Source of the DNA: Obrimoposthia wandeli
Lineage: Eukaryota
Direction: 5' to 3'
Assembly (NCBI GenBank): GCA_977020255.1
Contig: CDROCS010000410.1
Coordinates: 124,001 to 188,000, forward strand
Length of the DNA: 64,000 bases
Shown here: positions 1 through 64,000 of the stretch, one piece after another
Position numbering within the stretch: the stretch's first letter is position 1
Layout of the letters: each line of letters starts with the position of its first letter
Program-made: the position numbers and the translations under genes
Notes under the pieces: model-generated
Database searches by the model: none
Told to the model about the DNA's origin: nothing
What the model saw: the letters and a program-made list of their open reading frames with translations, nothing else

Positions 1-93
1 GCTCGATACATGTAAGAAATAACTCTCGCCATCATCGCCACAAATAAAACCAAACTTCTTTGCAGAAATGTACGATATAATTTTTCCTTTCAC
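1..93 (-). CDS. Cold-shock-domain protein, 5' part only (runs off the window edge); not in the ORF track
   Basis: AAGGAG RBS (103-108), then GTG at 93 reading [31 protein letters not shown], which has the CSD RNP1 (KFGFI) and RNP2-like (YFLH) motifs. Confidence 0.75.
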
Positions 94-127
94 TTAACTT
101 CGCTCCTTCGGTCTTTCTCAGACCTGA

Positions 128-631
128 TTAATCCATTTCTTTGATTGTTTTTTTAACTTTCTTTAATGCCATTTTCTTTTTCAACGGCGATAGGTAATCA
201 ATAAAAAGCGTACCTTTAAGATGATCAATCTCGTGTTGCATTGCAATCGCTAAAAAGCCATCGTCATTAATTTCGACTGCGTTGCCTTCACGATCCAATG
301 CCGTTACTGTCACTTTTGTATAACGTGCAACATCAGCATAGTAGCCAGGAACTGATAAACAGCCCTCTTGACCCGATTCGATGTTTTCACCTTCAACAAC
401 AACTGGGTTGATTAATACCATAGGCTCATCACGACCCTCTGAAATATCAATAACAACAACAGCTTCTTTACGACCAACTTGCGTTGAAGCAAGACCAATA
501 CCGTCGTCTGTTTTGTACATAGTATCAAGCATGTCATCAATCAATGTTTGAACTGTACTTACATCCGTTACCTGTTCAGCTGGTATCTCTAATTTTTTGT
601 TTGGTGCCGTAAGAATTGATAATACTGCCAT
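128..631 (-). CDS. def: Peptide deformylase (orphan copy, no adjacent fmt)
   Basis: Motifs GIGLASTQ, EGCLS and QHEIDHL (HEXXH). Confidence 0.95.
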   Translation of the reverse strand: MAVLSILTAPNKKLEIPAEQVTDVSTVQTLIDDMLDTMYKTDDGIGLASTQVGRKEAVVVIDISEGRDEPMVLINPVVVEGENIESGQEGCLSVPGYYADVARYTKVTVTALDREGNAVEINDDGFLAIAMQHEIDHLKGTLFIDYLSPLKKKMALKKVKKTIKEMD

Positions 632-937
632 AAGTCTCTGAATCCCAGTTTTTGTTAATTTTTACAAACGTGTGCATTTTAAGCGCCGCATTATAGCCCA
701 TAATTGGTCTAGGTTTCTAGTTGATATATCGCCTTAACGTAGAGATATTTGAAACTTATGTGTATTTCTTTCACATCGACGGCAAATATGCGCGTTAACA
801 GCCTATTTTTTGACTATTAACATTTTCTGTCTGGGGTTTTTAACAAAACTTAATCCTATTTCCTCAATATCCTATTAGTCGCCAACAGGCAGCATTTAAT
901 CAAAAGTAAATAATAACCTAACAAAAACCTAACAATA

Positions 938-973
938 AAAAGGATTAATCCCGTCGTGGCGATTAATCCTTTT
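938..973. terminator. Bidirectional intrinsic terminator downstream of the csp gene
   Basis: AAAAGGATTAATC-N10-GATTAATCCTTTT perfect 13-bp inverted repeat. Confidence 0.8.
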
Positions 974-1009
974 AGCGAGTAGCTAGTCGGCTGCGAGTAA
1001 ATAGCGAGC

Positions 1010-1213
1010 TTAAATAGCGGTTACATTAGTAGCGCATGGACCTTTCTGGCCGTTACCTACTTCAAACTCAACTTTTTGGCCATCTTCTAGCGTGGCATAA
1101 CCTGATGTTTTAATTTCGGAATGGTGTACAAACAAATCATTACCGCCTTCGTCAGGGGTAATAAAGCCAAAACCTTTGTCTGCATTAAACCACTTAACTG
1201 TACCTCGACTCAT
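1010..1213 (-). CDS. CspA-family cold shock protein (likely start ATG 1213)
   Basis: [18 protein letters not shown]...LFVHHS; RNP1/RNP2 motifs, 67 aa. Confidence 0.95.
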
Positions 1214-1405
1214 AGTATATTTTCCCTTCACTTCTTTTACATTCGAATTAAGCTTAGTTGAGAGCGGTATTTTGTCCAGTTTAGTAATTTAAAGTAGCGT
1301 AAACCTTAATACATAAATAACTACTTAGTGGTATTATAATGATACTGTTTCTAAGACTATTTTCTTTAAATACAGGTCAGCGAATATATTCTTAGTTTTT
1401 TTTAC

Positions 1406-1753
1406 ATGATAAAAGGAATGATCGTGGATAAATCACTGCACACTAGAGTTCTGAATTTTAAGCATTTATGCGAAAAAGATTTAATAAACGACATTAAAGA
1501 GGCTGCAACTTGTGAAGTACACAGTGTCTGTCACTTTGTTTGTCATCGCTGTCCGAGTGTCCCGAAGCACATGGATGTTGGAAAAATAAAATTAAAAGAT
1601 TTGAGTTCGTATACAATCCAGCTAACAAAATCTAACAGTGGCGAATTATTAATTTTAGTCACTGTACCAGGCATTGATCATTGGTTAACTAGCCATGACC
1701 TTCCATTGACGATACCAATACCTAAAACATACAAGAAGCAAACTGGCGAGTAG
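1406..1753 (+). CDS. Hypothetical protein, Cys/His-rich segment
   Basis: 115-aa ORF filling the gap, with CEVHSVCHFVCHRC; no family recognised. Confidence 0.4.
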   Translation: MIKGMIVDKSLHTRVLNFKHLCEKDLINDIKEAATCEVHSVCHFVCHRCPSVPKHMDVGKIKLKDLSSYTIQLTKSNSGELLILVTVPGIDHWLTSHDLPLTIPIPKTYKKQTGE

Positions 1754-1776
1754 CTATCATGCTAGCCAGGACAGAG

Positions 1777-2691
1777 CTAATCCATTTTTTCGTTTGCTAA
1801 TAACACGCGCTTACGTTCTATGCCCCAACGATAGCCACCTAACCCACCATCGCTTCTCAATACGCGATGGCAAGGGATTAATACACCAATACGGTTTTTG
1901 CCACACGCCGATGCAACAGCCCGCACGGCTTTGGGGCGATCAATTTGTTTCGCTACCTCACCATAAGTAAGAATATCGCCTTCTTTAATGCTTAACAAAA
2001 ACTGCCAGACTTTAATTTGAAATACAGTCCCACGTATATCAAGGGGTAAATCAGGTCTCGGTGCACCGTTGTTGATATGTTGATCGAGTGCGACCATCCA
2101 ATCATCAAGTTCAGGGGCATCTTGCGCCATCGAAAGGGTTAATTCAGCATACGGGAATTCTAGTTTTAATTGCGATAACAGCGTATTTTCGTCATCTCCA
2201 AACTGCACAGAGCAAACCCCTTTATTGGTCGCTGCCATCATCATTAATCCAAGCTGTGTCGCGCGGCATGCATAATTGATATATTCGCCACTACCACCCG
2301 CGCGATAGACTTTCGGCGCCATGCCGATATTCCGTGTTGATTCACCATATACGCGACTAATAGAACCGAAACCAGCAGCATATATCGCATCTGTAACACC
2401 ACCACCAGCTTTGAGTGAATGCTTGAAATGACGCATACGCACAGCATCTTGGTACGCTTTGGGCGATACACCGAATGTTTGCTTAAATACACGCTGTAAT
2501 CGTGACGGAGATAAACAGGCAATACCACCGAGCAGAGATAACGTCAGTTTTTCATCTGCATGAGTTTCAATATAGCGAGCCACTTCGATCAGCTTGTTCA
2601 TGCGAGCAGGGTCTATGTGAGAAGAGTCTAGCCCAGCACTATCCTTGGATGGTGTTAGGGTTTGCATGTCTAATTCCGCAGATTTTTTCAT
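1777..2691 (-). CDS. ada: Ada-like AraC-HTH + O6-methylguanine-DNA methyltransferase, lacking the N-terminal Zn domain
   Basis: AraC HTH (LSPSRLQRVFK...GVSPKAY) and active-site IPCHRV; no CRPSC motif. Confidence 0.85.
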   Translation of the reverse strand: MKKSAELDMQTLTPSKDSAGLDSSHIDPARMNKLIEVARYIETHADEKLTLSLLGGIACLSPSRLQRVFKQTFGVSPKAYQDAVRMRHFKHSLKAGGGVTDAIYAAGFGSISRVYGESTRNIGMAPKVYRAGGSGEYINYACRATQLGLMMMAATNKGVCSVQFGDDENTLLSQLKLEFPYAELTLSMAQDAPELDDWMVALDQHINNGAPRPDLPLDIRGTVFQIKVWQFLLSIKEGDILTYGEVAKQIDRPKAVRAVASACGKNRIGVLIPCHRVLRSDGGLGGYRWGIERKRVLLANEKMD

Positions 2692-2750
2692 TGCCTGTTC
2701 TCTGTTTAATACTGATAATCATATTAAATCGCATGTCATAATCTATTTCC

Positions 2751-2800
2751 ATCCGATTCTTGCTGCGTTACGGCTATTTGTTAAAACGCAATAATCGGAT
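2751..2800. promoter_or_regulatory. Inverted repeat in the divergent ada/DMT promoter
   Basis: ATCCGATT..TGCGTT ... AACGCA..AATCGGAT; includes the Ada-box-like TTAAAACGCAAT. Confidence 0.45.
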
Positions 2801-2852
2801 GTTTTGTATTATGCCCTAACGCTAATATAGATTAACTACAAACTAACACACA

Positions 2853-3785
2853 ATGGAATGGACAATGACATCTTCAATTAATCAGTTAATGAATACCCGC
2901 GTATGGATGATGCTAATTTTACTTTCCATGTTATGGGGCGGTTCATTCTTTTTCGTTGGCGTGATAATTACCGAGCTTCCCCCATTAACGATAGTAACAC
3001 TCAGAGTCGGTATCGCAGCGATAACACTCTGGATTATAGCGTTTATGATCGGGCTACGCCCACCTAAGGAATTACGTGTGTGGGTCGCCTTTCTTGGTAT
3101 GGGGTTATTAAATAATATCATTCCCTTTACGCTGATTGTATGGGGGCAAACTCAAATTGCATCAGGACTAGCATCTATTCTTAATGCCGCGACACCTATT
3201 TTCGCGGTTGTCGTTGCTGGTATATTATTACCTGACGAACGAATGACACCATTAAAATTAGCTGGTGTAGCGGTCGGGTTTGCAGGTGTATCTGTCATGA
3301 TAGGCATGCCTGCCTTAGAAGGTAATGGCAGTTTTATCGCGCAATTAGCCGTACTCACTGCTGCTTTATCTTACTCTTTTGCTGGCGTGTATGGTCGCCG
3401 TTTTAAAACCTTAGGTATAAACCCTATCATCACGGCTGCAGGTCAAGTGACCGCATCTGCAGTGGTCTTGCTACCAATAGCGCTAACTGTTGACGGTCCA
3501 CTTGATGTTGCATCAATGAGTGTGGATACGTGGGCAGCCATAACGGGATTAGCGATTCTATCGACCGCTGTTGCATATGTACTTTATTTTAAAATATTAG
3601 CATTAGCAGGTGCGACTAACGTGTTATTAGTCACGCTGTTAGTCCCTGTTTCAGCTATTTTACTCGGTTCACTATTCTTAAATGAATCCTTAGAAACAAT
3701 TCACTTTGTCGGTATGCTGCTTATTGCGCTTGGCTTATCGGCGATAGATGGTCGCTTATGGCAACGCCTTAAACGCGCTAAATAA
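2853..3785 (+). CDS. DMT/EamA family transporter
   Basis: About 10 TM helices, two EamA repeats (LWGGSF, IASGLASILNAATP, LFLNE). Confidence 0.9.
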   Translation: MEWTMTSSINQLMNTRVWMMLILLSMLWGGSFFFVGVIITELPPLTIVTLRVGIAAITLWIIAFMIGLRPPKELRVWVAFLGMGLLNNIIPFTLIVWGQTQIASGLASILNAATPIFAVVVAGILLPDERMTPLKLAGVAVGFAGVSVMIGMPALEGNGSFIAQLAVLTAALSYSFAGVYGRRFKTLGINPIITAAGQVTASAVVLLPIALTVDGPLDVASMSVDTWAAITGLAILSTAVAYVLYFKILALAGATNVLLVTLLVPVSAILLGSLFLNESLETIHFVGMLLIALGLSAIDGRLWQRLKRAK

Positions 3786-3858
3786 CAGTAAAATTGACAA
3801 TGTATTAATACGTTATAACTATTTTAACGATCATGTATGAATAACCTATAGGAAGTTT

Positions 3859-4467
3859 ATGAATAGTAATGTAATCACACAAGGTGTTGACGCCATCGCC
3901 CTTGTTGATAAAGAGTTTGCCAACGCTTTATCAACGCTAGGCGCACCTGCAGCCAAAGTAAACCCACATGGTTTTGAAACCTTCCTTTCTACGATCGTGA
4001 GTCAGCAATTATCAACCAAAGTAGCCACTGTGATTATGCAGCGAGTCAAGGTACTACTTAAAAATGTCACGCCAGAAAGGGTAATGGAAGTGGCAGATCA
4101 AGCTTTAAGAGATGCCGGGCTATCATGGCGAAAAGTAGAATATGCCAAAGGCTTAGCCCAAGCAGTTCTTGCCGGTGAATTCGATATTGATGGTTTAGAT
4201 AAACTCAATGATGACGAGGCGATAACAGCAATCACCAAGCTAAGGGGCTTCGGCTGTTGGAGCGCCGAGATATATTTAATGTTTTCTTTGCAACGTCTGG
4301 ATATTTTCCCCGCTGACGACTTAGGTCTATTAGTCGCATTAGGCAAACTGAAAGGGTTACCAGAAAAACCAACAGCAAAACAGGCTCGAGACATGGTAAA
4401 ACACTGGTCTCCTTGGCGCAGCGTAGGCGCTTTATTTTTATGGGAATACTATCACAAGAATGATTGA
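3859..4467 (+). CDS. alkA: DNA-3-methyladenine glycosylase II (short AlkA, HhH-GPD)
   Basis: IVSQQLS, HhH LRGFGCWSAE, catalytic FPADD, WSPWRS. Confidence 0.85.
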   Translation: MNSNVITQGVDAIALVDKEFANALSTLGAPAAKVNPHGFETFLSTIVSQQLSTKVATVIMQRVKVLLKNVTPERVMEVADQALRDAGLSWRKVEYAKGLAQAVLAGEFDIDGLDKLNDDEAITAITKLRGFGCWSAEIYLMFSLQRLDIFPADDLGLLVALGKLKGLPEKPTAKQARDMVKHWSPWRSVGALFLWEYYHKND

Positions 4468-4494
4468 CGAATGAGTGAGTGATTAGTTTAATTA

Positions 4495-5451
4495 CTACAT
4501 AACATTTTTCGTTAGTAGTACTCTTAACTGGCTTAGCATCAAGCTTTTAAACCATTTGTGGGCACTATTATTTCTATTTCTTTCATGCTGAATTAAAAAT
4601 AGGTCGATATGATATTCAACTTCTTTTTCAAATGAATATATAGGCAGTAACTGCGACGAAGATTTAAAATAATCAACATGAAGGTTAGAACCAAACAGTA
4701 AGGCATCTGAAGAACCCGCTACATCGAGCAATATTTGCGTTTGGCTACTTCGCAATACTGGCTTTTTAAACTTTTGCGACAGCTCAAGTAATTTGTGAAT
4801 AGGAGAAGTGAAAGCATTAGTCTGACTCTCTTCTACATTCATACTTATAAATGGATACGACAACAGCGATGCCATTGTTGTTACGCCACCATCAAACAGT
4901 GGATGATCTTTACGTGCATATATGATCGGATAAATACTGCCAAGATGCTCAGAGAAATATTTGGGATTACTCTCGCGCGCATAATGCATCGCAAAATCAA
5001 GATCACCAGCATCGAGTTGTGGAAATGGGTTCGATTTTACATTTGTTTCAGTTACCGAGACAGTTGGTGCAACCTTCATTACTTCACCGATTAAACGTGG
5101 CATTAAAAAAGATGAGATATAAGTAGGCACTGACAAGTTGAACTGAGCGTCACTTTCAAAAGGATCAAATTCTTTGGCTATTAATAAACGGTGGAGATCA
5201 TTTAAAAGTGGCGTAATAAGCAGTTCTAATTCAGATGCTTTGGGGGTGGGAGAAATACCGTTAGATGTTCTTATAAATAGTTCGTCATTAAACATGTCGC
5301 GAAGCTTAGCTAGCGTGCGGCTCATAGCCGATTGGGAAACACACATTTGCTCTGCTGCGCGCGAAACATTACGCTCCTTTAATAACACATTAAGGGACAC
5401 GATTAAATTGAGATCGATTCTTGATAATTCAAACTCGATACTTTTTTTCAT
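4495..5451 (-). CDS. LysR family transcriptional regulator
   Basis: DLNLIVSLNVLLKERNVSRAAEQMCVSQSAMSRTLAKLR HTH plus substrate-binding domain. Confidence 0.95.
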   Translation of the reverse strand: MKKSIEFELSRIDLNLIVSLNVLLKERNVSRAAEQMCVSQSAMSRTLAKLRDMFNDELFIRTSNGISPTPKASELELLITPLLNDLHRLLIAKEFDPFESDAQFNLSVPTYISSFLMPRLIGEVMKVAPTVSVTETNVKSNPFPQLDAGDLDFAMHYARESNPKYFSEHLGSIYPIIYARKDHPLFDGGVTTMASLLSYPFISMNVEESQTNAFTSPIHKLLELSQKFKKPVLRSSQTQILLDVAGSSDALLFGSNLHVDYFKSSSQLLPIYSFEKEVEYHIDLFLIQHERNRNNSAHKWFKSLMLSQLRVLLTKNVM

Positions 5452-5597
5452 AATCTGTTTTTCATTTTGTGGGTTTCATTTCATATTTTATTGTAAGTAC
5501 GCCCCACTTCTAACAGCATGAAGTACGTTGTAAATCATTGCCATATTAATATTTATCTCACACTAATATGGCATATTCCCGACCTACTAAATTAGCA

Positions 5598-6641
5598 CTA
5601 TTTTGTCACAGTAGGAAGTACTCGTAGCTCACCAGAACGTACTTTATCACTTGGCATGTAATGACGAACACCAAGGTTGAATACACCGGATCCGTTCGCA
5701 GTCTCGATATTATTTATCGCTTTTTCACCACAACCAAATGAAACAGTGTAACTGCCGTCTGTATTTTGTGTAGCAGTGTGTGAATTCACATTGGCGATGT
5801 CATTAAACATAAAACCAGCTTTGTCATAAACAGTGATAGACCAAAATGCTTTATTCTTTGGATCATCAAAGTGCGCCGTGTAGCAAGTGTCAGCGGGGTA
5901 ATTTCCTGATACTTCATATACGTTGTCTTTTGTCTGCGCACCACCCCAACCTATTGCTGCACCCACTTGATATTTCTCTTCTGTAAAGTCAGCATTGCTA
6001 CTGTCTGTCGGATCGGTAAACATACCGTATAACGCAGTAGCACCATCCCGTGTATTAATCGCTGGCATTTTTGCTTTTAACGCATTCTCAACACTTTCAA
6101 TTGTGTCGAAGTCAAACGTATCCGCAGTAAAAGGCACAGATGAACCAGCGTCTATTTTCATCCCATCTTGAATAGCTGTAACTTGCGCTTTATTTAAACG
6201 TGAATCTAGGCGGACCACCAAATATACATAGTCACCTTTATGTGTTGTGACTTCGAACGTACCCGCCCCATATGTCATCGCTTGTATTCTGTGATCTTCT
6301 GTTACTGGTTGCACCGAAACATACATACCTTCTGGTACTGCTGGGATAGTGTATGTCGCACCTTTAGATACATTAACAACTGCCATTGAATAATAAGTAT
6401 CTCGGTTCATGCGAACCACGGGTTGGTTGTCAGTGGGCGTCAGCATGTTTTTGTGTTGAAACTGGTTAATGCCACCAGCATTTTGTTGTGCTATCACCAT
6501 TTGGCGATGAGTTTCTGCTGTTGGATAGTTTGCTTCTGTTATAGGCATTAGCGTTTGTTGATTAGCATTTACCATGACTGGTGAAGCAATTAAAATACTT
6601 AGTGCCATTTTAGTTAGTATTGATTTCATATTAGCTCTCAT
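5598..6641 (-). CDS. Exported DUF1254/DUF1214 domain protein (start may be 6629)
   Basis: Signal peptide; VVRMNRDTYYS and FWSITVYD motifs typical of the family. Confidence 0.75.
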   Translation of the reverse strand: MRANMKSILTKMALSILIASPVMVNANQQTLMPITEANYPTAETHRQMVIAQQNAGGINQFQHKNMLTPTDNQPVVRMNRDTYYSMAVVNVSKGATYTIPAVPEGMYVSVQPVTEDHRIQAMTYGAGTFEVTTHKGDYVYLVVRLDSRLNKAQVTAIQDGMKIDAGSSVPFTADTFDFDTIESVENALKAKMPAINTRDGATALYGMFTDPTDSSNADFTEEKYQVGAAIGWGGAQTKDNVYEVSGNYPADTCYTAHFDDPKNKAFWSITVYDKAGFMFNDIANVNSHTATQNTDGSYTVSFGCGEKAINNIETANGSGVFNLGVRHYMPSDKVRSGELRVLPTVTK

Positions 6642-6890
6642 ATAATTAATGGTTAAACCTGAACTGGTATGCCAACCACTTTATTCGAAACTACATTATC
6701 CATCCAATGACTTATATTTATATCATGATATGCACCAGTCGAATAATGCTGTACTAAATATAGCTCATTCGAGATGATGCATTTTGTTTTTGTTTTTTAT
6801 TTATAAGAAAAGAAAAAGAAGAGTCAAAAACAAAATAGAAAAAGCCGACAGTCACATCGGCAATATTGATAATGGAGCGTAATGATAAGT

Positions 6891-7439
6891 TTATGACGCT
6901 GTAAAGGCTTGTAATTCTTCCATCGATGTTTCGCTGACAACAACACCGTCAATGTAATACGTGACTAACTGGCCTTGTTTAATCCCTGTTAATACCGCTT
7001 TCTCCCCATTATTGTAGGTGATGTCCATCTGTAAGGTATTATCGTCCACTTGCGTCATCACCCCAGTTTCAATAATACGTAGATTAGCAAGGGGTTTGAT
7101 CGGCGCTTCTGTCAATGATGGATCTAAGTCATCATTGATTTTAAATGTGGCATCGACTTTAGTATCAAATATGTGTGGTTTATCATTAAGCGGATTTGTG
7201 CCGGTCCAAAATCCAATTGAATTAAAGATTAAGTAATCCACTGCAACTGATATCCCATAAACAGGAGCCATTAAGATATTCAATCCGCCTCGAGCATAGC
7301 GATTATCAACGACTTCGACATTAAATTGCATTACCTTGGCTGTAACCGCGTTGCTACCGACGCAACCAGTGATACCGGTAAGAGCGGAGGCCACAGCCGT
7401 CGCGATGATGATTTTTTTATATTTGTTATGCATTATCAT
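6891..7439 (-). CDS. DUF3332 family lipoprotein
   Basis: Lipobox ITGC; GSNAV...NRYAR...PVYG...FNSIGFWTG. Confidence 0.75.
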   Translation of the reverse strand: MIMHNKYKKIIIATAVASALTGITGCVGSNAVTAKVMQFNVEVVDNRYARGGLNILMAPVYGISVAVDYLIFNSIGFWTGTNPLNDKPHIFDTKVDATFKINDDLDPSLTEAPIKPLANLRIIETGVMTQVDDNTLQMDITYNNGEKAVLTGIKQGQLVTYYIDGVVVSETSMEELQAFTAS

Positions 7440-7708
7440 TCCCTAATAATTAACGTATTACCATAAATCCAAGTGTTTCTTGTTATAAATTAAAGCTAAA
7501 TATTTTCAAAAGACTCTTATATTTATGTACACTTTAGCTAAAAGGGCAATAACTAAAGACTAAAGTGCGATAACTAAAGGCTTATGACTGTTATTTATCT
7601 AAAAACATATGCTTACCAGCCATCCACAAGTCCTTAGTCTTATATTGTTCATGTTCAGTTCATTTGAGCTTGATAAACTCGCCGCATAATAATTAAGAGA
7701 GATATTTT

Positions 7709-8104
7709 ATGAAAACTAGCTTTAAACTAACCCTGTGTGTACTACTCGGCATATCCACCAGTGCGTTTGCCTCTGATTGCAGTGTTTTAACAGCATGTGA
7801 TAAAAAGATTTGTGAGATTAATAACCAACTCACGATGGCTAAATCTGATCATAATCAACATAAGGTTGATGGCTTAAATAAAGCGTTAAAATATACCACT
7901 GAATATTGCACAACCGATGGTTTACGTGATGATATACAAGATAAAATAGATGATGCGATGGAGGATATTGAAGACTATAAATCAGATCTAACTGAAGCAG
8001 AATCAGATAATAAAATGGAAAAAATTGAGAAGTATAAACGTAAGATTGAACAGAAGAATGACAAGATATCAAAGCTTAAGCTTGAGTTAGCTGATTTGGA
8101 ATAA
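7709..8104 (+). CDS. DUF1090 (YqjC-like) exported protein
   Basis: Signal peptide, C..K...I..QL..A...KVDGLNKAL....C, coiled-coil C-terminus. Confidence 0.75.
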   Translation: MKTSFKLTLCVLLGISTSAFASDCSVLTACDKKICEINNQLTMAKSDHNQHKVDGLNKALKYTTEYCTTDGLRDDIQDKIDDAMEDIEDYKSDLTEAESDNKMEKIEKYKRKIEQKNDKISKLKLELADLE

Positions 8105-8260
8105 ACATCATTTACTTACATGCTCAATGGCATGACTGATATTGCTAACCCCTTGCTAGAGACTGAATCTACAAGGGGCTGCAACATCACATAGTACGAC
8201 GACAGTCATTACGTCTCGACTGGTCTACGTTTTAAATAAACACTATATTTTAAACGAACA

Positions 8261-9820
8261 CTATATTTTAAAAGAACCTACGTGTTGATCTAAAGTGTAT
8301 GCAAGTTCGGTTAAATTTCGACTCGTCACTTCTAATTCCTTACTCGCAGCAGCCCCTTCAACGATTGAGTTATTCACGGTATCCATATTGATATTAATTT
8401 CATTGGATACACTAGATTGCTCTTCCGTCGCCGTAGCAACTTGCGTATTCAAATCAAGAATAGCGATAACCTGATTTGAGATCCGAGTCAGTGCTTCCTG
8501 CGCTTCTTCGGTGGCTTTTGAACCTTCAACCGTTAACGACTTACTACAGCCCATCGCGTCCACAGCGCTTTTTGCTTCACGTTGCAGTTGATCAATCATA
8601 TTCTGAATTTCACCTGTCGATTGAGCAGTTTTAGTCGCTAACGTTCTCACTTCATCTGCAACAACTGCAAAGCCTCTTCCAGCCTCACCAGCACGAGCTG
8701 CTTCAATAGCCGCATTTAAAGCAAGTAGGTTAGTTTGTTCTGAAATACCATTAATCACTTCAAGTATCGAACCGATTGATTGCGTTCTTTGTGCTAAAGA
8801 AGTAATGACGAGAGAGGTATTGTTAATTTCTTCAGACAGATTGCGGATTGTTCCAGCAGCTTCTTGCAATACATTGTTACCCTCTTGGGTTTCATGATTC
8901 ACATTTTTAGCGGCATCTGCAGCACCTGATGCATTTGAAGATATCTCATTAATCGTTGCGATCATTTCATTCATAGAGGTTACAACCAATAAAGATTGTT
9001 CACTTTGTATTTCACCGCGAGATAAAGAACGTAGTGCTTGATCTCTAACATCTGTTGCTGAGTGTCCTAGATCCAAACCTGTTTTAACGACCTGAGCGAT
9101 GATCTCATTAATATTGCCAGCAAAAGCATTAAAGGCTTTAGAGATCTTCGCAATTTCATCATCACCCTTTACAGGCAATCTTACGGTTAAATCACCATCG
9201 CCTTTAGATATATCTTCCAACGCTACTTGTAGGCCTGAAAGCGGTTTGAACAGACGATCCATCAACCAAATAAGTACACATATACAAATGAGGAATATCC
9301 CCGAGATTGCAATGAGCTGAGTCATTAGAATATCAGATGCCGCTTCACTGACTTCAGTAATCGGAATACCTATATCGACAGTGCCGTACAGTTCTCCATT
9401 AACATAGATTGGAGACATGATGTCGTAAACCCATACTTCTTGTACATCGGCATACCATTTTGAATGTTGTGAAACACCTTGGCTTGCACCTGCTACGCTA
9501 TAACTGTCATCATACACTTTATTGATTTTTTCTTTATCACTGTGCGCAACGGCTTTAACGTCTTTGTTAATCACAATCGCATAAGAAATATCAGGACGTA
9601 CTTTCAGAGCCGTTACCAATTCTTGTAGATCAATAATTGGTTGTGATGATTTCTCGAGAACATATTCCACATTAGTCGCGAGTAAAGAGGCTTGCTCTTG
9701 AGATTTTTTTAGAATTATTTTATCTATTTCTTGATGCGAAATATAAGATGTAGACACAATGCTTGTTATCGCTGCAATGACAAACATTGCAAATACTACG
9801 ATTAGTATTATTTTTTTCAT
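8261..9820 (-). CDS. Methyl-accepting chemotaxis protein (Cache-like sensor, HAMP)
   Basis: Two TM helices, [35 protein letters not shown] hairpin. Confidence 0.97.
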
Positions 9821-10085
9821 TATTTACGTCCCTGATGTGGTTAATAATCCCTTTAATTAATGAAGGATTAATTAACAGTAGTATAACGGTGACACCCATC
9901 TCCGAAAAGATATTAGCGCTCAATTTAAGATCTACGCTGTTATTATTCTTTAATAATTATAAAATTATGAATAAATTTAAGGATCCTATGTCATCTTGCT
10001 GAAATTTATTCTAAACGACATATTTTATATTTTTTGCTCATATATAATTATTTAAGGATATGAATACTTAAAGGGAATTATTGAG

Positions 10086-10361
10086 ATGGCAAGTGTGATT
10101 AGTATTTTCAAAAGTAATAATTTAGCTTACATGAGCAAGCTACAGAACGACGATACTAAAGAGCAAAAACTAGCATCGTTCCAGAAACTAGCAATGTCAT
10201 CAAGCGGCATACGCAAAGCACATTTCGAGAATATGCTTAGTAACACCGTTGATGTTGATAGTATTTATTTTGATGGAGAGAACGTAGCAACTCAAGCTGT
10301 CGAAGAAATCATTAAGCAAACGCTAAAATCGACTGGTTTTATCGTACTCTCACACCACTAA
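10086..10361 (+). CDS. Hypothetical protein
   Basis: 91-aa ORF preceded by AAGGGA/GAG; no family recognised. Confidence 0.55.
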   Translation: MASVISIFKSNNLAYMSKLQNDDTKEQKLASFQKLAMSSSGIRKAHFENMLSNTVDVDSIYFDGENVATQAVEEIIKQTLKSTGFIVLSHH

Positions 10362-10415
10362 ATCATCTTTAGGTTACAGTTACTAGCGCCTGACTGTACA
10401 GGATTGTAACCAGCA

Positions 10416-11105
10416 TTAAGACGATTTAAGCCCTGATCTATCCAGGTCTAAGTCTATCCAAGTATAATGCCCTTCACTGTTTAGCTCTCCGGTTTTAATA
10501 TCAATCGGATCTGAAAATAGCGGACTATCAAATACAAAGGTATGGAATTCACCATTTTCACCGCAAGGATCAATACCTTCAGGTAAACTGGCGATAAACG
10601 CGCTATCAAATACTTTACCGACATAATCAACAGATAAGCGGCGTGGGTCTACGCAAGTGACTATTGCCTGCTGACCACCAGCAATCATATCTTTAGCTAA
10701 TTGGGCGGTATCGAGTTCCCACAACGGGAAGATGGCATTAATACCTGTACCAACAAGGTTATTCACCCGGTAGTTTTTAATATCTGCTAAAAACAAATCG
10801 CCATAAGCAAAATTAACCACGTCACGCTGTTTCGCTTTTGCAACAAACGCATCCATGATTGCTTCATATTCAACATTACTGCACGGATATGGAATTTCGA
10901 TAATATCCAAAGGTAAATTCATTGCTGCAGCCTGACGTTGCAACAATTCAATACGCACAGAATGTACTGCAGTACGTTGATACTGAGCATTCACCGAACA
11001 GAAAATACCGACGATTTCGATTGTTGGATCTTGCGCCAATTGCAAGCAAGTCCAAGAAGCATCTTTGCCCGTGCTCCATGAAATTAATGTTTTTTGCTTT
11101 TCCAT
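10416..11105 (-). CDS. DUF71/COG2102 PP-loop ATP-dependent ligase (diphthine-ammonia-ligase-like)
   Basis: SWSTGKDA PP-loop, GDLF, FPLW, DPCGENGEFHTFV. Confidence 0.9.
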   Translation of the reverse strand: MEKQKTLISWSTGKDASWTCLQLAQDPTIEIVGIFCSVNAQYQRTAVHSVRIELLQRQAAAMNLPLDIIEIPYPCSNVEYEAIMDAFVAKAKQRDVVNFAYGDLFLADIKNYRVNNLVGTGINAIFPLWELDTAQLAKDMIAGGQQAIVTCVDPRRLSVDYVGKVFDSAFIASLPEGIDPCGENGEFHTFVFDSPLFSDPIDIKTGELNSEGHYTWIDLDLDRSGLKSS

Positions 11106-11144
11106 AATTTAATCATCCACAACTAAAAATTAACTAGCTTACGT

Positions 11145-11609
11145 TTATTTATAAGCGCAATGACGACAATCATTACCACAACAACGTGCACGTTTTAAAT
11201 GATACCACTCACTAAAAACATAACGGCCATTTTCAATGGTAAAGTCGATATTCTCAACTAATTCTTTTTGATGACGGTACGGTTCAGCAAGGGCCAAACG
11301 TGCTTTGGGCGATCCCGCTGCATTTAGCTGTTTCAAAATTTCAGCACCAATAACCTTGGCTAGACAAGTTTTACACAAGCAGTCACTCAGCGTATCCAAT
11401 GGCATAACAGCCGGTAAATCTTGACACCAACAACCACCCTGCTCGCTTGCCGCGTCTACGCCGCAACCAAATTCAGCTTGGCATTCAGTACATTGTTTTG
11501 CTGCTGGCGCTGCTGGTTCTATTGCTACTGATTCAGCATTTTCTTCGATGTTTACTATTTGTTCTTCAACAACTGACTTCGTCATACGTTCAATATCCAC
11601 GTTATACAT
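11145..11609 (-). CDS. Cysteine-rich CWC + DUF5522 fusion protein (start 11609 or 11585)
   Basis: CTEC..F.CG...CWC...CLCKTC, then ENGRYVF..YHLKRARCCGNDCRHC; 12 Cys; ATG overlaps the upstream stop. Confidence 0.8.
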   Translation of the reverse strand: MYNVDIERMTKSVVEEQIVNIEENAESVAIEPAAPAAKQCTECQAEFGCGVDAASEQGGCWCQDLPAVMPLDTLSDCLCKTCLAKVIGAEILKQLNAAGSPKARLALAEPYRHQKELVENIDFTIENGRYVFSEWYHLKRARCCGNDCRHCAYK

Positions 11610-12417
11610 TTTCGTTGGCGTTCTGCTGTTGCCATGCTTCGATAATCTCAACAAGTTGGTCTAAACCATCCGTTAAAGCAGCAGGACCCGGTTGTAATAT
11701 ATTTGCCGATTTAACTTCAAATAATTGTTCATTTTTCACGGCACTGATCGCATTCCAGCCATCGCGACTAGCTACTTGCTCGGGTTTAAACTTACGCCCA
11801 CACCAAGAACCAATAATAATGTCTGGGTTTGCATCAATCACGATACTTGGATCAGCAATAATACGGTTTTTCGCTAATGACTCTTTGGCTAAATCAGGGA
11901 AACACTCATCACCACCCGCGATTTCAATCAATTCAGAAACCCATTGAATCCCAGACATGAGTGGATCATTCCACAATTCAAAATAGACTTTTGGGCGTTT
12001 ACTGTATTTCGTTGCGTTAAGCTTAATACGCTCAATTTTGCTTTCAATATCAGCTAACCAAATAGCGGCTTTATCAGTAGCCCCGACTAAACTGGCTAAC
12101 ATCATGATCATGTTAAAGACTTCATCAACAGAGCGTTGATTAAAGATATGGACGGCAATACCTTGCTTGATTAATGCACCAGCGATATCTGCTTGAATAT
12201 CAGAAAAACCAAGCACCAAATCAGGTTTTAAATCGAGGATCTTATCTATCTTGGCCGATGTAAATGCAGATACTTTGGGGTGTGCTTGTCGCGCATGTGG
12301 AGGACGAACAGTAAAGCCTGAAATACCAGCAATACGAGACTCTTCGCCCAGTATATACAGCATTTCTGTGGTTTCTTCTGTTAAACAGACAATCCGTTTT
12401 GGGTAATAGTCCTTCAT
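11602..12417 (-). CDS. BtuF-like cobalamin/siderophore-binding-fold protein without a signal peptide
   Basis: PKRIVCLTEETTE, KILDLKPDLV, PKVYFE.W.DPLM, NPDIII.SWCG, QPGP; no hydrophobic N-terminus even from 12492. Confidence 0.85.
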   Translation of the reverse strand: MKDYYPKRIVCLTEETTEMLYILGEESRIAGISGFTVRPPHARQAHPKVSAFTSAKIDKILDLKPDLVLGFSDIQADIAGALIKQGIAVHIFNQRSVDEVFNMIMMLASLVGATDKAAIWLADIESKIERIKLNATKYSKRPKVYFELWNDPLMSGIQWVSELIEIAGGDECFPDLAKESLAKNRIIADPSIVIDANPDIIIGSWCGRKFKPEQVASRDGWNAISAVKNEQLFEVKSANILQPGPAALTDGLDQLVEIIEAWQQQNANENV

Positions 12418-12480
12418 TTTATTTAATCCGTCACTTGACTCTAATAGCGGCAGTATATCTTGTTTATAACAAAGTGAAAA

Positions 12481-12519
12481 CCCAGTAATCATAGGGTTAT
12501 AGCTACCTTGATTACTGGG
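12481..12519 (-). terminator. Intrinsic terminator between chrA and the btuF-like gene
   Basis: CCCAGTAATC...GATTACTGGG stem followed by TTTT on the minus strand. Confidence 0.7.
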
Positions 12520-12528
12520 TGTTTTACA

Positions 12529-13680
12529 TTACAGACCCATCAGATAACCAAAAGCAATAAAGCTAGCAACCACAGCCATAATCGGTAATTTCAATGTGCG
12601 TAGCGCAAAGAAACCAACAATCACCGCTGCCATATCAATCGGATTAATGATTGCAGAAGTGAATACCGGACTGTAAAGCGCCGACATAAGCAAACCAACA
12701 ACCGCTGCATTAATACCCCACACAGCACCCGCTACTTTAGGTTTAGCCGCTAACGACTCCCAAGCACCATGGAAACCTAATACCAGTAAGAAACCCGGTA
12801 AGAAGATAGCAACAGTGGCAATTAATGCACCCATTAATGGTGAGTTCACTAATAAATCAGCACCTAAGAATGCAGACAGTGAGAACATTGGACCCGGTAC
12901 AGCTTGCGCCGCCGCATAACCCATTAAGAAACGGTCAGTATCAATCGCATCACCTAAAGCTTGTTGCAACATAGGTAATACCACATGACCGCCACCAAAC
13001 ACTAAACTACCCGACTGGAAGAAATCAGCAAAGATAGTTAACCAGGCTGGTGAGTTAGTTAATAACGGTAGACCTGCAAACAACACGGCAAAAATAGCCA
13101 GCGGTAAGTAATTAACGCCACCTTTTACAGTTGCTACAGCCGTTGTTTCAGCTGGTTTCTTAAGTTGCATACCCACAATTGCAGCAGCAACCAGTACCAT
13201 CATTTGAGTTAATAAACTCGGCACAAGTAATAGAACAGCCGCAGTCACAACACAAATGGTGACAGTCGTACGTTCTTTACAAAAACCTTTGTACATATTC
13301 AGCGTTGCATCTGCTACAACGACAACCGCTAACAATTTCAGTCCATGGGTAATACTCACTAACCATGCTGCATCTTGTGTTGCGTCTGTTGTTGCTAAGA
13401 TATAGAGCAATAATACCGACGGGAATGTGAACGCGATAAAGGCAGTGAAACCACCGATAACACCCGCACGACGTAAACCGATTGCAAAACCGATCTGACT
13501 TGAACCTGGACCAGGTAAAAACTGGCTTAATGAAATTAACCTTGCATAGCTTTCGCTATCTATCCACTTTAGTTTTTGAACGAATGTTTTCTCGAAATAA
13601 CCGATATGTGCAGCCGGGCCACCAAAACTGATCCACCCCAATGTAAAAAACTGCCAAAATACTTCTAAAACTTGCTTCAT
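12529..13680 (-). CDS. chrA: Chromate efflux transporter (long-chain CHR)
   Basis: Duplicated FGG motifs (SFGGPAAHIG, VFGGGHVVLP), PGP motifs; likely start MKQVLEVF. Confidence 0.92.
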   Translation of the reverse strand: MKQVLEVFWQFFTLGWISFGGPAAHIGYFEKTFVQKLKWIDSESYARLISLSQFLPGPGSSQIGFAIGLRRAGVIGGFTAFIAFTFPSVLLLYILATTDATQDAAWLVSITHGLKLLAVVVVADATLNMYKGFCKERTTVTICVVTAAVLLLVPSLLTQMMVLVAAAIVGMQLKKPAETTAVATVKGGVNYLPLAIFAVLFAGLPLLTNSPAWLTIFADFFQSGSLVFGGGHVVLPMLQQALGDAIDTDRFLMGYAAAQAVPGPMFSLSAFLGADLLVNSPLMGALIATVAIFLPGFLLVLGFHGAWESLAAKPKVAGAVWGINAAVVGLLMSALYSPVFTSAIINPIDMAAVIVGFFALRTLKLPIMAVVASFIAFGYLMGL

Positions 13681-14135
13681 TACTTTGCCTTTTGTAGCTG
13701 TTATGCGATACCAATTTCGCGTCACTATTGTATTTCAGTTTTGTGACAGTTATATGACAAAGGCTAAGGTTAGCAGCAAGTTATATCGTAAAAACCACTT
13801 ATCTTGGTCTCTTTTAAAACAAGTAACTTAATAGTGAGATAATTAACGTTATATCAAGAGCCTGAAACAGATCAATATACCAAAACGGTTATGATCATAT
13901 CGACTCGCTGTATACATGATACAAATGTTAACCAAAAGATCTTATGTGACGCAATGTCGTGAATTGTAAACAAATGAAAACATCCTTTCAATCCAGAACA
14001 ATATAACAAAGAATACCTCAAAAGTGGCAAGTGCAATTATGGGTTAATCATAGCAGCCTACTTAACAATACCAATATATAGCACTTCGTTAACGCCGAAG
14101 CGTTAATTTTCTACATTCAAAAATCGGGATTATCA

Positions 14136-16604
14136 ATGAGAAATAAGAAAATTCTAGCGATTACAATAGCAAGCGTGCTTGGGTTAACAGCCTGCGGAAA
14201 TGATAAAAAAGATCTAAGTAATAATACCGATGACATCATTAAAGATTCTCTTAATCGTCAATCAAGTATCGCGTTTGATTTAATATCTTCAGAAAAAATG
14301 GTATCGAGGCCCACTTACTTATTGATGGATAGCTCAGATGGTACGTTAAACATTCCCCTTAACGTTGACGATGATCCTACCGACCGAAATAACCCCGCGG
14401 TAGCGATGGGCGATACCGATGGCTGGAGTCCAACACAACCTTTCGTCATTGAACTTAGTTTACCGACTGACGTTACCCTAACAACAGATACTGCGTTATT
14501 AGAGTCTGCCATTAAGATTGTTCGGGTCAAAGTATCAAACACCAAAGTATTTAGCATCGAAGATCCATCTGTAGATGTGTTAATAGCTGGTGTCGATTAT
14601 AGCGTAATGTCAGACGGCACATCATTAACGGTATTACCGCTTAACGGCAGTCTGGAACATGGCAGTGACTATATCTATGCCATAACAGATACACTCGTCG
14701 ATAGCTCTGGTGACCAACTCGGCATGTCAAACAACTATGCGTCATTGAAAAATACCCAGGTAGCTCAAACTGGTAACGTTTTTGAAATACCACAGAAAGT
14801 AGTCTGGCAGGTCGAAGGCTTGATGCATAGTTACGGTATCGCCAATTATGAAAACATTATTTATTCAAGTTGGTTTACGACATCTTCTGCTGGTGAAGCG
14901 CTTTATTTTACAAAATTAGCTACAGCCTTAACCCTGCAATCAATAAATAATGAAGCAACTGCAAATAAGATATGGCCTTTAGAAGATGATTCACTTCTGC
15001 CTAACAGTGCGAATCCAAATAATTTAGATTTAACAGGCTTATATAACCCTATGACATCAGAGCTAACGTCGGAAACCCCTGCGTCAGCCATGCTAAAATC
15101 AACCGGCGTTAAGGTTCACAAAGGTAAAATTAAGCTTCCTTCATTTCTAGAACGTGATCTAGCCGATGACAAATGGAAGAATACACCATGGCAAAGTGCG
15201 ATGCCAAGTTTGGCTATCATTACTCACGTATTAAATTCGGGCTCTGACGCCGAAAAATTAGAACTCGGCAGACAGTTAGATGCAGCAGGGATTGACCCTG
15301 AAAATATTTCGAAGCAGGCGGAGCAACTAAAGCTTGTAGGTAAATCGTTCACGCTTAATGGCAAGCCACTTGATAGCGAGCGTTTAATAACTAAATACAG
15401 TCCCCTGCCACAAGTGAAATCCATTGAAGATGTTAATTTCTTATTAATCACCCCAGAATTTGATAACGCTGGAATCGAAGTTACGGCTGAAAATCCAGTT
15501 CCTGTGGTTATTTATCAACACGGTATTACTTCTGTTAAAGAAAATATCCTAGCCTCTGTCGAAGCGCTTACTAAGGGCTATGCAATACTGGCTATTGATT
15601 TACCACTACATGGTGAACGTGCGCTTGAAGATGGTACTGTAACAACCTCTGCTACTGCAGACGTATTCCTGAACTTTGAATATCTACCTGTTGGCCGTGA
15701 TAACATGCGCCAAGCTGTTGCTGACCTGCTCGGTTTACGTGCTGGTATCGCGATGATCGGGTCGGCACAGGAAGCCAACTCTCCGAGCATAGAAGATACT
15801 GCATTTGCTCTTCTTGATACAACACAGGTTAGTTTCTTCGGCCATTCACTTGGGGCAATGACAGGCATTAGCTTACAAGCAACAATTGATCGCCCTATCT
15901 TAGGCCATGATATATTAAGTAATGATATATTAAGTAATAATAGCTTCGCCATTGATAAAGCAGTATTTGCCAATCCAGGCGGCAGTATTCCATATTTATT
16001 GCTGAATTCGGTAGTCTTTGGTGGGACGCTTAAACATAGCTTAATGATGGGAGCAAGTGCTGATTACCAAGCTTTTGCAGGGAAATCATGTCGTATTATA
16101 GAAATGGGGTGTTTCAACAAATTCTACAAAATCGCAGCCGCTACGCCTGAAGATAAAACGGCAATCGACGCTACATTCCAAGACTTTGCTGTTGCAGCTC
16201 AAACGGTGCTTGAAACCGTTGATCCATTCTCACTTGCACGAAATATCGATGCTTCGACACCCATTTACCTCGCTCAAGTTAAAGACGATATGGTCATCCC
16301 CAATATTGTAACGACTAACACAGGGACGAATACAGATAATAAAAATGCGGCGCCGTTTTCACCTATTGCCGGTACTACACCACTAATAAAACAACTTGGT
16401 CTGGAAAATATTGGCACCGACAATACTACAATCAAGAAAGTTGCGTTAATCAACGCCGGTGAACATAGCTCTGCAATTGAATACAACAGGACAGCGCCAG
16501 GTGCAGATAAAATCGCAACCGCTGAATTACAAAGCCAAATATCAAGCTTCTTAGCTGGTGACGGTAGAACAGTAACAATTGAAGAAGAGGACCTACTTGA
16601 TTAA
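14136..16604 (+). CDS. VolA/Pla-1 family lipoprotein (phospho)lipase
   Basis: Lipobox LTAC, DGWS, YQHGITS, IDLPLHGER, GRDNMRQ, nucleophile GHSLG. Confidence 0.88.
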   Translation: MRNKKILAITIASVLGLTACGNDKKDLSNNTDDIIKDSLNRQSSIAFDLISSEKMVSRPTYLLMDSSDGTLNIPLNVDDDPTDRNNPAVAMGDTDGWSPTQPFVIELSLPTDVTLTTDTALLESAIKIVRVKVSNTKVFSIEDPSVDVLIAGVDYSVMSDGTSLTVLPLNGSLEHGSDYIYAITDTLVDSSGDQLGMSNNYASLKNTQVAQTGNVFEIPQKVVWQVEGLMHSYGIANYENIIYSSWFTTSSAGEALYFTKLATALTLQSINNEATANKIWPLEDDSLLPNSANPNNLDLTGLYNPMTSELTSETPASAMLKSTGVKVHKGKIKLPSFLERDLADDKWKNTPWQSAMPSLAIITHVLNSGSDAEKLELGRQLDAAGIDPENISKQAEQLKLVGKSFTLNGKPLDSERLITKYSPLPQVKSIEDVNFLLITPEFDNAGIEVTAENPVPVVIYQHGITSVKENILASVEALTKGYAILAIDLPLHGERALEDGTVTTSATADVFLNFEYLPVGRDNMRQAVADLLGLRAGIAMIGSAQEANSPSIEDTAFALLDTTQVSFFGHSLGAMTGISLQATIDRPILGHDILSNDILSNNSFAIDKAVFANPGGSIPYLLLNSVVFGGTLKHSLMMGASADYQAFAGKSCRIIEMGCFNKFYKIAAATPEDKTAIDATFQDFAVAAQTVLETVDPFSLARNIDASTPIYLAQVKDDMVIPNIVTTNTGTNTDNKNAAPFSPIAGTTPLIKQLGLENIGTDNTTIKKVALINAGEHSSAIEYNRTAPGADKIATAELQSQISSFLAGDGRTVTIEEEDLLD

Positions 16605-16640
16605 CCCAATAATCAAGCCATAAAATGAGTGCTTACTCAT

Positions 16641-16676
16641 AACAAGCCAAGGTTTAGCAATAAACCTTGGCTTGTT
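16641..16676. terminator. Bidirectional terminator
   Basis: AACAAGCCAAGGTT...AACCTTGGCTTGTT inverted repeat between convergent genes. Confidence 0.8.
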
Positions 16677-16753
16677 AGATCGTCAGACCAATTTAATGAC
16701 TTACACGGTAAATATACCACTGCGGATACTGCAGTATAATGAATAAAAAATAC

Positions 16754-17200
16754 TTAGCTTGGTATATAAGTGCTTTCATCAGGATGAGGTTCATAACTTA
16801 GCGCCATTCTCGCCACTATATCGGCAGGTACATTATGCGTGCTAGTGAATTGTCCACGGCAATGAATGATATGAGATTCAACATTGTAACCAGCGGCAAT
16901 GTCTAATAAAGCTGTTAACTCCCACAATTTAATCGTGGTGTTACTGACAATCACTGACTTTCCCTCGCTTAACGCGTTGCGCATATTAAGCTGGCAGAAC
17001 TCGTGAGCAAGTTTAATTTTACGCCCATCATAACAATACAGACCTTGCTTATTAATAAAATAATGATCGGCTTCGCAGTGCACAGCATTAGGCATAGCTT
17101 GCAGATAGTGTTGCGCGAGAGTCGATTTACCCGAACCTGGGATACCGCGGATAATAAGTAAACAAGGAGACGTTGTGATTAATGGTGATGATGTGGGCAT
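16754..17200 (-). CDS. P-loop protein of the AAA_33 / polynucleotide-kinase-like (N4BP2-like) family
   Basis: RGIPGSGKST Walker A, EADHYF, VIVSNT, HNVP. Confidence 0.8.
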   Translation of the reverse strand: MPTSSPLITTSPCLLIIRGIPGSGKSTLAQHYLQAMPNAVHCEADHYFINKQGLYCYDGRKIKLAHEFCQLNMRNALSEGKSVIVSNTTIKLWELTALLDIAAGYNVESHIIHCRGQFTSTHNVPADIVARMALSYEPHPDESTYIPS

Positions 17201-17223
17201 AAGAGACTGCTATAACAACTAGA

Positions 17224-17259
17224 AAAGTATGAAGCTTTAAGTATAAGGCTTCATACTTT
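17224..17259. other. Perfect 12-bp inverted repeat in a divergent intergenic region
   Basis: AAAGTATGAAGC-N12-GCTTCATACTTT, 24 nt upstream of the ATG at 17200. Confidence 0.8.
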
Positions 17260-17446
17260 GCATGCAATAGAATTAGTACTTAACGAGTAAATACGCCAAT
17301 TTAGTGATAAAGCTTAATTTTTTGTTTAATTTTTTACTTAAATCTCTCGGAACTATTCCAATCCTTTGATATCCAATACATAATAAATTAAATAAACTAT
17401 TTTTATTTTAAATTAATAAAATTCACTCCAACAAATAAGTGACACC

Positions 17447-18346
17447 ATGAACATTAAATTAATATCAGGCGTTGTAATCGTCGGTCTTGCAGCTAGCTAT
17501 GCTGGCGGTAAGTTTTACATGACAGACCAAGTAGCAACTCAAATAGATGCCAAGATCCTCGAAATCCAGCCAATGCTTGATGTTAAATATGGCGATATAA
17601 GTGTTGAACCTATCACCCAAAAAATTCAATTACGAGATGTTGTACTTAGCCCTACAGATGGCAGTGAAAGTCCGATAACAATCAATGAAATTACAGTGAA
17701 TAACTTTGATACTTCATCTGATTTCCCTGCTGCGCTAGACCTTGCCTTAAGCGGTATTTCGATCAGTATTGATGATATAGAGCCTGAAACGGCAATGCAG
17801 CTACAAGAGCTTGGCTACGAAGATAATATGCTCATCAACTTAGCGACTAAATATACTTACGTTGATAACGTGATGGATTGGCAGTTTAATCTTAGCGCGC
17901 AAGACATGGGCCAGATGGCATACTCATTAAACATCGCTAATTTTGAGTTTGATCCGCAACAGCCAGTATCACTACTATTTGCTTACCCTAATTTCCAACT
18001 TAATGCGGCTGAATTTACCTATACAGATAAATCATTTGTTGAACGTTTATTTAAGCAAGAAGCCCTATCGACAGGAACGACTGTTGAAGAGTTAAAGCAG
18101 CACATGTCAGATAAGATTAACGCGTTACTTGCTGCTGATATAGAAAATAAAGATAAGAAATTAAGTGAAGAGCAAATCAAGCTAGCGACCAGTGCTACTG
18201 AGGCGTTTATTAAGTTTATTAATGACCCGCAAAGCATCACGATTTCTGTTAATCCAGAACAAGCGGTAACATTAGGTGAGATCACGCAAACACAAAATGA
18301 TCCAGCTAAATTAATCTCGCTACTGAACATGGGCTTTAAAGCTTAG
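17447..18346 (+). CDS. Membrane-anchored exported hypothetical protein (YdgA/DUF945-like beta-rich)
   Basis: N-terminal hydrophobic anchor, amphipathic beta-strand pattern. Confidence 0.6.
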   Translation: MNIKLISGVVIVGLAASYAGGKFYMTDQVATQIDAKILEIQPMLDVKYGDISVEPITQKIQLRDVVLSPTDGSESPITINEITVNNFDTSSDFPAALDLALSGISISIDDIEPETAMQLQELGYEDNMLINLATKYTYVDNVMDWQFNLSAQDMGQMAYSLNIANFEFDPQQPVSLLFAYPNFQLNAAEFTYTDKSFVERLFKQEALSTGTTVEELKQHMSDKINALLAADIENKDKKLSEEQIKLATSATEAFIKFINDPQSITISVNPEQAVTLGEITQTQNDPAKLISLLNMGFKA

Positions 18347-18374
18347 TATTTAAAGTCTTGGATTTAGTGGTTTT

Positions 18375-18404
18375 ATGTCAGCTAGTATAACAGCTAGCTG
18401 ACAT
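18375..18404. terminator. Hairpin between convergent genes
   Basis: ATGTCAGCTAG-N8-CTAGCTGACAT. Confidence 0.65.
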
Positions 18405-18427
18405 CTCGATTGATACAAACTCTCTAT

Positions 18428-19312
18428 TTACACGTTGATAGTACAGATAGAGTCGGCTTCAAAATCAAAATCTTCTTTTACCAAGTCATTCGCACACAGT
18501 TGCTCTCTCACTTGACTCAAACCATTACGAATGATTTGTCGGACTCGCTCGCGCGAAATATCCATCAATTGGGCAATGGCTTCTAAGCTCATTGGATCTT
18601 GGCCTTTAAAGCCGAAACGTAACCTAATGATGTTTTGACTGCGTACGGGTAAGTATTCTAATAACGCATCCATGTATTCGTAATAATCACATTTTTCATA
18701 ACGAATATCCGGCTGACAATTAACCTCTGCGGCAACCAAATCTTTTAAACTCGCTAATAGGTTATCACCACTGACGATCTCTTTATCCAAAGAGCCTTCA
18801 TTGAAATAATGACCTAATATATTCAATACTTTACGCGGGGATATTTTCAATTCTTGCGAGATCTTGGTAATACCTTCATTGGTATCGAGATCGAGGCCGA
18901 GTTCAGAAGAAGCTTTCAGTATCTGTTTATAAACACGGGTAACATGAATCGGGATGCGGATGGTTCGAGAATGGTTCATGATGTACTGCTCGATGTTATT
19001 CCTTATCCACCAAACCGCATAGGTTGAAAATCGGCAACCCCTTTCAGGATCGAATTTATCAACAGCATGCATTAAACCCGTATTACCTTCTTGAATGATT
19101 TCATCCCATCCAAGCGAGTAATTTTGGTATTTTTTTGCCACCATAAGTACCAATCTGAGGTTAGATTGGATCATCATATCTCGCGCAGCCTTATCTCCCT
19201 TTGCTGCCGCAATCGCTGTGTCGTATTCTTCTTGTTTAGACAGTAACTGACTAAACCGCTGTAGTTCATCAAAATACACGTCAAGTGCGCTGCTAGTTAT
19301 GTTACTCATCAA
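18428..19312 (-). CDS. Group-2 sigma70 factor, RpoS-like paralogue (RpoQ-like)
   Basis: NLRLV, IQEGNTGL, FDPERGCRFSTYAVWWIR, RTIRIP, region 4.2 SRERVRQI; no nlpD upstream. Confidence 0.88.
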   Translation of the reverse strand: MMSNITSSALDVYFDELQRFSQLLSKQEEYDTAIAAAKGDKAARDMMIQSNLRLVLMVAKKYQNYSLGWDEIIQEGNTGLMHAVDKFDPERGCRFSTYAVWWIRNNIEQYIMNHSRTIRIPIHVTRVYKQILKASSELGLDLDTNEGITKISQELKISPRKVLNILGHYFNEGSLDKEIVSGDNLLASLKDLVAAEVNCQPDIRYEKCDYYEYMDALLEYLPVRSQNIIRLRFGFKGQDPMSLEAIAQLMDISRERVRQIIRNGLSQVREQLCANDLVKEDFDFEADSICTINV

Positions 19313-19481
19313 TCATCCCTGTTTATGATATAACATTATAGTAACACGGTATGTGACAGCTTGTTTTGTTTTATTGTGGTGAATATCACTAAATAAAAAC
19401 AAAGTGTTAATCAATAATATAATTATTCAGCACAAGGAATAACAACAATGGTTACAAGCAGTCAGACACCATTTATCTACA

Positions 19482-19877
19482 TTAGCTACAACTTAATGGG
19501 CGGTTATTCATCTCGGTAAGCCGAGCAAGCTCGTCCTTAATCTTCTCAAGATTATTCTCTAGGCTAAGCGTTAACACTTGATGTGCCCACTCAGGAAGTT
19601 CAGGATTGATTTTATAATGTATCCACTGACCTTTTCGTCTGTCGATTACAATTTTTTGTTGGCGAAGCAAAGCTAAATGACGTGACACTTTCGGTTGGCT
19701 TTGATCTAGTGCGTGTGTTAACTCACACACGCACAGCTCATGCTCGTGGTGTATTAATAATAAACTCTTAAGTCTAGTATCATCTGCTAAGCACTTATAA
19801 AATTGACTTAATTCCATAAATTCGTTCATGTTAGGTTCATATGTCGCCACTGTATATAAACCTTGATTAACTGTCAA
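19482..19877 (-). CDS. arsR: ArsR family repressor (true start probably 19817-19829)
   Basis: LADDTRL, ELCVCEL metalloid-binding motif, QPKVSRHLALLR. Confidence 0.85.
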   Translation of the reverse strand: MTVNQGLYTVATYEPNMNEFMELSQFYKCLADDTRLKSLLLIHHEHELCVCELTHALDQSQPKVSRHLALLRQQKIVIDRRKGQWIHYKINPELPEWAHQVLTLSLENNLEKIKDELARLTEMNNRPLSCS

Positions 19878-19883
19878 ACGGTT

Positions 19884-21086
19884 CTAACCTGGTCGACCAT
19901 CCACTCTTGGCTTAAACAACATTGGTGCATAATGATACACAAACAAGCCAAACGCGATTAACCAGAATGTAATGCTCACATTAATAAAAGTAATATAATG
20001 CTGCATCCAGAAAATAGGACCAATAACTCGAATCGTTGCGGCAATAAATAGGCTTAAGAAACCCCAGAACATGGCTTTAGGCTGTTGTAACATGCGACCA
20101 GTATGACCCAATGATACACGAGATATCATCGCTAGAATTAATCCACCCATGCCGCCAACCGTAATTAGATGCCACAAATGACTGACAAAAGGTACTGGAA
20201 TAAAGTAACTCATACCGACAGTGAATAGGCCTGTCCAGATGAAGAACAGCGAACCATGGATTGACCATAACAGTGGTACACCAAACGTGATCCAAGGTTT
20301 CCAGCGACACCAGCGAATAGCTTGGCTGACACCAGAGATAAGGAACAGAGTACCAAATACTGCGGCTGGCACGGTAAATAATGGCTGTAGTAATAACAAA
20401 GCAGTAATAACAGCAAGACTACCTGTTGCTAGTTTTTCTAACCAAGGTAAAGGTAATACTTTTGTCGTTTTAGTACCGTTTGCCGTAAACATAGGCACAA
20501 CACGACCCGCCATTACCGACATTAATACAGCCATCAAGGTAACAGACGCATAAGCCGCTTGATTAATAGTCATGTTTGCTAAACCTAATTTAGCTAAATG
20601 CATTTCAAGGTTAGCGACTGTAAATAGCACTAATATCGGTACAAAAAGTAAATTGCGGTACTGTTTAATTTTCAGTAATGGTTTAGCTAAGATATAAGCG
20701 ACTGCAGGTAGGAAACTCAAATCAATGAGGATGATCACGTAGTCATTCAACAGTGTTGGTAGCCACAGCGCGACGCGTCCCGCTAGCCAAAGCATGAATA
20801 GTCCCAGCAAAGGCAAACCGGAAATACCGCGCATCCCCGTCCAGTTCTGGATAGCTGTTAACAGAAAACCAGCAACAATAGCGCAGCCAAAACCGAATAG
20901 CATTTCATGTATATGCCACCATAGTCCGCCACCATAAGGTTGAAAGGTGATATGACCAGATAACATTGCGCCCCAGAGTAATAAAGCGATGACACTAAAC
21001 AAAGCGCCAGCTAAGAAGAATGGGCGGAAGCCAAGACGTAACACAGGGAGGATTTTTTGTTCCTCAGCTAAGTCAGTAATTTGCAT
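19884..21086 (-). CDS. nnrS: NnrS family membrane protein (nitrosative stress)
   Basis: LGFRPFFL, WWHIHEMLFGF, GFLLTAIQNWTG, GRVVPMFT, RVSLGHTGR. Confidence 0.95.
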   Translation of the reverse strand: MQITDLAEEQKILPVLRLGFRPFFLAGALFSVIALLLWGAMLSGHITFQPYGGGLWWHIHEMLFGFGCAIVAGFLLTAIQNWTGMRGISGLPLLGLFMLWLAGRVALWLPTLLNDYVIILIDLSFLPAVAYILAKPLLKIKQYRNLLFVPILVLFTVANLEMHLAKLGLANMTINQAAYASVTLMAVLMSVMAGRVVPMFTANGTKTTKVLPLPWLEKLATGSLAVITALLLLQPLFTVPAAVFGTLFLISGVSQAIRWCRWKPWITFGVPLLWSIHGSLFFIWTGLFTVGMSYFIPVPFVSHLWHLITVGGMGGLILAMISRVSLGHTGRMLQQPKAMFWGFLSLFIAATIRVIGPIFWMQHYITFINVSITFWLIAFGLFVYHYAPMLFKPRVDGRPG

Positions 21087-21149
21087 GGGTTTGACCTTTA
21101 AAATAAGAATTAACTACAGTATATGGTAAAAAAGGGGGCTGTAATTGAC

Positions 21150-21192
21150 AAAAGGCAAATACCCAACTTAATTAGTCAAGTATTTGCCTTTT
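21150..21192. terminator. Terminator after feoC
   Basis: AAAAGGCAAATAC...GTATTTGCCTTTT. Confidence 0.8.
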
Positions 21193-21245
21193 TATTGATG
21201 CGATGGCTTTATTAGTTATTCATTGTTAATTATCAGTTAGCTAAC

Positions 21246-21482
21246 TTAATTGATAACCTTAATTGACAGCTCGCTTTCTGCATTCCAACGATACCAAACA
21301 TCACAGCTTACTTGTCCAAGTCGTGGGCGCTCACTGATGGCTGTCGATATTTTGCCTTTCGCTATCCACAACGCGAGCATGGCATCGATACCATCTTCAC
21401 TGATAGCAAACTTTTTGGCTAATTCCGCACGGCTAGTTTTGCCGTTAGCAACAAGATGATCTTTCAGGCGCGTTAAAATCAT
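21246..21482 (-). CDS. feoC: FeoC winged-helix protein
   Basis: MIL..LK.HL...G..S..ELA.KF..S...I.AML..W..KGKI; position after feoB. Confidence 0.85.
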   Translation of the reverse strand: MILTRLKDHLVANGKTSRAELAKKFAISEDGIDAMLALWIAKGKISTAISERPRLGQVSCDVWYRWNAESELSIKVIN

Positions 21483-23757
21483 ATTGACCCTTCTCCTCTT
21501 GCAGCTTTACTTTGTTACCTTGTTTCTTCAACAGCACAACAACGATCACCATAAGCACACTGAATAACCCTATCCAACCGATGCTTGATGCTGGGTGCGC
21601 TGCAAATTCAACAATTTGATAATACATAGTCGCGACAAAGTAGCCTAAGAACATCGTCCAGCCTGCAATGAATACCGCAAATGGTCGACCGAATTCACGA
21701 ACATAAGCCCCCATCGCCGCAGCGCAAGGCGTATACAATAGAATAAACAGCAAGAATGCAAAGGCTGCAGCGTCAGAACCGAAGCTGTCTTTTAAGTTAC
21801 CAAAAATAGTTAAATCAACTTCTTGATCCTCGGCAACTGCACTCATATTCGTCAAATCACCCACATCGACACCCAGTGGATCTGAATAACTTAACTCCGA
21901 AAGATTGGCAGGAATAGATAACACAGCTTCTTTTAAACTCGCTAACAAATCAAATTCGCCATCATCACCTTCCGCACTTGAATACAAGCTATTCAAAGTA
22001 CCAATCACCGCTTCTTTGGCAAAAATACCCGTGATAATACCCACGGTCGCTTGCCAGTTATCAGCTTGAATACCAATTGGCGCAAGTAAAGGGGTTGCCA
22101 CTTGTGCAACTTGCGACAGTACCGAACTTTCAGTCTCTTCGTTACCAAAGCTACCATCTGTACCCAATGAATTAAAGAAACTTAAAAATGCGACCACTAA
22201 GACAATTGTTTTACCGGCACCAAAGACAAAACGCTTTAGTTTTTGCCAAGTAATAATCAGCATATTTTGCATTGTTGGTAATTCGTAATCAGGCATTTCC
22301 ATGATAAAGCTATCACTGCGACCTGGGTAAAGGCTCCAGCGTAATAATAGCCCGGTGAATACCGCCACTAAAATACCAATAATGTATAAAGCAAAAACAA
22401 TATTCTGACCATGTTCAGGGAAGAATGCCGCAGAGAATAATGCGTAAACAGGTAATCTAGCACCACATGACATAAACGGTGCCATTGCAGCAGCTAATCG
22501 ACGTTCACGTTCATGTTCTAACGTACGTGTCGCCATAATCGCAGGTACATTACAGCCAAAGCCCAATACTAGCGGCACGAATGCTTTACCTGGCAGGCCG
22601 ATTCTTTGCATTACTTTATCTAGTACAAACGCCGCTCGCGCCATATAACCAGAGCTTTCCAGTAGTGACAGAAATAGGTACAAGCAACCAATCACTGGAA
22701 TGAAAGTCGCAACCGTTTGAATACCACCGCCAATACCGTTGGCAATAATAGTCACCAGCCACACAGGTAATACCCCATCCAGCAGGTAATGACCGCCATC
22801 AACTAACACGCTGCCAAAGCTGATATCAAAGAAATCGATAAATGCGCCACCGATGTTAATCGAGAACATAAACATCAAATACATCACCGCAAAAAAGAAC
22901 GGAATACCGATGTATTTATTCAATACAACTTGGTCGACTTTATCGCTGAATGAACGGCTTAATTTACCTTCCTGACGACGCACTTTATTACATAGCTGAT
23001 GTAAAAATGTATAACGTACATTAGCGATATGAAAATCTGTTTCGACTGACTCGGCGACTTTGTTCTTAACCTCAGATACCTGAATAAGGATGTCTAGGTT
23101 TAACAAGTCACTCACCAAACTGTCATTTTCTAATGCACGAACAGCCAGTGCACGTGGTGCGACATTATGCTCATAAAAATGAATATCTAATTCGCTGATT
23201 GCCGCTTCTATTTCGGTTCCGTAATTCATCACTAACGGCGTTGTTTTAACACCTTTCTGCACTAACGAATGTAAGTTTTGTTTAAACTCATTAACTTCGT
23301 TTTTCGCATTAGCAGACAGGGCCAATACTGGGCAGCCAAGCGCCTTTTCTAATTTTTTAATATCTAATACTTGGCGCTGGCGGGCTAACACATCCATCTT
23401 GTTTAATACCACAACCATAGGACGGCCTAACTCACGGAGTTGTAACGTCATGTATAAGCTGCGTTCTAAGCAAGAGGCATCAACCACATTAATGATCAGA
23501 TCTGCATCGTGATTTAACGCTGCTTTCGAGGCAATCATTTCATCAACACTGTTCACTTCATTACTGCTGTCCAACGCATAAATGCCGGGTAAATCTGTTA
23601 ATAAGAAGTCATCGCCCGCATGACCATAACGGCCAGTTTTTTTATCTACCGTCACGCCAGCCCAGTTACCAACACGTTGGTTAGCACCGGTTAAAGCATT
23701 AAATAAGGTGGTTTTACCGCTATTTGGGTTACCAATGGTTAGGATTTGATACAACAT
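21445..23757 (-). CDS. feoB: Ferrous iron transporter FeoB
   Basis: GNPNSGKTT, NWAGVTV, DLPGIY, NKMD, gate motifs GFGCNVPA and FMSCGARL. Confidence 0.98.
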   Translation of the reverse strand: MLYQILTIGNPNSGKTTLFNALTGANQRVGNWAGVTVDKKTGRYGHAGDDFLLTDLPGIYALDSSNEVNSVDEMIASKAALNHDADLIINVVDASCLERSLYMTLQLRELGRPMVVVLNKMDVLARQRQVLDIKKLEKALGCPVLALSANAKNEVNEFKQNLHSLVQKGVKTTPLVMNYGTEIEAAISELDIHFYEHNVAPRALAVRALENDSLVSDLLNLDILIQVSEVKNKVAESVETDFHIANVRYTFLHQLCNKVRRQEGKLSRSFSDKVDQVVLNKYIGIPFFFAVMYLMFMFSINIGGAFIDFFDISFGSVLVDGGHYLLDGVLPVWLVTIIANGIGGGIQTVATFIPVIGCLYLFLSLLESSGYMARAAFVLDKVMQRIGLPGKAFVPLVLGFGCNVPAIMATRTLEHERERRLAAAMAPFMSCGARLPVYALFSAAFFPEHGQNIVFALYIIGILVAVFTGLLLRWSLYPGRSDSFIMEMPDYELPTMQNMLIITWQKLKRFVFGAGKTIVLVVAFLSFFNSLGTDGSFGNEETESSVLSQVAQVATPLLAPIGIQADNWQATVGIITGIFAKEAVIGTLNSLYSSAEGDDGEFDLLASLKEAVLSIPANLSELSYSDPLGVDVGDLTNMSAVAEDQEVDLTIFGNLKDSFGSDAAAFAFLLFILLYTPCAAAMGAYVREFGRPFAVFIAGWTMFLGYFVATMYYQIVEFAAHPASSIGWIGLFSVLMVIVVVLLKKQGNKVKLQEEKGQYDFNAPERSSCC

Positions 23758-23984
23758 TACACGGCCTCAACTTCAATTTGTTGCGCAAGTTGCTTACGAA
23801 TAGCAACTGAAACACCACGTACAGATATTTGCAAAGGATCACCCATAGGGGCCCGGCGCATTAATGTTACTTCAGTCTGTGGTAATACACCCATCACCAT
23901 TAACTTCTTGCGCGTATCAGCGGGTAAAGCTGACATGTCGGTAATTTTGGCGACTGCACCATCGTTTAATAACGCTAACTTCAT
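23757..23984 (-). CDS. feoA: FeoA (start ATG 23984)
   Basis: KKLMVMGVLP...APMGDPLQI.VRG; stop overlaps the feoB ATG (TAATG). Confidence 0.93.
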   Translation of the reverse strand: MKLALLNDGAVAKITDMSALPADTRKKLMVMGVLPQTEVTLMRRAPMGDPLQISVRGVSVAIRKQLAQQIEVEAV

Positions 23985-24001
23985 ATCTGACCCAATCCTA
24001 A

Positions 24002-24016
24002 TGATAACTATTATTA
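24002..24016. promoter_or_regulatory. Fur box upstream of feoA
   Basis: TGATAAC-T-ATTATTA versus the 7-1-7 consensus TGATAATnATTATCA. Confidence 0.7.
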
Positions 24017-24048
24017 TTAATATTCTACGCAGGCAGTATAAATAACTC

Positions 24049-24062
24049 TTGATATGAATCAA
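24049..24062. promoter_or_regulatory. FNR box upstream of feoABC
   Basis: TTGAT-ATGA-ATCAA, perfect consensus. Confidence 0.8.
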
Positions 24063-24303
24063 TACGCTATAAAAAAAATCGCCAAAAACGCAATAAATTA
24101 ACTATAAAGTAGTAATTTCTTATAACGAGAGGATTTATCAATAAGAGGGGTATAACAAAAGAATATATGCAGCTCACCACAACGCTGGTTTTGTGAGCTA
24201 CATATTTTTAGAGTGGCATTTATAAACTGAGCTTATAGCGGCGCAGGTATTTATATAAACTATTATAAATACCTGCGTATTACTGTCAGTAAACTATAAA
24301 AAG

Positions 24304-26136
24304 CTAGGCGTTTTCACCAATGAAACCACCGGTTTGATGTGCCCAAAGTTGCGCATAAATACCCTTTTTCGCCAGCAACTCTTGATGTGAGCCCTGCTCT
24401 ATCACACGCCCTTCATCTAAGATGATCAAGCGATCCATCGCCGCAATGGTTGATAGACGATGCGCAATCGCAATCACGGTTTTACCATCCATCAATTCAT
24501 TTAGGCTGTCTTGAATGGCTGATTCCACTTCAGAGTCTAACGCTGAAGTTGCTTCATCTAATACTAGAATGGGTGCATCTTTTAGCAATACCCGAGAAAT
24601 AGCGATACGTTGGCGTTGACCACCAGAGAGTTTAACGCCACGCTCGCCCACTTGTGCATCATAGCCTTTGTTACCAAAGGTATCTGTCAACGTGCTAATA
24701 AATTCATGCGCGCAAGCTTGTTTTGTCGCTTTCAATAATTGCGCTTCGCTCGCATCTGGGTCGCCATACATAATATTATCGCGAATAGTACGATGTAGTA
24801 ATGACGTATCCTGAGTCACCATGCCTATTTGACCACGCAGGCTGTCTTGCTGTACGTCACTAATATTTTGGCCGTCAATTTTAATAGCGCCCGATTCAAC
24901 ATCATGAAAACGCATTAACAAATTAACCAATGTCGACTTACCCGCGCCAGAACGTCCAACCAGACCCACTTTCTCACCGGCTTTTATCGTCAGATTTAAC
25001 TTCTCAATCACACCTGCAGATTCACCGTAATGGAAACTGATATTATCGAATTCGATTTCACCTGCAGAAACAGTTAATGACTTCGCATTCGGTTTATCTT
25101 CAATCTCAATCGGCTTAGCCAAGGTGTTCATGCCGTCAATCACAGTACCCATGTTTTCGAACAGGCCACCGATTTCCCACATGATCCATTTCGACATACT
25201 GTTTAAACGTAATGCTAAGCTGATAGCCACTGCAATAACACCAACACTTAAGCTTGCGTCTAACCACAACATGATCGAAATCGCACCGACACCGAACAAT
25301 AATAAGTAATTCAATAACTCTACGCAGAAAGTAAAACCCGTTACTAGGCGCATTTGCTTATGTACTGTCACCAAGAATTCGTCCATGCCTTCTTCGGCGT
25401 AGACCATTTCGCGGGAGTTATGTGAGAATAATTTCACCGTGGTGATGTTGGTATAACTATCAACTAATCGGCCTGTCATCATCGAACGTGCATTTGCTTG
25501 TTCTGTCGAAATTTTCTTTAGCTTAGGCACAAAATATAACTGAATGGCAATAAAACCAACAAACCACGCCAGCATAGGCAGCATTAGACGCATGTCAGCT
25601 TGGCCTATCATGACTAACATCGCGATAAAGTACACCGAGATATAGACCAGAACATCTAACAGTTTCATCACTGTTTCACGTACTGATAAGGCTGTTTGCA
25701 TTACCTTAGTCGCAATACGACCGGCAAAGTCACTTTGGAAAAAAGACACACTTTGGCGTAATAAATAACGATGCGCTAACCAGCGAATAGACATAGGGTA
25801 ATTACCCAGCAATGTCTGATGCATGATGAGCGAATGTAGTAATACCAGCAATGGCATCCCCACTAATATCAGCGCACTCAAGCCAAGCAGGTTAGAACTT
25901 TCTTCATTAAGGAAGTTTTGTGGTTCATGGTTTGATAACCAATCGACAAGCTGACCCATAAAGCCAAATAGCGACACTTCTAATATCGCAATCATCGCGC
26001 TTAATACTGCCATCGCTAATAAAGGTGATTCAAAACCACGCGTATAGTAACGACAAAAAGCCACGAGTTCTGTAGGTGGCTGTTCGGGTTGGTGTTTCGG
26101 GAATGCCGAAGACATTTTTTCAAAAAACTTAAACAT
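24304..26136 (-). CDS. MsbA/VcaM-like ABC exporter (TMD+NBD half transporter)
   Basis: GRSGAGKST, LSGGQRQR, LDEATSALD, IAHRLST. Confidence 0.93.
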   Translation of the reverse strand: MFKFFEKMSSAFPKHQPEQPPTELVAFCRYYTRGFESPLLAMAVLSAMIAILEVSLFGFMGQLVDWLSNHEPQNFLNEESSNLLGLSALILVGMPLLVLLHSLIMHQTLLGNYPMSIRWLAHRYLLRQSVSFFQSDFAGRIATKVMQTALSVRETVMKLLDVLVYISVYFIAMLVMIGQADMRLMLPMLAWFVGFIAIQLYFVPKLKKISTEQANARSMMTGRLVDSYTNITTVKLFSHNSREMVYAEEGMDEFLVTVHKQMRLVTGFTFCVELLNYLLLFGVGAISIMLWLDASLSVGVIAVAISLALRLNSMSKWIMWEIGGLFENMGTVIDGMNTLAKPIEIEDKPNAKSLTVSAGEIEFDNISFHYGESAGVIEKLNLTIKAGEKVGLVGRSGAGKSTLVNLLMRFHDVESGAIKIDGQNISDVQQDSLRGQIGMVTQDTSLLHRTIRDNIMYGDPDASEAQLLKATKQACAHEFISTLTDTFGNKGYDAQVGERGVKLSGGQRQRIAISRVLLKDAPILVLDEATSALDSEVESAIQDSLNELMDGKTVIAIAHRLSTIAAMDRLIILDEGRVIEQGSHQELLAKKGIYAQLWAHQTGGFIGENA

Positions 26137-26267
26137 AAGGGATTGTTATCTGACTAATTTAAAGACCCCGCTATGGTACTACGGAATTGATAAAGTGCGT
26201 AGCCTACATAGCTAGATAAGCAAATTCGCAGCAGTGATTTATCTTAAATTACAACGAAAAATCAGAG

Positions 26268-26285
26268 TGTAAATAATTATTTACA
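26268..26285. promoter_or_regulatory. TyrR box 1
   Basis: TGTAAA-TAATTA-TTTACA, perfect consensus upstream of tyrP. Confidence 0.85.
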
Positions 26286-26385
26286 TGTTAATTTACACTT
26301 TTTACACCAAAAACGTTTCACAAAGCCCTATAAAATAAGTAAACTCGCTCAATCTTAGCTATTTATCTATGCCCAAGGCATTGCT

Positions 26386-26403
26386 TGTAAATATAACTTT
26401 ACA
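26386..26403. promoter_or_regulatory. TyrR box 2
   Basis: TGTAAA-TATAAC-TTTACA, perfect consensus. Confidence 0.85.
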
Positions 26404-26408
26404 CGTGC

Positions 26409-26468
26409 TTTTACAGATAGGTTCATAAATCGGTTCGTAAATCGGTTTGTAAATAGGTTTACACAATT
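26409..26468. repeat. Degenerate 12-bp tandem repeat, about 5 units
   Basis: ttttacagatag/gttcataaatcg/gttcgtaaatcg/gtttgtaaatag/gtttacacaatt. Confidence 0.7.
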
Positions 26469-26495
26469 TAATGATTACCCGTAATGGAATATTTT

Positions 26496-27740
26496 ATGAC
26501 TTCGAATAAGATAGTAGGCAGTACCCTTATTGTTTCTGGCACCGCACTTGGTGGTGGTATGTTAGCTTTACCTCTTGCATCGGCTGGTTTAGGTTTTTAT
26601 CCTGCAGCATTGTTAATCTTCGTTAACTGGGCTTTAATGACTTATACGGCTTTGTTGATGTTAGAGATTCATCAGCACGCTGAACAAGATGCAACACTTA
26701 ACTCCCTAGCAAAAAACTTACTGGGTAAACCAGGTCAATATCTAGCGACCTTTGCTTCTTTCTTCTTATTCTATGCGCTTTGCGCAGCATACATCGCCGG
26801 TGGCGGTTCGCAGTTAACGCATAAACTAAATGAGTTCATGAGTTTAGAATTAACGCCTCAGTTTGGCGCGATACTGCTCACCATCATTGTTGCGACAGTC
26901 GTGTCTATCGGCACACATTCTGTAGATCTGGTAAACCGCGTCTTGTTTAGTGTGAAAATCATTGTTTTAGCCCTAACGCTAAGCCTATTATTTCCACACG
27001 TTGAAGCAATCAACCTATTAGAAATGCCTGTACAGCAAGGGCTCTTATTGTCCGCATTACCGGTTATTTTCACTTCGTTTGGTTTCCACGGCAGCATCCC
27101 GTCTATCGTCCGTTACGTTGGTGTTGATATTAAAACACTGAAGAAAGTGATGATTTGTGGTGCATCTGCCCCGCTGGTTATTTACCTACTATGGCAAGCT
27201 GCGACTCAAGGTGTGTTGAGTCAAACAGACTTAATGGCGAATAACTCGTTAACAAGTTTCATTGCATCGCTGAGTTCTGTATTACAACAACCACAAGTCA
27301 GCCAATCTGTGTCTGTATTTGCAGACCTAGCATTAGCAACGTCATTTCTGGGTGTGAGTTTAGGTTTGTTTGATTTGTTATCTGGCATGATGAAACGCGC
27401 GAATAGTAGCCTAAATAGCAATGAAAGCAACTCTACTATGGGCACTGATAGTAAGTCACACCGAGTGAAAACAGCACTGGTGACATTCTTACCACCACTG
27501 GCTTTTGCTCTGTTTTACCCACAAGGTTTCATTACCGCTTTAGGTTATGCTGCAATTGCATTGGTGATATTAGCAATCTTCTTACCTGTTGCGATGGTAA
27601 CAAAACAGCGTAAAGCACAAGCAAGCGGTTACCGCGTACTTGGTGGTAATGTGACGCTAGTACTTGCCAGCTTAATGGGTTGCTTGATCATCGCGTCGCA
27701 ATTTTTACAAATGGCGGACGTGATCCCCGCTGTTGGTTAG
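26496..27740 (+). CDS. tyrP: Aromatic amino acid permease (TyrP/Mtr, ArAAP family)
   Basis: GTALGGGMLALP, FTSFGFHGSIPS, LATSFLGVSLGLFD; TyrR boxes upstream. Confidence 0.88.
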   Translation: MTSNKIVGSTLIVSGTALGGGMLALPLASAGLGFYPAALLIFVNWALMTYTALLMLEIHQHAEQDATLNSLAKNLLGKPGQYLATFASFFLFYALCAAYIAGGGSQLTHKLNEFMSLELTPQFGAILLTIIVATVVSIGTHSVDLVNRVLFSVKIIVLALTLSLLFPHVEAINLLEMPVQQGLLLSALPVIFTSFGFHGSIPSIVRYVGVDIKTLKKVMICGASAPLVIYLLWQAATQGVLSQTDLMANNSLTSFIASLSSVLQQPQVSQSVSVFADLALATSFLGVSLGLFDLLSGMMKRANSSLNSNESNSTMGTDSKSHRVKTALVTFLPPLAFALFYPQGFITALGYAAIALVILAIFLPVAMVTKQRKAQASGYRVLGGNVTLVLASLMGCLIIASQFLQMADVIPAVG

Positions 27741-27773
27741 AGCACTTAACAAAAACAGTAAATTGACCATATA

Positions 27774-27812
27774 AATAAGCCCCGCTATCAATGCATGATA
27801 ACGGGGCTTATT
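27774..27812. terminator. Bidirectional terminator
   Basis: AATAAGCCCCG...CGGGGCTTATT. Confidence 0.8.
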
Positions 27813-27839
27813 ATTTTAGTACTCTAGTTAATCTTTTAA

Positions 27840-28172
27840 CTATTTCTTCTTCCACTGCCCTGGAGCAGATTCAACAAACTGGCCTTGCTCTGTCATCGAC
27901 ATCGCTTTTTTCGCTGCACGAGCAGAGATATCCCCTACAGTCACATTGTGCTTAGTTGCTAGCTCTTGATATTTAGCTTTACGCTTCTCATTCACTTCTT
28001 TAATTAACGCGTTAACTTCACTACTTGGCTTTACAGCGCCAAGGTAGCCATTAACTTGCTCGCCAACTAACCCAGCTTGTTTTGCGGCTTGTAAATCAAT
28101 TGCTTGTACCGAAAAAGACATCGCAAATAAAATAATCAAGGTTGAAAAAATTCTTTTCATTGTAAGCTCCAT
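27840..28172 (-). CDS. ydbL: YdbL (DUF1318) periplasmic protein
   Basis: AKQAGLVGEQVNGYLG, VNEKRKAKY, GQW; operon position. Confidence 0.88.
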   Translation of the reverse strand: MELTMKRIFSTLIILFAMSFSVQAIDLQAAKQAGLVGEQVNGYLGAVKPSSEVNALIKEVNEKRKAKYQELATKHNVTVGDISARAAKKAMSMTEQGQFVESAPGQWKKK

Positions 28173-28177
28173 TTTGG

Positions 28178-28360
28178 CTAGAATAACTCGTCATCGCTAA
28201 ATACATCATCTAGCTCTTTATCAACTTTCACTTTGATTTCATGATCAATTTTTACATTTAAATTAATCACAATCGGTTTATCGGGAACGGCCAGCTGTAC
28301 TGTTGGGGTACAACCGGCAATAAGTACAAGTAAACTTGCACTAAATAACAGTGCTTTCAT
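28178..28360 (-). CDS. ynbE: YnbE family lipoprotein
   Basis: Lipobox IAGC-TPTV, KPIVINLNVKIDHEI. Confidence 0.9.
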   Translation of the reverse strand: MKALLFSASLLVLIAGCTPTVQLAVPDKPIVINLNVKIDHEIKVKVDKELDDVFSDDELF

Positions 28361-28369
28361 ATTATATCC

Positions 28370-30967
28370 TTATGGGTTATTCATTTTATCCAGTGCATCA
28401 TACATCGAATCATTAATTCTTAAACTACGAAATAGCTGTAATATATTTTCTTCATGGGAATAATTAAATTCAATTGGACGCTCGACACTTGGATTACGAC
28501 CTTTAATACTAATCAATAACTTAGTTTCACCGCTCGGTTTAAAGTCCACAGTACTGTGTAAACGCTCATAATGTAAGTTTTCCAATAACTCCAACGCATA
28601 ACTTAATTGCGGTTGAGTAAGCTTTAACTGATCGATAGTGACATTATCTTTAATTCGAATAATACCGCCCTGACCTTGCCCTTCGATTACACCATTAGTT
28701 ATCGATACCGCAGACCCTTGCAACACAAACGGTAAATCAGCCTTTAATAACCCAGTCACATTCACGCCCGGAACTTGATATAATTCAACAGCCTCTGGTA
28801 AAGATAGGTTGCGAACCTGTATCTGACCAACAATATGATCAAAATCAGTAATTAACAATGGTAAAACCGCGACCTGCCCTGAAAATATTTCGGCCGAGGC
28901 ATTATCAACCGCGACTTGCATGTGTCCACCCGCTAACGATACCAAACCTGACACAGCTATATTTTCAATCACAGGTCCGATATTAACAGCGGTTACTTTG
29001 CTATTTAGTGTGCACTTAGCCATTAATGATGTCGCAATATCAGCATCCTTGCTCTCCATGTTACAGCGCCAATTAGTTTGCAATTCTGACGCGCTAATAT
29101 CGTTAAAATGCGCACTATCTGCCGTTAATTCACCCTTAACATCTGCGATTAAATAGGGACGCTTTGCGTTTAAATTTAGTGTGTAGTTAAGTGTATTTGT
29201 TACCTGCGCTGATAAATCTAAGCCTTTAGGTAAAGGATAGGCATGCATAACGAACGACGGAATAGCTTGTGTCGGGACTTGCCATTCACCTTCTGCTTTA
29301 ATTGGCACAAGATCGAGTAAGCTCAAAGTGTTTTTACTTTTTAACACTGTATCATCGAGTTGCCAATCAGAGTTCAGCACTATTGTCTTAGTGTTAAATT
29401 TGACTTTATGCTGGGCGGTTAACGTGTTTATCTTATAGGTTTGTTGATATTGGTTATTACGCAAGTTGGTTGCAAAAGCACTCGTAAAGGGTAACGGCTT
29501 ATTATTCTTGATATTAATCTTTGTAGGTGTGAGTAATTCAACCGTCATATTGTCACTCGACATGTCGGTATAGTTAAACTGTTGCGCTGTTATCTTTGCC
29601 TGCTTAACAAGTAGTTCAATCGGTAATACTTTACTTGTTAGGTCTATTTTAGCATACCCTCGCGCTGCGATTTGTATCGGCATTGGCGCCAGTCCATCAA
29701 CCACATTAATATAGCGACTGTTACCATCGACAGTCATATTCCAACCACTTTGCCAAGACTGTGGCGTAAGCAGTAATTCATCCACTTGAAGTACTAATTT
29801 ATTTTCCGACATAGATATAGCCGTCGCGAGTTGTTGCGCTGTAACCCGCCAGTTATTTATATCGCGATCTTGTATGCTTAGTTGTAAGGCTAACGGTAAT
29901 TTCGGCGTGATAGTAACAGGTTCTAGTGTTGGCTTTTTTAGAAAAGGTTGGCATACGGTGCTTGTCATATCAATTAATGAACCAAATAAGGCGCAGTTAC
30001 CTGCTGACACTGTAATAGGATCTATATTAGCCAAGTTTAAATCGACCGTATCAGCCAGCCAAGTATGATCTGCCTCAGTATAATCAGCCCCAGTATTCTC
30101 AACCAGTGTTATCTCGGTGGCCAAAGTTAGATTTACATTGGAGATTAAGGCTTGCTGCGCTGTCTTTAGTTCACCATCATTAAGCCGAACAGATACAGCG
30201 ATATTATCTATATTTTCAGGATTGAGCGTGAACTCGAGCTTGAGCGAACCAGATAGCAAAGCATTGAATTCAGGCAATAACAGATTCATGATTGGTTTCG
30301 TTTTCGCTAAATCGGTTAGCAATAATGCATGAAGTTGTTTATTACTATCGCCCTCTTGGCTTTTGTCATTAAGCGGAGCGGTTTTATCGTTAAACGGATC
30401 TATTGTGTAATGAAACTGAGCAGTAAGTAATTGTCGATTTTGCTGCCACACAGAAAAGCCAAATTCAGGGACCGCATCGTTATAACGAAAGACAATATTT
30501 TTTACATCAAGGGTATTTAATTGCAGGCTTGACCAAGACTGGAGTTTATCTTCCGCGAAATCAGGTAAATTATCACCTCGTACCGTGATATTGGTAATGT
30601 GCAGATCTGGGGTCCAACTCGGTAACACAGGCATTATCAATGCTGTCGTTGTAGTGTTCGATTCGGTGTCAGTGGCTTGAACTTGAGTCGCTTGCTGCAA
30701 CTGTAAATAATCTATGCTTAAATCGAGGTTAGCTAACGAGATGCTGTCAATAAACCAAGGCTGTTTCAGATCAAACGTCATCACTAAGCCAGTTAACTGC
30801 TCGACTTTAATACCGTAGTTGTTAGCAAAATGATTGCTCACTTTAATAATAATGTTTTCACGATAACTAAAGGCAATGGCGACACTTAACATCATCAATA
30901 TCGTGACACCTAAGATCCAACGACTTAGATGAAATGATGCTTTTTTGGCTTGCTGCGGTGTCGACAT
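28370..30967 (-). CDS. ydbH: YdbH family AsmA-like intermembrane lipid-bridge protein
   Basis: N-terminal TM; C-terminal GGIIR...LENLHYERL.S.VDF...G...L.I..KGRNP...NYSHEEN..QL.RSL. Confidence 0.85.
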   Translation of the reverse strand: MSTPQQAKKASFHLSRWILGVTILMMLSVAIAFSYRENIIIKVSNHFANNYGIKVEQLTGLVMTFDLKQPWFIDSISLANLDLSIDYLQLQQATQVQATDTESNTTTTALIMPVLPSWTPDLHITNITVRGDNLPDFAEDKLQSWSSLQLNTLDVKNIVFRYNDAVPEFGFSVWQQNRQLLTAQFHYTIDPFNDKTAPLNDKSQEGDSNKQLHALLLTDLAKTKPIMNLLLPEFNALLSGSLKLEFTLNPENIDNIAVSVRLNDGELKTAQQALISNVNLTLATEITLVENTGADYTEADHTWLADTVDLNLANIDPITVSAGNCALFGSLIDMTSTVCQPFLKKPTLEPVTITPKLPLALQLSIQDRDINNWRVTAQQLATAISMSENKLVLQVDELLLTPQSWQSGWNMTVDGNSRYINVVDGLAPMPIQIAARGYAKIDLTSKVLPIELLVKQAKITAQQFNYTDMSSDNMTVELLTPTKINIKNNKPLPFTSAFATNLRNNQYQQTYKINTLTAQHKVKFNTKTIVLNSDWQLDDTVLKSKNTLSLLDLVPIKAEGEWQVPTQAIPSFVMHAYPLPKGLDLSAQVTNTLNYTLNLNAKRPYLIADVKGELTADSAHFNDISASELQTNWRCNMESKDADIATSLMAKCTLNSKVTAVNIGPVIENIAVSGLVSLAGGHMQVAVDNASAEIFSGQVAVLPLLITDFDHIVGQIQVRNLSLPEAVELYQVPGVNVTGLLKADLPFVLQGSAVSITNGVIEGQGQGGIIRIKDNVTIDQLKLTQPQLSYALELLENLHYERLHSTVDFKPSGETKLLISIKGRNPSVERPIEFNYSHEENILQLFRSLRINDSMYDALDKMNNP

Positions 30968-31207
30968 TAAAAAATAATCCTTATAAATATAACTGTCTAT
31001 CTAATTTGGTATCCTGAACTACAAGTGTAATCAAATCAAGTTGCTCATTCTATATACAGCATTGCGAAACACCAATGTCATACTTTATTCATTAATATTT
31101 ATGTTTATTGATTGCGGCTAACTACCTTATGAATTAAACACAAGTCTTTAACACCATGTCACATTTAGGTAATATCAAGCCACCAGAAATAACTCTAAAG
31201 TATTAGC

Positions 31208-31717
31208 ATGAAGCATCGCGGTTTTACTCTCATCGAATTAGTCATTGTTATAATTGTACTCGGTATACTAGCAGCAACAGCTGTGCCTAAATTTATTAAT
31301 TTACAAGACGATGCTAAAGAAGCAACATTAAAGGGATTTGCGGGTGCCTTTGATGCTGGTATTGATTTAATTAGTTCAAAGCATTTATTAGAAGGCAGCC
31401 CAGGTTTTCTAAAATTACCTTCAACTGGCGATACAAGTACTATAAATACAATCGGATTTAGTACTACAGGAATCAGTCCTATCGCGGCCCACGCAGGTTT
31501 TTGTGCAGGCATTTGGAATAGTATTATCGTGGGTGTTAGCTCATCGACAGTTCAAGGTGCAGCTCCTATTTTTGTAGAACATAAATTCAATAGTGCCTAT
31601 GATATGCGTTGCGATTACAACTACGGAGATACGGGTACAGTACTATACAATACAGACACCGGTGTAACCTGTACCCAATTAACCGGTGACCCTGTACCAG
31701 AAGCGTGTAAACTGTAG
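31208..31717 (+). CDS. Orphan type IV (MSHA-like) pilin
   Basis: G|FTLIELVIVIIVLGILAATAVPKF class III signal, C-terminal Cys pairs. Confidence 0.9.
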   Translation: MKHRGFTLIELVIVIIVLGILAATAVPKFINLQDDAKEATLKGFAGAFDAGIDLISSKHLLEGSPGFLKLPSTGDTSTINTIGFSTTGISPIAAHAGFCAGIWNSIIVGVSSSTVQGAAPIFVEHKFNSAYDMRCDYNYGDTGTVLYNTDTGVTCTQLTGDPVPEACKL

Positions 31718-31752
31718 CAACTTTTAATACGACATTGATACGACAAATTGAA

Positions 31753-32004
31753 ATGGCAAAACCAAATAAGAAAGGCCCTACGCAAACCGTTGAGATATTT
31801 TGCAGTAAGTGTAAAGCACTGCTGTTTAAGTATCGTAAAGGCGGTAAAGGCAGTCTGGTGAAGTGTTTTAAAGAGCGCATCGTCACAGACTATTGCGAAA
31901 CGCCCTGCACTTGCCCTAAATGCGAGCAAGTGTTTGCCAGAGATACCTTGGTACGAGGCACGCCAGCTTACAAAATGGTTGGTGGTAAAGTAACAATGAA
32001 ATAA
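31753..32004 (+). CDS. Small Zn-ribbon-like basic protein
   Basis: CSKC...YRKGGKGSLVKC...CTCPKC; likely start MAKPNKK at 31753. Confidence 0.75.
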   Translation: MAKPNKKGPTQTVEIFCSKCKALLFKYRKGGKGSLVKCFKERIVTDYCETPCTCPKCEQVFARDTLVRGTPAYKMVGGKVTMK

Positions 32005-32028
32005 TAACTAAGTAAGAATAAATTCTAC

Positions 32029-32556
32029 TTAGTTATAAATCTCACCTCTAAATTCCACCTGCGTTAAATACAAACGCATTTCAAATTCGAACTGGTGATA
32101 ATCAGGCAACATATGCTGGCAAAGCTTGTAGAAAGCTTTGTCGTGATTTTTTTCGCGAATGTGTGCCAACTCATGTACCGTAATCATTTGTAGAAAAGGT
32201 TCAGGGCAACGTCGAAACATCTCACTGATGCGGATCTCGTTTTTACTCTTCAATTTATTACCCTGCACACGTGATACAAAGGTATGTAAACCCAAGGCAT
32301 TATTGACTACGTGGATTTTAGGATCATAAATGATCTTACTGATCGGCGATGATTTCTTCAGATAATTGTTCTTCAAATCCATCACAAATTCACGTAGCTT
32401 TTTATCATTGGTAATTTCATGGGTTTGCGGATATTTAGCTAATAAAAACTTACCCAATGTATCTTGTTCTAACATCTGTTTTACTTGGCTTTTAACTTGG
32501 TCTGAATAAGCCGTGAGGTATTTAAGTGCTGTGGAATCTATTTTTGAAGTCGACAT
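32029..32556 (-). CDS. ygjP: YgjP-like M48/SprT metallohydrolase (short form, UTP pyrophosphatase family)
   Basis: LKYL..Y, ALGLHT, VHELAH.RE..H.KAFY.LC..M.P.Y.Q.E. Confidence 0.8.
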   Translation of the reverse strand: MSTSKIDSTALKYLTAYSDQVKSQVKQMLEQDTLGKFLLAKYPQTHEITNDKKLREFVMDLKNNYLKKSSPISKIIYDPKIHVVNNALGLHTFVSRVQGNKLKSKNEIRISEMFRRCPEPFLQMITVHELAHIREKNHDKAFYKLCQHMLPDYHQFEFEMRLYLTQVEFRGEIYN

Positions 32557-32602
32557 AAGTAACGAGATACTGATAATTTGAATAACGCTTATTTTACCTT
32601 AT

Positions 32603-32655
32603 CCACTTTCAATCTGATAGCCACTTTAACCTGATAACCGCTTTTAATTTGATAG
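32603..32655. repeat. Degenerate 17-18 bp tandem repeat, 3 units, in a divergent promoter
   Basis: ccactttcaatctgatag / ccactttaacctgataa / ccgcttttaatttgatag. Confidence 0.6.
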
Positions 32656-32750
32656 TCCATTATAGGCTTAAATAACGACGCCAAATAAGCAGTTGATCAG
32701 TATTCGATATGCTTTTACAATAACCTTTTTATTATTATGGATGAACCATC

Positions 32751-33095
32751 ATGTCATCAGATACTTTAGGTTCTAGCGCAACGTATAAGCGCATGGAACA
32801 AGGCTATCGCGAAAAAGCACTTAAGTTATTCCCATGGATATGTGGCCGCTGCACACGCGAATTTGTTTATTCTAACTTAAGAGAGCTAACGGTTCACCAC
32901 ATGGACCATGACCACAGTAATAATCCAAATGACGGTAGTAACTGGGAATTACTGTGCTTATATTGCCATGACAACGAGCATTCAAAATACACTGAACAAG
33001 ATCAATACGCGACAGAAGTTGAAGCGGGTGACAATAATCAAGAATCAGCGACTTATAATCCTTTCGCGGATTTAAAGTCTATGTTCAAAAAGTAA
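32751..33095 (+). CDS. yajD: YajD family HNH nuclease
   Basis: YREKALKLFPWICGRC, HH.DHDH.NN..DGSNWELLCLYCHD.EH. Confidence 0.9.
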   Translation: MSSDTLGSSATYKRMEQGYREKALKLFPWICGRCTREFVYSNLRELTVHHMDHDHSNNPNDGSNWELLCLYCHDNEHSKYTEQDQYATEVEAGDNNQESATYNPFADLKSMFKK

Positions 33096-33145
33096 CATTA
33101 CTTTAAACAGTAAATACTGATGATAACTTGTATATCCTAGATACT

Positions 33146-33193
33146 AAAAAGCCGTAATTACGCCCCTCAAACGAGGCCATAATTACGGCTTTT
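33146..33193. terminator. Bidirectional terminator
   Basis: AAAAGCCGTAATTA...TAATTACGGCTTTT. Confidence 0.85.
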
Positions 33194-33224
33194 CTATCAT
33201 CACAAGTCTATAAAGACGGCACAA

Positions 33225-34556
33225 CTAAAATGGCTGGTTAACCATAAACCACATTTGTGCTTCTTCTTCACTTTTCGCATAATCAATACGAACCACAACA
33301 CCTTCAACATTAAAGCGTAAGCCTAAGCCTGCAGTCCATTGTAAGTCATCATGTAACGCAGCCATATCAAAGCTATCAGCTACCTGACCAGTTTCAACAA
33401 ATGCACTCCACTGCCACCACGGAAAGCTATAAAACGGTAAGTTATGCAGCGGTTGCCAATGTGGTTTCACTCGGTATTCAGCACTATAAGCCACAGCACT
33501 TCGGCTGTAGAACTGACCTGATGAATAACCACGTAGACGGTTAAAACCACCAAGTTTAATACCAGCAAAAGCAGGCGGACGATGCATCTCTCCTGTCCCA
33601 CTACCACTTTCCCAAGTTGGCGTGTCAGCAAGGTAATAGTTAAACGCTAAGACTTGTTCTTTAAACAGCACATTTTCATCAAGCGGTACAAAAGCACTTT
33701 GCTCAACTTCCCATGTTGTCCAGCTATTACGCTCGTCATCACCAAAATCACGGCGCACTGTGAATCGAGTTTGACTACCGGACTCCGTATCACCAATGCT
33801 GTCACGATTATCCCAATTAAACTGTAACTCTAAGCCTTGTGCCGCATTAGGTAGATAATCGTAATTAGTCACATCACGCTGCTGCTGAAATGGCGTTATA
33901 TTAATACTGGTCACGCCTGACTCGAGCGGATTAAAGGTTATATCACCACGCTGTGGACTTAAACTACGAGCACCGCCATTAGCACCTAAACCCCAAGGTA
34001 ATACATATTTCGCATTAACTCGTAACGATGATTCTGTACCTTCGGCAATGACCATATTAGTTGCAAGTGGGTCGCTTGGCGTTCTTGCTGCTGGTACATA
34101 ATAAATACCATTACTCAAATAGCTACGGTAATACTCCACTGAAAACAGCCATTGTTTTAAGCCAGGTAAGGCATAATTGTTAAGCCCGACAAAACCAATA
34201 TAACTTTCGTTTTCACTGTATAAACCGAGGCCAAATATCGATGCTTGCGGCTGACCGGCATGCTTAATAATACCGGACACACCAACAGCAGTACCCAATT
34301 GTTCTGTTGATATAATGAAAGGCACGCCAGCGACTTCAGTATCAAAATGAGGCATAGCCGTTATTTGCTCTTCATTTTCACTGGCGGTAGCGTCACTATT
34401 TCCCGCATTATTTCCCGCGCTATTTCCCGCATTCTTTTTCACACTGTTTTCGCTAGTATTCTCAGTGTTGTTTTTTGTAGTATCTTCGGCATTCACCAGA
34501 TTAGGTATCAGTAATGCGCTACATAACAGTGAGGCAAAAATATTCTTATAAGACAC
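33225..34556 (-). CDS. Omp85/BamA-TamA family barrel-only outer membrane protein
   Basis: Signal peptide, beta-strand pattern, loop motif RLRGY, C-terminal F; no POTRA; 12-bp repeats at 34397-34432 encode an AGN linker. Confidence 0.75.
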   Translation of the reverse strand: MSYKNIFASLLCSALLIPNLVNAEDTTKNNTENTSENSVKKNAGNSAGNNAGNSDATASENEEQITAMPHFDTEVAGVPFIISTEQLGTAVGVSGIIKHAGQPQASIFGLGLYSENESYIGFVGLNNYALPGLKQWLFSVEYYRSYLSNGIYYVPAARTPSDPLATNMVIAEGTESSLRVNAKYVLPWGLGANGGARSLSPQRGDITFNPLESGVTSINITPFQQQRDVTNYDYLPNAAQGLELQFNWDNRDSIGDTESGSQTRFTVRRDFGDDERNSWTTWEVEQSAFVPLDENVLFKEQVLAFNYYLADTPTWESGSGTGEMHRPPAFAGIKLGGFNRLRGYSSGQFYSRSAVAYSAEYRVKPHWQPLHNLPFYSFPWWQWSAFVETGQVADSFDMAALHDDLQWTAGLGLRFNVEGVVVRIDYAKSEEEAQMWFMVNQPF

Positions 34557-34852
34557 TTATACTCCAAAAGGGTAGTAAATAAAGGCAATAATCTATATAG
34601 GTCAGGAAGATAGCCCAAAATTATCTATTTGTACACGGCAGAAAGGCACTAAACCGCCACTTCGATCTAATTAATGATTAAACATAATAATTAACAACAA
34701 ACTCTGATTACTTTATCCTCTTATGTAAATAACTGTACCCTTCACACTATTAATCTATGATTAAGGATAATAATTCAAACTCGTGTTATAGAATAAATAC
34801 GCGGGTAAATTGAAGTAGTAAAACGATTTTGGATAGAGATATAAGGTTAATC

Positions 34853-35677
34853 ATGAAAACAGTATTTTTGAGTTTATTCATTATAATCACGAGTAATTTC
34901 TACTCGGCGGTGAGTATTGCTAAGCCATTATCCTATTGGGATAAAAGTGTTCCCTCGATGGCGCAAGATGTTGATCATAGCCAGTGGCAGAAAATTCTAG
35001 ATCGCTACTTAATAGTTGGTAAGGACGAGACTGCTATTAACTTATTTAATTACCAAGGTGTAACTAGCGCAGATAAAGTCATCCTTAAACAATATCTTAC
35101 TCAATTACAAAGTATCAATCCGTTGCTGCATAGCAAACCTCAGCAACAAGCTTATTGGATCAATTTATATAATGCGCTGACCATACAGTTGATACTCGAT
35201 AACTACCCAGTCAAATCCATTACAAAACTAGGTGAACGCTTCTTTTCTTTTGGTCCATGGGATGACGATGCGGCAACAGTTAACGGCAAGACCTTAACGC
35301 TAAACGATATAGAACATGAAATACTGCGCCCTATCTGGAAAGACCCACGTATTCACTACGCGGTGAATTGTGCTAGTTATGGTTGCCCTAACTTATCTGC
35401 AACAGCCTTTACAGCCAAGAATATTGAACAACAGTTAACAACGGGCGCTTATGCTTATATTAATCACCCACGGGGCGTAACTGTTAAAGGCAATGATTTG
35501 GAAGTCTCGAGTATTTATAAATGGTATGCAGAAGATTTTGGCGATAACGAGAAAGCGTTAGTGACGCATTTACAGCGTTATGCAAAGCCAGAATTGAAAC
35601 AAGCTTTGCTGATGTTTCAACAAAGCCCTGGAGATATAGATTACGAATATGATTGGCGTTTAAATAAAGCTGAGTAA
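34853..35677 (+). CDS. DUF547 exported protein
   Basis: AYWINLYNALT, LNDIEHEILR, PRIHYAVNCASYGCP, SSIYKWY..DF, YDWRLN. Confidence 0.88.
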   Translation: MKTVFLSLFIIITSNFYSAVSIAKPLSYWDKSVPSMAQDVDHSQWQKILDRYLIVGKDETAINLFNYQGVTSADKVILKQYLTQLQSINPLLHSKPQQQAYWINLYNALTIQLILDNYPVKSITKLGERFFSFGPWDDDAATVNGKTLTLNDIEHEILRPIWKDPRIHYAVNCASYGCPNLSATAFTAKNIEQQLTTGAYAYINHPRGVTVKGNDLEVSSIYKWYAEDFGDNEKALVTHLQRYAKPELKQALLMFQQSPGDIDYEYDWRLNKAE

Positions 35678-35728
35678 TAAGCTGTATGTTTAATAAAAAG
35701 GATTCATCTCTGTGATGAATCCTTACAG

Positions 35729-36277
35729 CTATGAAGTGTGAGTTGTCACTCGGCCGGTATTAGAATCATAACGGATGTATAGCTCAAGATTACTTGTTCT
35801 TTTATACAAGCAAACGCCATCAACTTCTGAACCGTCAACACTACGACCATAAAAAGCAGTGAAATCATCACCGTCGCCAGTGTCTGGGTCTAATGTATTA
35901 CTGCCCGTATTCAAGATCGTATTCCATAATGAGGCACAATCAGCAACATTTCTAGTTTCAATTTTAGTCTCAGTACCAACAAAGCTCTGTGCTGGCCAGC
36001 CATTTTGAGTAAAATCAATTTGCCCAGCAGCCCCCACCCCGTAAAGTTGAACATCATTGTTTAACGCTACGACAGTTGAAGAACCCATGATAATCCATTT
36101 ACTGTGCGCTAAATTAACTGCACTTTGTAATGCACCACCAGTACCTTCAACAACTGCAATTTCTGCATCATCAGATAAGTTTAAAAATTTAGGCAATGCG
36201 GTTGCAGATAGAACCCCAAGTACAATAATAACAATCACTAATTCAATTAGGGTAAAACCACGTTGATGCATTTTCAA
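35729..36277 (-). CDS. Second orphan type IV (MSHA-like) pilin
   Basis: G|FTLIELVIVIIVLGVLSATALPKF, GWP motif, C-terminal Cys pair. Confidence 0.9.
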   Translation of the reverse strand: MKMHQRGFTLIELVIVIIVLGVLSATALPKFLNLSDDAEIAVVEGTGGALQSAVNLAHSKWIIMGSSTVVALNNDVQLYGVGAAGQIDFTQNGWPAQSFVGTETKIETRNVADCASLWNTILNTGSNTLDPDTGDGDDFTAFYGRSVDGSEVDGVCLYKRTSNLELYIRYDSNTGRVTTHTS

Positions 36278-36348
36278 AATTTAAACCTTCCTAACAAGTA
36301 AACAGTTACACATTGTAGTGCAACGACTCTAAATTTATAAGTGTTATC

Positions 36349-37638
36349 TTATTTTTCACTTTTCGCATTTTCAAAATAATAACTAATACGACTTCTCGGA
36401 TTAAGATATTCGTAAATTCGCTCTGGTAACTTATCCGGTTTAAGTACGCCTGTAATGGTTAACTGACGTTCTTCTAAATCAATAATCGGCGCTTCTGCTC
36501 GCGGTACTTCTGGATCATAAATAAGAATGTTGGGATACAGCAAGCGATCTGAATTGACCGACAAAACCATACCTATTTGATCATTCGATAATCGCACGAC
36601 ACTGCCAGGAGGATAGATCCCCAATATTTTAACTAATAGTTTCAAATCGCCTTGGTTATATTTATTCGTACTATTTTTATATAACCAAGACAATGCATTC
36701 GACGGTACTCGTGCTTTTTCTATATCCAGTGGATGACACAGGGTATCGTATTTATTAACCACACTAACCAGTTGCACCAGAGGGTCAATACTATCGCCCG
36801 CTAAACCTTGCGGGTAACCACTACCATCTAATAGTTCATGATGCTGAGAAATAATCGCTTTAGCGTCTTCCGGAAAAGTATCGACCAAATTAACAAAATC
36901 GAGGCCATATTTAGGGTGCAGCTTTAAAAAATTCAACTCTGCGCTCGTGAGAGCAGCCTTTTTTCGAAGTATCTGCGGTGGGATTTTTAGTTTACCCATA
37001 TCATGGAATAATGCGCCCATACCAATGGTTTTAATTTCATTTACCGCTAAACCTTTCATTTTAGCCAGCAGCATAGATAGCACCGACACATTCAACGAGT
37101 GATAATAAATATTTTCGCTTTCTTTAGTTTCACTCATCAAATGCAAAACAATATGTTCTTCTTTTAACAGTGACTCAGCCATATTACCGACAAGTTGAGA
37201 GGCTTCATCAATAGCATTAAGCGGACGACTGGCGAGTTTAGTCATCACAGAGCGAACTTGCACAGCAGCTGATTGAAAGTGTTTCTCTGTCTTAATTATC
37301 TTGCGGCGGTGGCTTTTTAATTTTTCAATATTCCCTTGCTTCGACTCCCACAATTCACGTTGGATTCTATCTAGCTCAAGATCCGATATATCAGTAGGTA
37401 CGGTGGTTGGATCAATCTTTGATGTCTGTGGTGGTAACAAGCCATTGTCACTACGCTGTGGATAAACAGCAACGTGTGAAACGCCTAGCTTACGAATAAG
37501 TAATAGTTGCTCTTCTGTATCAATTTTAAAATTATTGAACATGAAAGGATGATCACACCAACCCAAGGGTAATTTTATATAATTCCCGACTTGGATACGA
37601 TCAACAGTTACTTTAATACTACTCATAATAAACCACAA
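36349..37638 (-). CDS. HD-GYP c-di-GMP phosphodiesterase with DUF3391-like N-terminus
   Basis: YHSLNV, LFHDMGK, HHELLDGSGYPQG, YPPGS. Confidence 0.9.
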   Translation of the reverse strand: MWFIMSSIKVTVDRIQVGNYIKLPLGWCDHPFMFNNFKIDTEEQLLLIRKLGVSHVAVYPQRSDNGLLPPQTSKIDPTTVPTDISDLELDRIQRELWESKQGNIEKLKSHRRKIIKTEKHFQSAAVQVRSVMTKLASRPLNAIDEASQLVGNMAESLLKEEHIVLHLMSETKESENIYYHSLNVSVLSMLLAKMKGLAVNEIKTIGMGALFHDMGKLKIPPQILRKKAALTSAELNFLKLHPKYGLDFVNLVDTFPEDAKAIISQHHELLDGSGYPQGLAGDSIDPLVQLVSVVNKYDTLCHPLDIEKARVPSNALSWLYKNSTNKYNQGDLKLLVKILGIYPPGSVVRLSNDQIGMVLSVNSDRLLYPNILIYDPEVPRAEAPIIDLEERQLTITGVLKPDKLPERIYEYLNPRSRISYYFENAKSEK

Positions 37639-37856
37639 AACAAAACTGAAGACGCATTTTAGTGGAACAAATGTATATTTTAAAGCTGTTTATACTACAA
37701 ATGTAAATAATAATATTATAAGTGGATTTTAATCACATATTTATAATTATACATTAATAAATACGGTATGAATAATGTGGATAAATGGCAGGTCATATCA
37801 AGTAAACCTGATAAAACCTGACAAATTCATGAGCTTATAAATTCTATTGATTTAAC

Positions 37857-38615
37857 TTAATCGGCTTTATTCCAATCAATACACTGCTGTAAAGTGATAC
37901 CAGCACCACCGAAAATATCCAGCGCACTGCCGATCGTTAAATCAACCTTACCATTTGATAACTGCTCGACTAAGACTAAATCTTCGATACTGCGCGCGCC
38001 ACCAGCATAAGTCACAGGTATTGTTGCATGTTGACCTAATAAAGCGACAAGCTCTTGATCTATACCATTTTGCAGCCCTTCAACGTCAGCCGCATGAATC
38101 AGAAATTCAGCGCAATGCTCAGCAAGTTGCTGTAACGTGTCGGCGTTTATCACGGTATCCGTTACGGTTTGCCAACGATTAGTCGCAATATTCCAGCCCT
38201 GTGCGGTTTTTCTGCAACTCAGGTCTAAAATCAAATGTTCTTTACCAACAGACGCTTTCAACTGTGCTAATTTATCCCAACTAAATTCATTACCGTCAAA
38301 CAAGTATGACGTCACAATGACATGGGAAGCCCCTGCCTCTATATATTTAGCTGCGTTGGCTAAATTAACACCACCACCAAACTGTAAACCACCGGGCCAT
38401 GCTTGTAATGCATTTAATACTTCAGATTCATTGTTTGGACCTAATGCAATTACATGGCCGCCACGAAGATCGTGTTGACGGTAAATATTTGCGTAATAAG
38501 CCGCATCATATTGGCTAATAAAATTAGTTGCAGCACCTTGTTCATTCAAGCTACCACCAACAATTTGTTTTACTTTACCCTGGTGTAAATCAATACAAGG
38601 ACGAAACTGAGTCAA
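37857..38615 (-). CDS. hisA: Eukaryote-type ProFAR isomerase (His6/HisA_euk)
   Basis: FRPCIDLHQGKVKQIVGG, GGHVI, LQFGGG, ASHVIVTS, LDLSCR, RWQ, HAADVEG: fungal/plant His6 signature. Confidence 0.88.
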   Translation of the reverse strand: MTQFRPCIDLHQGKVKQIVGGSLNEQGAATNFISQYDAAYYANIYRQHDLRGGHVIALGPNNESEVLNALQAWPGGLQFGGGVNLANAAKYIEAGASHVIVTSYLFDGNEFSWDKLAQLKASVGKEHLILDLSCRKTAQGWNIATNRWQTVTDTVINADTLQQLAEHCAEFLIHAADVEGLQNGIDQELVALLGQHATIPVTYAGGARSIEDLVLVEQLSNGKVDLTIGSALDIFGGAGITLQQCIDWNKAD

Positions 38616-38937
38616 AACAACACTCCTCTGTTAAAAACAAAACGATCAATTCCTGATCATAGAACACGTTACGTATAAAAATATAACTGACAGTATAACC
38701 ACAATATAAACGTAATGCGGTGATTTTCAGCATATTAAATTGTTAATAACACGGTCACAAATAATTGTTACATTAGAGTTAAAAATCGAATCAAAACACT
38801 TACATTATATGATACCCTCTTATTGGTAATACATAAGTACTAGTTGTGACATCACGTACTAATTTAGTGACATATTGTTCTGAATTGATGACAACGCTGT
38901 TTACCCAAATATATGTACCAAAGAACTGGAGCTAGGC

Positions 38938-41853
38938 TTGAAAAAGATTAAATTGTCGCTGACTAATTATACTGCTATTGCCTTCTCATCATTTCTATTT
39001 ATTACGATCAGTATACTAATATCAATCAGCTATAATCGCATGTCTGAAATGGCTCAAGACTCTGTATCACAACAGTTTCAGCGTTATGTTGACGATATCT
39101 ACACTTCGGTGAGCTATAAATACAGGCCAATCACCCAGCTTTTTGGCTACCTAAGTACAAGTTCTGATTGGGACCATGAGCAAGCCGCTGATATCAGTTT
39201 GATCAAATCAATAGACCTTGCTCGATACCTGTCGACCGATACCTTAACCAATTCTATTTATATGGGGTTTCCAAACGGCGATCTACTCGGTGCACATAAA
39301 CTCAGCTCTAAAACTAAGCAATATTATTATGACGCACCTGAATCCGCTAATTTTGTCATTGAAACATTGACCTATAAGCAAGAAAATTCAAATGAATTGA
39401 CTCGCGTTTACCTCAGCAACAATTTTGAAATCATTGATACGACCACAACAAAAAACGATTCATTGAATGTCTTTGATCGGGCTTGGTATAAAATAGGGAT
39501 ACAGAGTTCGAGTTTAATTCCCACGCCTGTATATAGAGATCTAAGGACGAATGAAGATTCATTAACCTTGGTACAAAGGCACAAGTTTGCCAATATTGTC
39601 ATCGCAACCGACCTTAATATTCCGACCATAGTCAATAGCTTAGCAACCTCTGATTTAAGTGATGATGCGATACGCGTATTATTCGGAGATAAAGGACAGT
39701 TCGTTGTTTATCACGATAACGATAGCCGTTTCTCTAACTTTATTGATACATCCGTTGATGATGTGATTGGGGATTTACTACAAAAAGAACAATTTAAACG
39801 TGTTATCCAAAATAATCTTAATAAAAATAATCTTTTCACCTTTAATTTCAGAGGTAAAAAATGGTTAGCTCAAAGTCATAATATAACCTTCATGCAGAAC
39901 AACAATGCACGTCTTCTCATTGCCGTGCCTGAAGACAGCATTTTAGGTCCATCTAAAAAAATGCTCCATGAAACTATGCTAATACTCGTTTCAGTCGGGT
40001 TTTTATTCATTCCATTAAGTTGGTTATTCGCTCGCGTATTAACACGGCCTCTGCGTACGATATCAATACAAATTAAACAAGTTACTGCGCTGGATGTTTC
40101 CGAAACTACAACAAAGCTCTCTAATATTGAAGAAATAGCTGATCTGCAACTCTCTACAGCTAAAATGCGAAAAACACTGGATGATTTTTTACGCTTACTC
40201 ACCATGCTTTCAAACGAACAAGATATTCATAGCCTATTAGAAAAAACCTGTGATAAAGCCAGTATCATGCTCAACGCTGATAGTGCTTTTGTATATTTAA
40301 AATCTGAAGAAGACGACAGCATATTAAAGCCCTTTATTTTGCATACTCAACATGACAGTATAAAAACGGATATTAGCCTGTGCCCTAACCTCTCGACACA
40401 GTGGCCGTATGAAAAATTAAGAAACAACGTCAATGTAAAGGATATTCAATTCAACCTTATCCACCCAATGCTTAAAACAGCGTTAATTAAAGCAGGCATA
40501 CATCCTGAAAATAGTAATGTTTATACGTTAACTATTCCTTTGGTTAATCGCAGAGGTGATATTCTCGGCCTAATTGGTTTTAGTTACGATCAATGTCTTG
40601 ATGGAGAAGAACTGACGCATGTAATGGGCGTGGCAAAAGCGTTATCTGACTTTATATCGCTGTCTTTTGAAGGTCAAGATTCGATAGCCAAGCAAAAAGA
40701 ATTACTCAATTCATTTATTCAATTAATTGCTGGCGCGATTGATACGAAATCACCGTATACAGGTGCTCACTGCCAGCGTGTGCCTGAACTTGCAAGTATG
40801 CTAGCAGCCGAAGCATCTAAATCAACACAAACACAATTCCGTAAATTCAACTTAGATTCAGAGGGCTGGGAGCAACTCAACATCGCAGCTTGGCTACATG
40901 ATTGCGGTAAAGTAACAACACCTGAATATATAATAGATAAAGCTACGAAATTAGAAACTATTTATAATCGGATTAATGAAGTAAGAATGCGTTTTGAAGT
41001 CCTTATCCGCGATGCTCAGATCCAAGCATTAACGGCTATATCACAAGGTGAATGCGCGAAACAAACTAACAATATTCTAGCTGATAATGTCGCTCAAATT
41101 GAAGATGATTTTGCATTTATCGCGCAGTGTAATCTTGGTGAAAATAAGATTGATGACGAAGCGATTGACAGAATTGAATCGATATCTCAGCAGACTTGGT
41201 TACGCTTTCTTGATGACGAACTTGGACTGTCTCCTGCTGAACTGGTACAAAAAAATAGAACAGCACCTGTCAGTCTCCCTATCATGGAGCCTTTGTTGTC
41301 AGATCGCGCTGAACACATGATTGCACACATAGACAACTCATTGGAATTAGAAGCTCATTTACGCTTTAATATGAAACGTCCACTACAGCGTAATAATTTA
41401 GGTGAACTGCATAACCTCATGATCCAACGTGGCACCATTAATGCTGAAGAACGTTACGTCATTAACCACCATGTTATCCAAACAATTACGATGTTGGAAC
41501 AACTGCCGCTACCACCCCATCTAAGCCGAGTACCAGAGATCGCAGGTGGCCATCACGAACAATTAAATGGTCGCGGTTATCCACGCGGTTATCAAGAAGA
41601 AGAAATATCGCTTGAAGCACGTATATTAGCTATTTCAGATGTCTTTGAGGCGCTAACAGCCAGCGATAGACCTTATAAAACAGCTAAATCATTGAGTCAA
41701 AGTATTAAAATATTAAGCTTTATGAGTAAAGACAGGCATATAGACAGCGATCTATTTAAACTGTTTTTGAGTTCTGGTATTTATCTTGATTATGCACACA
41801 AATATCTCAAGCCAGAGCAAATTGATCATGTTGATATTTCAGAATATTTATAG
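38938..41853 (+). CDS. Membrane sensor HD-GYP protein (Cache-like, HAMP, GAF-like, HD-GYP)
   Basis: Two TM helices, KSPYTGAHCQRV, LHDCGK, HHEQLNGRGYPRG, DVFEALTASDRPYK. Confidence 0.9.
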   Translation: MKKIKLSLTNYTAIAFSSFLFITISILISISYNRMSEMAQDSVSQQFQRYVDDIYTSVSYKYRPITQLFGYLSTSSDWDHEQAADISLIKSIDLARYLSTDTLTNSIYMGFPNGDLLGAHKLSSKTKQYYYDAPESANFVIETLTYKQENSNELTRVYLSNNFEIIDTTTTKNDSLNVFDRAWYKIGIQSSSLIPTPVYRDLRTNEDSLTLVQRHKFANIVIATDLNIPTIVNSLATSDLSDDAIRVLFGDKGQFVVYHDNDSRFSNFIDTSVDDVIGDLLQKEQFKRVIQNNLNKNNLFTFNFRGKKWLAQSHNITFMQNNNARLLIAVPEDSILGPSKKMLHETMLILVSVGFLFIPLSWLFARVLTRPLRTISIQIKQVTALDVSETTTKLSNIEEIADLQLSTAKMRKTLDDFLRLLTMLSNEQDIHSLLEKTCDKASIMLNADSAFVYLKSEEDDSILKPFILHTQHDSIKTDISLCPNLSTQWPYEKLRNNVNVKDIQFNLIHPMLKTALIKAGIHPENSNVYTLTIPLVNRRGDILGLIGFSYDQCLDGEELTHVMGVAKALSDFISLSFEGQDSIAKQKELLNSFIQLIAGAIDTKSPYTGAHCQRVPELASMLAAEASKSTQTQFRKFNLDSEGWEQLNIAAWLHDCGKVTTPEYIIDKATKLETIYNRINEVRMRFEVLIRDAQIQALTAISQGECAKQTNNILADNVAQIEDDFAFIAQCNLGENKIDDEAIDRIESISQQTWLRFLDDELGLSPAELVQKNRTAPVSLPIMEPLLSDRAEHMIAHIDNSLELEAHLRFNMKRPLQRNNLGELHNLMIQRGTINAEERYVINHHVIQTITMLEQLPLPPHLSRVPEIAGGHHEQLNGRGYPRGYQEEEISLEARILAISDVFEALTASDRPYKTAKSLSQSIKILSFMSKDRHIDSDLFKLFLSSGIYLDYAHKYLKPEQIDHVDISEYL

Positions 41854-41863
41854 TGCTGAGACT

Positions 41864-41943
41864 TATAGTATCGAAGGTATGATATCGAAAGTTATAATAT
41901 CGAAGGTATAAAGGTATGGTATCGAAAGTTATAGTATCTAAGG
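41864..41943. repeat. Degenerate 14/15-bp tandem repeat, 5 units plus a partial unit
   Basis: tatagtatcgaagg/tatgatatcgaaagt/tataatatcgaagg/tataaagg/tatggtatcgaaagt/tatagtatctaagg. Confidence 0.8.
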
Positions 41944-42019
41944 ATTATGCTAGCTGGGAACTGCAGAAATTGAGGATGCTAAGCTGAGCACTAAGCATTT
42001 TTTAAACACCAGAAACTAA

Positions 42020-42044
42020 AACGCCATCTACAAGAGATGGCGTT
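42020..42044 (-). terminator. Intrinsic terminator of the small-ORF transcript (may also work on +)
   Basis: AACGCCATCT-N5-AGATGGCGTT, followed by TTAGTTT on the minus strand. Confidence 0.8.
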
Positions 42045-42064
42045 AAATTTTGAATTCCTAGAAC

Positions 42065-42148
42065 TTAGTAACCTAAATGTCTTGGGTAAGTGAATTTTGT
42101 GTTATATAAATCACCGAAAACAGGAGTTGCAGGTACTGAATTTTTCAT
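42065..42148 (-). CDS. Putative 27-aa small protein MKNSVPATPVFGDLYNTKFTYPRHLGY (not in the ORF track)
   Basis: SD AAGGTGAG 4 nt before ATG, own promoter candidate upstream, terminator 20 nt after the stop. Confidence 0.6.
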   Translation of the reverse strand: MKNSVPATPVFGDLYNTKFTYPRHLGY

Positions 42149-42270
42149 AGGTCTCACCTTCTAAATCATTAATCAAAAATTGAACCACATGGCTCAGTTG
42201 ATCTCGGTTCCTTGGAGGCGGTTTAACGGACTCATCCTTTGAGCATTTTTCTATCTTCTTGTTCAGAAGA

Positions 42271-42305
42271 TGTGACCAATGTAACATAAATAATCCATTA
42301 CGCAA
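42271..42305 (-). promoter_or_regulatory. Sigma70 promoter overlapped by a CRP box
   Basis: -35 TTGCGT (42305-42300), 16-nt spacer, TGnTACATT (-10 at 42283-42278); CRP box TGTGA-CCAATG-TAACA at 42271-42286. Confidence 0.55.
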
Positions 42306-42412
42306 GCTTTCATTTGAAACCAATCACATAATCAAACAAATAAACTAGACTTTTGAAGACCTGATTGTGTTTACTTTCAGCTCGAGATTAATCAACAACC
42401 TATATATTTCGA

Positions 42413-45400
42413 CTACATATTGCGACGATATTTCCCCCCAGCTAAATACAACACATCGGTTAACTGAGATAAGCTCGTATAAGGCACCGCATTCATCAGT
42501 ACAGCAAAACTATTATCGCCAGCCAATAAGGCGGTCTTCATCGTGTCCAATGACAATGCAGCCTGCACTTTATGCTGTAGCTTAAACTGTAATACACTGT
42601 CTATTTGTTGCTGCTTTTTAGTTTCACTACAACGCACTAATTCTTTATCGTTTAATCGTGTCGCGTCATGCTGTTCCGTATCTCTGCTCATGCAATTCAC
42701 CCCCACCATATCAAGTTGTGCACTGCCTTTTAATTTTTCATAGTACATACTTTGCTGCTGTATTTGCGTGCGCTGATAACCGGTTTCAATTGCGCCAAGC
42801 ACCCCGCCACGACGGGCTAAACGATTAAACTCACCATAGACGGATTCTTCAACAAGATCGGTTAACTGCTCGATAATGTAACTACCTTGCAAGGGATTTT
42901 GATTTTTATTTAAGCCAAACTCGCGATTAATAATGGATTGAATGGACAGCGCTCGATAGACGGAATTTTCAGTCGGTGTCGTGATCGTTTCATCATAGGC
43001 ATTGGTATGTAAGCTATTGCAGTTATCGCACAACGCATACATAGCTTGTAGACTGGTGCGTATATCATTCAAGTCAATTTCTTGTGATTGCAGACTCCGA
43101 CCGGATGTTTGGATGTGGTACTTTAATTTTTGGCTACGCTCATTGGCCTTATATACCGACTTTAATGTTCGCGACCATATCCGTCGTGCTACGCGCCCTA
43201 TCACTGCATATTCAGGATCCATACCATTACTAAAGAAAAAGCTCAGTCGTGGCGCGACATCATCAATATCCAAACCTTGCGCTAGATAATATTCTAATAG
43301 CGTAAAACCGTTCGCCAATGTAAAGGCAAGTTGCGTGATAGGGTTCGCCCCTGCTTCACCAATGTGATAACCACTCACTGACACGGGATAAAATTTCTCA
43401 ATCGCGTTAGCACTAAAGTAGCCTTGCATATCAGCCATTAGCTTCAGCGAAAAATCTAATGAGAAAATACACTCATTTTGTGCGATCTCTTCTTTTAAAA
43501 TATCAGCTTGCAGCGTACCCCTGACTTTTTGATAGGTAGCGGTTTTCAATAGTGTATATTCAGCCTCTAAGCCAAGTAATTCACTCATTAATACCTGACC
43601 AGAAATGCCCAATAATTTAAGTCCTAGCCCCTCATGCCCTTGAGGTCGCCCCCCACGATACACAGGCCGTTGTTTAGCCGTCATGCCCGCAGAGGTTAAA
43701 TAGCGAGTTATGTGTTTGTTGGCTTTTGACCATAACTTCATTTTGGTTAAATACAGTTCAACTTGTTGATCAATCGCGGTATGTAAAAACCACGCCATAA
43801 GGATGGGTGCAGGGCCATTAATCGTCATAGATACCGACGTGCCGCTATCGCATAGGTCTATGCCTGAATACAGTATTTTCATATCATCAAGCGTTGCAAT
43901 CGACACACCTGACATGCCTATGCAGGCAAACACATCAGGGCTTAAAGCAGGATCGTGACCGTAAAGAGTATTAGGATCAAACGCCGTTGATAATCGAATC
44001 GATTTTTGGCCTTTAATTAAATAATGAAAACGCTTATTGGTATCTTCAGGTAAGCCTTCACCAGCAAACATCCGCGTCGGGTCTTCATCATTATGCCTTT
44101 TAGGGAAAACGCCCGCGGTATAAGGAAACTGTCCAGGGCAATTTTCATTCAGTAAAAAAGCAGTGATATTATCCCAATGCTGCTCATTTGGTTTCACCAC
44201 ATGCGGGACTACTGTACCGCTTAAACTCACAAAGTGGTCTTTATGCTCACCATACGTTTGATGAGAATCGATGGTATCAACCCCCTCTTCAATGCGTTTT
44301 AATGCCAATTCTTCTTCGTCTCTAAACCAAGCCAATAACGCATGCCTAAGTGGCACAGACAGCTTAGTTAAAAGTTTGTTATAACGTGCCCGTAACGGCG
44401 GTAAGATCATTTTTAGCGAAGCATCGGTAACTAAAAAACTGTGCTCATCAGATTCATTGGCTATATCGGCTTGTGGGTAGCGCCCTAGTTTAGTCGGTAA
44501 ACAAGGATCACCGAGATCAGCTAACACTTGATAACAACTATGCAATTCCCGAACTTGTGCTATTTGCTGCGCATTCGTATCGCTTAATTTTTGGTAATGG
44601 TTATAGATCCGCGTTAAATAATCCGGATGTTGTAAATTTAACTGACTTGCGGATAGTGTCCAATCATAACGGGGATAACGAGTGAGTACTTGCTGGTATA
44701 TTTTTTCAATATTAGGCTGTGTTGAAAAAGGTAACTTAGTGCCATATTTGGCCTTAAATTCGAACATCAAAAATGCGATAAATCGATTAAAACCATGATC
44801 GTCATAGTGGCTTGCTACCATAGGGAAAACAGGCGGTTCATTACGAACAGAACCTTTTACTTGCTGATTATTTTTTCCTTGTTGATTAAAACGCCATTGT
44901 TGTTGCACGTCATTAAACGCATCTTCACTGCCTTGTTGATCGGCTTTATTCAGCACCACAGCATCGGCATACTGTAACATCTCAATTTTTTCTAGCTGAC
45001 TACTGGCACCATAATCCTTGGTCATGAGATAAAGGCTAAAATCAACCATATCAACTATCGCACTGTCACTTTGACCAATACCTGCTGTTTCAATTAATAC
45101 CAGATCAAAACCTTGATTAATCAATAGCGGCACACAGGTTTGTAATGACTGACTGATCGAGACATTGGCTTGTCGCGTTGCTATCGACCGCATGAATAAC
45201 CGATCGTGCGGGAAGGTGTTTATACGAATCCGATCACCGAGCAAAGCCCCACCGGTTTTTTGAGCACTGGGGTCAACCGCTAAATAGGCAATCTTCATAT
45301 CAGGATAAAGCTGTAATAATGCCGCTAATAACTCATCAATAAAGGTACTTTTACCCGCACCGCCTGTGCCTGTGATCCCCATCACCACACTTTTTTTCAC

Positions 45401-46000
45401 ACCTTCGACGTTCGGTGACAATACAGGATCGACACTGGCTTTACGGTTATCACTAACCATACTATTCGTCGTTAATCGATCTTGCTCGATAGCCGTGATT
45501 AACTGTCCCAGATATAAATCAGTAGCAGGTTTTCTGGTTAATTTTTTAAGCTTAAATTTTGCGGTCGTTTTAGGTTTAACAGCGATTAAACGGGTTAATA
45601 AATCACTTATCATCTCGTCTAAACTCAGTACATCATCACTGGTATAAACGCGTGTAATACCTTCTGCTTCTAATCTTCTCGCTTCAGTTGCGGAAATAGT
45701 GGCACCGCCGCCAACGAATATTGCTGGTTTAGCCCCGACTTCGGCCAGACTAGATAGTAAATAACCGAAATAAGCATCATGCCCACCTTGATAGGAACTC
45801 ATCGCAATGGCATCTACGTCTTCTTGTAATGCGGCTGTCACCACATCATGCACTGAGCGGTTAATGCCTAGATGAATAACTTCAACGCCTCGCGCTTGTA
45901 ATAACCGTCGTACAATATTAATTGCCGCGTCATGACCATCAAACAGACAGGTCGCGGTTAAAATGCGTAAGGGGAATTTAGTTGAAGTCGTTTTCATCAC
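42413..46000 (-). CDS. icmF: Fused isobutyryl-CoA mutase IcmF (B12 domain - MeaB G-protein - mutase)
   Basis: FDGHDAAINI (DxH B12 ligand), SSYQGGH, GTGGAGKS, ETAGIGQ, NKAD, EDPTRMFAGEG (Phe at the specificity site), QADILKE, C-terminal YRRNM. Confidence 0.92.
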   Translation of the reverse strand: MMKTTSTKFPLRILTATCLFDGHDAAINIVRRLLQARGVEVIHLGINRSVHDVVTAALQEDVDAIAMSSYQGGHDAYFGYLLSSLAEVGAKPAIFVGGGATISATEARRLEAEGITRVYTSDDVLSLDEMISDLLTRLIAVKPKTTAKFKLKKLTRKPATDLYLGQLITAIEQDRLTTNSMVSDNRKASVDPVLSPNVEGVKKSVVMGITGTGGAGKSTFIDELLAALLQLYPDMKIAYLAVDPSAQKTGGALLGDRIRINTFPHDRLFMRSIATRQANVSISQSLQTCVPLLINQGFDLVLIETAGIGQSDSAIVDMVDFSLYLMTKDYGASSQLEKIEMLQYADAVVLNKADQQGSEDAFNDVQQQWRFNQQGKNNQQVKGSVRNEPPVFPMVASHYDDHGFNRFIAFLMFEFKAKYGTKLPFSTQPNIEKIYQQVLTRYPRYDWTLSASQLNLQHPDYLTRIYNHYQKLSDTNAQQIAQVRELHSCYQVLADLGDPCLPTKLGRYPQADIANESDEHSFLVTDASLKMILPPLRARYNKLLTKLSVPLRHALLAWFRDEEELALKRIEEGVDTIDSHQTYGEHKDHFVSLSGTVVPHVVKPNEQHWDNITAFLLNENCPGQFPYTAGVFPKRHNDEDPTRMFAGEGLPEDTNKRFHYLIKGQKSIRLSTAFDPNTLYGHDPALSPDVFACIGMSGVSIATLDDMKILYSGIDLCDSGTSVSMTINGPAPILMAWFLHTAIDQQVELYLTKMKLWSKANKHITRYLTSAGMTAKQRPVYRGGRPQGHEGLGLKLLGISGQVLMSELLGLEAEYTLLKTATYQKVRGTLQADILKEEIAQNECIFSLDFSLKLMADMQGYFSANAIEKFYPVSVSGYHIGEAGANPITQLAFTLANGFTLLEYYLAQGLDIDDVAPRLSFFFSNGMDPEYAVIGRVARRIWSRTLKSVYKANERSQKLKYHIQTSGRSLQSQEIDLNDIRTSLQAMYALCDNCNSLHTNAYDETITTPTENSVYRALSIQSIINREFGLNKNQNPLQGSYIIEQLTDLVEESVYGEFNRLARRGGVLGAIETGYQRTQIQQQSMYYEKLKGSAQLDMVGVNCMSRDTEQHDATRLNDKELVRCSETKKQQQIDSVLQFKLQHKVQAALSLDTMKTALLAGDNSFAVLMNAVPYTSLSQLTDVLYLAGGKYRRNM

Positions 46001-46058
46001 TCTTCACTCCATATTTTTATAAGTCTTTCTATCAAAATAATTATTTATAATGCAGGTA

Positions 46059-47246
46059 TTAGTTTTCGAGTGCTAGATCAGCCATTAATACAGCGAGGAA
46101 TCGAGCAGCTTCCCCACCCGTTATCGAACGATGATCAAACGTTAAAGACAAGGGTAATAAAGTACGTTCAACAATACAGGACTGCTCATCCCCTTTTTTA
46201 GCCAAGAGTAGTTGTTGAAATAAACGCCCCGTCCCTAATATTGCAACGGTAGGTGGCATTACAATCGGGTTGGCATATTTACCCACCATACTGCCAAAAT
46301 TAGACAAGGTAATGGTACTGCCACGCAGATCATCTGCGGCGATTTTACGTTGTGTGACTAACTCTTTAATCGTGTTAATTTTGTCACGCATTGCTTTGCC
46401 AGTGTAATTTTGTGCATCACGGATCACCGGTACAAACAAGCCATCCTTAGTATCAACAGCAAGTCCTAAATGCATCGATTTAATAATACGGCGGCCAATA
46501 GCGTGACTATCATACCAAGCGTTTAAAGTAGGCTCAGCTTCACAAGCCAGCGCCATTGCGCGTATCATTCGAACCGTGATGTCACCCTGAGCAAACCAAG
46601 GGGTTATATCTGCATCATCATGCAGCGTAACAGGCACAACTTCGGCATGCGCTTGTGCCATAGCTTTAGCCATACTGCGGCGAACGCCTTTTAATGGTAC
46701 TAACTCACCAACATCTGCAAATATTTTAACCACACGTTCAACATCAGCAGCAGTCACCGTACTGTGTGGGCCAGAAGGTGTGACTATCGCTAAATCAATA
46801 TTATATCTGTGTGCGAGCGCACGCACTGCTGGCGTAGCTTTAACACCAATACTGTTACCCGATACCGACTGCGCCGTTTCTTTTAGTTTAACTGCAGATG
46901 TATGTAGTTCACCAACAACAGAAGTTGACGCCTTAGTCGGCTGAGCAACTTTCCCGGCACCAGTCGCCGCAGTAGTGGTCGCAGCAGTCACTTTACCACC
47001 TGAAACCCCTGCCTCTTCAAAGAACTCAACAAGTGGATCGCCGGTATGAATAATATCGCCAACGTCACCGTACAATTTCACCACGGTAGCATTCTCAGGA
47101 CAAGGGATCTCGACAATCGCTTTAGCGGTTTCCATTGACACCATTAACTGGTCGGCAGTCACCACATCGCCAGGTTTAACGAACCATTCAACAATTTCAG
47201 CTTCGGGTAAACCTTCCCCTAAATCAGGTAATTTGAATATATGCAT
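46059..47246 (-). CDS. 2-oxoacid dehydrogenase E2 (single lipoyl domain)
   Basis: METAKA lipoyl-Lys, E3-binding ATPAVRALA, catalytic DHRSITG. Confidence 0.95.
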   Translation of the reverse strand: MHIFKLPDLGEGLPEAEIVEWFVKPGDVVTADQLMVSMETAKAIVEIPCPENATVVKLYGDVGDIIHTGDPLVEFFEEAGVSGGKVTAATTTAATGAGKVAQPTKASTSVVGELHTSAVKLKETAQSVSGNSIGVKATPAVRALAHRYNIDLAIVTPSGPHSTVTAADVERVVKIFADVGELVPLKGVRRSMAKAMAQAHAEVVPVTLHDDADITPWFAQGDITVRMIRAMALACEAEPTLNAWYDSHAIGRRIIKSMHLGLAVDTKDGLFVPVIRDAQNYTGKAMRDKINTIKELVTQRKIAADDLRGSTITLSNFGSMVGKYANPIVMPPTVAILGTGRLFQQLLLAKKGDEQSCIVERTLLPLSLTFDHRSITGGEAARFLAVLMADLALEN

Positions 47247-48223
47247 TAGAACTCCATGACGTTGTTAACGGCGGTAACGATTCGTTCGACACTGGGCATA
47301 TAATATTTTTCCATTTTAGCCAGTGGCATGATGGTGTCATAGCCACTTACACGCATCACAGGGGCTAATAACGTCATCAGTCCTTCTTCTGCAATAATGG
47401 CGGCTATTTCGGATGCAACCCCACCACTACGCGGCGCTTCCGAGACAATGACGCAACGACCCGTTTTCGCGATAGAACTTAATATTGTGGTTTTATCAAT
47501 CGGTTTGATACAAGCAAGGTCGATCACTTCAGCAGAGATATTACGTTCAGCCAATTGCTCTGCCGCTTGTAAGGTTTCATATAGCATAGCCCCCCAACTG
47601 ACTAGCGTGACATCAGACCCTTCACGTAAGGTAAAGCAAACGTCGAGTGGTAAGGCTTGGCCATTATTGTCAACGGATTCAGTCTGCAAACGATAAATTC
47701 GTTTCGGCTCTAAAAACACCACAGGATCAGGATCTCGGATCGCAGCAAGTAGCAAACCATAAGCACGACCAGGAGAAGAAGGGATAACCACACGTATACC
47801 AGGAATATGCGCAAAAATAGCTTCGGTACTTTCACTGTGATGTTCCGGTGCATGAATACCGCCACCATACGGCGCACGCAGCACCATAGGACAAGTTAAT
47901 CGACCACGGGTACGATTACGCATCCGTCCCGCGTGACATAAGAACTGATCGAAAGCAGCATAGATAAAACCCATAAATTGAATTTCGACCACAGGTTTCA
48001 TGCCTTGGGTTGCTAACCCAATCGCCATGCCACTAATCAGTGATTCAGCTAAAGGTGTATCAATAACGCGATCACGACCAAACTCAGCCTGTAATCCTTC
48101 CGTCGCGCGGAAAACACCACCATTAGCACCGACATCTTCGCCCAAAACAATAACGTCTTTATCTTCAGTCATTGCGTCAAACAAAGCATGATTGACCGCA
48201 TCAATAAGTGTCATGTCCTTCAT
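47246..48223 (-). CDS. 2-oxoacid dehydrogenase E1 beta subunit
   Basis: GEDVG..GGVFRAT, DTPLAES, EIQF, APEHHSES, FLEPK. Confidence 0.95.
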   Translation of the reverse strand: MKDMTLIDAVNHALFDAMTEDKDVIVLGEDVGANGGVFRATEGLQAEFGRDRVIDTPLAESLISGMAIGLATQGMKPVVEIQFMGFIYAAFDQFLCHAGRMRNRTRGRLTCPMVLRAPYGGGIHAPEHHSESTEAIFAHIPGIRVVIPSSPGRAYGLLLAAIRDPDPVVFLEPKRIYRLQTESVDNNGQALPLDVCFTLREGSDVTLVSWGAMLYETLQAAEQLAERNISAEVIDLACIKPIDKTTILSSIAKTGRCVIVSEAPRSGGVASEIAAIIAEEGLMTLLAPVMRVSGYDTIMPLAKMEKYYMPSVERIVTAVNNVMEF

Positions 48224-49332
48224 TTTTCACCTTCCTGTAATAGTGTATTTCGCACTTCCTCTAACTGTTCCAAATAATGGTCAGGTAAGGTTTCATACAA
48301 ATACTCAAACATGGTCGTTGGCGATGCCGGTGGAATAGCAAGATAGCGGGCTACCGCAGCATCAATTTCATCACCACACTCTTTTTCTAGTTGTTCTATA
48401 GCTGCGCTATCAATGATCCTTTCATCCAAGAGCAAACTACGCAGTCGGACCATAGGCTCTTTTTGCCAAGCCTCCCCAACATTGTCCACATTGCGATAAC
48501 GGGATGCGTCATCGGCAGTGGTATGGTCGGATAAACGATAAGAGATTGTTTCAATAAGATGAGGCCCTTGCCCGTCTCTTGCTCGGTCGATGGCGGCTTT
48601 TATTTTCAGGTAACATGCGATCACATCATTACCGTCTACTTGCTCACAACTCACACCACCCGCAATGGCTTTTTGCGCTAACGTTTCACAGCTTGATTGT
48701 TCATCGCGTGGCAAAGAGATAGCCCATTGGTTATTATTAACAATGAATACCAGTGGTAACTTCCATACCCCTGCCGCATTCACGGATTCATAAAAATCAC
48801 CTTTGGATGTTGCGCCATCACCACACACCACTACTGCAACGCGCGGTTGATTACGTAACTTCATGGCATAACTGATCCCCACAGCATGGCAACACTGACT
48901 CGCAATTGGAATGGTACAGGGCATGTCTTCTCGTGGTCCCTGAAAGTCCATCCCTCGTTCATCGCCCCCCCAATACATTAATATCTCTTCAGGCTTAACC
49001 CCGCGAATAAGGGCAGCTGGTGTTTCTCGATAAGCTTGAATAAACACATCTTCTGCACGCATTGCTTTACCAATCGCAGCCCCAACCGCTTCTTGACCGA
49101 GACAAGAGGCATAAGTACCAAGACGACCAGTACGTTGCAGCGCAATCGCCTTACAATCAAAAGTTCGCGTAAATAGCATCCAACGATAAAACTCAACCAG
49201 TAATTCGCTGCTCACGCCTGCTACAGAAAAATACTGTAAAGATTCTGATAACCGCCCTGTTTCATCTAGATATTGGGTGTAACCAACGCGAAAGGTATGC
49301 TCAGCCTGTTGTTTATTTGTGCTCATGCTCAT
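48220..49332 (-). CDS. 2-oxoacid dehydrogenase E1 alpha subunit (probably branched-chain)
   Basis: TPP motif GDGATSKGDF..NNN, GQEA, HTTADD; directly after the amino acid dehydrogenase. Confidence 0.92.
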   Translation of the reverse strand: MSMSTNKQQAEHTFRVGYTQYLDETGRLSESLQYFSVAGVSSELLVEFYRWMLFTRTFDCKAIALQRTGRLGTYASCLGQEAVGAAIGKAMRAEDVFIQAYRETPAALIRGVKPEEILMYWGGDERGMDFQGPREDMPCTIPIASQCCHAVGISYAMKLRNQPRVAVVVCGDGATSKGDFYESVNAAGVWKLPLVFIVNNNQWAISLPRDEQSSCETLAQKAIAGGVSCEQVDGNDVIACYLKIKAAIDRARDGQGPHLIETISYRLSDHTTADDASRYRNVDNVGEAWQKEPMVRLRSLLLDERIIDSAAIEQLEKECGDEIDAAVARYLAIPPASPTTMFEYLYETLPDHYLEQLEEVRNTLLQEGEK

Positions 49333-50428
49333 CTCCGGAAAGTTGTCCCATCAATATCTGTTCAGCCAAACTATTCGCAACATCAACAGTTGAACGATTT
49401 TGTTGTTCTGCTTGCCTAAATATAGCCAGTAACGTGTCATATAATGCCGCGAGTTTATGTTGCACAACATCTGGTTTGTTCATATAAGATATTTGTAATA
49501 CACCGCCTGAGTTGATGACATAATCAGGTGCATAGAGGATATTTTTTGCCGCCAGCACATCGGTCATACAACGACTCTGAAGCTGGTTGTTAGCTGAACC
49601 CGCGATGATAGAGGTATTTAGGCGTTCGATAGTATTCGGGTTAATCACCTGACCTAGAGCACATGGCGAAAAGACATCACAATCTACCGCATAAAGATCA
49701 TCACCAGTGACAATATCAGCACCAAATTCATCAATAAGTCGTTGCGTTGCTTGCACATTGGGATCTGCAGCCGTTAGTTTTGCGCCGTCATCGTGCAGTA
49801 ACTTAGCTAACGCGTACCCCACATTACCCACTCCTTGAATGGCAATGTGTAATCCAGCAAGTGAGTCACGTTGCAATTTAAATTTAACGGCGGCTTTAAT
49901 GCCGTAATAAACTCCTTTCGCCGTATGCGGAGACGGGTCTCCCGAGGCTAATCCAGCAGTTGTTGTACACATCACGTGGTCTGTTTGGCTGGCGATCACA
50001 TCCATATCCGCAATCGTCGTACCACTATCCATCGCGGTGATATAGCGACCATTAAGGCTTTCGACAAACCGGCCAAACGAAGCAAATAACGCCTTACGGT
50101 CGGTTAAATGTTTAGGCTTTAAGATGACGGCTTTACCACCGCCAAAAGGTAATCTGTTAATAGCGGTTTTATAACTCATACCAGCCGCTAAACAGCAGGC
50201 ATCCTTAACCGCAGCCTGCGTAGAAGGGTAATCAATCATTCGGCAGCCACCAATAGCGGGACCTAACTTGGTACTGTGAATGGCGATAATAGCTTGTAAT
50301 TGGGTTTCGGGGTCTCGCCAAAAGTGCACATCGCTGAATGGGTATTGCTCAGCCATGTCAAATAGATCGCTCGATTCATTCGAGTGTTTCGATTCTTCCG
50401 ACACTTTCGATACTATATAACTTGCCAT
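49313..50428 (-). CDS. ldh: Leu/Val/Phe dehydrogenase
   Basis: GPAIGGCR, MSYK, GGGKAVI, GDPSPHTAKGV, GVGNVG, GSANNQL, YAPDYVINSGG. Confidence 0.88.
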   Translation of the reverse strand: MASYIVSKVSEESKHSNESSDLFDMAEQYPFSDVHFWRDPETQLQAIIAIHSTKLGPAIGGCRMIDYPSTQAAVKDACCLAAGMSYKTAINRLPFGGGKAVILKPKHLTDRKALFASFGRFVESLNGRYITAMDSGTTIADMDVIASQTDHVMCTTTAGLASGDPSPHTAKGVYYGIKAAVKFKLQRDSLAGLHIAIQGVGNVGYALAKLLHDDGAKLTAADPNVQATQRLIDEFGADIVTGDDLYAVDCDVFSPCALGQVINPNTIERLNTSIIAGSANNQLQSRCMTDVLAAKNILYAPDYVINSGGVLQISYMNKPDVVQHKLAALYDTLLAIFRQAEQQNRSTVDVANSLAEQILMGQLSGDEHEHK

Positions 50429-50919
50429 GAATGGTTCTCCAACCTGAGGTTGCGGATACCCTGAAGACGCACAGTTAATTACATTTTAAGTCGTTGGGTA
50501 TACAGGAGGTTACTCTATGAATAACTATAGACACGATACACAACAGTGCCCATGACAAGGCAGACGATATTGACTAATTGAGAGAGAATCGAAATAAAAT
50601 AGAGGGTGAATAGTGATAAACAGAGGCTGTATTCAACAAACTAAGGACAAGGTTGTATTGCAACTTGCCAAATTGATACAGCTGAAGGTCACAGGCCATG
50701 GAATATAAACTTTACAGTGATTAAATATACAACAGTGAAGAGTTTAAAAGCGGTGAAATAATATAGATAATCGCAGTTTTACGCTGCTAACAACAAGATT
50801 GATTGAATAACGCACTAAATACAGTGCAACAAACAAAATATAAGCCCTCCGGGCTTTTAATAATACGATAAAACTGTTCTACTTGTCATCAATCTAATTG
50901 AAATCTAATTTTAACTGAC

Positions 50920-50937
50920 CGTACACATAAGTTTACA
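50920..50937. promoter_or_regulatory. Weak TyrR-like box upstream of the NSS transporter
   Basis: CGTACA-CATAAG-TTTACA (10/12 match). Confidence 0.4.
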
Positions 50938-51006
50938 CCCTTATATCTGGTACATGTTCAGCAAAATGATTCACTAACTCGACAAGATATACGTTGGAAT
51001 AAAATA

Positions 51007-52341
51007 ATGGCAACTGGTTCAAGAGCACAATTCTCGTCTAAATTCGGCTTCATCATGGCTGCAGCTGGTTCTGCAGTGGGTGTGGGTAATATCTGGGGTT
51101 TCCCAACACAGGCAGCAAGTAATGGCGGCGCAGCCTTTTTACTTGTTTATCTATTAATGGTATTTGTTTTAGCATATCCATTACTCGTTGCTGAGTTAAC
51201 AATTGGCCGTCATGGTCAAGCAAACCCGATCAAATCACTTCAGTCAATCTGGCCAAAACAAAAAATGGCAGCTGCGGGCTTAGGTATTGCAGGTATGGTT
51301 GCAGTATCGTTAATTTTAAGCTTCTACGGTATTGTTGCGGGTTGGTTGTTAGGTTCATTATTTGCCCCTATTTTCTCGTTACTTGGTCTTGAAACTGCCG
51401 CTACCTGGGTTGAATCATTCAGCACTGAACGTAATTTAGTGATGATGATATTGTTTATGTTCATCACAATACGCGTAGTAAGAAGTGGTGTTACCGATGG
51501 TATCGAACGTTGGTCATCTCGCTTAATGCCAATGTTATTTGTATTATTTGGCCTAATGACTGCTTACATCTTAACGCAAGATGGCGCAAGCGAAGGTCTG
51601 GCTATGTACCTTATTCCTGATTTTTCACACTTAAGTTCAGACTTAGTGATCAGCGCAATGGGCCAAGCATTCTTCTCACTGTCTTTGGGTGTATGCTCAA
51701 TGATGGTTTACGGCTCATACTTAAGCAAAGACACCAACATTCCAAAAACAGCGGCACAAGTTGCATTGATTGATACGGGTGTTGCATTCGCTGCGGGTCT
51801 ATTAATTCTACCTGCTATGTTCGTGGCTCAGCATAACGGTGTTGAAATCTACGATGCTTCAGGCGCGTTATTAAGCTCTGATACTCTAGTATTTACAGTA
51901 TTACCTGCTATGTTCGATACTATGGGTAGCACAGGTATTATCATCAGCATCTTATTCTTCATACTGATGGTTATTGCGGCACTAACATCATCTATCTCGA
52001 TGTTAGAAGTACCAGTATCATGTGCAATGGAAGAACTAAACAAAGAACGTAATACAGTTGTTTGGTGGATTGGCGGTATCATTACGCTAGTGTCTGCAAT
52101 CATAGTGTATAACTTCGGCGATTTGTTTGGCTTAGTAATTACAGCAACGACTGTTTATGCACAACCTATCTTAGCGTTAATCTTTGCATTACTTGTAGGT
52201 TGGGTATGGCGTCGTGATCAACTGCTTACTGAAATCAAACAAGGTAACCCAGAACTTGAACAAGGTTTATTCTGGAAGATCTGGCCTTGGTATGTACGCG
52301 TTGTATGTCCTGCACTAATCATCTTAGTATTGGCGTCATAA
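51007..52341 (+). CDS. NSS/SNF family sodium-dependent amino acid transporter
   Basis: AAGSAVGVGNIWGFP, NGGAAF, GQAFFSLSLG, ALTSSISMLE. Confidence 0.93.
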   Translation: MATGSRAQFSSKFGFIMAAAGSAVGVGNIWGFPTQAASNGGAAFLLVYLLMVFVLAYPLLVAELTIGRHGQANPIKSLQSIWPKQKMAAAGLGIAGMVAVSLILSFYGIVAGWLLGSLFAPIFSLLGLETAATWVESFSTERNLVMMILFMFITIRVVRSGVTDGIERWSSRLMPMLFVLFGLMTAYILTQDGASEGLAMYLIPDFSHLSSDLVISAMGQAFFSLSLGVCSMMVYGSYLSKDTNIPKTAAQVALIDTGVAFAAGLLILPAMFVAQHNGVEIYDASGALLSSDTLVFTVLPAMFDTMGSTGIIISILFFILMVIAALTSSISMLEVPVSCAMEELNKERNTVVWWIGGIITLVSAIIVYNFGDLFGLVITATTVYAQPILALIFALLVGWVWRRDQLLTEIKQGNPELEQGLFWKIWPWYVRVVCPALIILVLAS

Positions 52342-52386
52342 TCTAGCGTTAAGCTGATATTAAAAAGAACATTATAAAAAGTATTA

Positions 52387-52428
52387 AAAAAGGCAGCTAC
52401 TGGATACATTCCAATTAGCTGCCTTTTT
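52387..52428. terminator. Bidirectional terminator
   Basis: AAAAAGGCAGCTA...TAGCTGCCTTTTT. Confidence 0.85.
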
Positions 52429-52482
52429 ATTATCTGCACTCTTTCTTAGTTACATCTATTTTATTATCTACAATTCATGCCT

Positions 52483-52872
52483 TTACAGCTCGTGTAAAAC
52501 CAATTCTTTATAACCAATCAGACCAAGAATACCTTCATTTTCAATCACTGGTGCATGAGATAAACCAAAGCGTTCAAATAAACGCGCGCAGTAACGAATA
52601 TCCATTTCTGGCGGTACCGAGACAATTGGCTTAGCCATGATTTCATAAATGTTCACACGATCAGGTGAGCGATCTTTAGCTAATACTTGTTTAGCGATAT
52701 CTGACAGTACCAAAATACCGTATGCGTCATGCTGGTCACGCTTGTTAACGATAATAACCTTAGTATCATGTTCTTTCATTGCTGTAATAGCTTCACGAAC
52801 CGTTTGCATTCCGTCCATGCAAATATAGTTTTGTGTCATTACTGCATTGGCTTTAATTACGACTTTACTCAC
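52483..52872 (-). CDS. Stand-alone CBS-pair protein
   Basis: Tandem CBS domains (TVREAI..M, YGIL..SDI, IM.KPI, CARLF...PVIE). Confidence 0.9.
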   Translation of the reverse strand: MSKVVIKANAVMTQNYICMDGMQTVREAITAMKEHDTKVIIVNKRDQHDAYGILVLSDIAKQVLAKDRSPDRVNIYEIMAKPIVSVPPEMDIRYCARLFERFGLSHAPVIENEGILGLIGYKELVLHEL

Positions 52873-53219
52873 AGTTCGTTCTCCACAGCTTTCGTTAATT
52901 GACTGATTTGATGATTAACACCGACAGCGTCTTCTACATCGATTTGTACTGCAATGCCTGAACCCGGCTTTTCATCAAACTGACCGACTTTGTTAATCTC
53001 TTCTAAAATATGTCGGCTTAAATGTTCTTCGACAATAAAGAGTAAAACATCACGCTGAGTTTCTAGCGTTAAACCAAAGAAGGTTTTCGATTGCTTAAGG
53101 CCCTCCCCTCTGGCGTTATTAATAATAGTGGCGCCAGTTGCACCTGCACTGCGCGCAGCATCCATGATACTGTCAGTAATACCAGCCTCTACAAAGGCAA
53201 CGATTAATTTAAAATGCAT
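52869..53219 (-). CDS. Non-canonical PII-like protein
   Basis: PII fold pattern (AGATGATI...RGEG, PGSGIA..IDVE); no T-loop Tyr. Confidence 0.88.
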   Translation of the reverse strand: MHFKLIVAFVEAGITDSIMDAARSAGATGATIINNARGEGLKQSKTFFGLTLETQRDVLLFIVEEHLSRHILEEINKVGQFDEKPGSGIAVQIDVEDAVGVNHQISQLTKAVENEL

Positions 53220-53228
53220 TTAACTCTC

Positions 53229-53276
53229 CAACAATTCAACAATTCAACAATTCAACAATTCAACAATTCAACAATT
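53229..53276. repeat. Perfect 8-bp tandem repeat (CAACAATT)x6
   Basis: Six exact copies; on the minus strand the last unit runs into the GGAG RBS of the PII-like gene. Confidence 0.97.
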
Positions 53277-53328
53277 ATTCTAATAACGATCGTGATTACG
53301 CTTGCTATGACTAATGACTATTTTAAAA

Positions 53329-54138
53329 TTAATCTGTAGCCACTTTTTTGTCACGCGTACTGACCCATTGCGATATTTGTGCGTACGCCATCACCGACAT
53401 TATCGGGAATAAACTCGCGAAGGCAATAAGACCAAAACCATCGATAATCGGATTACGACCAGGTACCGTTTCTGCTAATCCAAGTCCAAGCGCTGCAACT
53501 AAAGGAACAGTCACCGTCGAGGTTGTTACACCGCCGGAGTCATAGGCCAATGGGATAATCAATTTTGGTGCTACTAGTGTTTGTAATACCACTACCACAT
53601 AACCAGCCATGATGTACCAATGGATAGGATCGCCGACAACAATACGATAGCAACCCAGCGAGATACCAATTGCCACACCCAATGCGACAGAGAGACGTAA
53701 ACCCCACACACCAATTGCACCACCGGATACTTCATTGGCTTTGATCGCCACTGCAATTAACGACGGTTCAGCAATCGTGGTCGCGAAGCCAATGAAGAAA
53801 GCGAACAGATAAACCCAATAATAATCAGTCCAAACCAATTCACGCACTGTTTCTGTAACGACTTCGACATTATTTACACTCGCCAAGAAAACTGGATCTG
53901 TCAGTTGCTGAGCCATCAATCGACCCAGTGGAAATAACGCCCACTCTAAGCCAATTAAGAACAGCGACAAGCCCAAAAGCACCCACAAGAAACCTATTAA
54001 CACTTTGCCCAAATTCGGCAACGGTTTACGAATAACAGCAAATTGGAAACCAAATAATATCGCCGCAATTGGCAGCACATCATGAAACGTGGCCGCAATC
54101 GTCGACCCAATTTGATTTAACATATCAATAAAGGTCAT
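53329..54138 (-). CDS. DUF1538 membrane protein (second paralogue)
   Basis: [34 protein letters not shown]. Confidence 0.9.
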
Positions 54139-54875
54139 AGCATCACCATTCCATAAGCCATTACAAAGATCATCGGATTAAGCGACGCTAACGCAATAAG
54201 ACCAAAACCATCAATCATCGGGTTTCTGCCTTTAATAGAAGACGCCAGACCAACACCAAGCGCGGTGACCAGTGGTACTGTGATCGTCGATGTAGTTACA
54301 CCGCCCGAATCATAAGCAATACCAATAATCTCTGGTGGTGCAAACATCGTCATGATCACCACCAGCACATAACCGCCAATGATGAACCACTGTAATGGCC
54401 AGCCTTTGATAATTCGTAATACACCCAGTGCGATAGCAATACCGACACTCAGCGCAACACTCATTCTTAAGCCTTGCGCATAATCATCCATCGCAACTTG
54501 CGTTGTACCAATAAGATCACCACTGGCAGCAACTCGTGCGGCCTCAGCTGCAACAGCAATTAGCGCAGGTTCGGCTACCGTAGTACCAAAACCCAAGCAA
54601 AAAGCAAAAGTTAATAGCCAGCCAACGCTACCTTTACGCGCAAACGCATGCGCCATTGATTCGCCAATAGGGAATAAGCCCTGTTCCAGGCCATGGATAA
54701 AGAAGGTTAGTCCTAGCAGTACAAACAGCACGCCAATAAGCAGCTGGCTGACATTCGGTAATGGTTGTTGAATAACCACTAACTGAAAGAATAAGATGAC
54801 AATAATAATGGGAGCAAGATCCCTGATACTTCCCAACATAAATTTAAGTAGGGTTTTAAACGTGTTAACCAACAT
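54135..54875 (-). CDS. DUF1538 membrane protein (first paralogue; start ATG 54875 after AAGGAGG)
   Basis: [34 protein letters not shown]; ATGA overlap with the next gene. Confidence 0.9.
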
Positions 54876-55130
54876 AGCCTCCTTGATTAGATTAATCACG
54901 CGGATATTAGCGTATTGGTAAACTTAAAAATTGATCTAAATCAACAGATTTAAACATAACCCCATGGAGGTGCATTTAACCTTAATAAAACCTTTAACTA
55001 ACCTTGACATAACAATAAGAAGCAATAAACATCAATAAAAGGTTAAAAACCACCCAGCAACAATAATAAATGAAAGTACTAGGTGATTTATAACACTGCG
55101 TTAATTAATCGTCATTATATCGAAACCTGA

Positions 55131-57368
55131 TTAAAACTTATAAGCAACATTCGCACGAACCTCTCGACCCGCTGCCGCAACACCATTAGATAGATAAGGT
55201 TCATAATAGCGATCTGTCAGGTTTTTAACTGTTAATCTCATTGTTAGCTGGTCTTTCTCTTTCAACGGTTGCCATTTCACATAAATATCTTGCAATGTAT
55301 ACGACTCGCTTGCAGTGTTAACGACATAGCTCGTTGTTGGTACATCATCTTGTTCATCATACCAACGTAAGTCCCAACCGGTTGTTAACCCTCGAATCCA
55401 TTCATAACCTAGTCCAACATTTATATTCAGTGGTGGTATACCCGGTACATGATCATCAGGACCAGTGGCATCTTTCCATGAGCCATTATGTTTACCTTGG
55501 ATACTAACCAATGATGAATTCGCATAAAAGCCATTAATACGATATTGCCCCATCAGCTCAAACCCGTAGGTTTTAAAACCATCGAGGTTTACGCGCCAAC
55601 CTTGTTGAGTCTTATCAACTCTTTTAGCGCCTTTACGCTGGCCAATATCATTTTCTACTTCATTATAAAAACCGGTAACTTGCCCTGCAAACTGATCATT
55701 ATGAGTAAACACCCCCACCGTATGATTGGTTAAACTGGTACTAAATGCATGCACTCGCTCGGCATCAATATCACGACTTGTCGCTTTCGCACCACCTGCT
55801 TTGGCATATTGGACAGAATAAATATCATCAATAGTTGGCGCTTGAAATGCATAAGCATAAGCCACGTTCAAACTAGTATTATCGGTAACATAATAATCCA
55901 ACTCAAGTCGCGGACTCCAGCCATCATGTGACACAGCACTATAGTCATGACCAACCGTCGGATCATTATAGTCACTAGCTAAGTTACCTTTGCCTTCGCT
56001 ACGCACATAGTCATAACGAATTGAAGGTGTTATTAATAAATCATCGGTAATTTGATAAGCATCAGCAATATAAAATGAGTAGGTTGATTGAGTACCTGAA
56101 GGCTCATAATAAGGCGTGTAAATACCAAAGTTTTTCGATGCTTTCGTTGCTGCAGTGCGGTTGTTTACCAATGAATCACGGTCTTGATATTGATATTGTA
56201 AACCGGTTGTGATCGTATGATCGCCCAATTGCGCGGTGTTATTTAAATCAGCAAAATGGCGCTCATATTCTAGATCTGAAGTATGCCCGTATGCTCCAAC
56301 ATTCACATACATGTAACTCTTATTTTTAGTGCCGTCAGGGTTATACTTATTCCAAGTAAAATCAGGACGTTCCCAATGGCGTTTATTCTCTGAAATAGAC
56401 AATGTTAAATCAACATCAACCAGCGCACTAATGGGGTTATAGCGATAATTTGCCGTGGTGACATTATTTGAATATTTATTATAAACCGTATAAGCCAGCT
56501 CAGCTCTTTCTCGTGAACCGTATTTATCTATATGCCGTTGGGTTATTTCTGGCATAGTTCCGCGACGTGTTGCCCAAGGTTTGCGACCCTCATCAAAAAA
56601 TTCGCTGTGACTGAGTGCAAAACGATGCGCGCCAACGTCATAACTTATTTTAGCTAACCAATTTTTTTGCTCTGCCCCCGAAAATTTAACCGTATTGCCA
56701 TTACCATCCGTCATATCTTCGGTATCTCGCGTTATACCATTGACCAAGTATTGAAAACCACCTGTTTTACCGTAAGCAGTCACATTGTAACGCTGATTAT
56801 TATCACCACTGTTAAAACCGGCTTGTACACGTACACCAAAGCTTTCACCTTCACGCAGTAGATCTTCAGCATCTTTAGTTTTAACGCGGATCGTACCACC
56901 AATACCACCGTTGCCAGTTTTATAATCATGTGCACCTTTGGTCACTTCAACTTCACCAATCATACTCGGATCAAAGAAGAAGCTACCATAACGGTACTGT
57001 TGAAAACCGATCGGTGCACCATCTACAAAGAAAGCTAAATCTTCCGTATCAGAGAAACCGCGGATATTAATTCGCTCACCGCCCTGACGCGCACCACCAT
57101 CAATAGTAACACCTGGAATAGTATCCATAATTTCGGCTACATTATTGGCTTGTTGCTCTTCGATCTCCTCTCGAGTGATAAGTGATTTACCCGGTTGATC
57201 AACCGTAATGGCGCGTTCAGTGCTATTAGCAACAACAGTAGTCACATTTTGATCTGATTGCTCAGCAGCTGAAACATTTAAGCTAGAAATAACCGCCAGT
57301 GCGACGGCATTAAATTTGAATAGGTGATTAAATGTAGTATTAAGTTTGAATCTAGTGTTAATTCGCAT
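55131..57368 (-). CDS. TonB-dependent receptor, heme/hemoglobin-receptor-like class
   Basis: Signal peptide, plug IPGV..NIRG..VDG, KG...GGIGGTI, C-terminal AYKF. Confidence 0.9.
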   Translation of the reverse strand: MRINTRFKLNTTFNHLFKFNAVALAVISSLNVSAAEQSDQNVTTVVANSTERAITVDQPGKSLITREEIEEQQANNVAEIMDTIPGVTIDGGARQGGERINIRGFSDTEDLAFFVDGAPIGFQQYRYGSFFFDPSMIGEVEVTKGAHDYKTGNGGIGGTIRVKTKDAEDLLREGESFGVRVQAGFNSGDNNQRYNVTAYGKTGGFQYLVNGITRDTEDMTDGNGNTVKFSGAEQKNWLAKISYDVGAHRFALSHSEFFDEGRKPWATRRGTMPEITQRHIDKYGSRERAELAYTVYNKYSNNVTTANYRYNPISALVDVDLTLSISENKRHWERPDFTWNKYNPDGTKNKSYMYVNVGAYGHTSDLEYERHFADLNNTAQLGDHTITTGLQYQYQDRDSLVNNRTAATKASKNFGIYTPYYEPSGTQSTYSFYIADAYQITDDLLITPSIRYDYVRSEGKGNLASDYNDPTVGHDYSAVSHDGWSPRLELDYYVTDNTSLNVAYAYAFQAPTIDDIYSVQYAKAGGAKATSRDIDAERVHAFSTSLTNHTVGVFTHNDQFAGQVTGFYNEVENDIGQRKGAKRVDKTQQGWRVNLDGFKTYGFELMGQYRINGFYANSSLVSIQGKHNGSWKDATGPDDHVPGIPPLNINVGLGYEWIRGLTTGWDLRWYDEQDDVPTTSYVVNTASESYTLQDIYVKWQPLKEKDQLTMRLTVKNLTDRYYEPYLSNGVAAAGREVRANVAYKF

Positions 57369-57422
57369 TTCATTTGTCTATAACGTTTTTAAAGGCACAT
57401 TTTAGATCGAATTAAATACAAA

Positions 57423-57437
57423 TGATAATCATTACCA
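57423..57437. promoter_or_regulatory. Fur box
   Basis: TGATAAT-C-ATTACCA, 13/14 match to the 7-1-7 consensus. Confidence 0.85.
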
Positions 57438-57549
57438 GTTACATATTGTAAGCGCTTGTAAGCGTTTAGTTTGTTAAATCGACAAAGGTACTAACAATGA
57501 TGTTAAATTTATCTATATGTATCTTTATACAAACTGACTGTTTACTTCG

Positions 57550-57975
57550 TTACTCACTTAATCGGCATTCAATGTTCAACTCTTTACAGATCCTAAATAC
57601 ACCATCAAGAACACGGCTACTGGCATTATTATCACCTGCGTCTCCGCTACTATCTGCACTAATGGTTAATTGAGAAAGGCCATTACTCACTTTCGCGATC
57701 TTAATCGAAGCAGCGGTATCATCTTGGTTAATATCTAACAACATAGCAGCATCATCTTGCTTCACTAAATCGACATTTTCATTACTGTTTACAATTTTAA
57801 GCGCGGTCTGGTAGACATTACTCGCTGGTGCTTTTATATCGACAGTCGCCACTTCATGACTTTGGCTTTTGTAGTACATCACAGCACCTACAGTTGCAGC
57901 GCCAAGACCAGCACAACCAGATAAGAGTGCCGTAGAGAATGCAGTAAATAATAAAATAATGAGATTTTTCTTCAT
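57550..57975 (-). CDS. DUF3568 family lipoprotein
   Basis: Lipobox LSGC, GAATVGAVMYY, VYQTAL pattern. Confidence 0.7.
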   Translation of the reverse strand: MKKNLIILLFTAFSTALLSGCAGLGAATVGAVMYYKSQSHEVATVDIKAPASNVYQTALKIVNSNENVDLVKQDDAAMLLDINQDDTAASIKIAKVSNGLSQLTISADSSGDAGDNNASSRVLDGVFRICKELNIECRLSE

Positions 57976-58200
57976 AGTAAAGACCTTGTAATATTTTAAG
58001 TATGCTCAAACCTATAAACAATTATATATTATTATTCTGATAAAATATGACGCATACAAATTTACTTTACTTTTCAATAACAACCTGAATACAATCCGTC
58101 ACATGAATACCAAGTGAAATACTTAACTAAACCTTTATATACAATGCTTTATATATTTTTAACGCTGTATTTTACTATCTAACTTTTCTATTTCAAAGGG

Positions 58201-59130
58201 ATGAATATCAAGATGGATATACCGGTTATTAACCTACTTAATTTAACGCTAGGCGGGTTCAATGTTTCTGATATTGCCACGGGCGCATTAATTCTCATGA
58301 TGACAACAATGGGATTAACACTCAAACTCAGTGACTTCTCGCGCATTATGACCCAACCACTTCCCGTCATAACCGGACTACTGATTCAATTACTTGCTTT
58401 ACCTGCTATCGCATTTTTACTTATTGCAGTTTATGACCCAGCGTTCCCCATTGCGATTGGCATGATCATTTTGGCTTGCTGCCCGAGTGCCGCCACCTCT
58501 AATTTTTTCACCCACATAGCTAAAGGTGATGTGGCGTTATCAGTCACGATGACAGCAATAAGCGGTATTATTGTCGTATTTACCACCCCACTATTTATTA
58601 ACTTAGGCTTTATGAATTTAACCGGTGAGGGTCAAACGATTTACTTACCTTTGTTACCATCAATGCTTCAAATTTTAAAACTGATCATCTTACCTGTTGC
58701 CGCTGGTATGGCTCTTCGTCATTTTGCATCATCGTCAGCACAAAAAATCGAACCATACGCGACTAAGCTGTCGTTTGCGTCCATCTTATTTGTAATGTGC
58801 ATCTTATTTGCCGAAGTTTATCCAAGCTTAGGGGTCATTATCGAGTTGGCTTTAGCACCCGTACTGACACTGAATATTGTCATGATGGCGCTTGGGATAA
58901 CGATTGCGAGATTACTCAAACTCAATACTCAACAAGCTCGATCTATTTGTGTTGAAATTGGTATTCAGAATTATGTACTCGCCGTGGTCATTGCAATTGC
59001 GATATTAAAACAACCGGAATTTGCGATCGCAGCGATTGTTTATTTATTCACTATGTATGTATGCGTATTTGCCTTTATTGCGTATTGCCGCTTCCAGGAT
59101 ATGACTATGAATAAAGCCGTGCGTGATTAG
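58201..59130 (+). CDS. Bile acid:sodium symporter (BASS) family transporter
   Basis: MGLTL..DF, Q...LP, CCPSAATSN, GDVALSV.MT, EIGIQN. Confidence 0.9.
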   Translation: MNIKMDIPVINLLNLTLGGFNVSDIATGALILMMTTMGLTLKLSDFSRIMTQPLPVITGLLIQLLALPAIAFLLIAVYDPAFPIAIGMIILACCPSAATSNFFTHIAKGDVALSVTMTAISGIIVVFTTPLFINLGFMNLTGEGQTIYLPLLPSMLQILKLIILPVAAGMALRHFASSSAQKIEPYATKLSFASILFVMCILFAEVYPSLGVIIELALAPVLTLNIVMMALGITIARLLKLNTQQARSICVEIGIQNYVLAVVIAIAILKQPEFAIAAIVYLFTMYVCVFAFIAYCRFQDMTMNKAVRD

Positions 59131-59183
59131 CTTCATTACTCATACACAGTAATTAATTGTGTTGTTATAAACAACCAATAGCA

Positions 59184-59222
59184 AAAAGGCCCACTTCAAC
59201 AATTCGTTAAAGTGGGCCTTTC
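59184..59222. terminator. Bidirectional terminator
   Basis: AAAAGGCCCACTT...AAGTGGGCCTTTT. Confidence 0.85.
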
Positions 59223-59260
59223 ATTTTATCATTCAGCTTACTGCGTTATTTTAAAAACCA

Positions 59261-60469
59261 TTATAAGCTAATGAAAATACCCGCTAATGCCGCACTCATT
59301 AAGTTAGCTAATGTAGCAGCTAATACCGCTTTAAAGCCTAAACTTGCAACGTCTGAACGACGCTCTGGCGCCATAACACCGATAGAACCAATTTGAATTG
59401 CGATAGAGCCAATGTTAGCAAAACCACACAATGCAAACGTGATAATCACTTGGCTGTGTTCAGAGATAGTCTCTTTCACTGCCGCAAAATCCATGAAAGC
59501 CACGAATTCATTCAAAATCATTTTTTGACCAATGAACGAACCAGCAATCAGCATTTCATGTTCAGGTACACCAATCATGTACGCTAATGGCGAGAAGATG
59601 TAACCCAGTACACTTTGCAGTGTTAAGTTATCAATACTTACCCAGTTACCAATTGTTTCTAAACCAGCGTTTGCCATGGCGATAACACTCACAAAAGCAA
59701 TTAGCATAGTACCGATAGCAACAGCGACTTTCATACCATTCATCGCGCCTGCAGCAAGTGCATCGATTGCATTACTGTGTTCGCTTTTTGCCATTACAAT
59801 ATCAGCATCTTCTACCACAGTTTCTTGCTCTGGTACTAATAACTTAGCCATCAACAAACCACCCGGAGCAGCCATGAAGCTTGCAGCGATAAGGTATTTA
59901 AGCTCGACACCTAAACCTGCGTAACCGCCTAGAACACTGCCGGCAACCGATGCCATACCACCAGTCATTACTGCGAACAATTCTGAACGCGTCATTTTTG
60001 GTAAGAAAGGTTTAACTAATAACGGTGATTCACCTTGAGATAGGAAAATGTTACCCGTTGCCGCTAATGATTCAACACGACTGGTACCAAGAAACTTCTG
60101 GATACCGCCGCCAATCACTTTAATCACCCACTGCATTACACCGATGTAATAAAGTAGTGAGATAAGCGCACTAATAAAGATAACTAACGGTAATACGCGG
60201 ATTGCGAAGATAAAACCTTCCGTCGCTAAATCACCAAATAAGAATTGAATACCGACATCAGCAAAACCTAGAATGCTCGCAACACCACTACTCATCGCGC
60301 CTAGCATGCTTTGGCCAAGTGAAGAGTAAAGTACAATCGCAGCAAAACCAGCTTGCAAGAATAGTGCACCACCCACGGTACGCCAATTGATTGCTTTACG
60401 GTTTTCTGACAGTGCGCATGCACATAAAATAAGTACTAAAATACCAACTAAACTAATTAACAACTGCAT
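59261..60469 (-). CDS. nupC: CNT family nucleoside transporter (NupC/NupX)
   Basis: INWRTV, GNIFLSQGES, GGMASVAGSV, NEFVAF, LCGFAN. Confidence 0.9.
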   Translation of the reverse strand: MQLLISLVGILVLILCACALSENRKAINWRTVGGALFLQAGFAAIVLYSSLGQSMLGAMSSGVASILGFADVGIQFLFGDLATEGFIFAIRVLPLVIFISALISLLYYIGVMQWVIKVIGGGIQKFLGTSRVESLAATGNIFLSQGESPLLVKPFLPKMTRSELFAVMTGGMASVAGSVLGGYAGLGVELKYLIAASFMAAPGGLLMAKLLVPEQETVVEDADIVMAKSEHSNAIDALAAGAMNGMKVAVAIGTMLIAFVSVIAMANAGLETIGNWVSIDNLTLQSVLGYIFSPLAYMIGVPEHEMLIAGSFIGQKMILNEFVAFMDFAAVKETISEHSQVIITFALCGFANIGSIAIQIGSIGVMAPERRSDVASLGFKAVLAATLANLMSAALAGIFISL

Positions 60470-60515
60470 TATTTCATCCTGTTCTTAAAAATAGATGTAC
60501 AAAAATGAAGGTGTG

Positions 60516-60622
60516 ATACCAATTGGAATAAAATTTAGATGGCAGTAAACGCAGGAGAAATTAACACCCAGTGGGATTAATTTAGACCTGATTAGTGATC
60601 AGTATTTTATTGCAATGGGTAT
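60516..60622. mobile_element. Degenerate MITE/ERIC-like intergenic element
   Basis: 19-bp terminal inverted repeats ATACCAATTGGAATAAAAT / ATTTTATTGCAATGGGTAT (2 mismatches); no ORF. Confidence 0.55.
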
Positions 60623-60679
60623 TACGTGCATTGGTATATAAGGTGAGGAAAAACAGCATTTTTAGAGAAAAATAATCTA

Positions 60680-60820
60680 GTCAGTCCGCCCAATAACAAC
60701 ATACGAGTCACCTTGATAGCAAGCTACAGTCACGCTGGTCCAAAATCCTTGGGTCGTTCACATTTCCTTGGTGACGGCTTGTAACTAAGGTGGCTAAACT
60801 CGATGGTTCTGGCCGGAACG
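60680..60820 (-). ncRNA. Putative structured RNA (leader or sRNA) upstream of nupC
   Basis: Nested helices 60704-08/60798-802, 60709-14/60787-92, 60722-28/60780-86, 60729-33/60771-75; two CAAGGA motifs in the apical region. Confidence 0.55.
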
Positions 60821-60822
60821 GA

Positions 60823-60845
60823 ATTATATAGAGATCTACATCACA
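60823..60845 (-). promoter_or_regulatory. Perfect -10 (TATAAT) with an adjacent CRP box
   Basis: TGTGA-TGTAGA-TCTCT (60845-60830), then TATAAT (60828-60823). Confidence 0.6.
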
Positions 60846-61054
60846 TTAATAATATTTTCTTGCATTTCAGTTTAAGTATTAAATTAATGGTTAATATTTA
60901 AACTAAAGTTATAAATATCAAACTAAACCTGCCAGCACATATCTCGTTATTCAAATTGGCAACCCCCTCGTTAACGACCATACTCAAACTAATGAAAGAC
61001 AAGATTAATTCTGACTCGCCTAGTCCGTCATAGAGCCCCTGATAAGGAACGTCA

Positions 61055-62227
61055 ATGCCAAACGTCTACTCGTCACTTAACTTCGCCCTCGGTGAAACAA
61101 TCGATCTGTTACGCGACAGTGTTGCCGCGTTTGCCAATGATGAAATAGCCCCACGCGCTGCGCAAATCGACCAAGACAATTTATTTCCTGCAGACATGTG
61201 GCGCAAGTTTGGCGACATGGGGTTATTGGGTATCACCATCAGTGAGGAATATGGCGGCGTTGAGATGAACTACCTTGCGCATGTGATTGCCATGCAAGAA
61301 ATAAGTCGTGCTTCAGCATCTGTTGGCTTGAGCTATGGTGCCCATTCTAATCTGTGTGTTAATCAAATATTCCGCCATGGTAACAGCCAACAAAAATCCA
61401 CCTACCTACCCAAATTAATTAGCGGTGAACATGTCGGGGCACTGGCAATGACAGAGCCAAACGCTGGGTCTGACGTGGTATCAATGAAACTCAGTGCCGT
61501 GCTAGACGGTGATGATTATGTGCTTAATGGTAATAAAATGTGGATCACTAATGGACCAGAGGCCAGTACTTATATTGTCTATGCCAAAACAGCCCCTGAT
61601 TTGAATAGTCATGGTATTACAGCCTTTATCGTCGAACGCGGTTTTGCTGGATTTAGCCAAGCACAAAAACTAGATAAACTCGGCATGCGTGGTTCCAATA
61701 CCTGTGAGCTTGTATTCCAACACTGCCGAGTACCTAAAGACAATATCCTTGGCGAACTAAACCAAGGTGTGCAAGTACTGATGAGTGGTCTTGATTATGA
61801 ACGCCTGGTATTAACCGGCGGACCATTAGGCATTATGGATGCTTGTATGGATCTGGTTGTCCCCTACATCCACCAGCGTCAACAGTTTGGTAAAGCCATA
61901 GGTGAGTTTCAACTGGTACAAGCTAAAATAGCGGATATGTATAGCCAGATGAATGCCGCTAAATGCTATACCTACGCGGTTGCACGTGCTTGTGATAACG
62001 GTGAAGCAAGTCGTAAAGATTGCGCTGGCGTGATCTTATACTGCGCTGAATTAGCCACTAAAATGGCCCTCGATACCATCCAGTTATTAGGTGGTAATGG
62101 TTACAGTAACGAATATGCTGCAGGTCGCTTATTGCGTGACGCTAAGCTCTATGAAATTGGCGCTGGCACATCAGAAATGCGCAGAATGCTGATTGGGCGT
62201 GAACTGTTTAACGAATCAAGAGGATAG
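61055..62227 (+). CDS. liuA: Isovaleryl-CoA dehydrogenase
   Basis: [55 protein letters not shown]. Confidence 0.95.
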
Positions 62228-62232
62228 CGAAC

Positions 62233-63840
62233 ATGGCTGAAATCGGCACGGCGCTAAACATCAAACAACCTCTGTTTATGGCAAAGCAACAGGCCATGCA
62301 GGCGCTTGTTCAACAGCTCGAAAATAATGTCGCCCAAGTCAAGAAAGGCGGAGGCGAAATAGCCCAACAACGTCACTTAGCCCGTGGGAAAATGCTTGCC
62401 CGTGACCGTGTTGATGCATTATTGGATCCTGGTTCGCCACTACTCGAACTCGGGCAGTTTGCCGCTTGGCAGTATTATGACGATGAAGTACCCGCAGCGG
62501 GTGTCATCGCGGGCATTGGCCGAGTCAAAGGTATCGAATGCATGATTATCGCCAACGATGCCACCGTGAAAGGCGGGACCTATTACCCACTCACGGTGAA
62601 AAAGCATTTACGCGCCCAAGAAATTGCCGAACGCTGCTGCCTGCCCTGTATCTATTTAGTTGATTCTGGCGGTGCTTTTTTACCCCGCCAAGATGAAGTC
62701 TTTCCTGACCGTGACCACTTTGGCCGTATCTTCTTTAATCAAGCTAATATGTCCGCCAAAGGCATTCCACAAATAGCATCAGTAATGGGCTTATGTACAG
62801 CGGGTGGTGCTTATGTTCCAGCCATGGCTGATGAATCTATTATTGTAAAACAGCAAGGTACTATCTTCCTCGCTGGACCGCCGTTAGTGAAAGCAGCAAC
62901 GGGTGAAGATGTCACAGCGGAAGAACTCGGTGGCGCCGATGTACACTGTAAAATATCAGGTGTTGCAGATCATTACGCCGAAAATGACGCCCACGCATTA
63001 CAACTCGTACGCCAAGCTATCAGTAATATCAATCATATAAAACGACCTGATTTAACTGTTTATCCCAGCATACCTCCACGCTTTGACAGCTTAGAATTAT
63101 ATGGCATTGTCGGCACCAACTTAAAAAAACAATTCGATGTCAAAGAAGTCATTGCACGTATTGTCGATAACTCTGAATTAGATGAATTTAAGCAATATTA
63201 TGGTTCTACATTAGTCTGCGGGTTTGCGCGTATTCATGGCTACCCTGTCGGTATCATTGCCAATAATGGCGTGTTATTTTCCGAATCAGCACAAAAAGGT
63301 GCGCACTTTATACAGCTGTGTTGTAAACGTAAGATCCCGTTAGTCTTCCTGCAAAATATCACTGGATTTATGGTCGGTAAAAAGTATGAAGCCGAGGGTA
63401 TTGCAAAGCATGGAGCTAAAATGGTGGCGGCGGTATCTTGCGCACAAGTGCCTAAATTCACGGTCATTATTGGCGGCAGTTACGGCGCAGGTAATTATGG
63501 TATGTGTGGCCGTGCTTACGATCCCACCCTGTTGTGGATATGGCCAAATGCCAGGATCTCGGTTATGGGTGGCGAACAAGCCGCGAGCGTGCTTAGCCAA
63601 GTCAAAAAAGACGGTTTAGCCCGTAACAACAAAACCATGACAGATACAGAAGAAGCCGATTTTAAAGCCCCGATCATTAAGCAGTATGAAACACAAGGCG
63701 ACCCTTATTATGCCAGCGCACGCTTATGGGATGACGGCATTATCGATCCACTTCAGACCAGACAAGTATTAGGATTAGCAATATCAGCGGCATTAAATGC
63801 ACCGATTGCCGATACCCAGTTTGGCGTTTTCAGAATGTAG
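62233..63840 (+). CDS. liuB: 3-methylcrotonyl-CoA carboxylase beta (carboxyltransferase) subunit
   Basis: [28 protein letters not shown]-like [18 protein letters not shown]. Confidence 0.95.
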
Positions 63841-63915
63841 CAGAAAGCAAAGTAACTGAATAAAAAGAACTTAATAAAGTGTCACTTATTTAAACTACAC
63901 CGTTAGGGTCCATGA

Positions 63916-64000
63916 ATGACAAAACAATCCGAACAGTTAAACATCATCAATGCAGCTCACTTCCACACGACGATTGATGATCGCGGTATCGCCACCATAA
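63916..64000 (+). CDS. liuC: Enoyl-CoA hydratase family (probable methylglutaconyl-CoA hydratase), 5' part only
   Basis: MTKQSEQLNIINAAHFHTTIDDRGIATI, a typical crotonase start; position after liuB. Confidence 0.6.
   Translation, partial: MTKQSEQLNIINAAHFHTTIDDRGIATI

Follow-up and report, generated by a model that had tools for sequence, protein, structure and literature searches.

What would a BtuF-like binding protein that carries no export signal do beside a DUF71 enzyme and a small cysteine-rich protein? The question is raised by three linked genes in a window of 64 kb (the whole stretch of DNA that was analysed), and the host of this trio is a Moritella-like marine bacterium. Our best explanation, in which we place about even confidence, is that the locus is the form which a widespread intracellular corrinoid-processing pair takes in Moritella, accompanied by a third, looser partner. 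The trio is a variant of the known DUF71-B12 association, differing by its signal-less partner, by the cysteine-rich protein and by a host in which CobS and CobU were not found.

Layout of the trio and its boundary with chrA

The first-pass annotation described three tightly linked genes behind a terminator, and every element of that description is present. On the minus strand, 3' of a hairpin that follows chrA, lie in order the BtuF-like gene (11602-12417; 271 aa; PF01497 Peripla_BP_2, 156 bits), the gene for the cysteine-rich protein, a fusion of Cys_rich_CWC and DUF5522 domains (11145-11609; PF14375 and PF17653), and the DUF71 gene (10416-11105; 229 aa; PF01902, 85.6 bits against a cut-off of 23.2). 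The ATG of the second gene at 11609 overlaps the stop codon of the first (ATGTATAA), and a gap of 39 bp separates the second gene from the third. The order chrA, BtuF-like, cysteine-rich protein, DUF71 is kept in nine of nine intact Moritella genomes.

The hairpin and its T-rich tail follow the chrA stop codon on the minus strand (12471..12520), with 11-bp arms at 12520-12510 and 12490-12480. The hairpin itself (12520-12480) reaches -22 kcal/mol (z = -4.39), a stability equalled by none of 200 shuffled sequences, and an alignment of the intergenic region shows conserved arms in which some Moritella genomes carry paired changes, consistent with covariation. It probably terminates chrA transcription and sets the trio apart from chrA. 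A consensus scan places a promoter-like site (TTTTCA, 17 nt, TATACT) at 12452..12480 of the same strand, within which the block TATAAACAAGATATACT (12468-12452) is invariant in 10 Moritella sequences of the intergenic alignment, and in two marine metatranscriptomes a contig ends just downstream of it, at 12432/12433. Contigs from RNA libraries span the trio and are sparse over chrA, although this depth comes from contigs only and is weak evidence, proving neither transcription nor operon structure.

No Rfam match to a cobalamin riboswitch was obtained in the whole 64-kb window, in agreement with the leader of the trio, which is too short to hold one; likewise none was found in the locus of Moritella sp. 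5 (L009) and none was detected in the closest Moritella genome (G105). Genes for a FecCD permease or a BtuB-like receptor, and cobB, cbiB and btuR, were found nowhere in the 64-kb window, which bears out the earlier observation that no ABC permease lies nearby. The only B12-type gene clustered with DUF71 in the window is the BtuF-like gene.

A BtuF-fold protein without an export signal

The BtuF-like protein is 97% identical to a protein of Moritella marina and 64-72% identical to proteins from other phyla, all of about 266-271 aa; the family, named 'cobalamin-binding protein' by NCBI, shows 54-72% identity across phyla. In its alignment (A2) the mean column identity is 71% and the cysteines C11 and C206 are invariant. 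An AF2 model of the protein (pLDDT 89) resembles class III proteins that bind heme, B12 or siderophores, and aligns with BtuF structures at TM values of about 0.7. It shares with the BtuF of the BtuCD-F importer (PDB 1N4A, 5YSC) the two-lobe class III (Peripla_BP_2) fold, recognized by sequence and profile comparison at E values of about 1e-12 to 1e-15, and an aromatic residue, the invariant F52, at the site altered in the W66 variants of E. coli BtuF (entries 5M2Q and 5M34). In contrast to BtuF, it has no signal peptide and no adjacent btuCD, is only about 20% identical and scores 48.7 bits against the BtuF equivalog NF002894 (cut-off 234); furthermore, its family is far more conserved than transport binding proteins and has invariant cysteines. 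No NCBIfam equivalog is reached by the protein, and we abandoned the choice of a ligand from the fold, as binders of B12, heme and siderophores score alike.

The first beta-strand of the protein starts at residue 8, too early for a signal peptide or lipobox to precede it; the first-pass annotation had likewise seen neither. A signal peptide was found neither in the window protein nor in the orthologues examined, and in several orthologues stop codons lie 4 to 19 codons 5' of the first beta-strand, so that no start can supply one. The start at ATG 12417 and the region upstream of it are invariant across the Moritella alignment; a longer reading frame from ATG 12492 was rejected, as its ATG falls within the chrA hairpin and four of nine Moritella genomes do not have it. 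Two gene fusions bear on the location of the protein: in an Acidobacteriota genome (L065) a BtuF-like part is fused in frame behind DUF71, an architecture also seen in a 61-member bacterial cluster of the ESM Atlas, and in P0394 a BtuF-like part stands in front of a GNAT acetyltransferase domain. Moreover, operons of BtuF-like and DUF71 homologues also encode a separate BtuF with a signal peptide. The missing signal peptides, the fusions and the separate exported BtuF together support the earlier suggestion that the BtuF-like protein is predicted to be intracellular. We propose that it is a putative cytoplasmic corrinoid carrier, and infer that it binds a corrinoid. A cytoplasmic member of a fold regarded as periplasmic, conserved to this degree across phyla, is notable by itself.

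The DUF71 enzyme and the B12 context of the pair

Judged by its sequence motifs, the third protein is a member of the DUF71-B12 subgroup of the DUF71/COG2102 PP-loop ATP pyrophosphatases. Its PP-loop reads WSTGKDAS, with S11, G13, K14 and D15 invariant in 81 homologues, and residues 179-188 read DPCGENGEFH, the ENGEFH core of which is invariant in 81 of 81; the signature ENGEF/YH defines the DUF71-B12 subgroup, in place of the EGGE/DxE of Dph6 (PMC3541065). Based on the PP-loop ATP pyrophosphatase fold and P-loop common to DUF71 and the diphthine-ammonia ligase Dph6 (PDB 3RK1, 2D13), adenylation followed by amidation would be the chemistry expected by analogy. Yet the enzyme scores 67.9 bits against the Dph6 equivalog TIGR03679 (cut-off 197.3), its motif DPCGENGEFH differs from the AGEGGEFE of Dph6, and C20, C75, C151 and C181, which at least 95% of subgroup members share, are absent from Dph6 structures; bacteria lack diphthamide (PMC3541065). 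A histidine replaces the catalytic glutamate of Dph6 in this motif, which suggests a changed reaction and leaves amide formation not assured. In any event, the word 'amidase' of the first-pass annotation has to be dropped, as a PP-loop enzyme would form amide bonds and not hydrolyse them. The reaction kind proposed here, ATP-dependent amidation of corrin carboxylates, is known from CobB/CbiA and CobQ/CbiP. Their fold family is an unrelated one (CbiA + GATase_3), and their reaction draws on glutamine and yields ADP; DUF71, which contains no glutaminase domain, would be expected to release AMP and PPi.

We examined contextual information in the form of gene neighborhoods of both families. BtuF-like genes stand mostly beside genes of corrinoid metabolism, and across 75 loci of this family the adjacent genes include cobB (15), cobQ (11), cbiB (9), btuR and bluB (8 each) and cobU (5), so that CobB/CbiA and CobQ/CbiP are its commonest neighbors; curated models confirmed these cob-cluster assignments. 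For DUF71 homologues, 19 of 80 loci have a Peripla_BP_2 gene nearby, and in at least 13 of these 19 DUF71 has as its immediate neighbor a gene for a binding protein that lacks an export signal. The same operons also hold an exported BtuF, BtuC, BtuD, a TonB receptor, and BtuR or PduO adenosyltransferases. A cobalamin riboswitch heads 10 of the 15 DUF71 loci scanned, including five of the six that have a close BtuF-like orthologue, while in Aeromonas and Oceanisphaera the DUF71 homologues are not adjacent to B12 genes. The riboswitch-headed operons and the cob-cluster neighbors support the placement of both the BtuF-like protein and DUF71 in corrinoid metabolism, a prediction already made in the first-pass annotation.

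The link between DUF71-B12 and B12 was already published in 2012, in a paper that assigned the neighbors (btuCDF) to transport and suggested that DUF71-B12 acts like CbiZ in the salvage of pseudo-B12 (PMC3541065). The present locus agrees with that association in its Pfam family, its ENGEF/YH signature, its adjacent BtuF-type gene and a genome in which CbiZ was not found. It departs from it in that the DUF71 neighbor, a binding protein of a distinct kind, lacks an export signal, in that btuCD, cbiB and a riboswitch are missing from the locus, and in a host in which CobS and CobU were not found, where the pseudo-B12 salvage route cannot be completed. The literature searched for newer work on DUF71, for DUF5522, and for BtuF-like or cytoplasmic BtuF proteins gave nothing beyond the 2012 paper; DUF71-B12 has counted as a 'missing function' since then, with no later resolving paper found in that literature.

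The gene content of the host narrows the candidate substrates. The co-occurrence with B12 enzymes that the first-pass annotation had asked for was found, as IcmF is encoded within the 64-kb window itself and MetH in all Moritella genomes tested; these genomes also have IcmF, BtuR and a bona fide CobQ. CobS and CobU were not found in four of four Moritella genomes and were both found in G121 and the control genomes, and CbiZ was not found in five of five genomes, Moritella included. In the Moritella genomes where no CobS or CobU was found there is a CobD_CbiB-family gene (314 aa, 70-83 bits against a cut-off of 34). As no CobS or CobU was found, Moritella would be unable to rebuild the nucleotide loop, and the failure to find CobS, CobU or CbiZ counts against the published lower-ligand remodelling in this genus and favors complete corrinoids.

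The cysteine-rich partner and the reaction proposed

The middle protein fuses two cysteine-rich domains with 12 cysteines, as first described. DUF5522 (PF17653) is recognized at 55.4 bits against a cut-off of 25, and Cys_rich_CWC (PF14375) at 21.3 bits, just below its cut-off of 24, which an orthologue (L107) passes with 31.6. The protein has 154 aa if read from ATG 11609, or 146 aa from the equally possible ATG 11585, and contains exactly 12 cysteines, eight in the N-terminal domain and four in a C-terminal CCx3Cx2C motif; all 12 are conserved in a 63-sequence alignment of the family (A1), 10 being invariant and two present in at least 90%. We predict from this pattern that it probably binds metal. 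The family comprises 889 representative clusters at E<=1e-3, mostly of about 110-130 aa with both domains. Searches for a solved relative yielded no Foldseek match of the AF2 model (pLDDT 85) in the PDB at E<=0.001, no match in a PDB sequence search, and, in a VIA-align comparison with 48,161 chains, a best Z of 3.3 among scattered zinc-finger-like matches that are not significant. The CWC domain has a weak ESM Atlas match (TM 0.37) to a Verrucomicrobiota cluster of 330-aa proteins named 'cobalamin-binding protein'.

The three-gene module of the first-pass annotation stands for Moritella, where the order is kept in every intact locus, and weakens beyond it. A CWC/DUF5522 gene occurs in none of 80 DUF71 loci and is missing from nearly all other loci of the BtuF-like family, with an HMM search included. 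The fusion is also found alone in other genomes, and most of its genes lie in unrelated contexts, some beside deformylase, RNase Y or defence genes. Decayed Moritella-like loci point the same way: the BtuF-like gene is reduced to remnants beside an intact DUF71 in G006 and G083, DUF71 is gone in G144, and the cysteine-rich gene stays intact in Moritella strains where decay has struck one or both of the other two genes, being the sole survivor of the trio in L010. Given such decay, the module is dispensable. The cysteine-rich protein is hence the weaker member of the trio, while the B12 link holds for the other two genes.

One could go further and take the BtuF-like protein and DUF71 as the entire functional unit, with the CWC/DUF5522 gene an unrelated resident of the site between them in Moritella. 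Its absence from the loci of both families elsewhere, its presence at this site without the other two genes in L010 and L011, its persistence after the loss of its neighbors in G144, the unrelated contexts of its relatives, and an order sample of 301 genomes in which 17 of 27 DUF5522-bearing genomes have no BtuF-like orthologue all agree with this. Yet in that same sample the two genes are adjacent in 10 of 10 genomes that have both, and the cysteine-rich gene adjoins a BtuF-like orthologue in three lineages, namely Moritella, L107 and L118. In L107 the order is cobalamin riboswitch, a 191-aa ORF, cobB, BtuF-like, CWC/DUF5522, and in the riboswitch-cobB operon of G121 the adjacency holds down to 53% and 49% identity. 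Also, in the norcobamide cluster of Sulfurospirillum a 'cysteine-rich CWC protein' (SMUL_1567) directly follows cbiA and is co-induced (PMC7755780), a likeness to L107 drawn from annotation and position; in the window the coding regions overlap or nearly abut; and, as a lead only, eukaryotic proteins combine all three domains (see below). We therefore regard a unit of two proteins as somewhat unlikely, while giving it real weight.

The published proposal, applied here, would have DUF71-B12 stand in for the bacterial CbiZ: it would strip pseudo-B12 or cobinamide of the lower-ligand arm, or help in exchanging that arm, and CbiB, CobU and CobS would rebuild the resulting cobyric acid into cobalamin, with the BtuF-like protein as an uptake part. 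It draws on the strict anti-correlation of DUF71-B12 and CbiZ in bacteria and the clustering with btuCDF and cbiB (PMC3541065), and fits both the Moritella genomes, with a CbiB-family gene and no CbiZ found, and the btuR and transport genes of several DUF71 operons. We nevertheless hold it to be decidedly unlikely, as its product could not be rebuilt in Moritella for want of any CobS or CobU found, a PP-loop ligase acting as a hydrolase would be chemically unusual (a reviewer's remark in PMC3541065), and the binding protein next to DUF71 lacks an export signal in operons that hold a separate exported BtuF. Very improbable, in our estimate, is a ligand other than a corrinoid, be it heme, a siderophore or another metal chelate, with DUF71 acting on a different carboxylate and ChrA hinting at metal or oxyanion handling. 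The heme binders ShuT, RhuT, BhuT and IsdE and the siderophore binder CeuE do match level with BtuF, the protein reaches no equivalog, and chrA is the upstream neighbor in every Moritella genome; but we rejected chrA as a member of the module, since the hairpin splits it off and it lies near these families in 0 of 155 loci outside Moritella, where both keep specifically to cobalamin riboswitches, cobB, cobQ, cbiB, cobU, bluB and btuR. Hardly credible to us is a binding protein that leaves the cytoplasm through a non-classical pathway, or thanks to a start codon not yet recognized, to serve a distant BtuCD importer, with the locus an ordinary uptake accessory. The fold is otherwise almost always extracytoplasmic and Moritella must import B12, but the orthologue stop codons, the lack of conservation of the window's upstream ATG, the in-frame fusions behind the ATP-dependent DUF71 and before GNAT, and the separate signal-peptide BtuF of the operons all argue against it.

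Under our preferred reading of an intracellular corrinoid-processing pair with a looser third partner, the signal-less BtuF-fold protein would bind a corrinoid in the cytoplasm and present it to enzymes. DUF71-B12 would use ATP to adenylate a corrinoid side-chain carboxylate, after which ammonia or an amine would replace AMP to give an amide. As the nucleotide loop is not rebuildable, the substrate in Moritella should lack an amide and be either a cobamide taken up from outside and complete in all other respects, or a late corrinoid, and the product would feed MetH and the AdoCbl-dependent IcmF. Action on complete corrinoids by side-chain amidation is thus the probable role predicted from these genomes. 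The CWC/DUF5522 protein may be an accessory that binds a metal (Zn or Fe-S) and is tied to the binding protein; the pair would not require it in most organisms, and it probably has a role of its own.

Clusters of eukaryotic proteins of about 700 aa in the Atlas combine DUF5522, Peripla_BP_2 and DUF71 (a lead only), which points to a candidate fusion of the three in diatoms and oomycetes. Diatoms and oomycetes use B12 and are unable to make the vitamin. It is possible, if on the doubtful side, that the three proteins form one conserved system for corrinoid repair or finishing, in which a B12 carrier of the cytoplasm works with a metal-cluster module and an amide ligase that uses ATP and NH3. 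Such a system would perform an unnamed cobamide step; its parts would be encoded separately in bacteria and joined in one three-domain chain of about 700 aa in diatoms and oomycetes.

The constant partner of DUF71-B12 would be an intracellular BtuF-fold protein and not a transport component, giving a direct handle on the substrate. The presence of the pair in bacteria where CobS and CobU were not found counts against the only published hypothesis and points to corrin side-chain chemistry. If the diatom and oomycete fusions are confirmed, this B12-processing step would extend to ecologically important B12-dependent eukaryotes.

Organization of the locus

The window is a bacterial contig within a 1.35 Gb assembly of 6912 contigs; it encodes proteins with 79-97% identity to those of Moritella, does not resemble human DNA and involves no N stretches. 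Four genes run co-directionally on the minus strand, coding for the chromate transporter ChrA (12529-13725, 224 bits), a BtuF-like Peripla_BP_2 protein (11602-12417, 156 bits), a fusion of the Pfam domains Cys_rich_CWC and DUF5522 (11145-11609; the Cys protein) and a DUF71 protein (10416-11105; PF01902, 85.6 bits). The ATG of the Cys gene overlaps the BtuF-like stop codon (ATGTATAA), with an alternative start possible 24 nt downstream, and 39 bp separate the Cys and DUF71 genes. On the same strand, 3' of chrA, lies a hairpin of -22 kcal/mol (z = -4.4) with 11-bp arms and a T-rich tail; the arms carry paired substitutions in an alignment of some Moritella genomes, consistent with covariation. 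The first-pass annotation, which had noted three linked genes behind a terminator, no permease near the BtuF-like gene and a protein with 12 cysteines, is confirmed in every observed detail: FecCD is absent from the whole 64-kb window, and all 12 cysteines are conserved in a 63-sequence alignment.

Beyond the hairpin lies a promoter-like site. Its -10 region falls inside a 17-nt block upstream of the BtuF-like gene (TATAAACAAGATATACT, 12452-12468), and this block is unchanged across ten Moritella sequences despite variable flanks. As this invariance exceeds the needs of a -10 box, the block may double as an operator. Metatranscriptome contigs from two marine runs of one study cover 10300-11774 as one piece and 11807-12433 as another, with little over chrA; being contigs of RNA libraries they are no proof of a single transcript, but are compatible with one that would run from just downstream of the promoter block through all three genes.

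The window also lacks a BtuB-type receptor, cobB, cbiB and btuR, and yielded zero matches to Rfam families. Thirty kb from the trio it codes for an adenosylcobalamin-dependent enzyme, an IcmF-type fused isobutyryl-CoA mutase/GTPase (42413-46000, minus strand; 1195 aa, 1250 bits). The assembly contains many bacterial pieces, and DUF5522 and DUF71 each match nine times, on different contigs; these matches include a second Moritella-like pair of DUF71 and Cys-protein genes (contig C506:6396-7212).

The BtuF-like protein and its association with DUF71

Two motifs mark the DUF71 protein, a PP-loop (WSTGKDAS) and DPCGENGEFH, and the ENGEFH core of the latter is unchanged in 81 of 81 homologues; ENGEF/YH is the signature that sets the "DUF71-B12" subgroup apart from Dph6 (de Crecy-Lagard et al., PMC3541065), and the protein falls far short of the equivalog score of that diphthamide enzyme. 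Four cysteines (C20, C75, C151 and C181), one of them within DPCGENGEFH, are conserved in at least 95% of the 81 homologues, whereas the aligned Dph6-type structures 2D13 and 3RJZ lack them; they could form a subgroup-specific metal or cluster site.

Among 80 DUF71 loci from genomes of many phyla, a Peripla_BP_2 gene lies near DUF71 in 19, the other commonest neighbors being TonB-dependent receptors, FecCD, ABC ATPases, DUF6580 proteins and corrinoid adenosyltransferases. A cobalamin riboswitch heads ten of 15 scanned loci. Recurrent layouts are riboswitch, receptor, DUF71, binding protein, btuR, btuC, btuD and btuF in Porticoccaceae, and riboswitch, btuD, btuC, btuF, DUF71 and an orthologue of the BtuF-like protein in Acidobacteriota. 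In six loci (including L068:9456-9998, L039:4638-5180, L069:7459-8001, L028 and L046) the gene immediately upstream of DUF71 codes for a DUF6580 protein (~180 aa), in some of them with a cobalamin riboswitch or PduO-type adenosyltransferase ahead of it, which makes DUF6580 another uncharacterized family with a B12 context.

Members of the BtuF-like family, named "cobalamin-binding protein" by NCBI, are ~266-271 aa long. In Bacteroidota, Acidiferrobacterales, Xanthomonadales and other groups they share 64-72% identity with the window protein, orthologues in fetched loci reaching down to 51%; a 52-sequence alignment has a mean column identity of 71%, with C11 and C206 invariant. In 75 loci centered on this gene, the commonest neighbors are TonB receptors (20), cobB (15, mostly directly upstream), cobQ (11), ABC ATPases (10), cbiB (9, directly downstream), FecCD (9), bluB (8), btuR (8) and cobU (5), with CobB, CobQ and BluB confirmed by curated equivalog models. 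Since the AF2 model (pLDDT 89), a class III binding protein, matches heme, B12 and siderophore binders equally, the predicted corrinoid ligand rests on this genomic context. A small addition is that the residue mutated in the W66 variants of E. coli BtuF aligns with the invariant F52 of this family. A 191-aa ORF without Pfam or NCBIfam match lies between a cobalamin riboswitch and cobB (L107:11066-11641, minus strand), and in five loci similar ORFs precede the BtuF-like gene.

That the BtuF-like protein lacks a signal peptide, as originally noted, is borne out from several directions. In the Moritella intergenic alignment the start ATG 12417 never varies, nor does the region upstream of it, whereas an earlier candidate, ATG 12492, is missing from four genomes and was rejected; hence the protein begins eight residues ahead of its first beta-strand, without a signal peptide. 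DUF71 riboswitch operons with two binding proteins pair one bearing a clear signal peptide or lipobox with a DUF71-abutting one without, and several of the latter have stop codons merely 4-19 codons upstream of the first strand. Signal-less binding proteins abut DUF71 in at least 13 loci and belong to two clades; the second, ~24% identical to the window protein, begins M-KIVSLLPSATE ... SHECD and occurs in riboswitch operons (L038:10675-11589, L031, L073, L075:9042-9986, L085:7424-8362). Fusions point the same way: at locus L065, DUF71 and an orthologue of the window protein form a single 487-aa frame (PF01902 1-204, PF01497 233-459), a DUF71 + Peripla_BP_2 architecture also seen in 61 bacterial proteins clustered in the ESM Atlas, and in P0394 the binding protein is joined to a GNAT acetyltransferase. 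We accordingly predict that the binding protein is cytoplasmic.

A facultative companion and a dispensable module

The Cys protein belongs to a recurrent CWC+DUF5522 family with 889 representative clusters at E<=1e-3 and a typical length of 110-130 aa, and no solved structural relative of its model (pLDDT 85) was found. Its gene directly follows the BtuF-like gene in nine of nine intact Moritella loci, in L118 (70%/50% identity) and in G121, the genome with L107 (53%/49%), in the order cobalamin riboswitch, 191-aa ORF, cobB, BtuF-like, CWC/DUF5522; of 301 genomes sampled from the order, ten hold both genes, adjacent in every case. Independently, the norcobamide cluster of Sulfurospirillum, which is co-induced, has a "cysteine-rich CWC protein" directly after cbiA (PMC7755780). 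Yet, HMM searches included, CWC and DUF5522 are absent from all 80 DUF71 loci and the other BtuF-like loci, 17 of the 27 genomes with DUF5522 in that sample lack a BtuF-like orthologue, and other family members have unrelated neighborhoods. The proposed three-gene module holds for the BtuF-like/DUF71 pair, found in B12 operons and fused in L065; the link of the Cys gene to them is real yet loose.

Moritella-like genomes lose the trio stepwise. G006 and G083 retain intact Cys and DUF71 genes with only BtuF-like fragments, G144 has a BtuF-like fragment and the Cys gene with DUF71 gone, and in L010 and L011 only the Cys gene is left, beside the same AAA_33-family neighbor found upstream of chrA in Moritella sp. 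5. In three Moritella-like genomes internal deletions have left BtuF-like fragments in place between intact chrA and Cys genes (L196:7181-7527, L197:8877-9105, L198:7443-7619). This series shows that the trio is dispensable, that DUF71 can outlast the carrier and that the Cys protein is valuable by itself.

Candidate reaction and significance

The expected co-occurrence with B12 enzymes was found: MetH and an IcmF-type AdoCbl mutase are present in the four Moritella genomes searched, IcmF also being in the window. These genomes have btuR, a CbiB-family gene and a bona fide cobQ (546 bits against a cut-off of 273; stand-alone at L192:3867-5270 in G105, the closest Moritella genome, coding for cobyric acid synthase), a partial corrinoid pathway without detected CobS or CobU; CbiZ was likewise not found, all three families being detected in control genomes. 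CobS and CobU were detected in G121.

PP-loop enzymes are expected to adenylate a carboxylate for subsequent attack by ammonia or an amine. In the simplest reaction, the BtuF-like carrier would hold a corrinoid in place while DUF71 amidates a free side-chain carboxylate, the substrate being either B12 that has deamidated spontaneously or a corrinoid taken up from sea water with amides still missing. We infer such amidation in agreement with the earlier idea of corrinoid repair and with the carrier's frequent CobB/CobQ neighbors; the reaction may differ, given the Glu-to-His change in the motif and the four subgroup-specific cysteines. The published alternative has DUF71 making cobyric acid from pseudo-B12, which CbiB, CobU and CobS then rebuild (PMC3541065); a CbiB-family gene is present in Moritella, but with no CobS or CobU found, nucleotide-loop assembly is missing and this route cannot operate here.

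There is partial support for the first-pass interpretation as a cytoplasmic cobamide-processing module. The DUF71-B12 association was already described in 2012 (PMC3541065); a dedicated cytoplasmic partner with a BtuF fold and high conservation, its fusions to DUF71 and GNAT, its presence in hosts without detected CobS or CobU, and its recurrent but facultative CWC/DUF5522 companion appear to be new in the literature searched. An Atlas search with the L065 fusion further retrieved two eukaryotic clusters of ~700-aa proteins, at similarity scores (0.89) under the tool's trust line: one from Oomycota (58 members, annotated with DUF5522 in 100%, Peripla_BP_2 in 93% and Diphthami_syn_2_N in 17%) and one from diatoms (220 members; 100%, 75% and 11%). 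If this annotation holds, the whole Moritella trio would occur in one chain in organisms without a periplasm, which would be the strongest argument that the three proteins form one system.

What the first reader, a model, noticed from the sequence alone, without database searches (positions are those of the whole stretch)
42015..42305. Hidden ~255-nt transcription unit encoding a 27-aa peptide: candidate dual-function sRNA
Seen on the minus strand: -35/extended -10 promoter overlapped by a near-consensus CRP box; predicted +1 at 42271 coincides with a 7-bp 5' hairpin; a GCUCA-AAGGA-UGAGU hairpin (42244-42230) and a second CAAGGA; a third hairpin (42196-42181); SD AAGGTGAG; ORF MKNSVPATPVFGDLYNTKFTYPRHLGY; intrinsic terminator. 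Known: GGA in hairpin loops is the CsrA/RsmA site, and Spot42/SpfP, AzuCR and VcdRP are CRP-repressed RNAs encoding 15-29 aa peptides. I do not recognise this sequence as any of them. Inference: a new carbon-responsive small protein or sRNA lying downstream of the ldh-bkd-icmF operon.
Basis: partly seen in the sequence, partly recalled or inferred. Interest (0 to 1): 0.75.

Follow-up and report, generated by a model that had tools for sequence, protein, structure and literature searches.

The report
Moritella version of the VcdRP gene
The hidden small gene is real and conserved, but it is not new: it is the Moritella counterpart of VcdRP, a known sugar-responsive RNA of Vibrio that encodes a tiny protein. 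The Moritella form lacks the part that lets the Vibrio RNA silence other genes.

Summary
A ~345-nt block (42005-42350, minus strand) is present once in each of the 13 Moritellaceae genomes searched. It is also in a second Moritella contig of this assembly. It is 89-98% identical within the genus, while icmF third codon positions are only 45-79% identical and both flanks are unalignable.

The pattern of change fits an independent small gene:
- promoter boxes are conserved and their spacers vary;
- the Shine-Dalgarno sequence and ATG are fixed;
- the 27-codon ORF is intact everywhere, and its changes fall mainly on third codon positions;
- a divergent genome has an in-frame extra codon and compensatory terminator changes.

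The unit is not new. Its 47-nt leader core is nearly identical to the leader of Vibrio vcdRP (Venkat et al. 2021). The peptide aligns end to end with VcdP (hhalign 94%, E 1e-7), and the CRP box sits in the same place.

It differs in four ways. The peptide is only ~33% identical and falls below the NCBIfam cut-off. The ~100-nt 3' segment with the CCCC base-pairing seed is missing. The U-tail is short in all but the most divergent genome (G012). In Moritella proper the unit follows icmF.

No expression data could be obtained. I rate it a new variant of a known kind, of moderate interest.

The parts
42005..42350 (-). The whole conserved block: promoter, leader, small ORF and terminator. This is the Moritella vcdRP-like unit.
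   Evidence: Conservation starts and stops abruptly at these borders in 17 Moritellaceae sequences. The flanks are 37-40% identical, the block 86-99%.
42313..42328 (-). CRP-like box 1, TGTGA-N6-TCAAA, 7 nt upstream of the -35. It occupies the same position as the CRP box of Vibrio vcdRP promoters.
   Evidence: The half-sites are invariant and the central spacer varies in all 17 copies. It aligns with TGTGA-N6-TCAC boxes in the Vibrio loci. CRP binding and repression were shown for V. cholerae vcdRP (PMC8672173).
42300..42305 (-). -35 hexamer TTGCGT (Vibrio: TTGTAA).
   Evidence: AAAGCTTGC is invariant within the genus and the following spacer is variable. The TTG is invariant across both families.
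42278..42286 (-). Extended -10, TGtTACATT.
   Evidence: Invariant in Moritella. It reads TGTTATATT in the divergent G012 and TATATT/TATTAT in Vibrio.
42271..42286 (-). CRP-like box 2, TGTTA-N6-TCACA, overlapping -10 and +1.
   Evidence: It is not present in the Vibrio promoters. Because it overlaps the -10, its conservation cannot be separated from that of the promoter.
42253..42271 (-). Predicted +1 (42271) and the 5' hairpin SL1, AUCUUCU-GAACA-AGAAGAU.
   Evidence: The stem is kept while the loop loses 3-5 nt in four genomes. Vibrio loci have a hairpin of different sequence at the same place. The transcription start is inferred from the -10 spacing and from the 103-nt 5'UTR reported for V. 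cholerae. It was not measured.
42202..42248 (-). The 47-nt leader core. It holds the GGA hairpin SL2 (42230-42244), the anti-Shine-Dalgarno-like CGCCU (42216-42220) and the second GGA (CAAGGA, 42209-42214).
   Evidence: Mean identity is 99.7% within the genus and 45/47 with G012. It is nearly identical in Vibrio vcdRP leaders. The core pattern was found in 33 of 401 genomes of the order, always beside a VcdP-type ORF, with 0 control hits.
42181..42196 (-). Hairpin SL3 followed by a U-run. It is a weak terminator-like element inside the leader.
   Evidence: G-U changes to A-U in the stem and the loop varies. This stretch is not conserved in Vibrio.
42154..42160 (-). Shine-Dalgarno AAGGUGA.
   Evidence: AGGTG is invariant in both families, while the 5-6-nt spacer to the ATG varies.
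42065..42148 (-). 27-codon ORF plus stop: MKNSVPATPVFGDLYNTKFTYPRHLGY, a VcdP-like small protein.
   Evidence: The ORF is intact in all 17 copies. Variable sites by codon position are 5:1:11. G012 has an in-frame extra codon and conservative replacements. It aligns with Vibrio VcdP by hhalign (94%, E 1.3e-7). The only NCBIfam hit is VcdP, at 13.5 bits.
42010..42044 (-). Rho-independent terminator: a 10-bp stem and 5-nt loop (42020-42044), then UUUUAGUUUCU.
   Evidence: C-G changes to U-A compensatorily in 4 genomes. By my reading of the alignment, G012 has three further compensatory pairs.

Best explanation
The block is an independent small gene, the Moritellaceae homologue of vcdRP. VcdRP (Vcr082) is the CRP-repressed dual-function RNA of Vibrio cholerae.

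I infer the following mechanism.
- A sigma-70 promoter with a CRP box just upstream of the -35 drives a ~260-nt transcript when cAMP-CRP is low, that is, when preferred sugar is available.
- A ~123-nt leader precedes a 27-aa VcdP-like peptide. The leader's 47-nt core is almost unchanged between Vibrionaceae and Moritellaceae.
- By analogy with VcdP, the peptide would bind and stimulate citrate synthase.

Unlike Vibrio VcdRP, the Moritella RNA ends ~45 nt after the stop codon. It has no 3' segment with the four-cytosine seed that Vibrio VcdR uses to repress PTS mRNAs. Outside the divergent G012 it also has only a 4-U tail. It is therefore most likely a 'VcdP-only' mRNA, or it uses another, unknown RNA function.

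The leader core carries a GGA hairpin, a second GGA and a CGCCU that can pair with the Shine-Dalgarno AGGUG. Its most likely role is to control vcdP translation.

What is shown: homology, conservation, coding-type evolution, and absence of the seed. What is inferred: transcription, CRP repression, the GltA target and the leader's role.
For: 1. Conservation. There is one copy in each of the 13 genomes of the family, plus a second Moritella contig in this assembly. The block is 89-98% identical, against 45-79% at icmF third codon positions. The flanks are unalignable.

2. Element-wise pattern. The CRP half-sites, -35, extended -10, Shine-Dalgarno and ATG are fixed, while the spacers between them vary.

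3. Coding signature.
- All 17 ORFs are intact.
- Variable sites by codon position are 5:1:11.
- G012 has an in-frame +1 codon with D>N, L>V, Y>F, T>S and R>K replacements.

4. Independence from icmF. In G012 the unit lies between HipA/HTH genes and an MCP gene, with icmF on another contig.

5. Homology to vcdRP.
- The only NCBIfam hit for both peptides is NF053523 VcdP.
- Profile-profile comparison gives 94% probability, E 1.3e-7, over the full length.
- Vibrio-type loci found with NF053523 carry nearly the same leader core, Shine-Dalgarno, CRP-box position, 5' hairpin and terminator.
- The core pattern occurs only in genomes that hold a VcdP-type or Moritella-type ORF (33 of 401, 0 controls).

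6. Published function of VcdRP. The paper reports a 306-nt transcript with the ORF at 104-193, CRP binding and repression, the CCCC seed at 223-232, and VcdP activating GltA (PMC8672173).

7. Seed absent. The distance from stop to T-tract is 43-52 nt, with no CCC, in the 15 Moritellaceae copies that the script could score. The alignment shows the same for the other two. In Vibrio-type loci the distance is 102-151 nt, with CCCC in 17 of 21 and CCC in the other 4.

8. Partners are encoded in Moritella genomes: CsrA, CRP, type-I citrate synthase, HPr and PTS EIIC.
Against: - There is no expression, transcription-start or translation evidence for Moritella.
- The peptide scores 13.5 bits against the VcdP model, whose cut-off is 50. 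It lacks the F-W pair that is invariant in Vibrio VcdP, so GltA binding may not be retained.
- The promoter is weak by consensus and is not called by the scan.
- With +1 at 42271, the centre of the upstream CRP box falls near -49.5. That is not a classical class I or class II position, and repression cannot be deduced from the sequence.
- The leader helices are almost invariant, so covariation cannot confirm them.
- The anti-SD:SD pairing is predicted with high probability in most Vibrio leaders, but only at 0.1-0.55 in Moritella leaders.
- No terminator separates icmF from the unit, so some of the RNA may be operon read-through.
Confidence: 0.85

Rival explanations
1. The Moritella RNA is still a true dual-function RNA. 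It would act in trans through a different region, for example the invariant single-stranded CCGCCUCC/CAAGGAAC stretch of the leader, which is anti-Shine-Dalgarno-like. Or it would titrate or respond to CsrA through its two GGA motifs.
For: - The leader core is the most conserved part of the unit: 99.7% within the genus and nearly identical in Vibrio. It is more conserved than the peptide, which is 33% identical.
- ORF third positions are also far more conserved than icmF third positions: about 24 of 27 by my count from the alignment, against 0.45 for window versus M. viscosa. That suggests an RNA-level constraint.
- The GGA in a 5-bp hairpin loop matches the known CsrA site type, and CsrA is encoded.
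Against: - In V. cholerae, 3' fragments of 156 and 87 nt that lack the leader suffice for target repression. No trans function of the leader is known.
- Two GGA motifs are far fewer than in Csr sponge RNAs.
- The short interrupted U-tail of most copies argues against strong Hfq binding; this rests on general knowledge of Hfq-dependent sRNAs.
- The same conservation is explained by cis control of translation.
Confidence: 0.2
2. The region is merely the 3'UTR and terminator of the ldh-bkd-icmF operon. The ORF and promoter motifs would be incidental.
For: There is no terminator between the icmF stop (42413) and the block. In the genus Moritella the unit always follows icmF.
Against: - The 60 nt next to icmF are unconserved, while the block starts abruptly with promoter elements.
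- The unit exists away from icmF in G012 and in Vibrio-type genomes.
- The Vibrio homologue has a mapped transcription start of its own.
Confidence: 0.04
3. It is a non-coding sRNA and the 27-codon frame is not translated.
For: Short ORFs arise by chance. The Shine-Dalgarno is predicted to be mostly paired (0.73-0.97).
Against: - The frame is intact in 17 of 17 copies.
- Changes are biased to the third codon position, and there is an in-frame codon insertion.
- Shine-Dalgarno and ATG are fixed while the spacer varies.
- The homologous Vibrio ORF is translated, as shown by GFP fusion and SPA tag.
Confidence: 0.05
4. It is a new family unrelated to VcdRP. The resemblance would be convergent.
For: The peptide is below the NCBIfam threshold. 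The genomic context and the 3' end differ.
Against: Convergence cannot plausibly explain the following together: a 47-nt near-identical leader core, the same order of CRP box, -35, -10, 5' hairpin, core, Shine-Dalgarno, ORF and terminator, and a full-length profile match of the peptides.
Confidence: 0.02

Closest known systems
VcdRP (Vcr082) of Vibrio cholerae and other Vibrionaceae; NCBIfam NF053523 'small protein VcdP' (Venkat et al. 2021, EMBO J, PMC8672173)
   Same: - The order of parts is the same: CRP box next to the -35, a 5' hairpin at +1, a nearly identical 47-nt leader core with a GGA hairpin and CGCCUCCAAGGAAC, Shine-Dalgarno AAGGUGA, a 27-29-codon ORF ending F-x-Y-P-x-x-x-G-Y, and a Rho-independent terminator.
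- There is a single copy per genome.
   Different: - The peptide is only ~33% identical (13.5 bits against a cut-off of 50). The invariant F-W of VcdP is replaced.
- The ~100-nt 3' region with the CCCC seed, and an extra hairpin, are absent.
- The U-tail is 4 U instead of 7-9 (7 in the divergent G012).
- The transcript is ~262 nt instead of 306 nt.
- There is an extra CRP-like box over -10/+1 and an extra terminator-like hairpin in the leader.
- The unit sits downstream of icmF rather than between vc2278 and vc2279.
Spot 42/SpfP and AzuCR/AzuC of E. coli
   Same: These are CRP-repressed transcripts encoding 15-28-aa proteins that act on carbon metabolism.
   Different: There is no sequence similarity: Rfam found no match in the window, Spot 42 included. 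The position of the ORF and the length of the leader differ. The resemblance is in mode of action only.
SgrS/SgrT
   Same: It is a precedent for a dual-function RNA family in which one of the two functions is missing in some lineages. In SgrST it is the sgrT ORF that is lost (PMC8672173 discussion).
   Different: Here the missing module is the base-pairing seed, not the ORF. The sequences are unrelated and the regulator is different (SgrR versus CRP).

Membership tests
VcdRP / VcdP (NF053523) | The small ORF scores above the NCBIfam equivalog cut-off of 50 bits. | tested here: not met
   13.5 bits (E 0.045) for the window peptide and 12.7 bits for G012. Only the C-terminal 13 aa align. The family model finds no Moritellaceae genome at E<=1e-3.
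VcdRP / VcdP (NF053523) | The peptide is homologous to VcdP over its full length. | tested here: met
   hhalign of 8 Moritellaceae peptides against 11 Vibrio-type peptides gives probability 94.1% and E 1.3e-7 over 27 aligned columns. Shared residues are M-K, Y/F at 15-16, F-x-Y-P and G-Y-stop.
VcdRP / VcdP (NF053523) | [quoted passage not shown] | tested here: met
   The core AAATGCTCAAAGGATGAGTCCG-N4-6-CGCCTCCAAGGAACCGAGA is shared. The pattern hits 12 Moritellaceae genomes and 21 genomes with a VcdP match, and nothing else, among 401 genomes, with 0 reversed-pattern controls.
VcdRP / VcdP (NF053523) | A CRP binding site in the promoter and repression by cAMP-CRP. | tested here: inconclusive
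   The sequence feature is met. TGTGA-N6-TCAAA (9 of 10) lies directly upstream of the -35, as in the Vibrio loci, with invariant half-sites and a variable centre. CRP is encoded. Binding and repression cannot be tested here.
VcdRP / VcdP (NF053523) | A 3' base-pairing module with four consecutive cytosines (VcdR seed, nt 223-232). | tested here: not met
   There is no CCC or CCCC between stop codon and terminator in any of the 17 Moritellaceae copies. The 3'UTR is 43-52 nt, against 102-151 nt in the Vibrio-type loci, which carry CCCC in 17 of 21 and CCC in the other 4.
VcdRP / VcdP (NF053523) | A Rho-independent terminator at the 3' end. | tested here: met
   A 10-bp stem (42044-42020) followed by a T-run, with compensatory changes among genomes.
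VcdRP / VcdP (NF053523) | A discrete Hfq-bound transcript processed by RNase E, and a translated peptide that activates GltA. | not testable with these tools
Only the presence of a type-I citrate synthase gene could be shown.
CsrA-regulated leader / Csr-type RNA | Several GGA motifs, at least one in a hairpin loop, and binding by CsrA. | tested here: inconclusive
   Two invariant GGA motifs are present: the AAGGA loop of SL2, and CAAGGA 26 nt downstream. CsrA is encoded. There is no Rfam CsrB/C-type match. No binding data exist, and none is reported in the papers read.

The most novel reading that the evidence does not exclude
The Moritellaceae unit is a natural 'seed-less' vcdRP. It suggests that the small-protein mRNA and the 3' base-pairing module are separable in evolution; whether the module was gained in Vibrionaceae or lost in Moritellaceae is not resolved. 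The real core of the family would then be the 47-nt leader, nearly invariant across two bacterial families. It would be an uncharacterised riboregulator: either a CsrA-responsive or otherwise triggered switch that frees a sequestered Shine-Dalgarno, or a second trans-acting seed.
Probability: 0.3. Interest if true: 0.6.

Novelty: new variant of a known kind. Interest (0 to 1): 0.4.

Why it matters
VcdRP is one of about ten characterised dual-function RNAs, and in the papers read here it is described only in Vibrio species.

This finding extends the family to Moritellaceae, psychrophilic marine bacteria. Among the genomes compared here is one labelled Moritella viscosa in its source record. NCBI's VcdP family model does not reach the Moritellaceae peptide, which scores far below its cut-off.

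The Moritellaceae form keeps the peptide and the leader but lacks the known base-pairing module. A 2025 review (PMC12612679) asks which of the two functions of dual RNAs came first, and whether one can be lost. It names VcdRP as a candidate case. The comparison also picks out the leader core, not studied so far, as the most constrained element of the family.

For the scan itself, this is a case where a correct structural reading was labelled 'unknown' although it belongs to a known family.

Tried and rejected
- Rfam found nothing, either at gathering thresholds over the whole window or at permissive E-values over 41500-42800. VcdRP is apparently not matched by any Rfam model.
- Pfam had no hit for the peptide.
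- The genome search 'relatives' failed because the assembly has no placed relatives.
- The genome-contig scan with the IcmF C-terminus returned only ~60%-identical proteins from other phyla, which was useless for synteny.
- The exact look-up of the window IcmF found nothing. Exact look-ups of the peptides found nothing either, not even for a Vibrio VcdP, so that collection says nothing about such small proteins.
- The Moritella peptide profile gave weak hits to residues 1-16 in several genomes of the order. These proved to be antisense frames of a conserved gene and were rejected as chance.
- I asked whether loss of the seed is explained by loss of PTS targets. It is not: HPr and 3-5 EIIC genes are present.
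- A leader-peptide attenuator for a downstream gene was rejected, because the downstream neighbours differ among genomes.
- A type I toxin and a RiPP precursor were considered and dropped. The peptide is not hydrophobic, and no maturase neighbours are present.
- Earlier scan notes hold nothing on VcdRP.

Full report
**Setting.** The candidate lies in a 560-nt gap between two convergent genes. One is a 1195-aa fused isobutyryl-CoA-mutase-type gene (icmF; B12-binding, MeaB and MM_CoA_mutase domains) at 42413-46000 on the minus strand. The other is a 971-aa HD-GYP-type gene at 38938-41853 on the plus strand. The window is contig C410 of a 1.35-Gb assembly. The IcmF relatives at 78-94% identity are labelled Moritella in their source records, so the contig comes from a Moritella-like bacterium.

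**Observation.**
- TTGCGT, a 16-nt spacer, then TGtTACATT.
- TGTTA-N6-TCACA over -10/+1 (42286-42271).
- A 7-bp hairpin starting at 42271.
- GCUCA-AAGGA-UGAGU at 42244-42230, and CAAGGA at 42214-42209.
- A hairpin at 42196-42181.
- Shine-Dalgarno AAGGTGA at 42160-42154.
- The 27-codon ORF at 42148-42065.
- A terminator at 42044-42020.

On single-sequence statistics these features are unimpressive. The consensus scan does not call the promoter and finds only the two hairpin-plus-T-run sites. One-mismatch CRP boxes occur 4 times in the window against 2.3 expected. The fold z-score is -1.8. Rfam has no match.

**Comparative evidence that the unit is real.**

*Distribution.* A second Moritella-like contig of the same assembly (C506) is syntenic, with icmF ~80% identical at the nucleotide level. 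It carries the block at 94% identity, and conservation starts abruptly at 42350 and ends just after the T-run. Loci fetched through IcmF relatives, and then whole-genome searches, show exactly one copy in each of the 13 genomes of the family.

*Identity by region.* Mean pairwise identity within the genus is:

| Region | Identity |
|---|---|
| 5' flank | 0.37 |
| Promoter | 0.86 |
| Leader | 0.95 |
| 47-nt core | 0.997 |
| SD-ATG spacer | 0.68 |
| ORF | 0.94 |
| 3'UTR and terminator | 0.90 |
| 3' flank | 0.40 |

For comparison, icmF third codon positions are only 0.45-0.79 identical between the window and the same genomes.

*Gene-like pattern of change.*
- The CRP half-sites are fixed while the centre varies.
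- AAAGCTTGC (-35) and TTTATGTTACATTGGTCAC (-10 region) are fixed while the spacer between them varies.
- Shine-Dalgarno and ATG are fixed while the spacer between them varies.

*Coding evidence.* All 17 ORFs are intact. Variable sites by codon position are 5:1:11.

*The divergent family member.* G012 is 73% identical. It keeps every element and has a 28-codon ORF, MKNLVSSAPLCFGNVFKAQFSYPKHLGY. That ORF has an in-frame extra codon and conservative replacements. Its terminator has a different sequence with compensatory pairs. In G012 the unit lies between HipA/HTH genes and an MCP gene, with icmF on another contig. The unit is therefore an independent gene, not an appendage of icmF.

**Identity.**

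*Peptide.* A profile of the Moritellaceae peptides finds only the 13 Moritellaceae among 401 genomes sampled from the order. The weak remaining hits are antisense frames of a conserved gene. The only NCBIfam family hit by both peptides is NF053523, 'small protein VcdP'. The scores are 13.5 and 12.7 bits against a cut-off of 50, over the C-terminal 13 residues.

*Leader.* Searching that family in the same 401 genomes gave 24 genomes above the cut-off, with peptides such as MKGLPSAMFWLNSSVYTSNFAYPTSFGY. The DNA around those ORFs has nearly the same leader core as Moritella: aaatgctcaaaggatgagtccg...atcgcctccaaggaaccgaga. It also has the same Shine-Dalgarno, a TGTGA-N6-TCAC box directly upstream of a TTGTAA -35, a 5' hairpin at the start, and a terminator.

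*Linkage of core and ORF.* A pattern for the core hits 33 of the 401 genomes. These are 12 Moritellaceae and 21 genomes with a VcdP match, with no reversed-pattern control hits. The thirteenth Moritellaceae genome has one A>G change in the core.

*Profile comparison.* Profile-profile comparison of the two peptide alignments gives 94% probability and E 1.3e-7 over the full length, at 33% identity.

*Conclusion.* The unit is therefore a homologue of vcdRP. For V. cholerae, Venkat et al. 2021 report the following (PMC8672173):
- a 306-nt Hfq-bound transcript with a mapped start;
- the ORF at positions 104-193, translated;
- CRP binding and repression;
- RNase E processing;
- a four-cytosine seed at 223-232 that represses ptsG, nagE, treB and ptsHI;
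- VcdP binding to and activating citrate synthase.

Neither that paper nor the reviews I read mention Moritella, CsrA or a role for the 5'UTR.

**What differs.**
- In Vibrio-type loci the stop codon is followed by 102-151 nt before the T-run, which is 7-9 T long. CCCC lies 30-38 nt after the stop in 17 of 21 loci, and the remaining four have CCC.
- In Moritellaceae the distance is 43-52 nt, with no CCC. The T-run is 4 in the genus Moritella and 7 in G012.
- The alignment suggests that the stretch containing the seed, and a further hairpin, are simply missing, while the GGAATTC just 3' of the seed is retained.
- The direction of change, loss or gain, cannot be decided without an outgroup.
- The missing seed is not explained by missing targets. 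Moritella genomes encode HPr and 3-5 PTS EIIC proteins. They also encode CRP, CsrA and a type-I citrate synthase.
- Features specific to Moritellaceae are the second CRP-like box over -10/+1, the terminator-like hairpin SL3 in the leader, and, in the genus Moritella only, the position after icmF. No terminator intervenes there, so operon read-through may add to the RNA.

**Leader.** RNAalifold across both families keeps two helices: the GGA hairpin, and CGCCU paired with the AGGUG of the Shine-Dalgarno. Both are invariant, so there is no covariation support. In single-sequence partition functions the anti-SD:SD helix has probability 0.4-1.0 in most Vibrio leaders, where it extends to UAUCGCCU/AGGUGAUA. 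In Moritella leaders it is only 0.1-0.55, although the Shine-Dalgarno itself is predicted paired at 0.73-0.97. A divergent Vibrionaceae group (L139, L141) changes the GGA hairpin to GCUUA-AGGA-UUAAGC and replaces the AUCAA/UUGAU helix by ACAAG/CUUGU. By my reading of the sequences, these are compensatory changes. I take the leader to be a translational control element. CsrA involvement is a hypothesis only.

**Verdict.** The unit is a divergent VcdRP homologue that lacks the VcdR seed: a new variant of a known kind, of moderate interest.

**Limits.** No transcript, transcription-start, translation or binding data could be obtained. Taxon names of the sampled genomes were withheld, so 'Vibrio-type' rests on the NCBIfam VcdP match and the published Vibrio alignment, not on labels.

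Noticed in passing
window 41863-41938; L082, L093, L095, L098, L100, L101, L102 just 3' of the terminator: Directly downstream of the unit's terminator, different Moritella genomes carry different short tandem arrays. The window has 14-15-nt units x3. Others have (CACAATT)x5-12, (CTCCAAATA)x7, (CCAACTAT)x4-5 and (CTAACCTAT)x3. This looks like a hypervariable microsatellite spot at a fixed genomic position.
   Followed up: partly
G000:C410 (window) and G000:C506:36659-40010 (L082): The 1.35-Gb assembly holds two syntenic Moritella-like contigs that are only ~80% identical in icmF. Two different Moritella species therefore appear to be present in one, probably host-derived, assembly.
   Followed up: partly
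window 42271-42286: A second CRP-like box, TGTTA-N6-TCACA, lies over -10/+1, 42 bp (four helical turns) from the first box centre to centre. It is present in all Moritellaceae copies and absent from Vibrio vcdRP promoters.
   Followed up: partly
window 42172-42196: Hairpin SL3 plus AUUUUUGAUU is scored as terminator-like inside the leader. It might produce a ~100-nt short leader RNA, or attenuate transcription before the ORF. It is specific to Moritellaceae.
   Followed up: no
L103:1476-1885 (G013): An 8-nt duplication (TTACTAGA) at the stop codon creates a new stop at the same place and leaves the 27-aa peptide unchanged.
   Followed up: no
window 42413-46000 (icmF): Outside Moritella, the nearest IcmF relatives are only 57-67% identical and come from mixed phyla, many of them Bacteroidota. 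This suggests a patchy or horizontally acquired gene.
   Followed up: no
G141:C1:2586736-2586801, G189:C51:67207-67272, G376:C23:496878-496928: These are weak sub-threshold NF053523 (VcdP) matches in genomes of the order that lack the leader-core pattern. They could be further divergent vcdRP lineages or chance hits.
   Followed up: no
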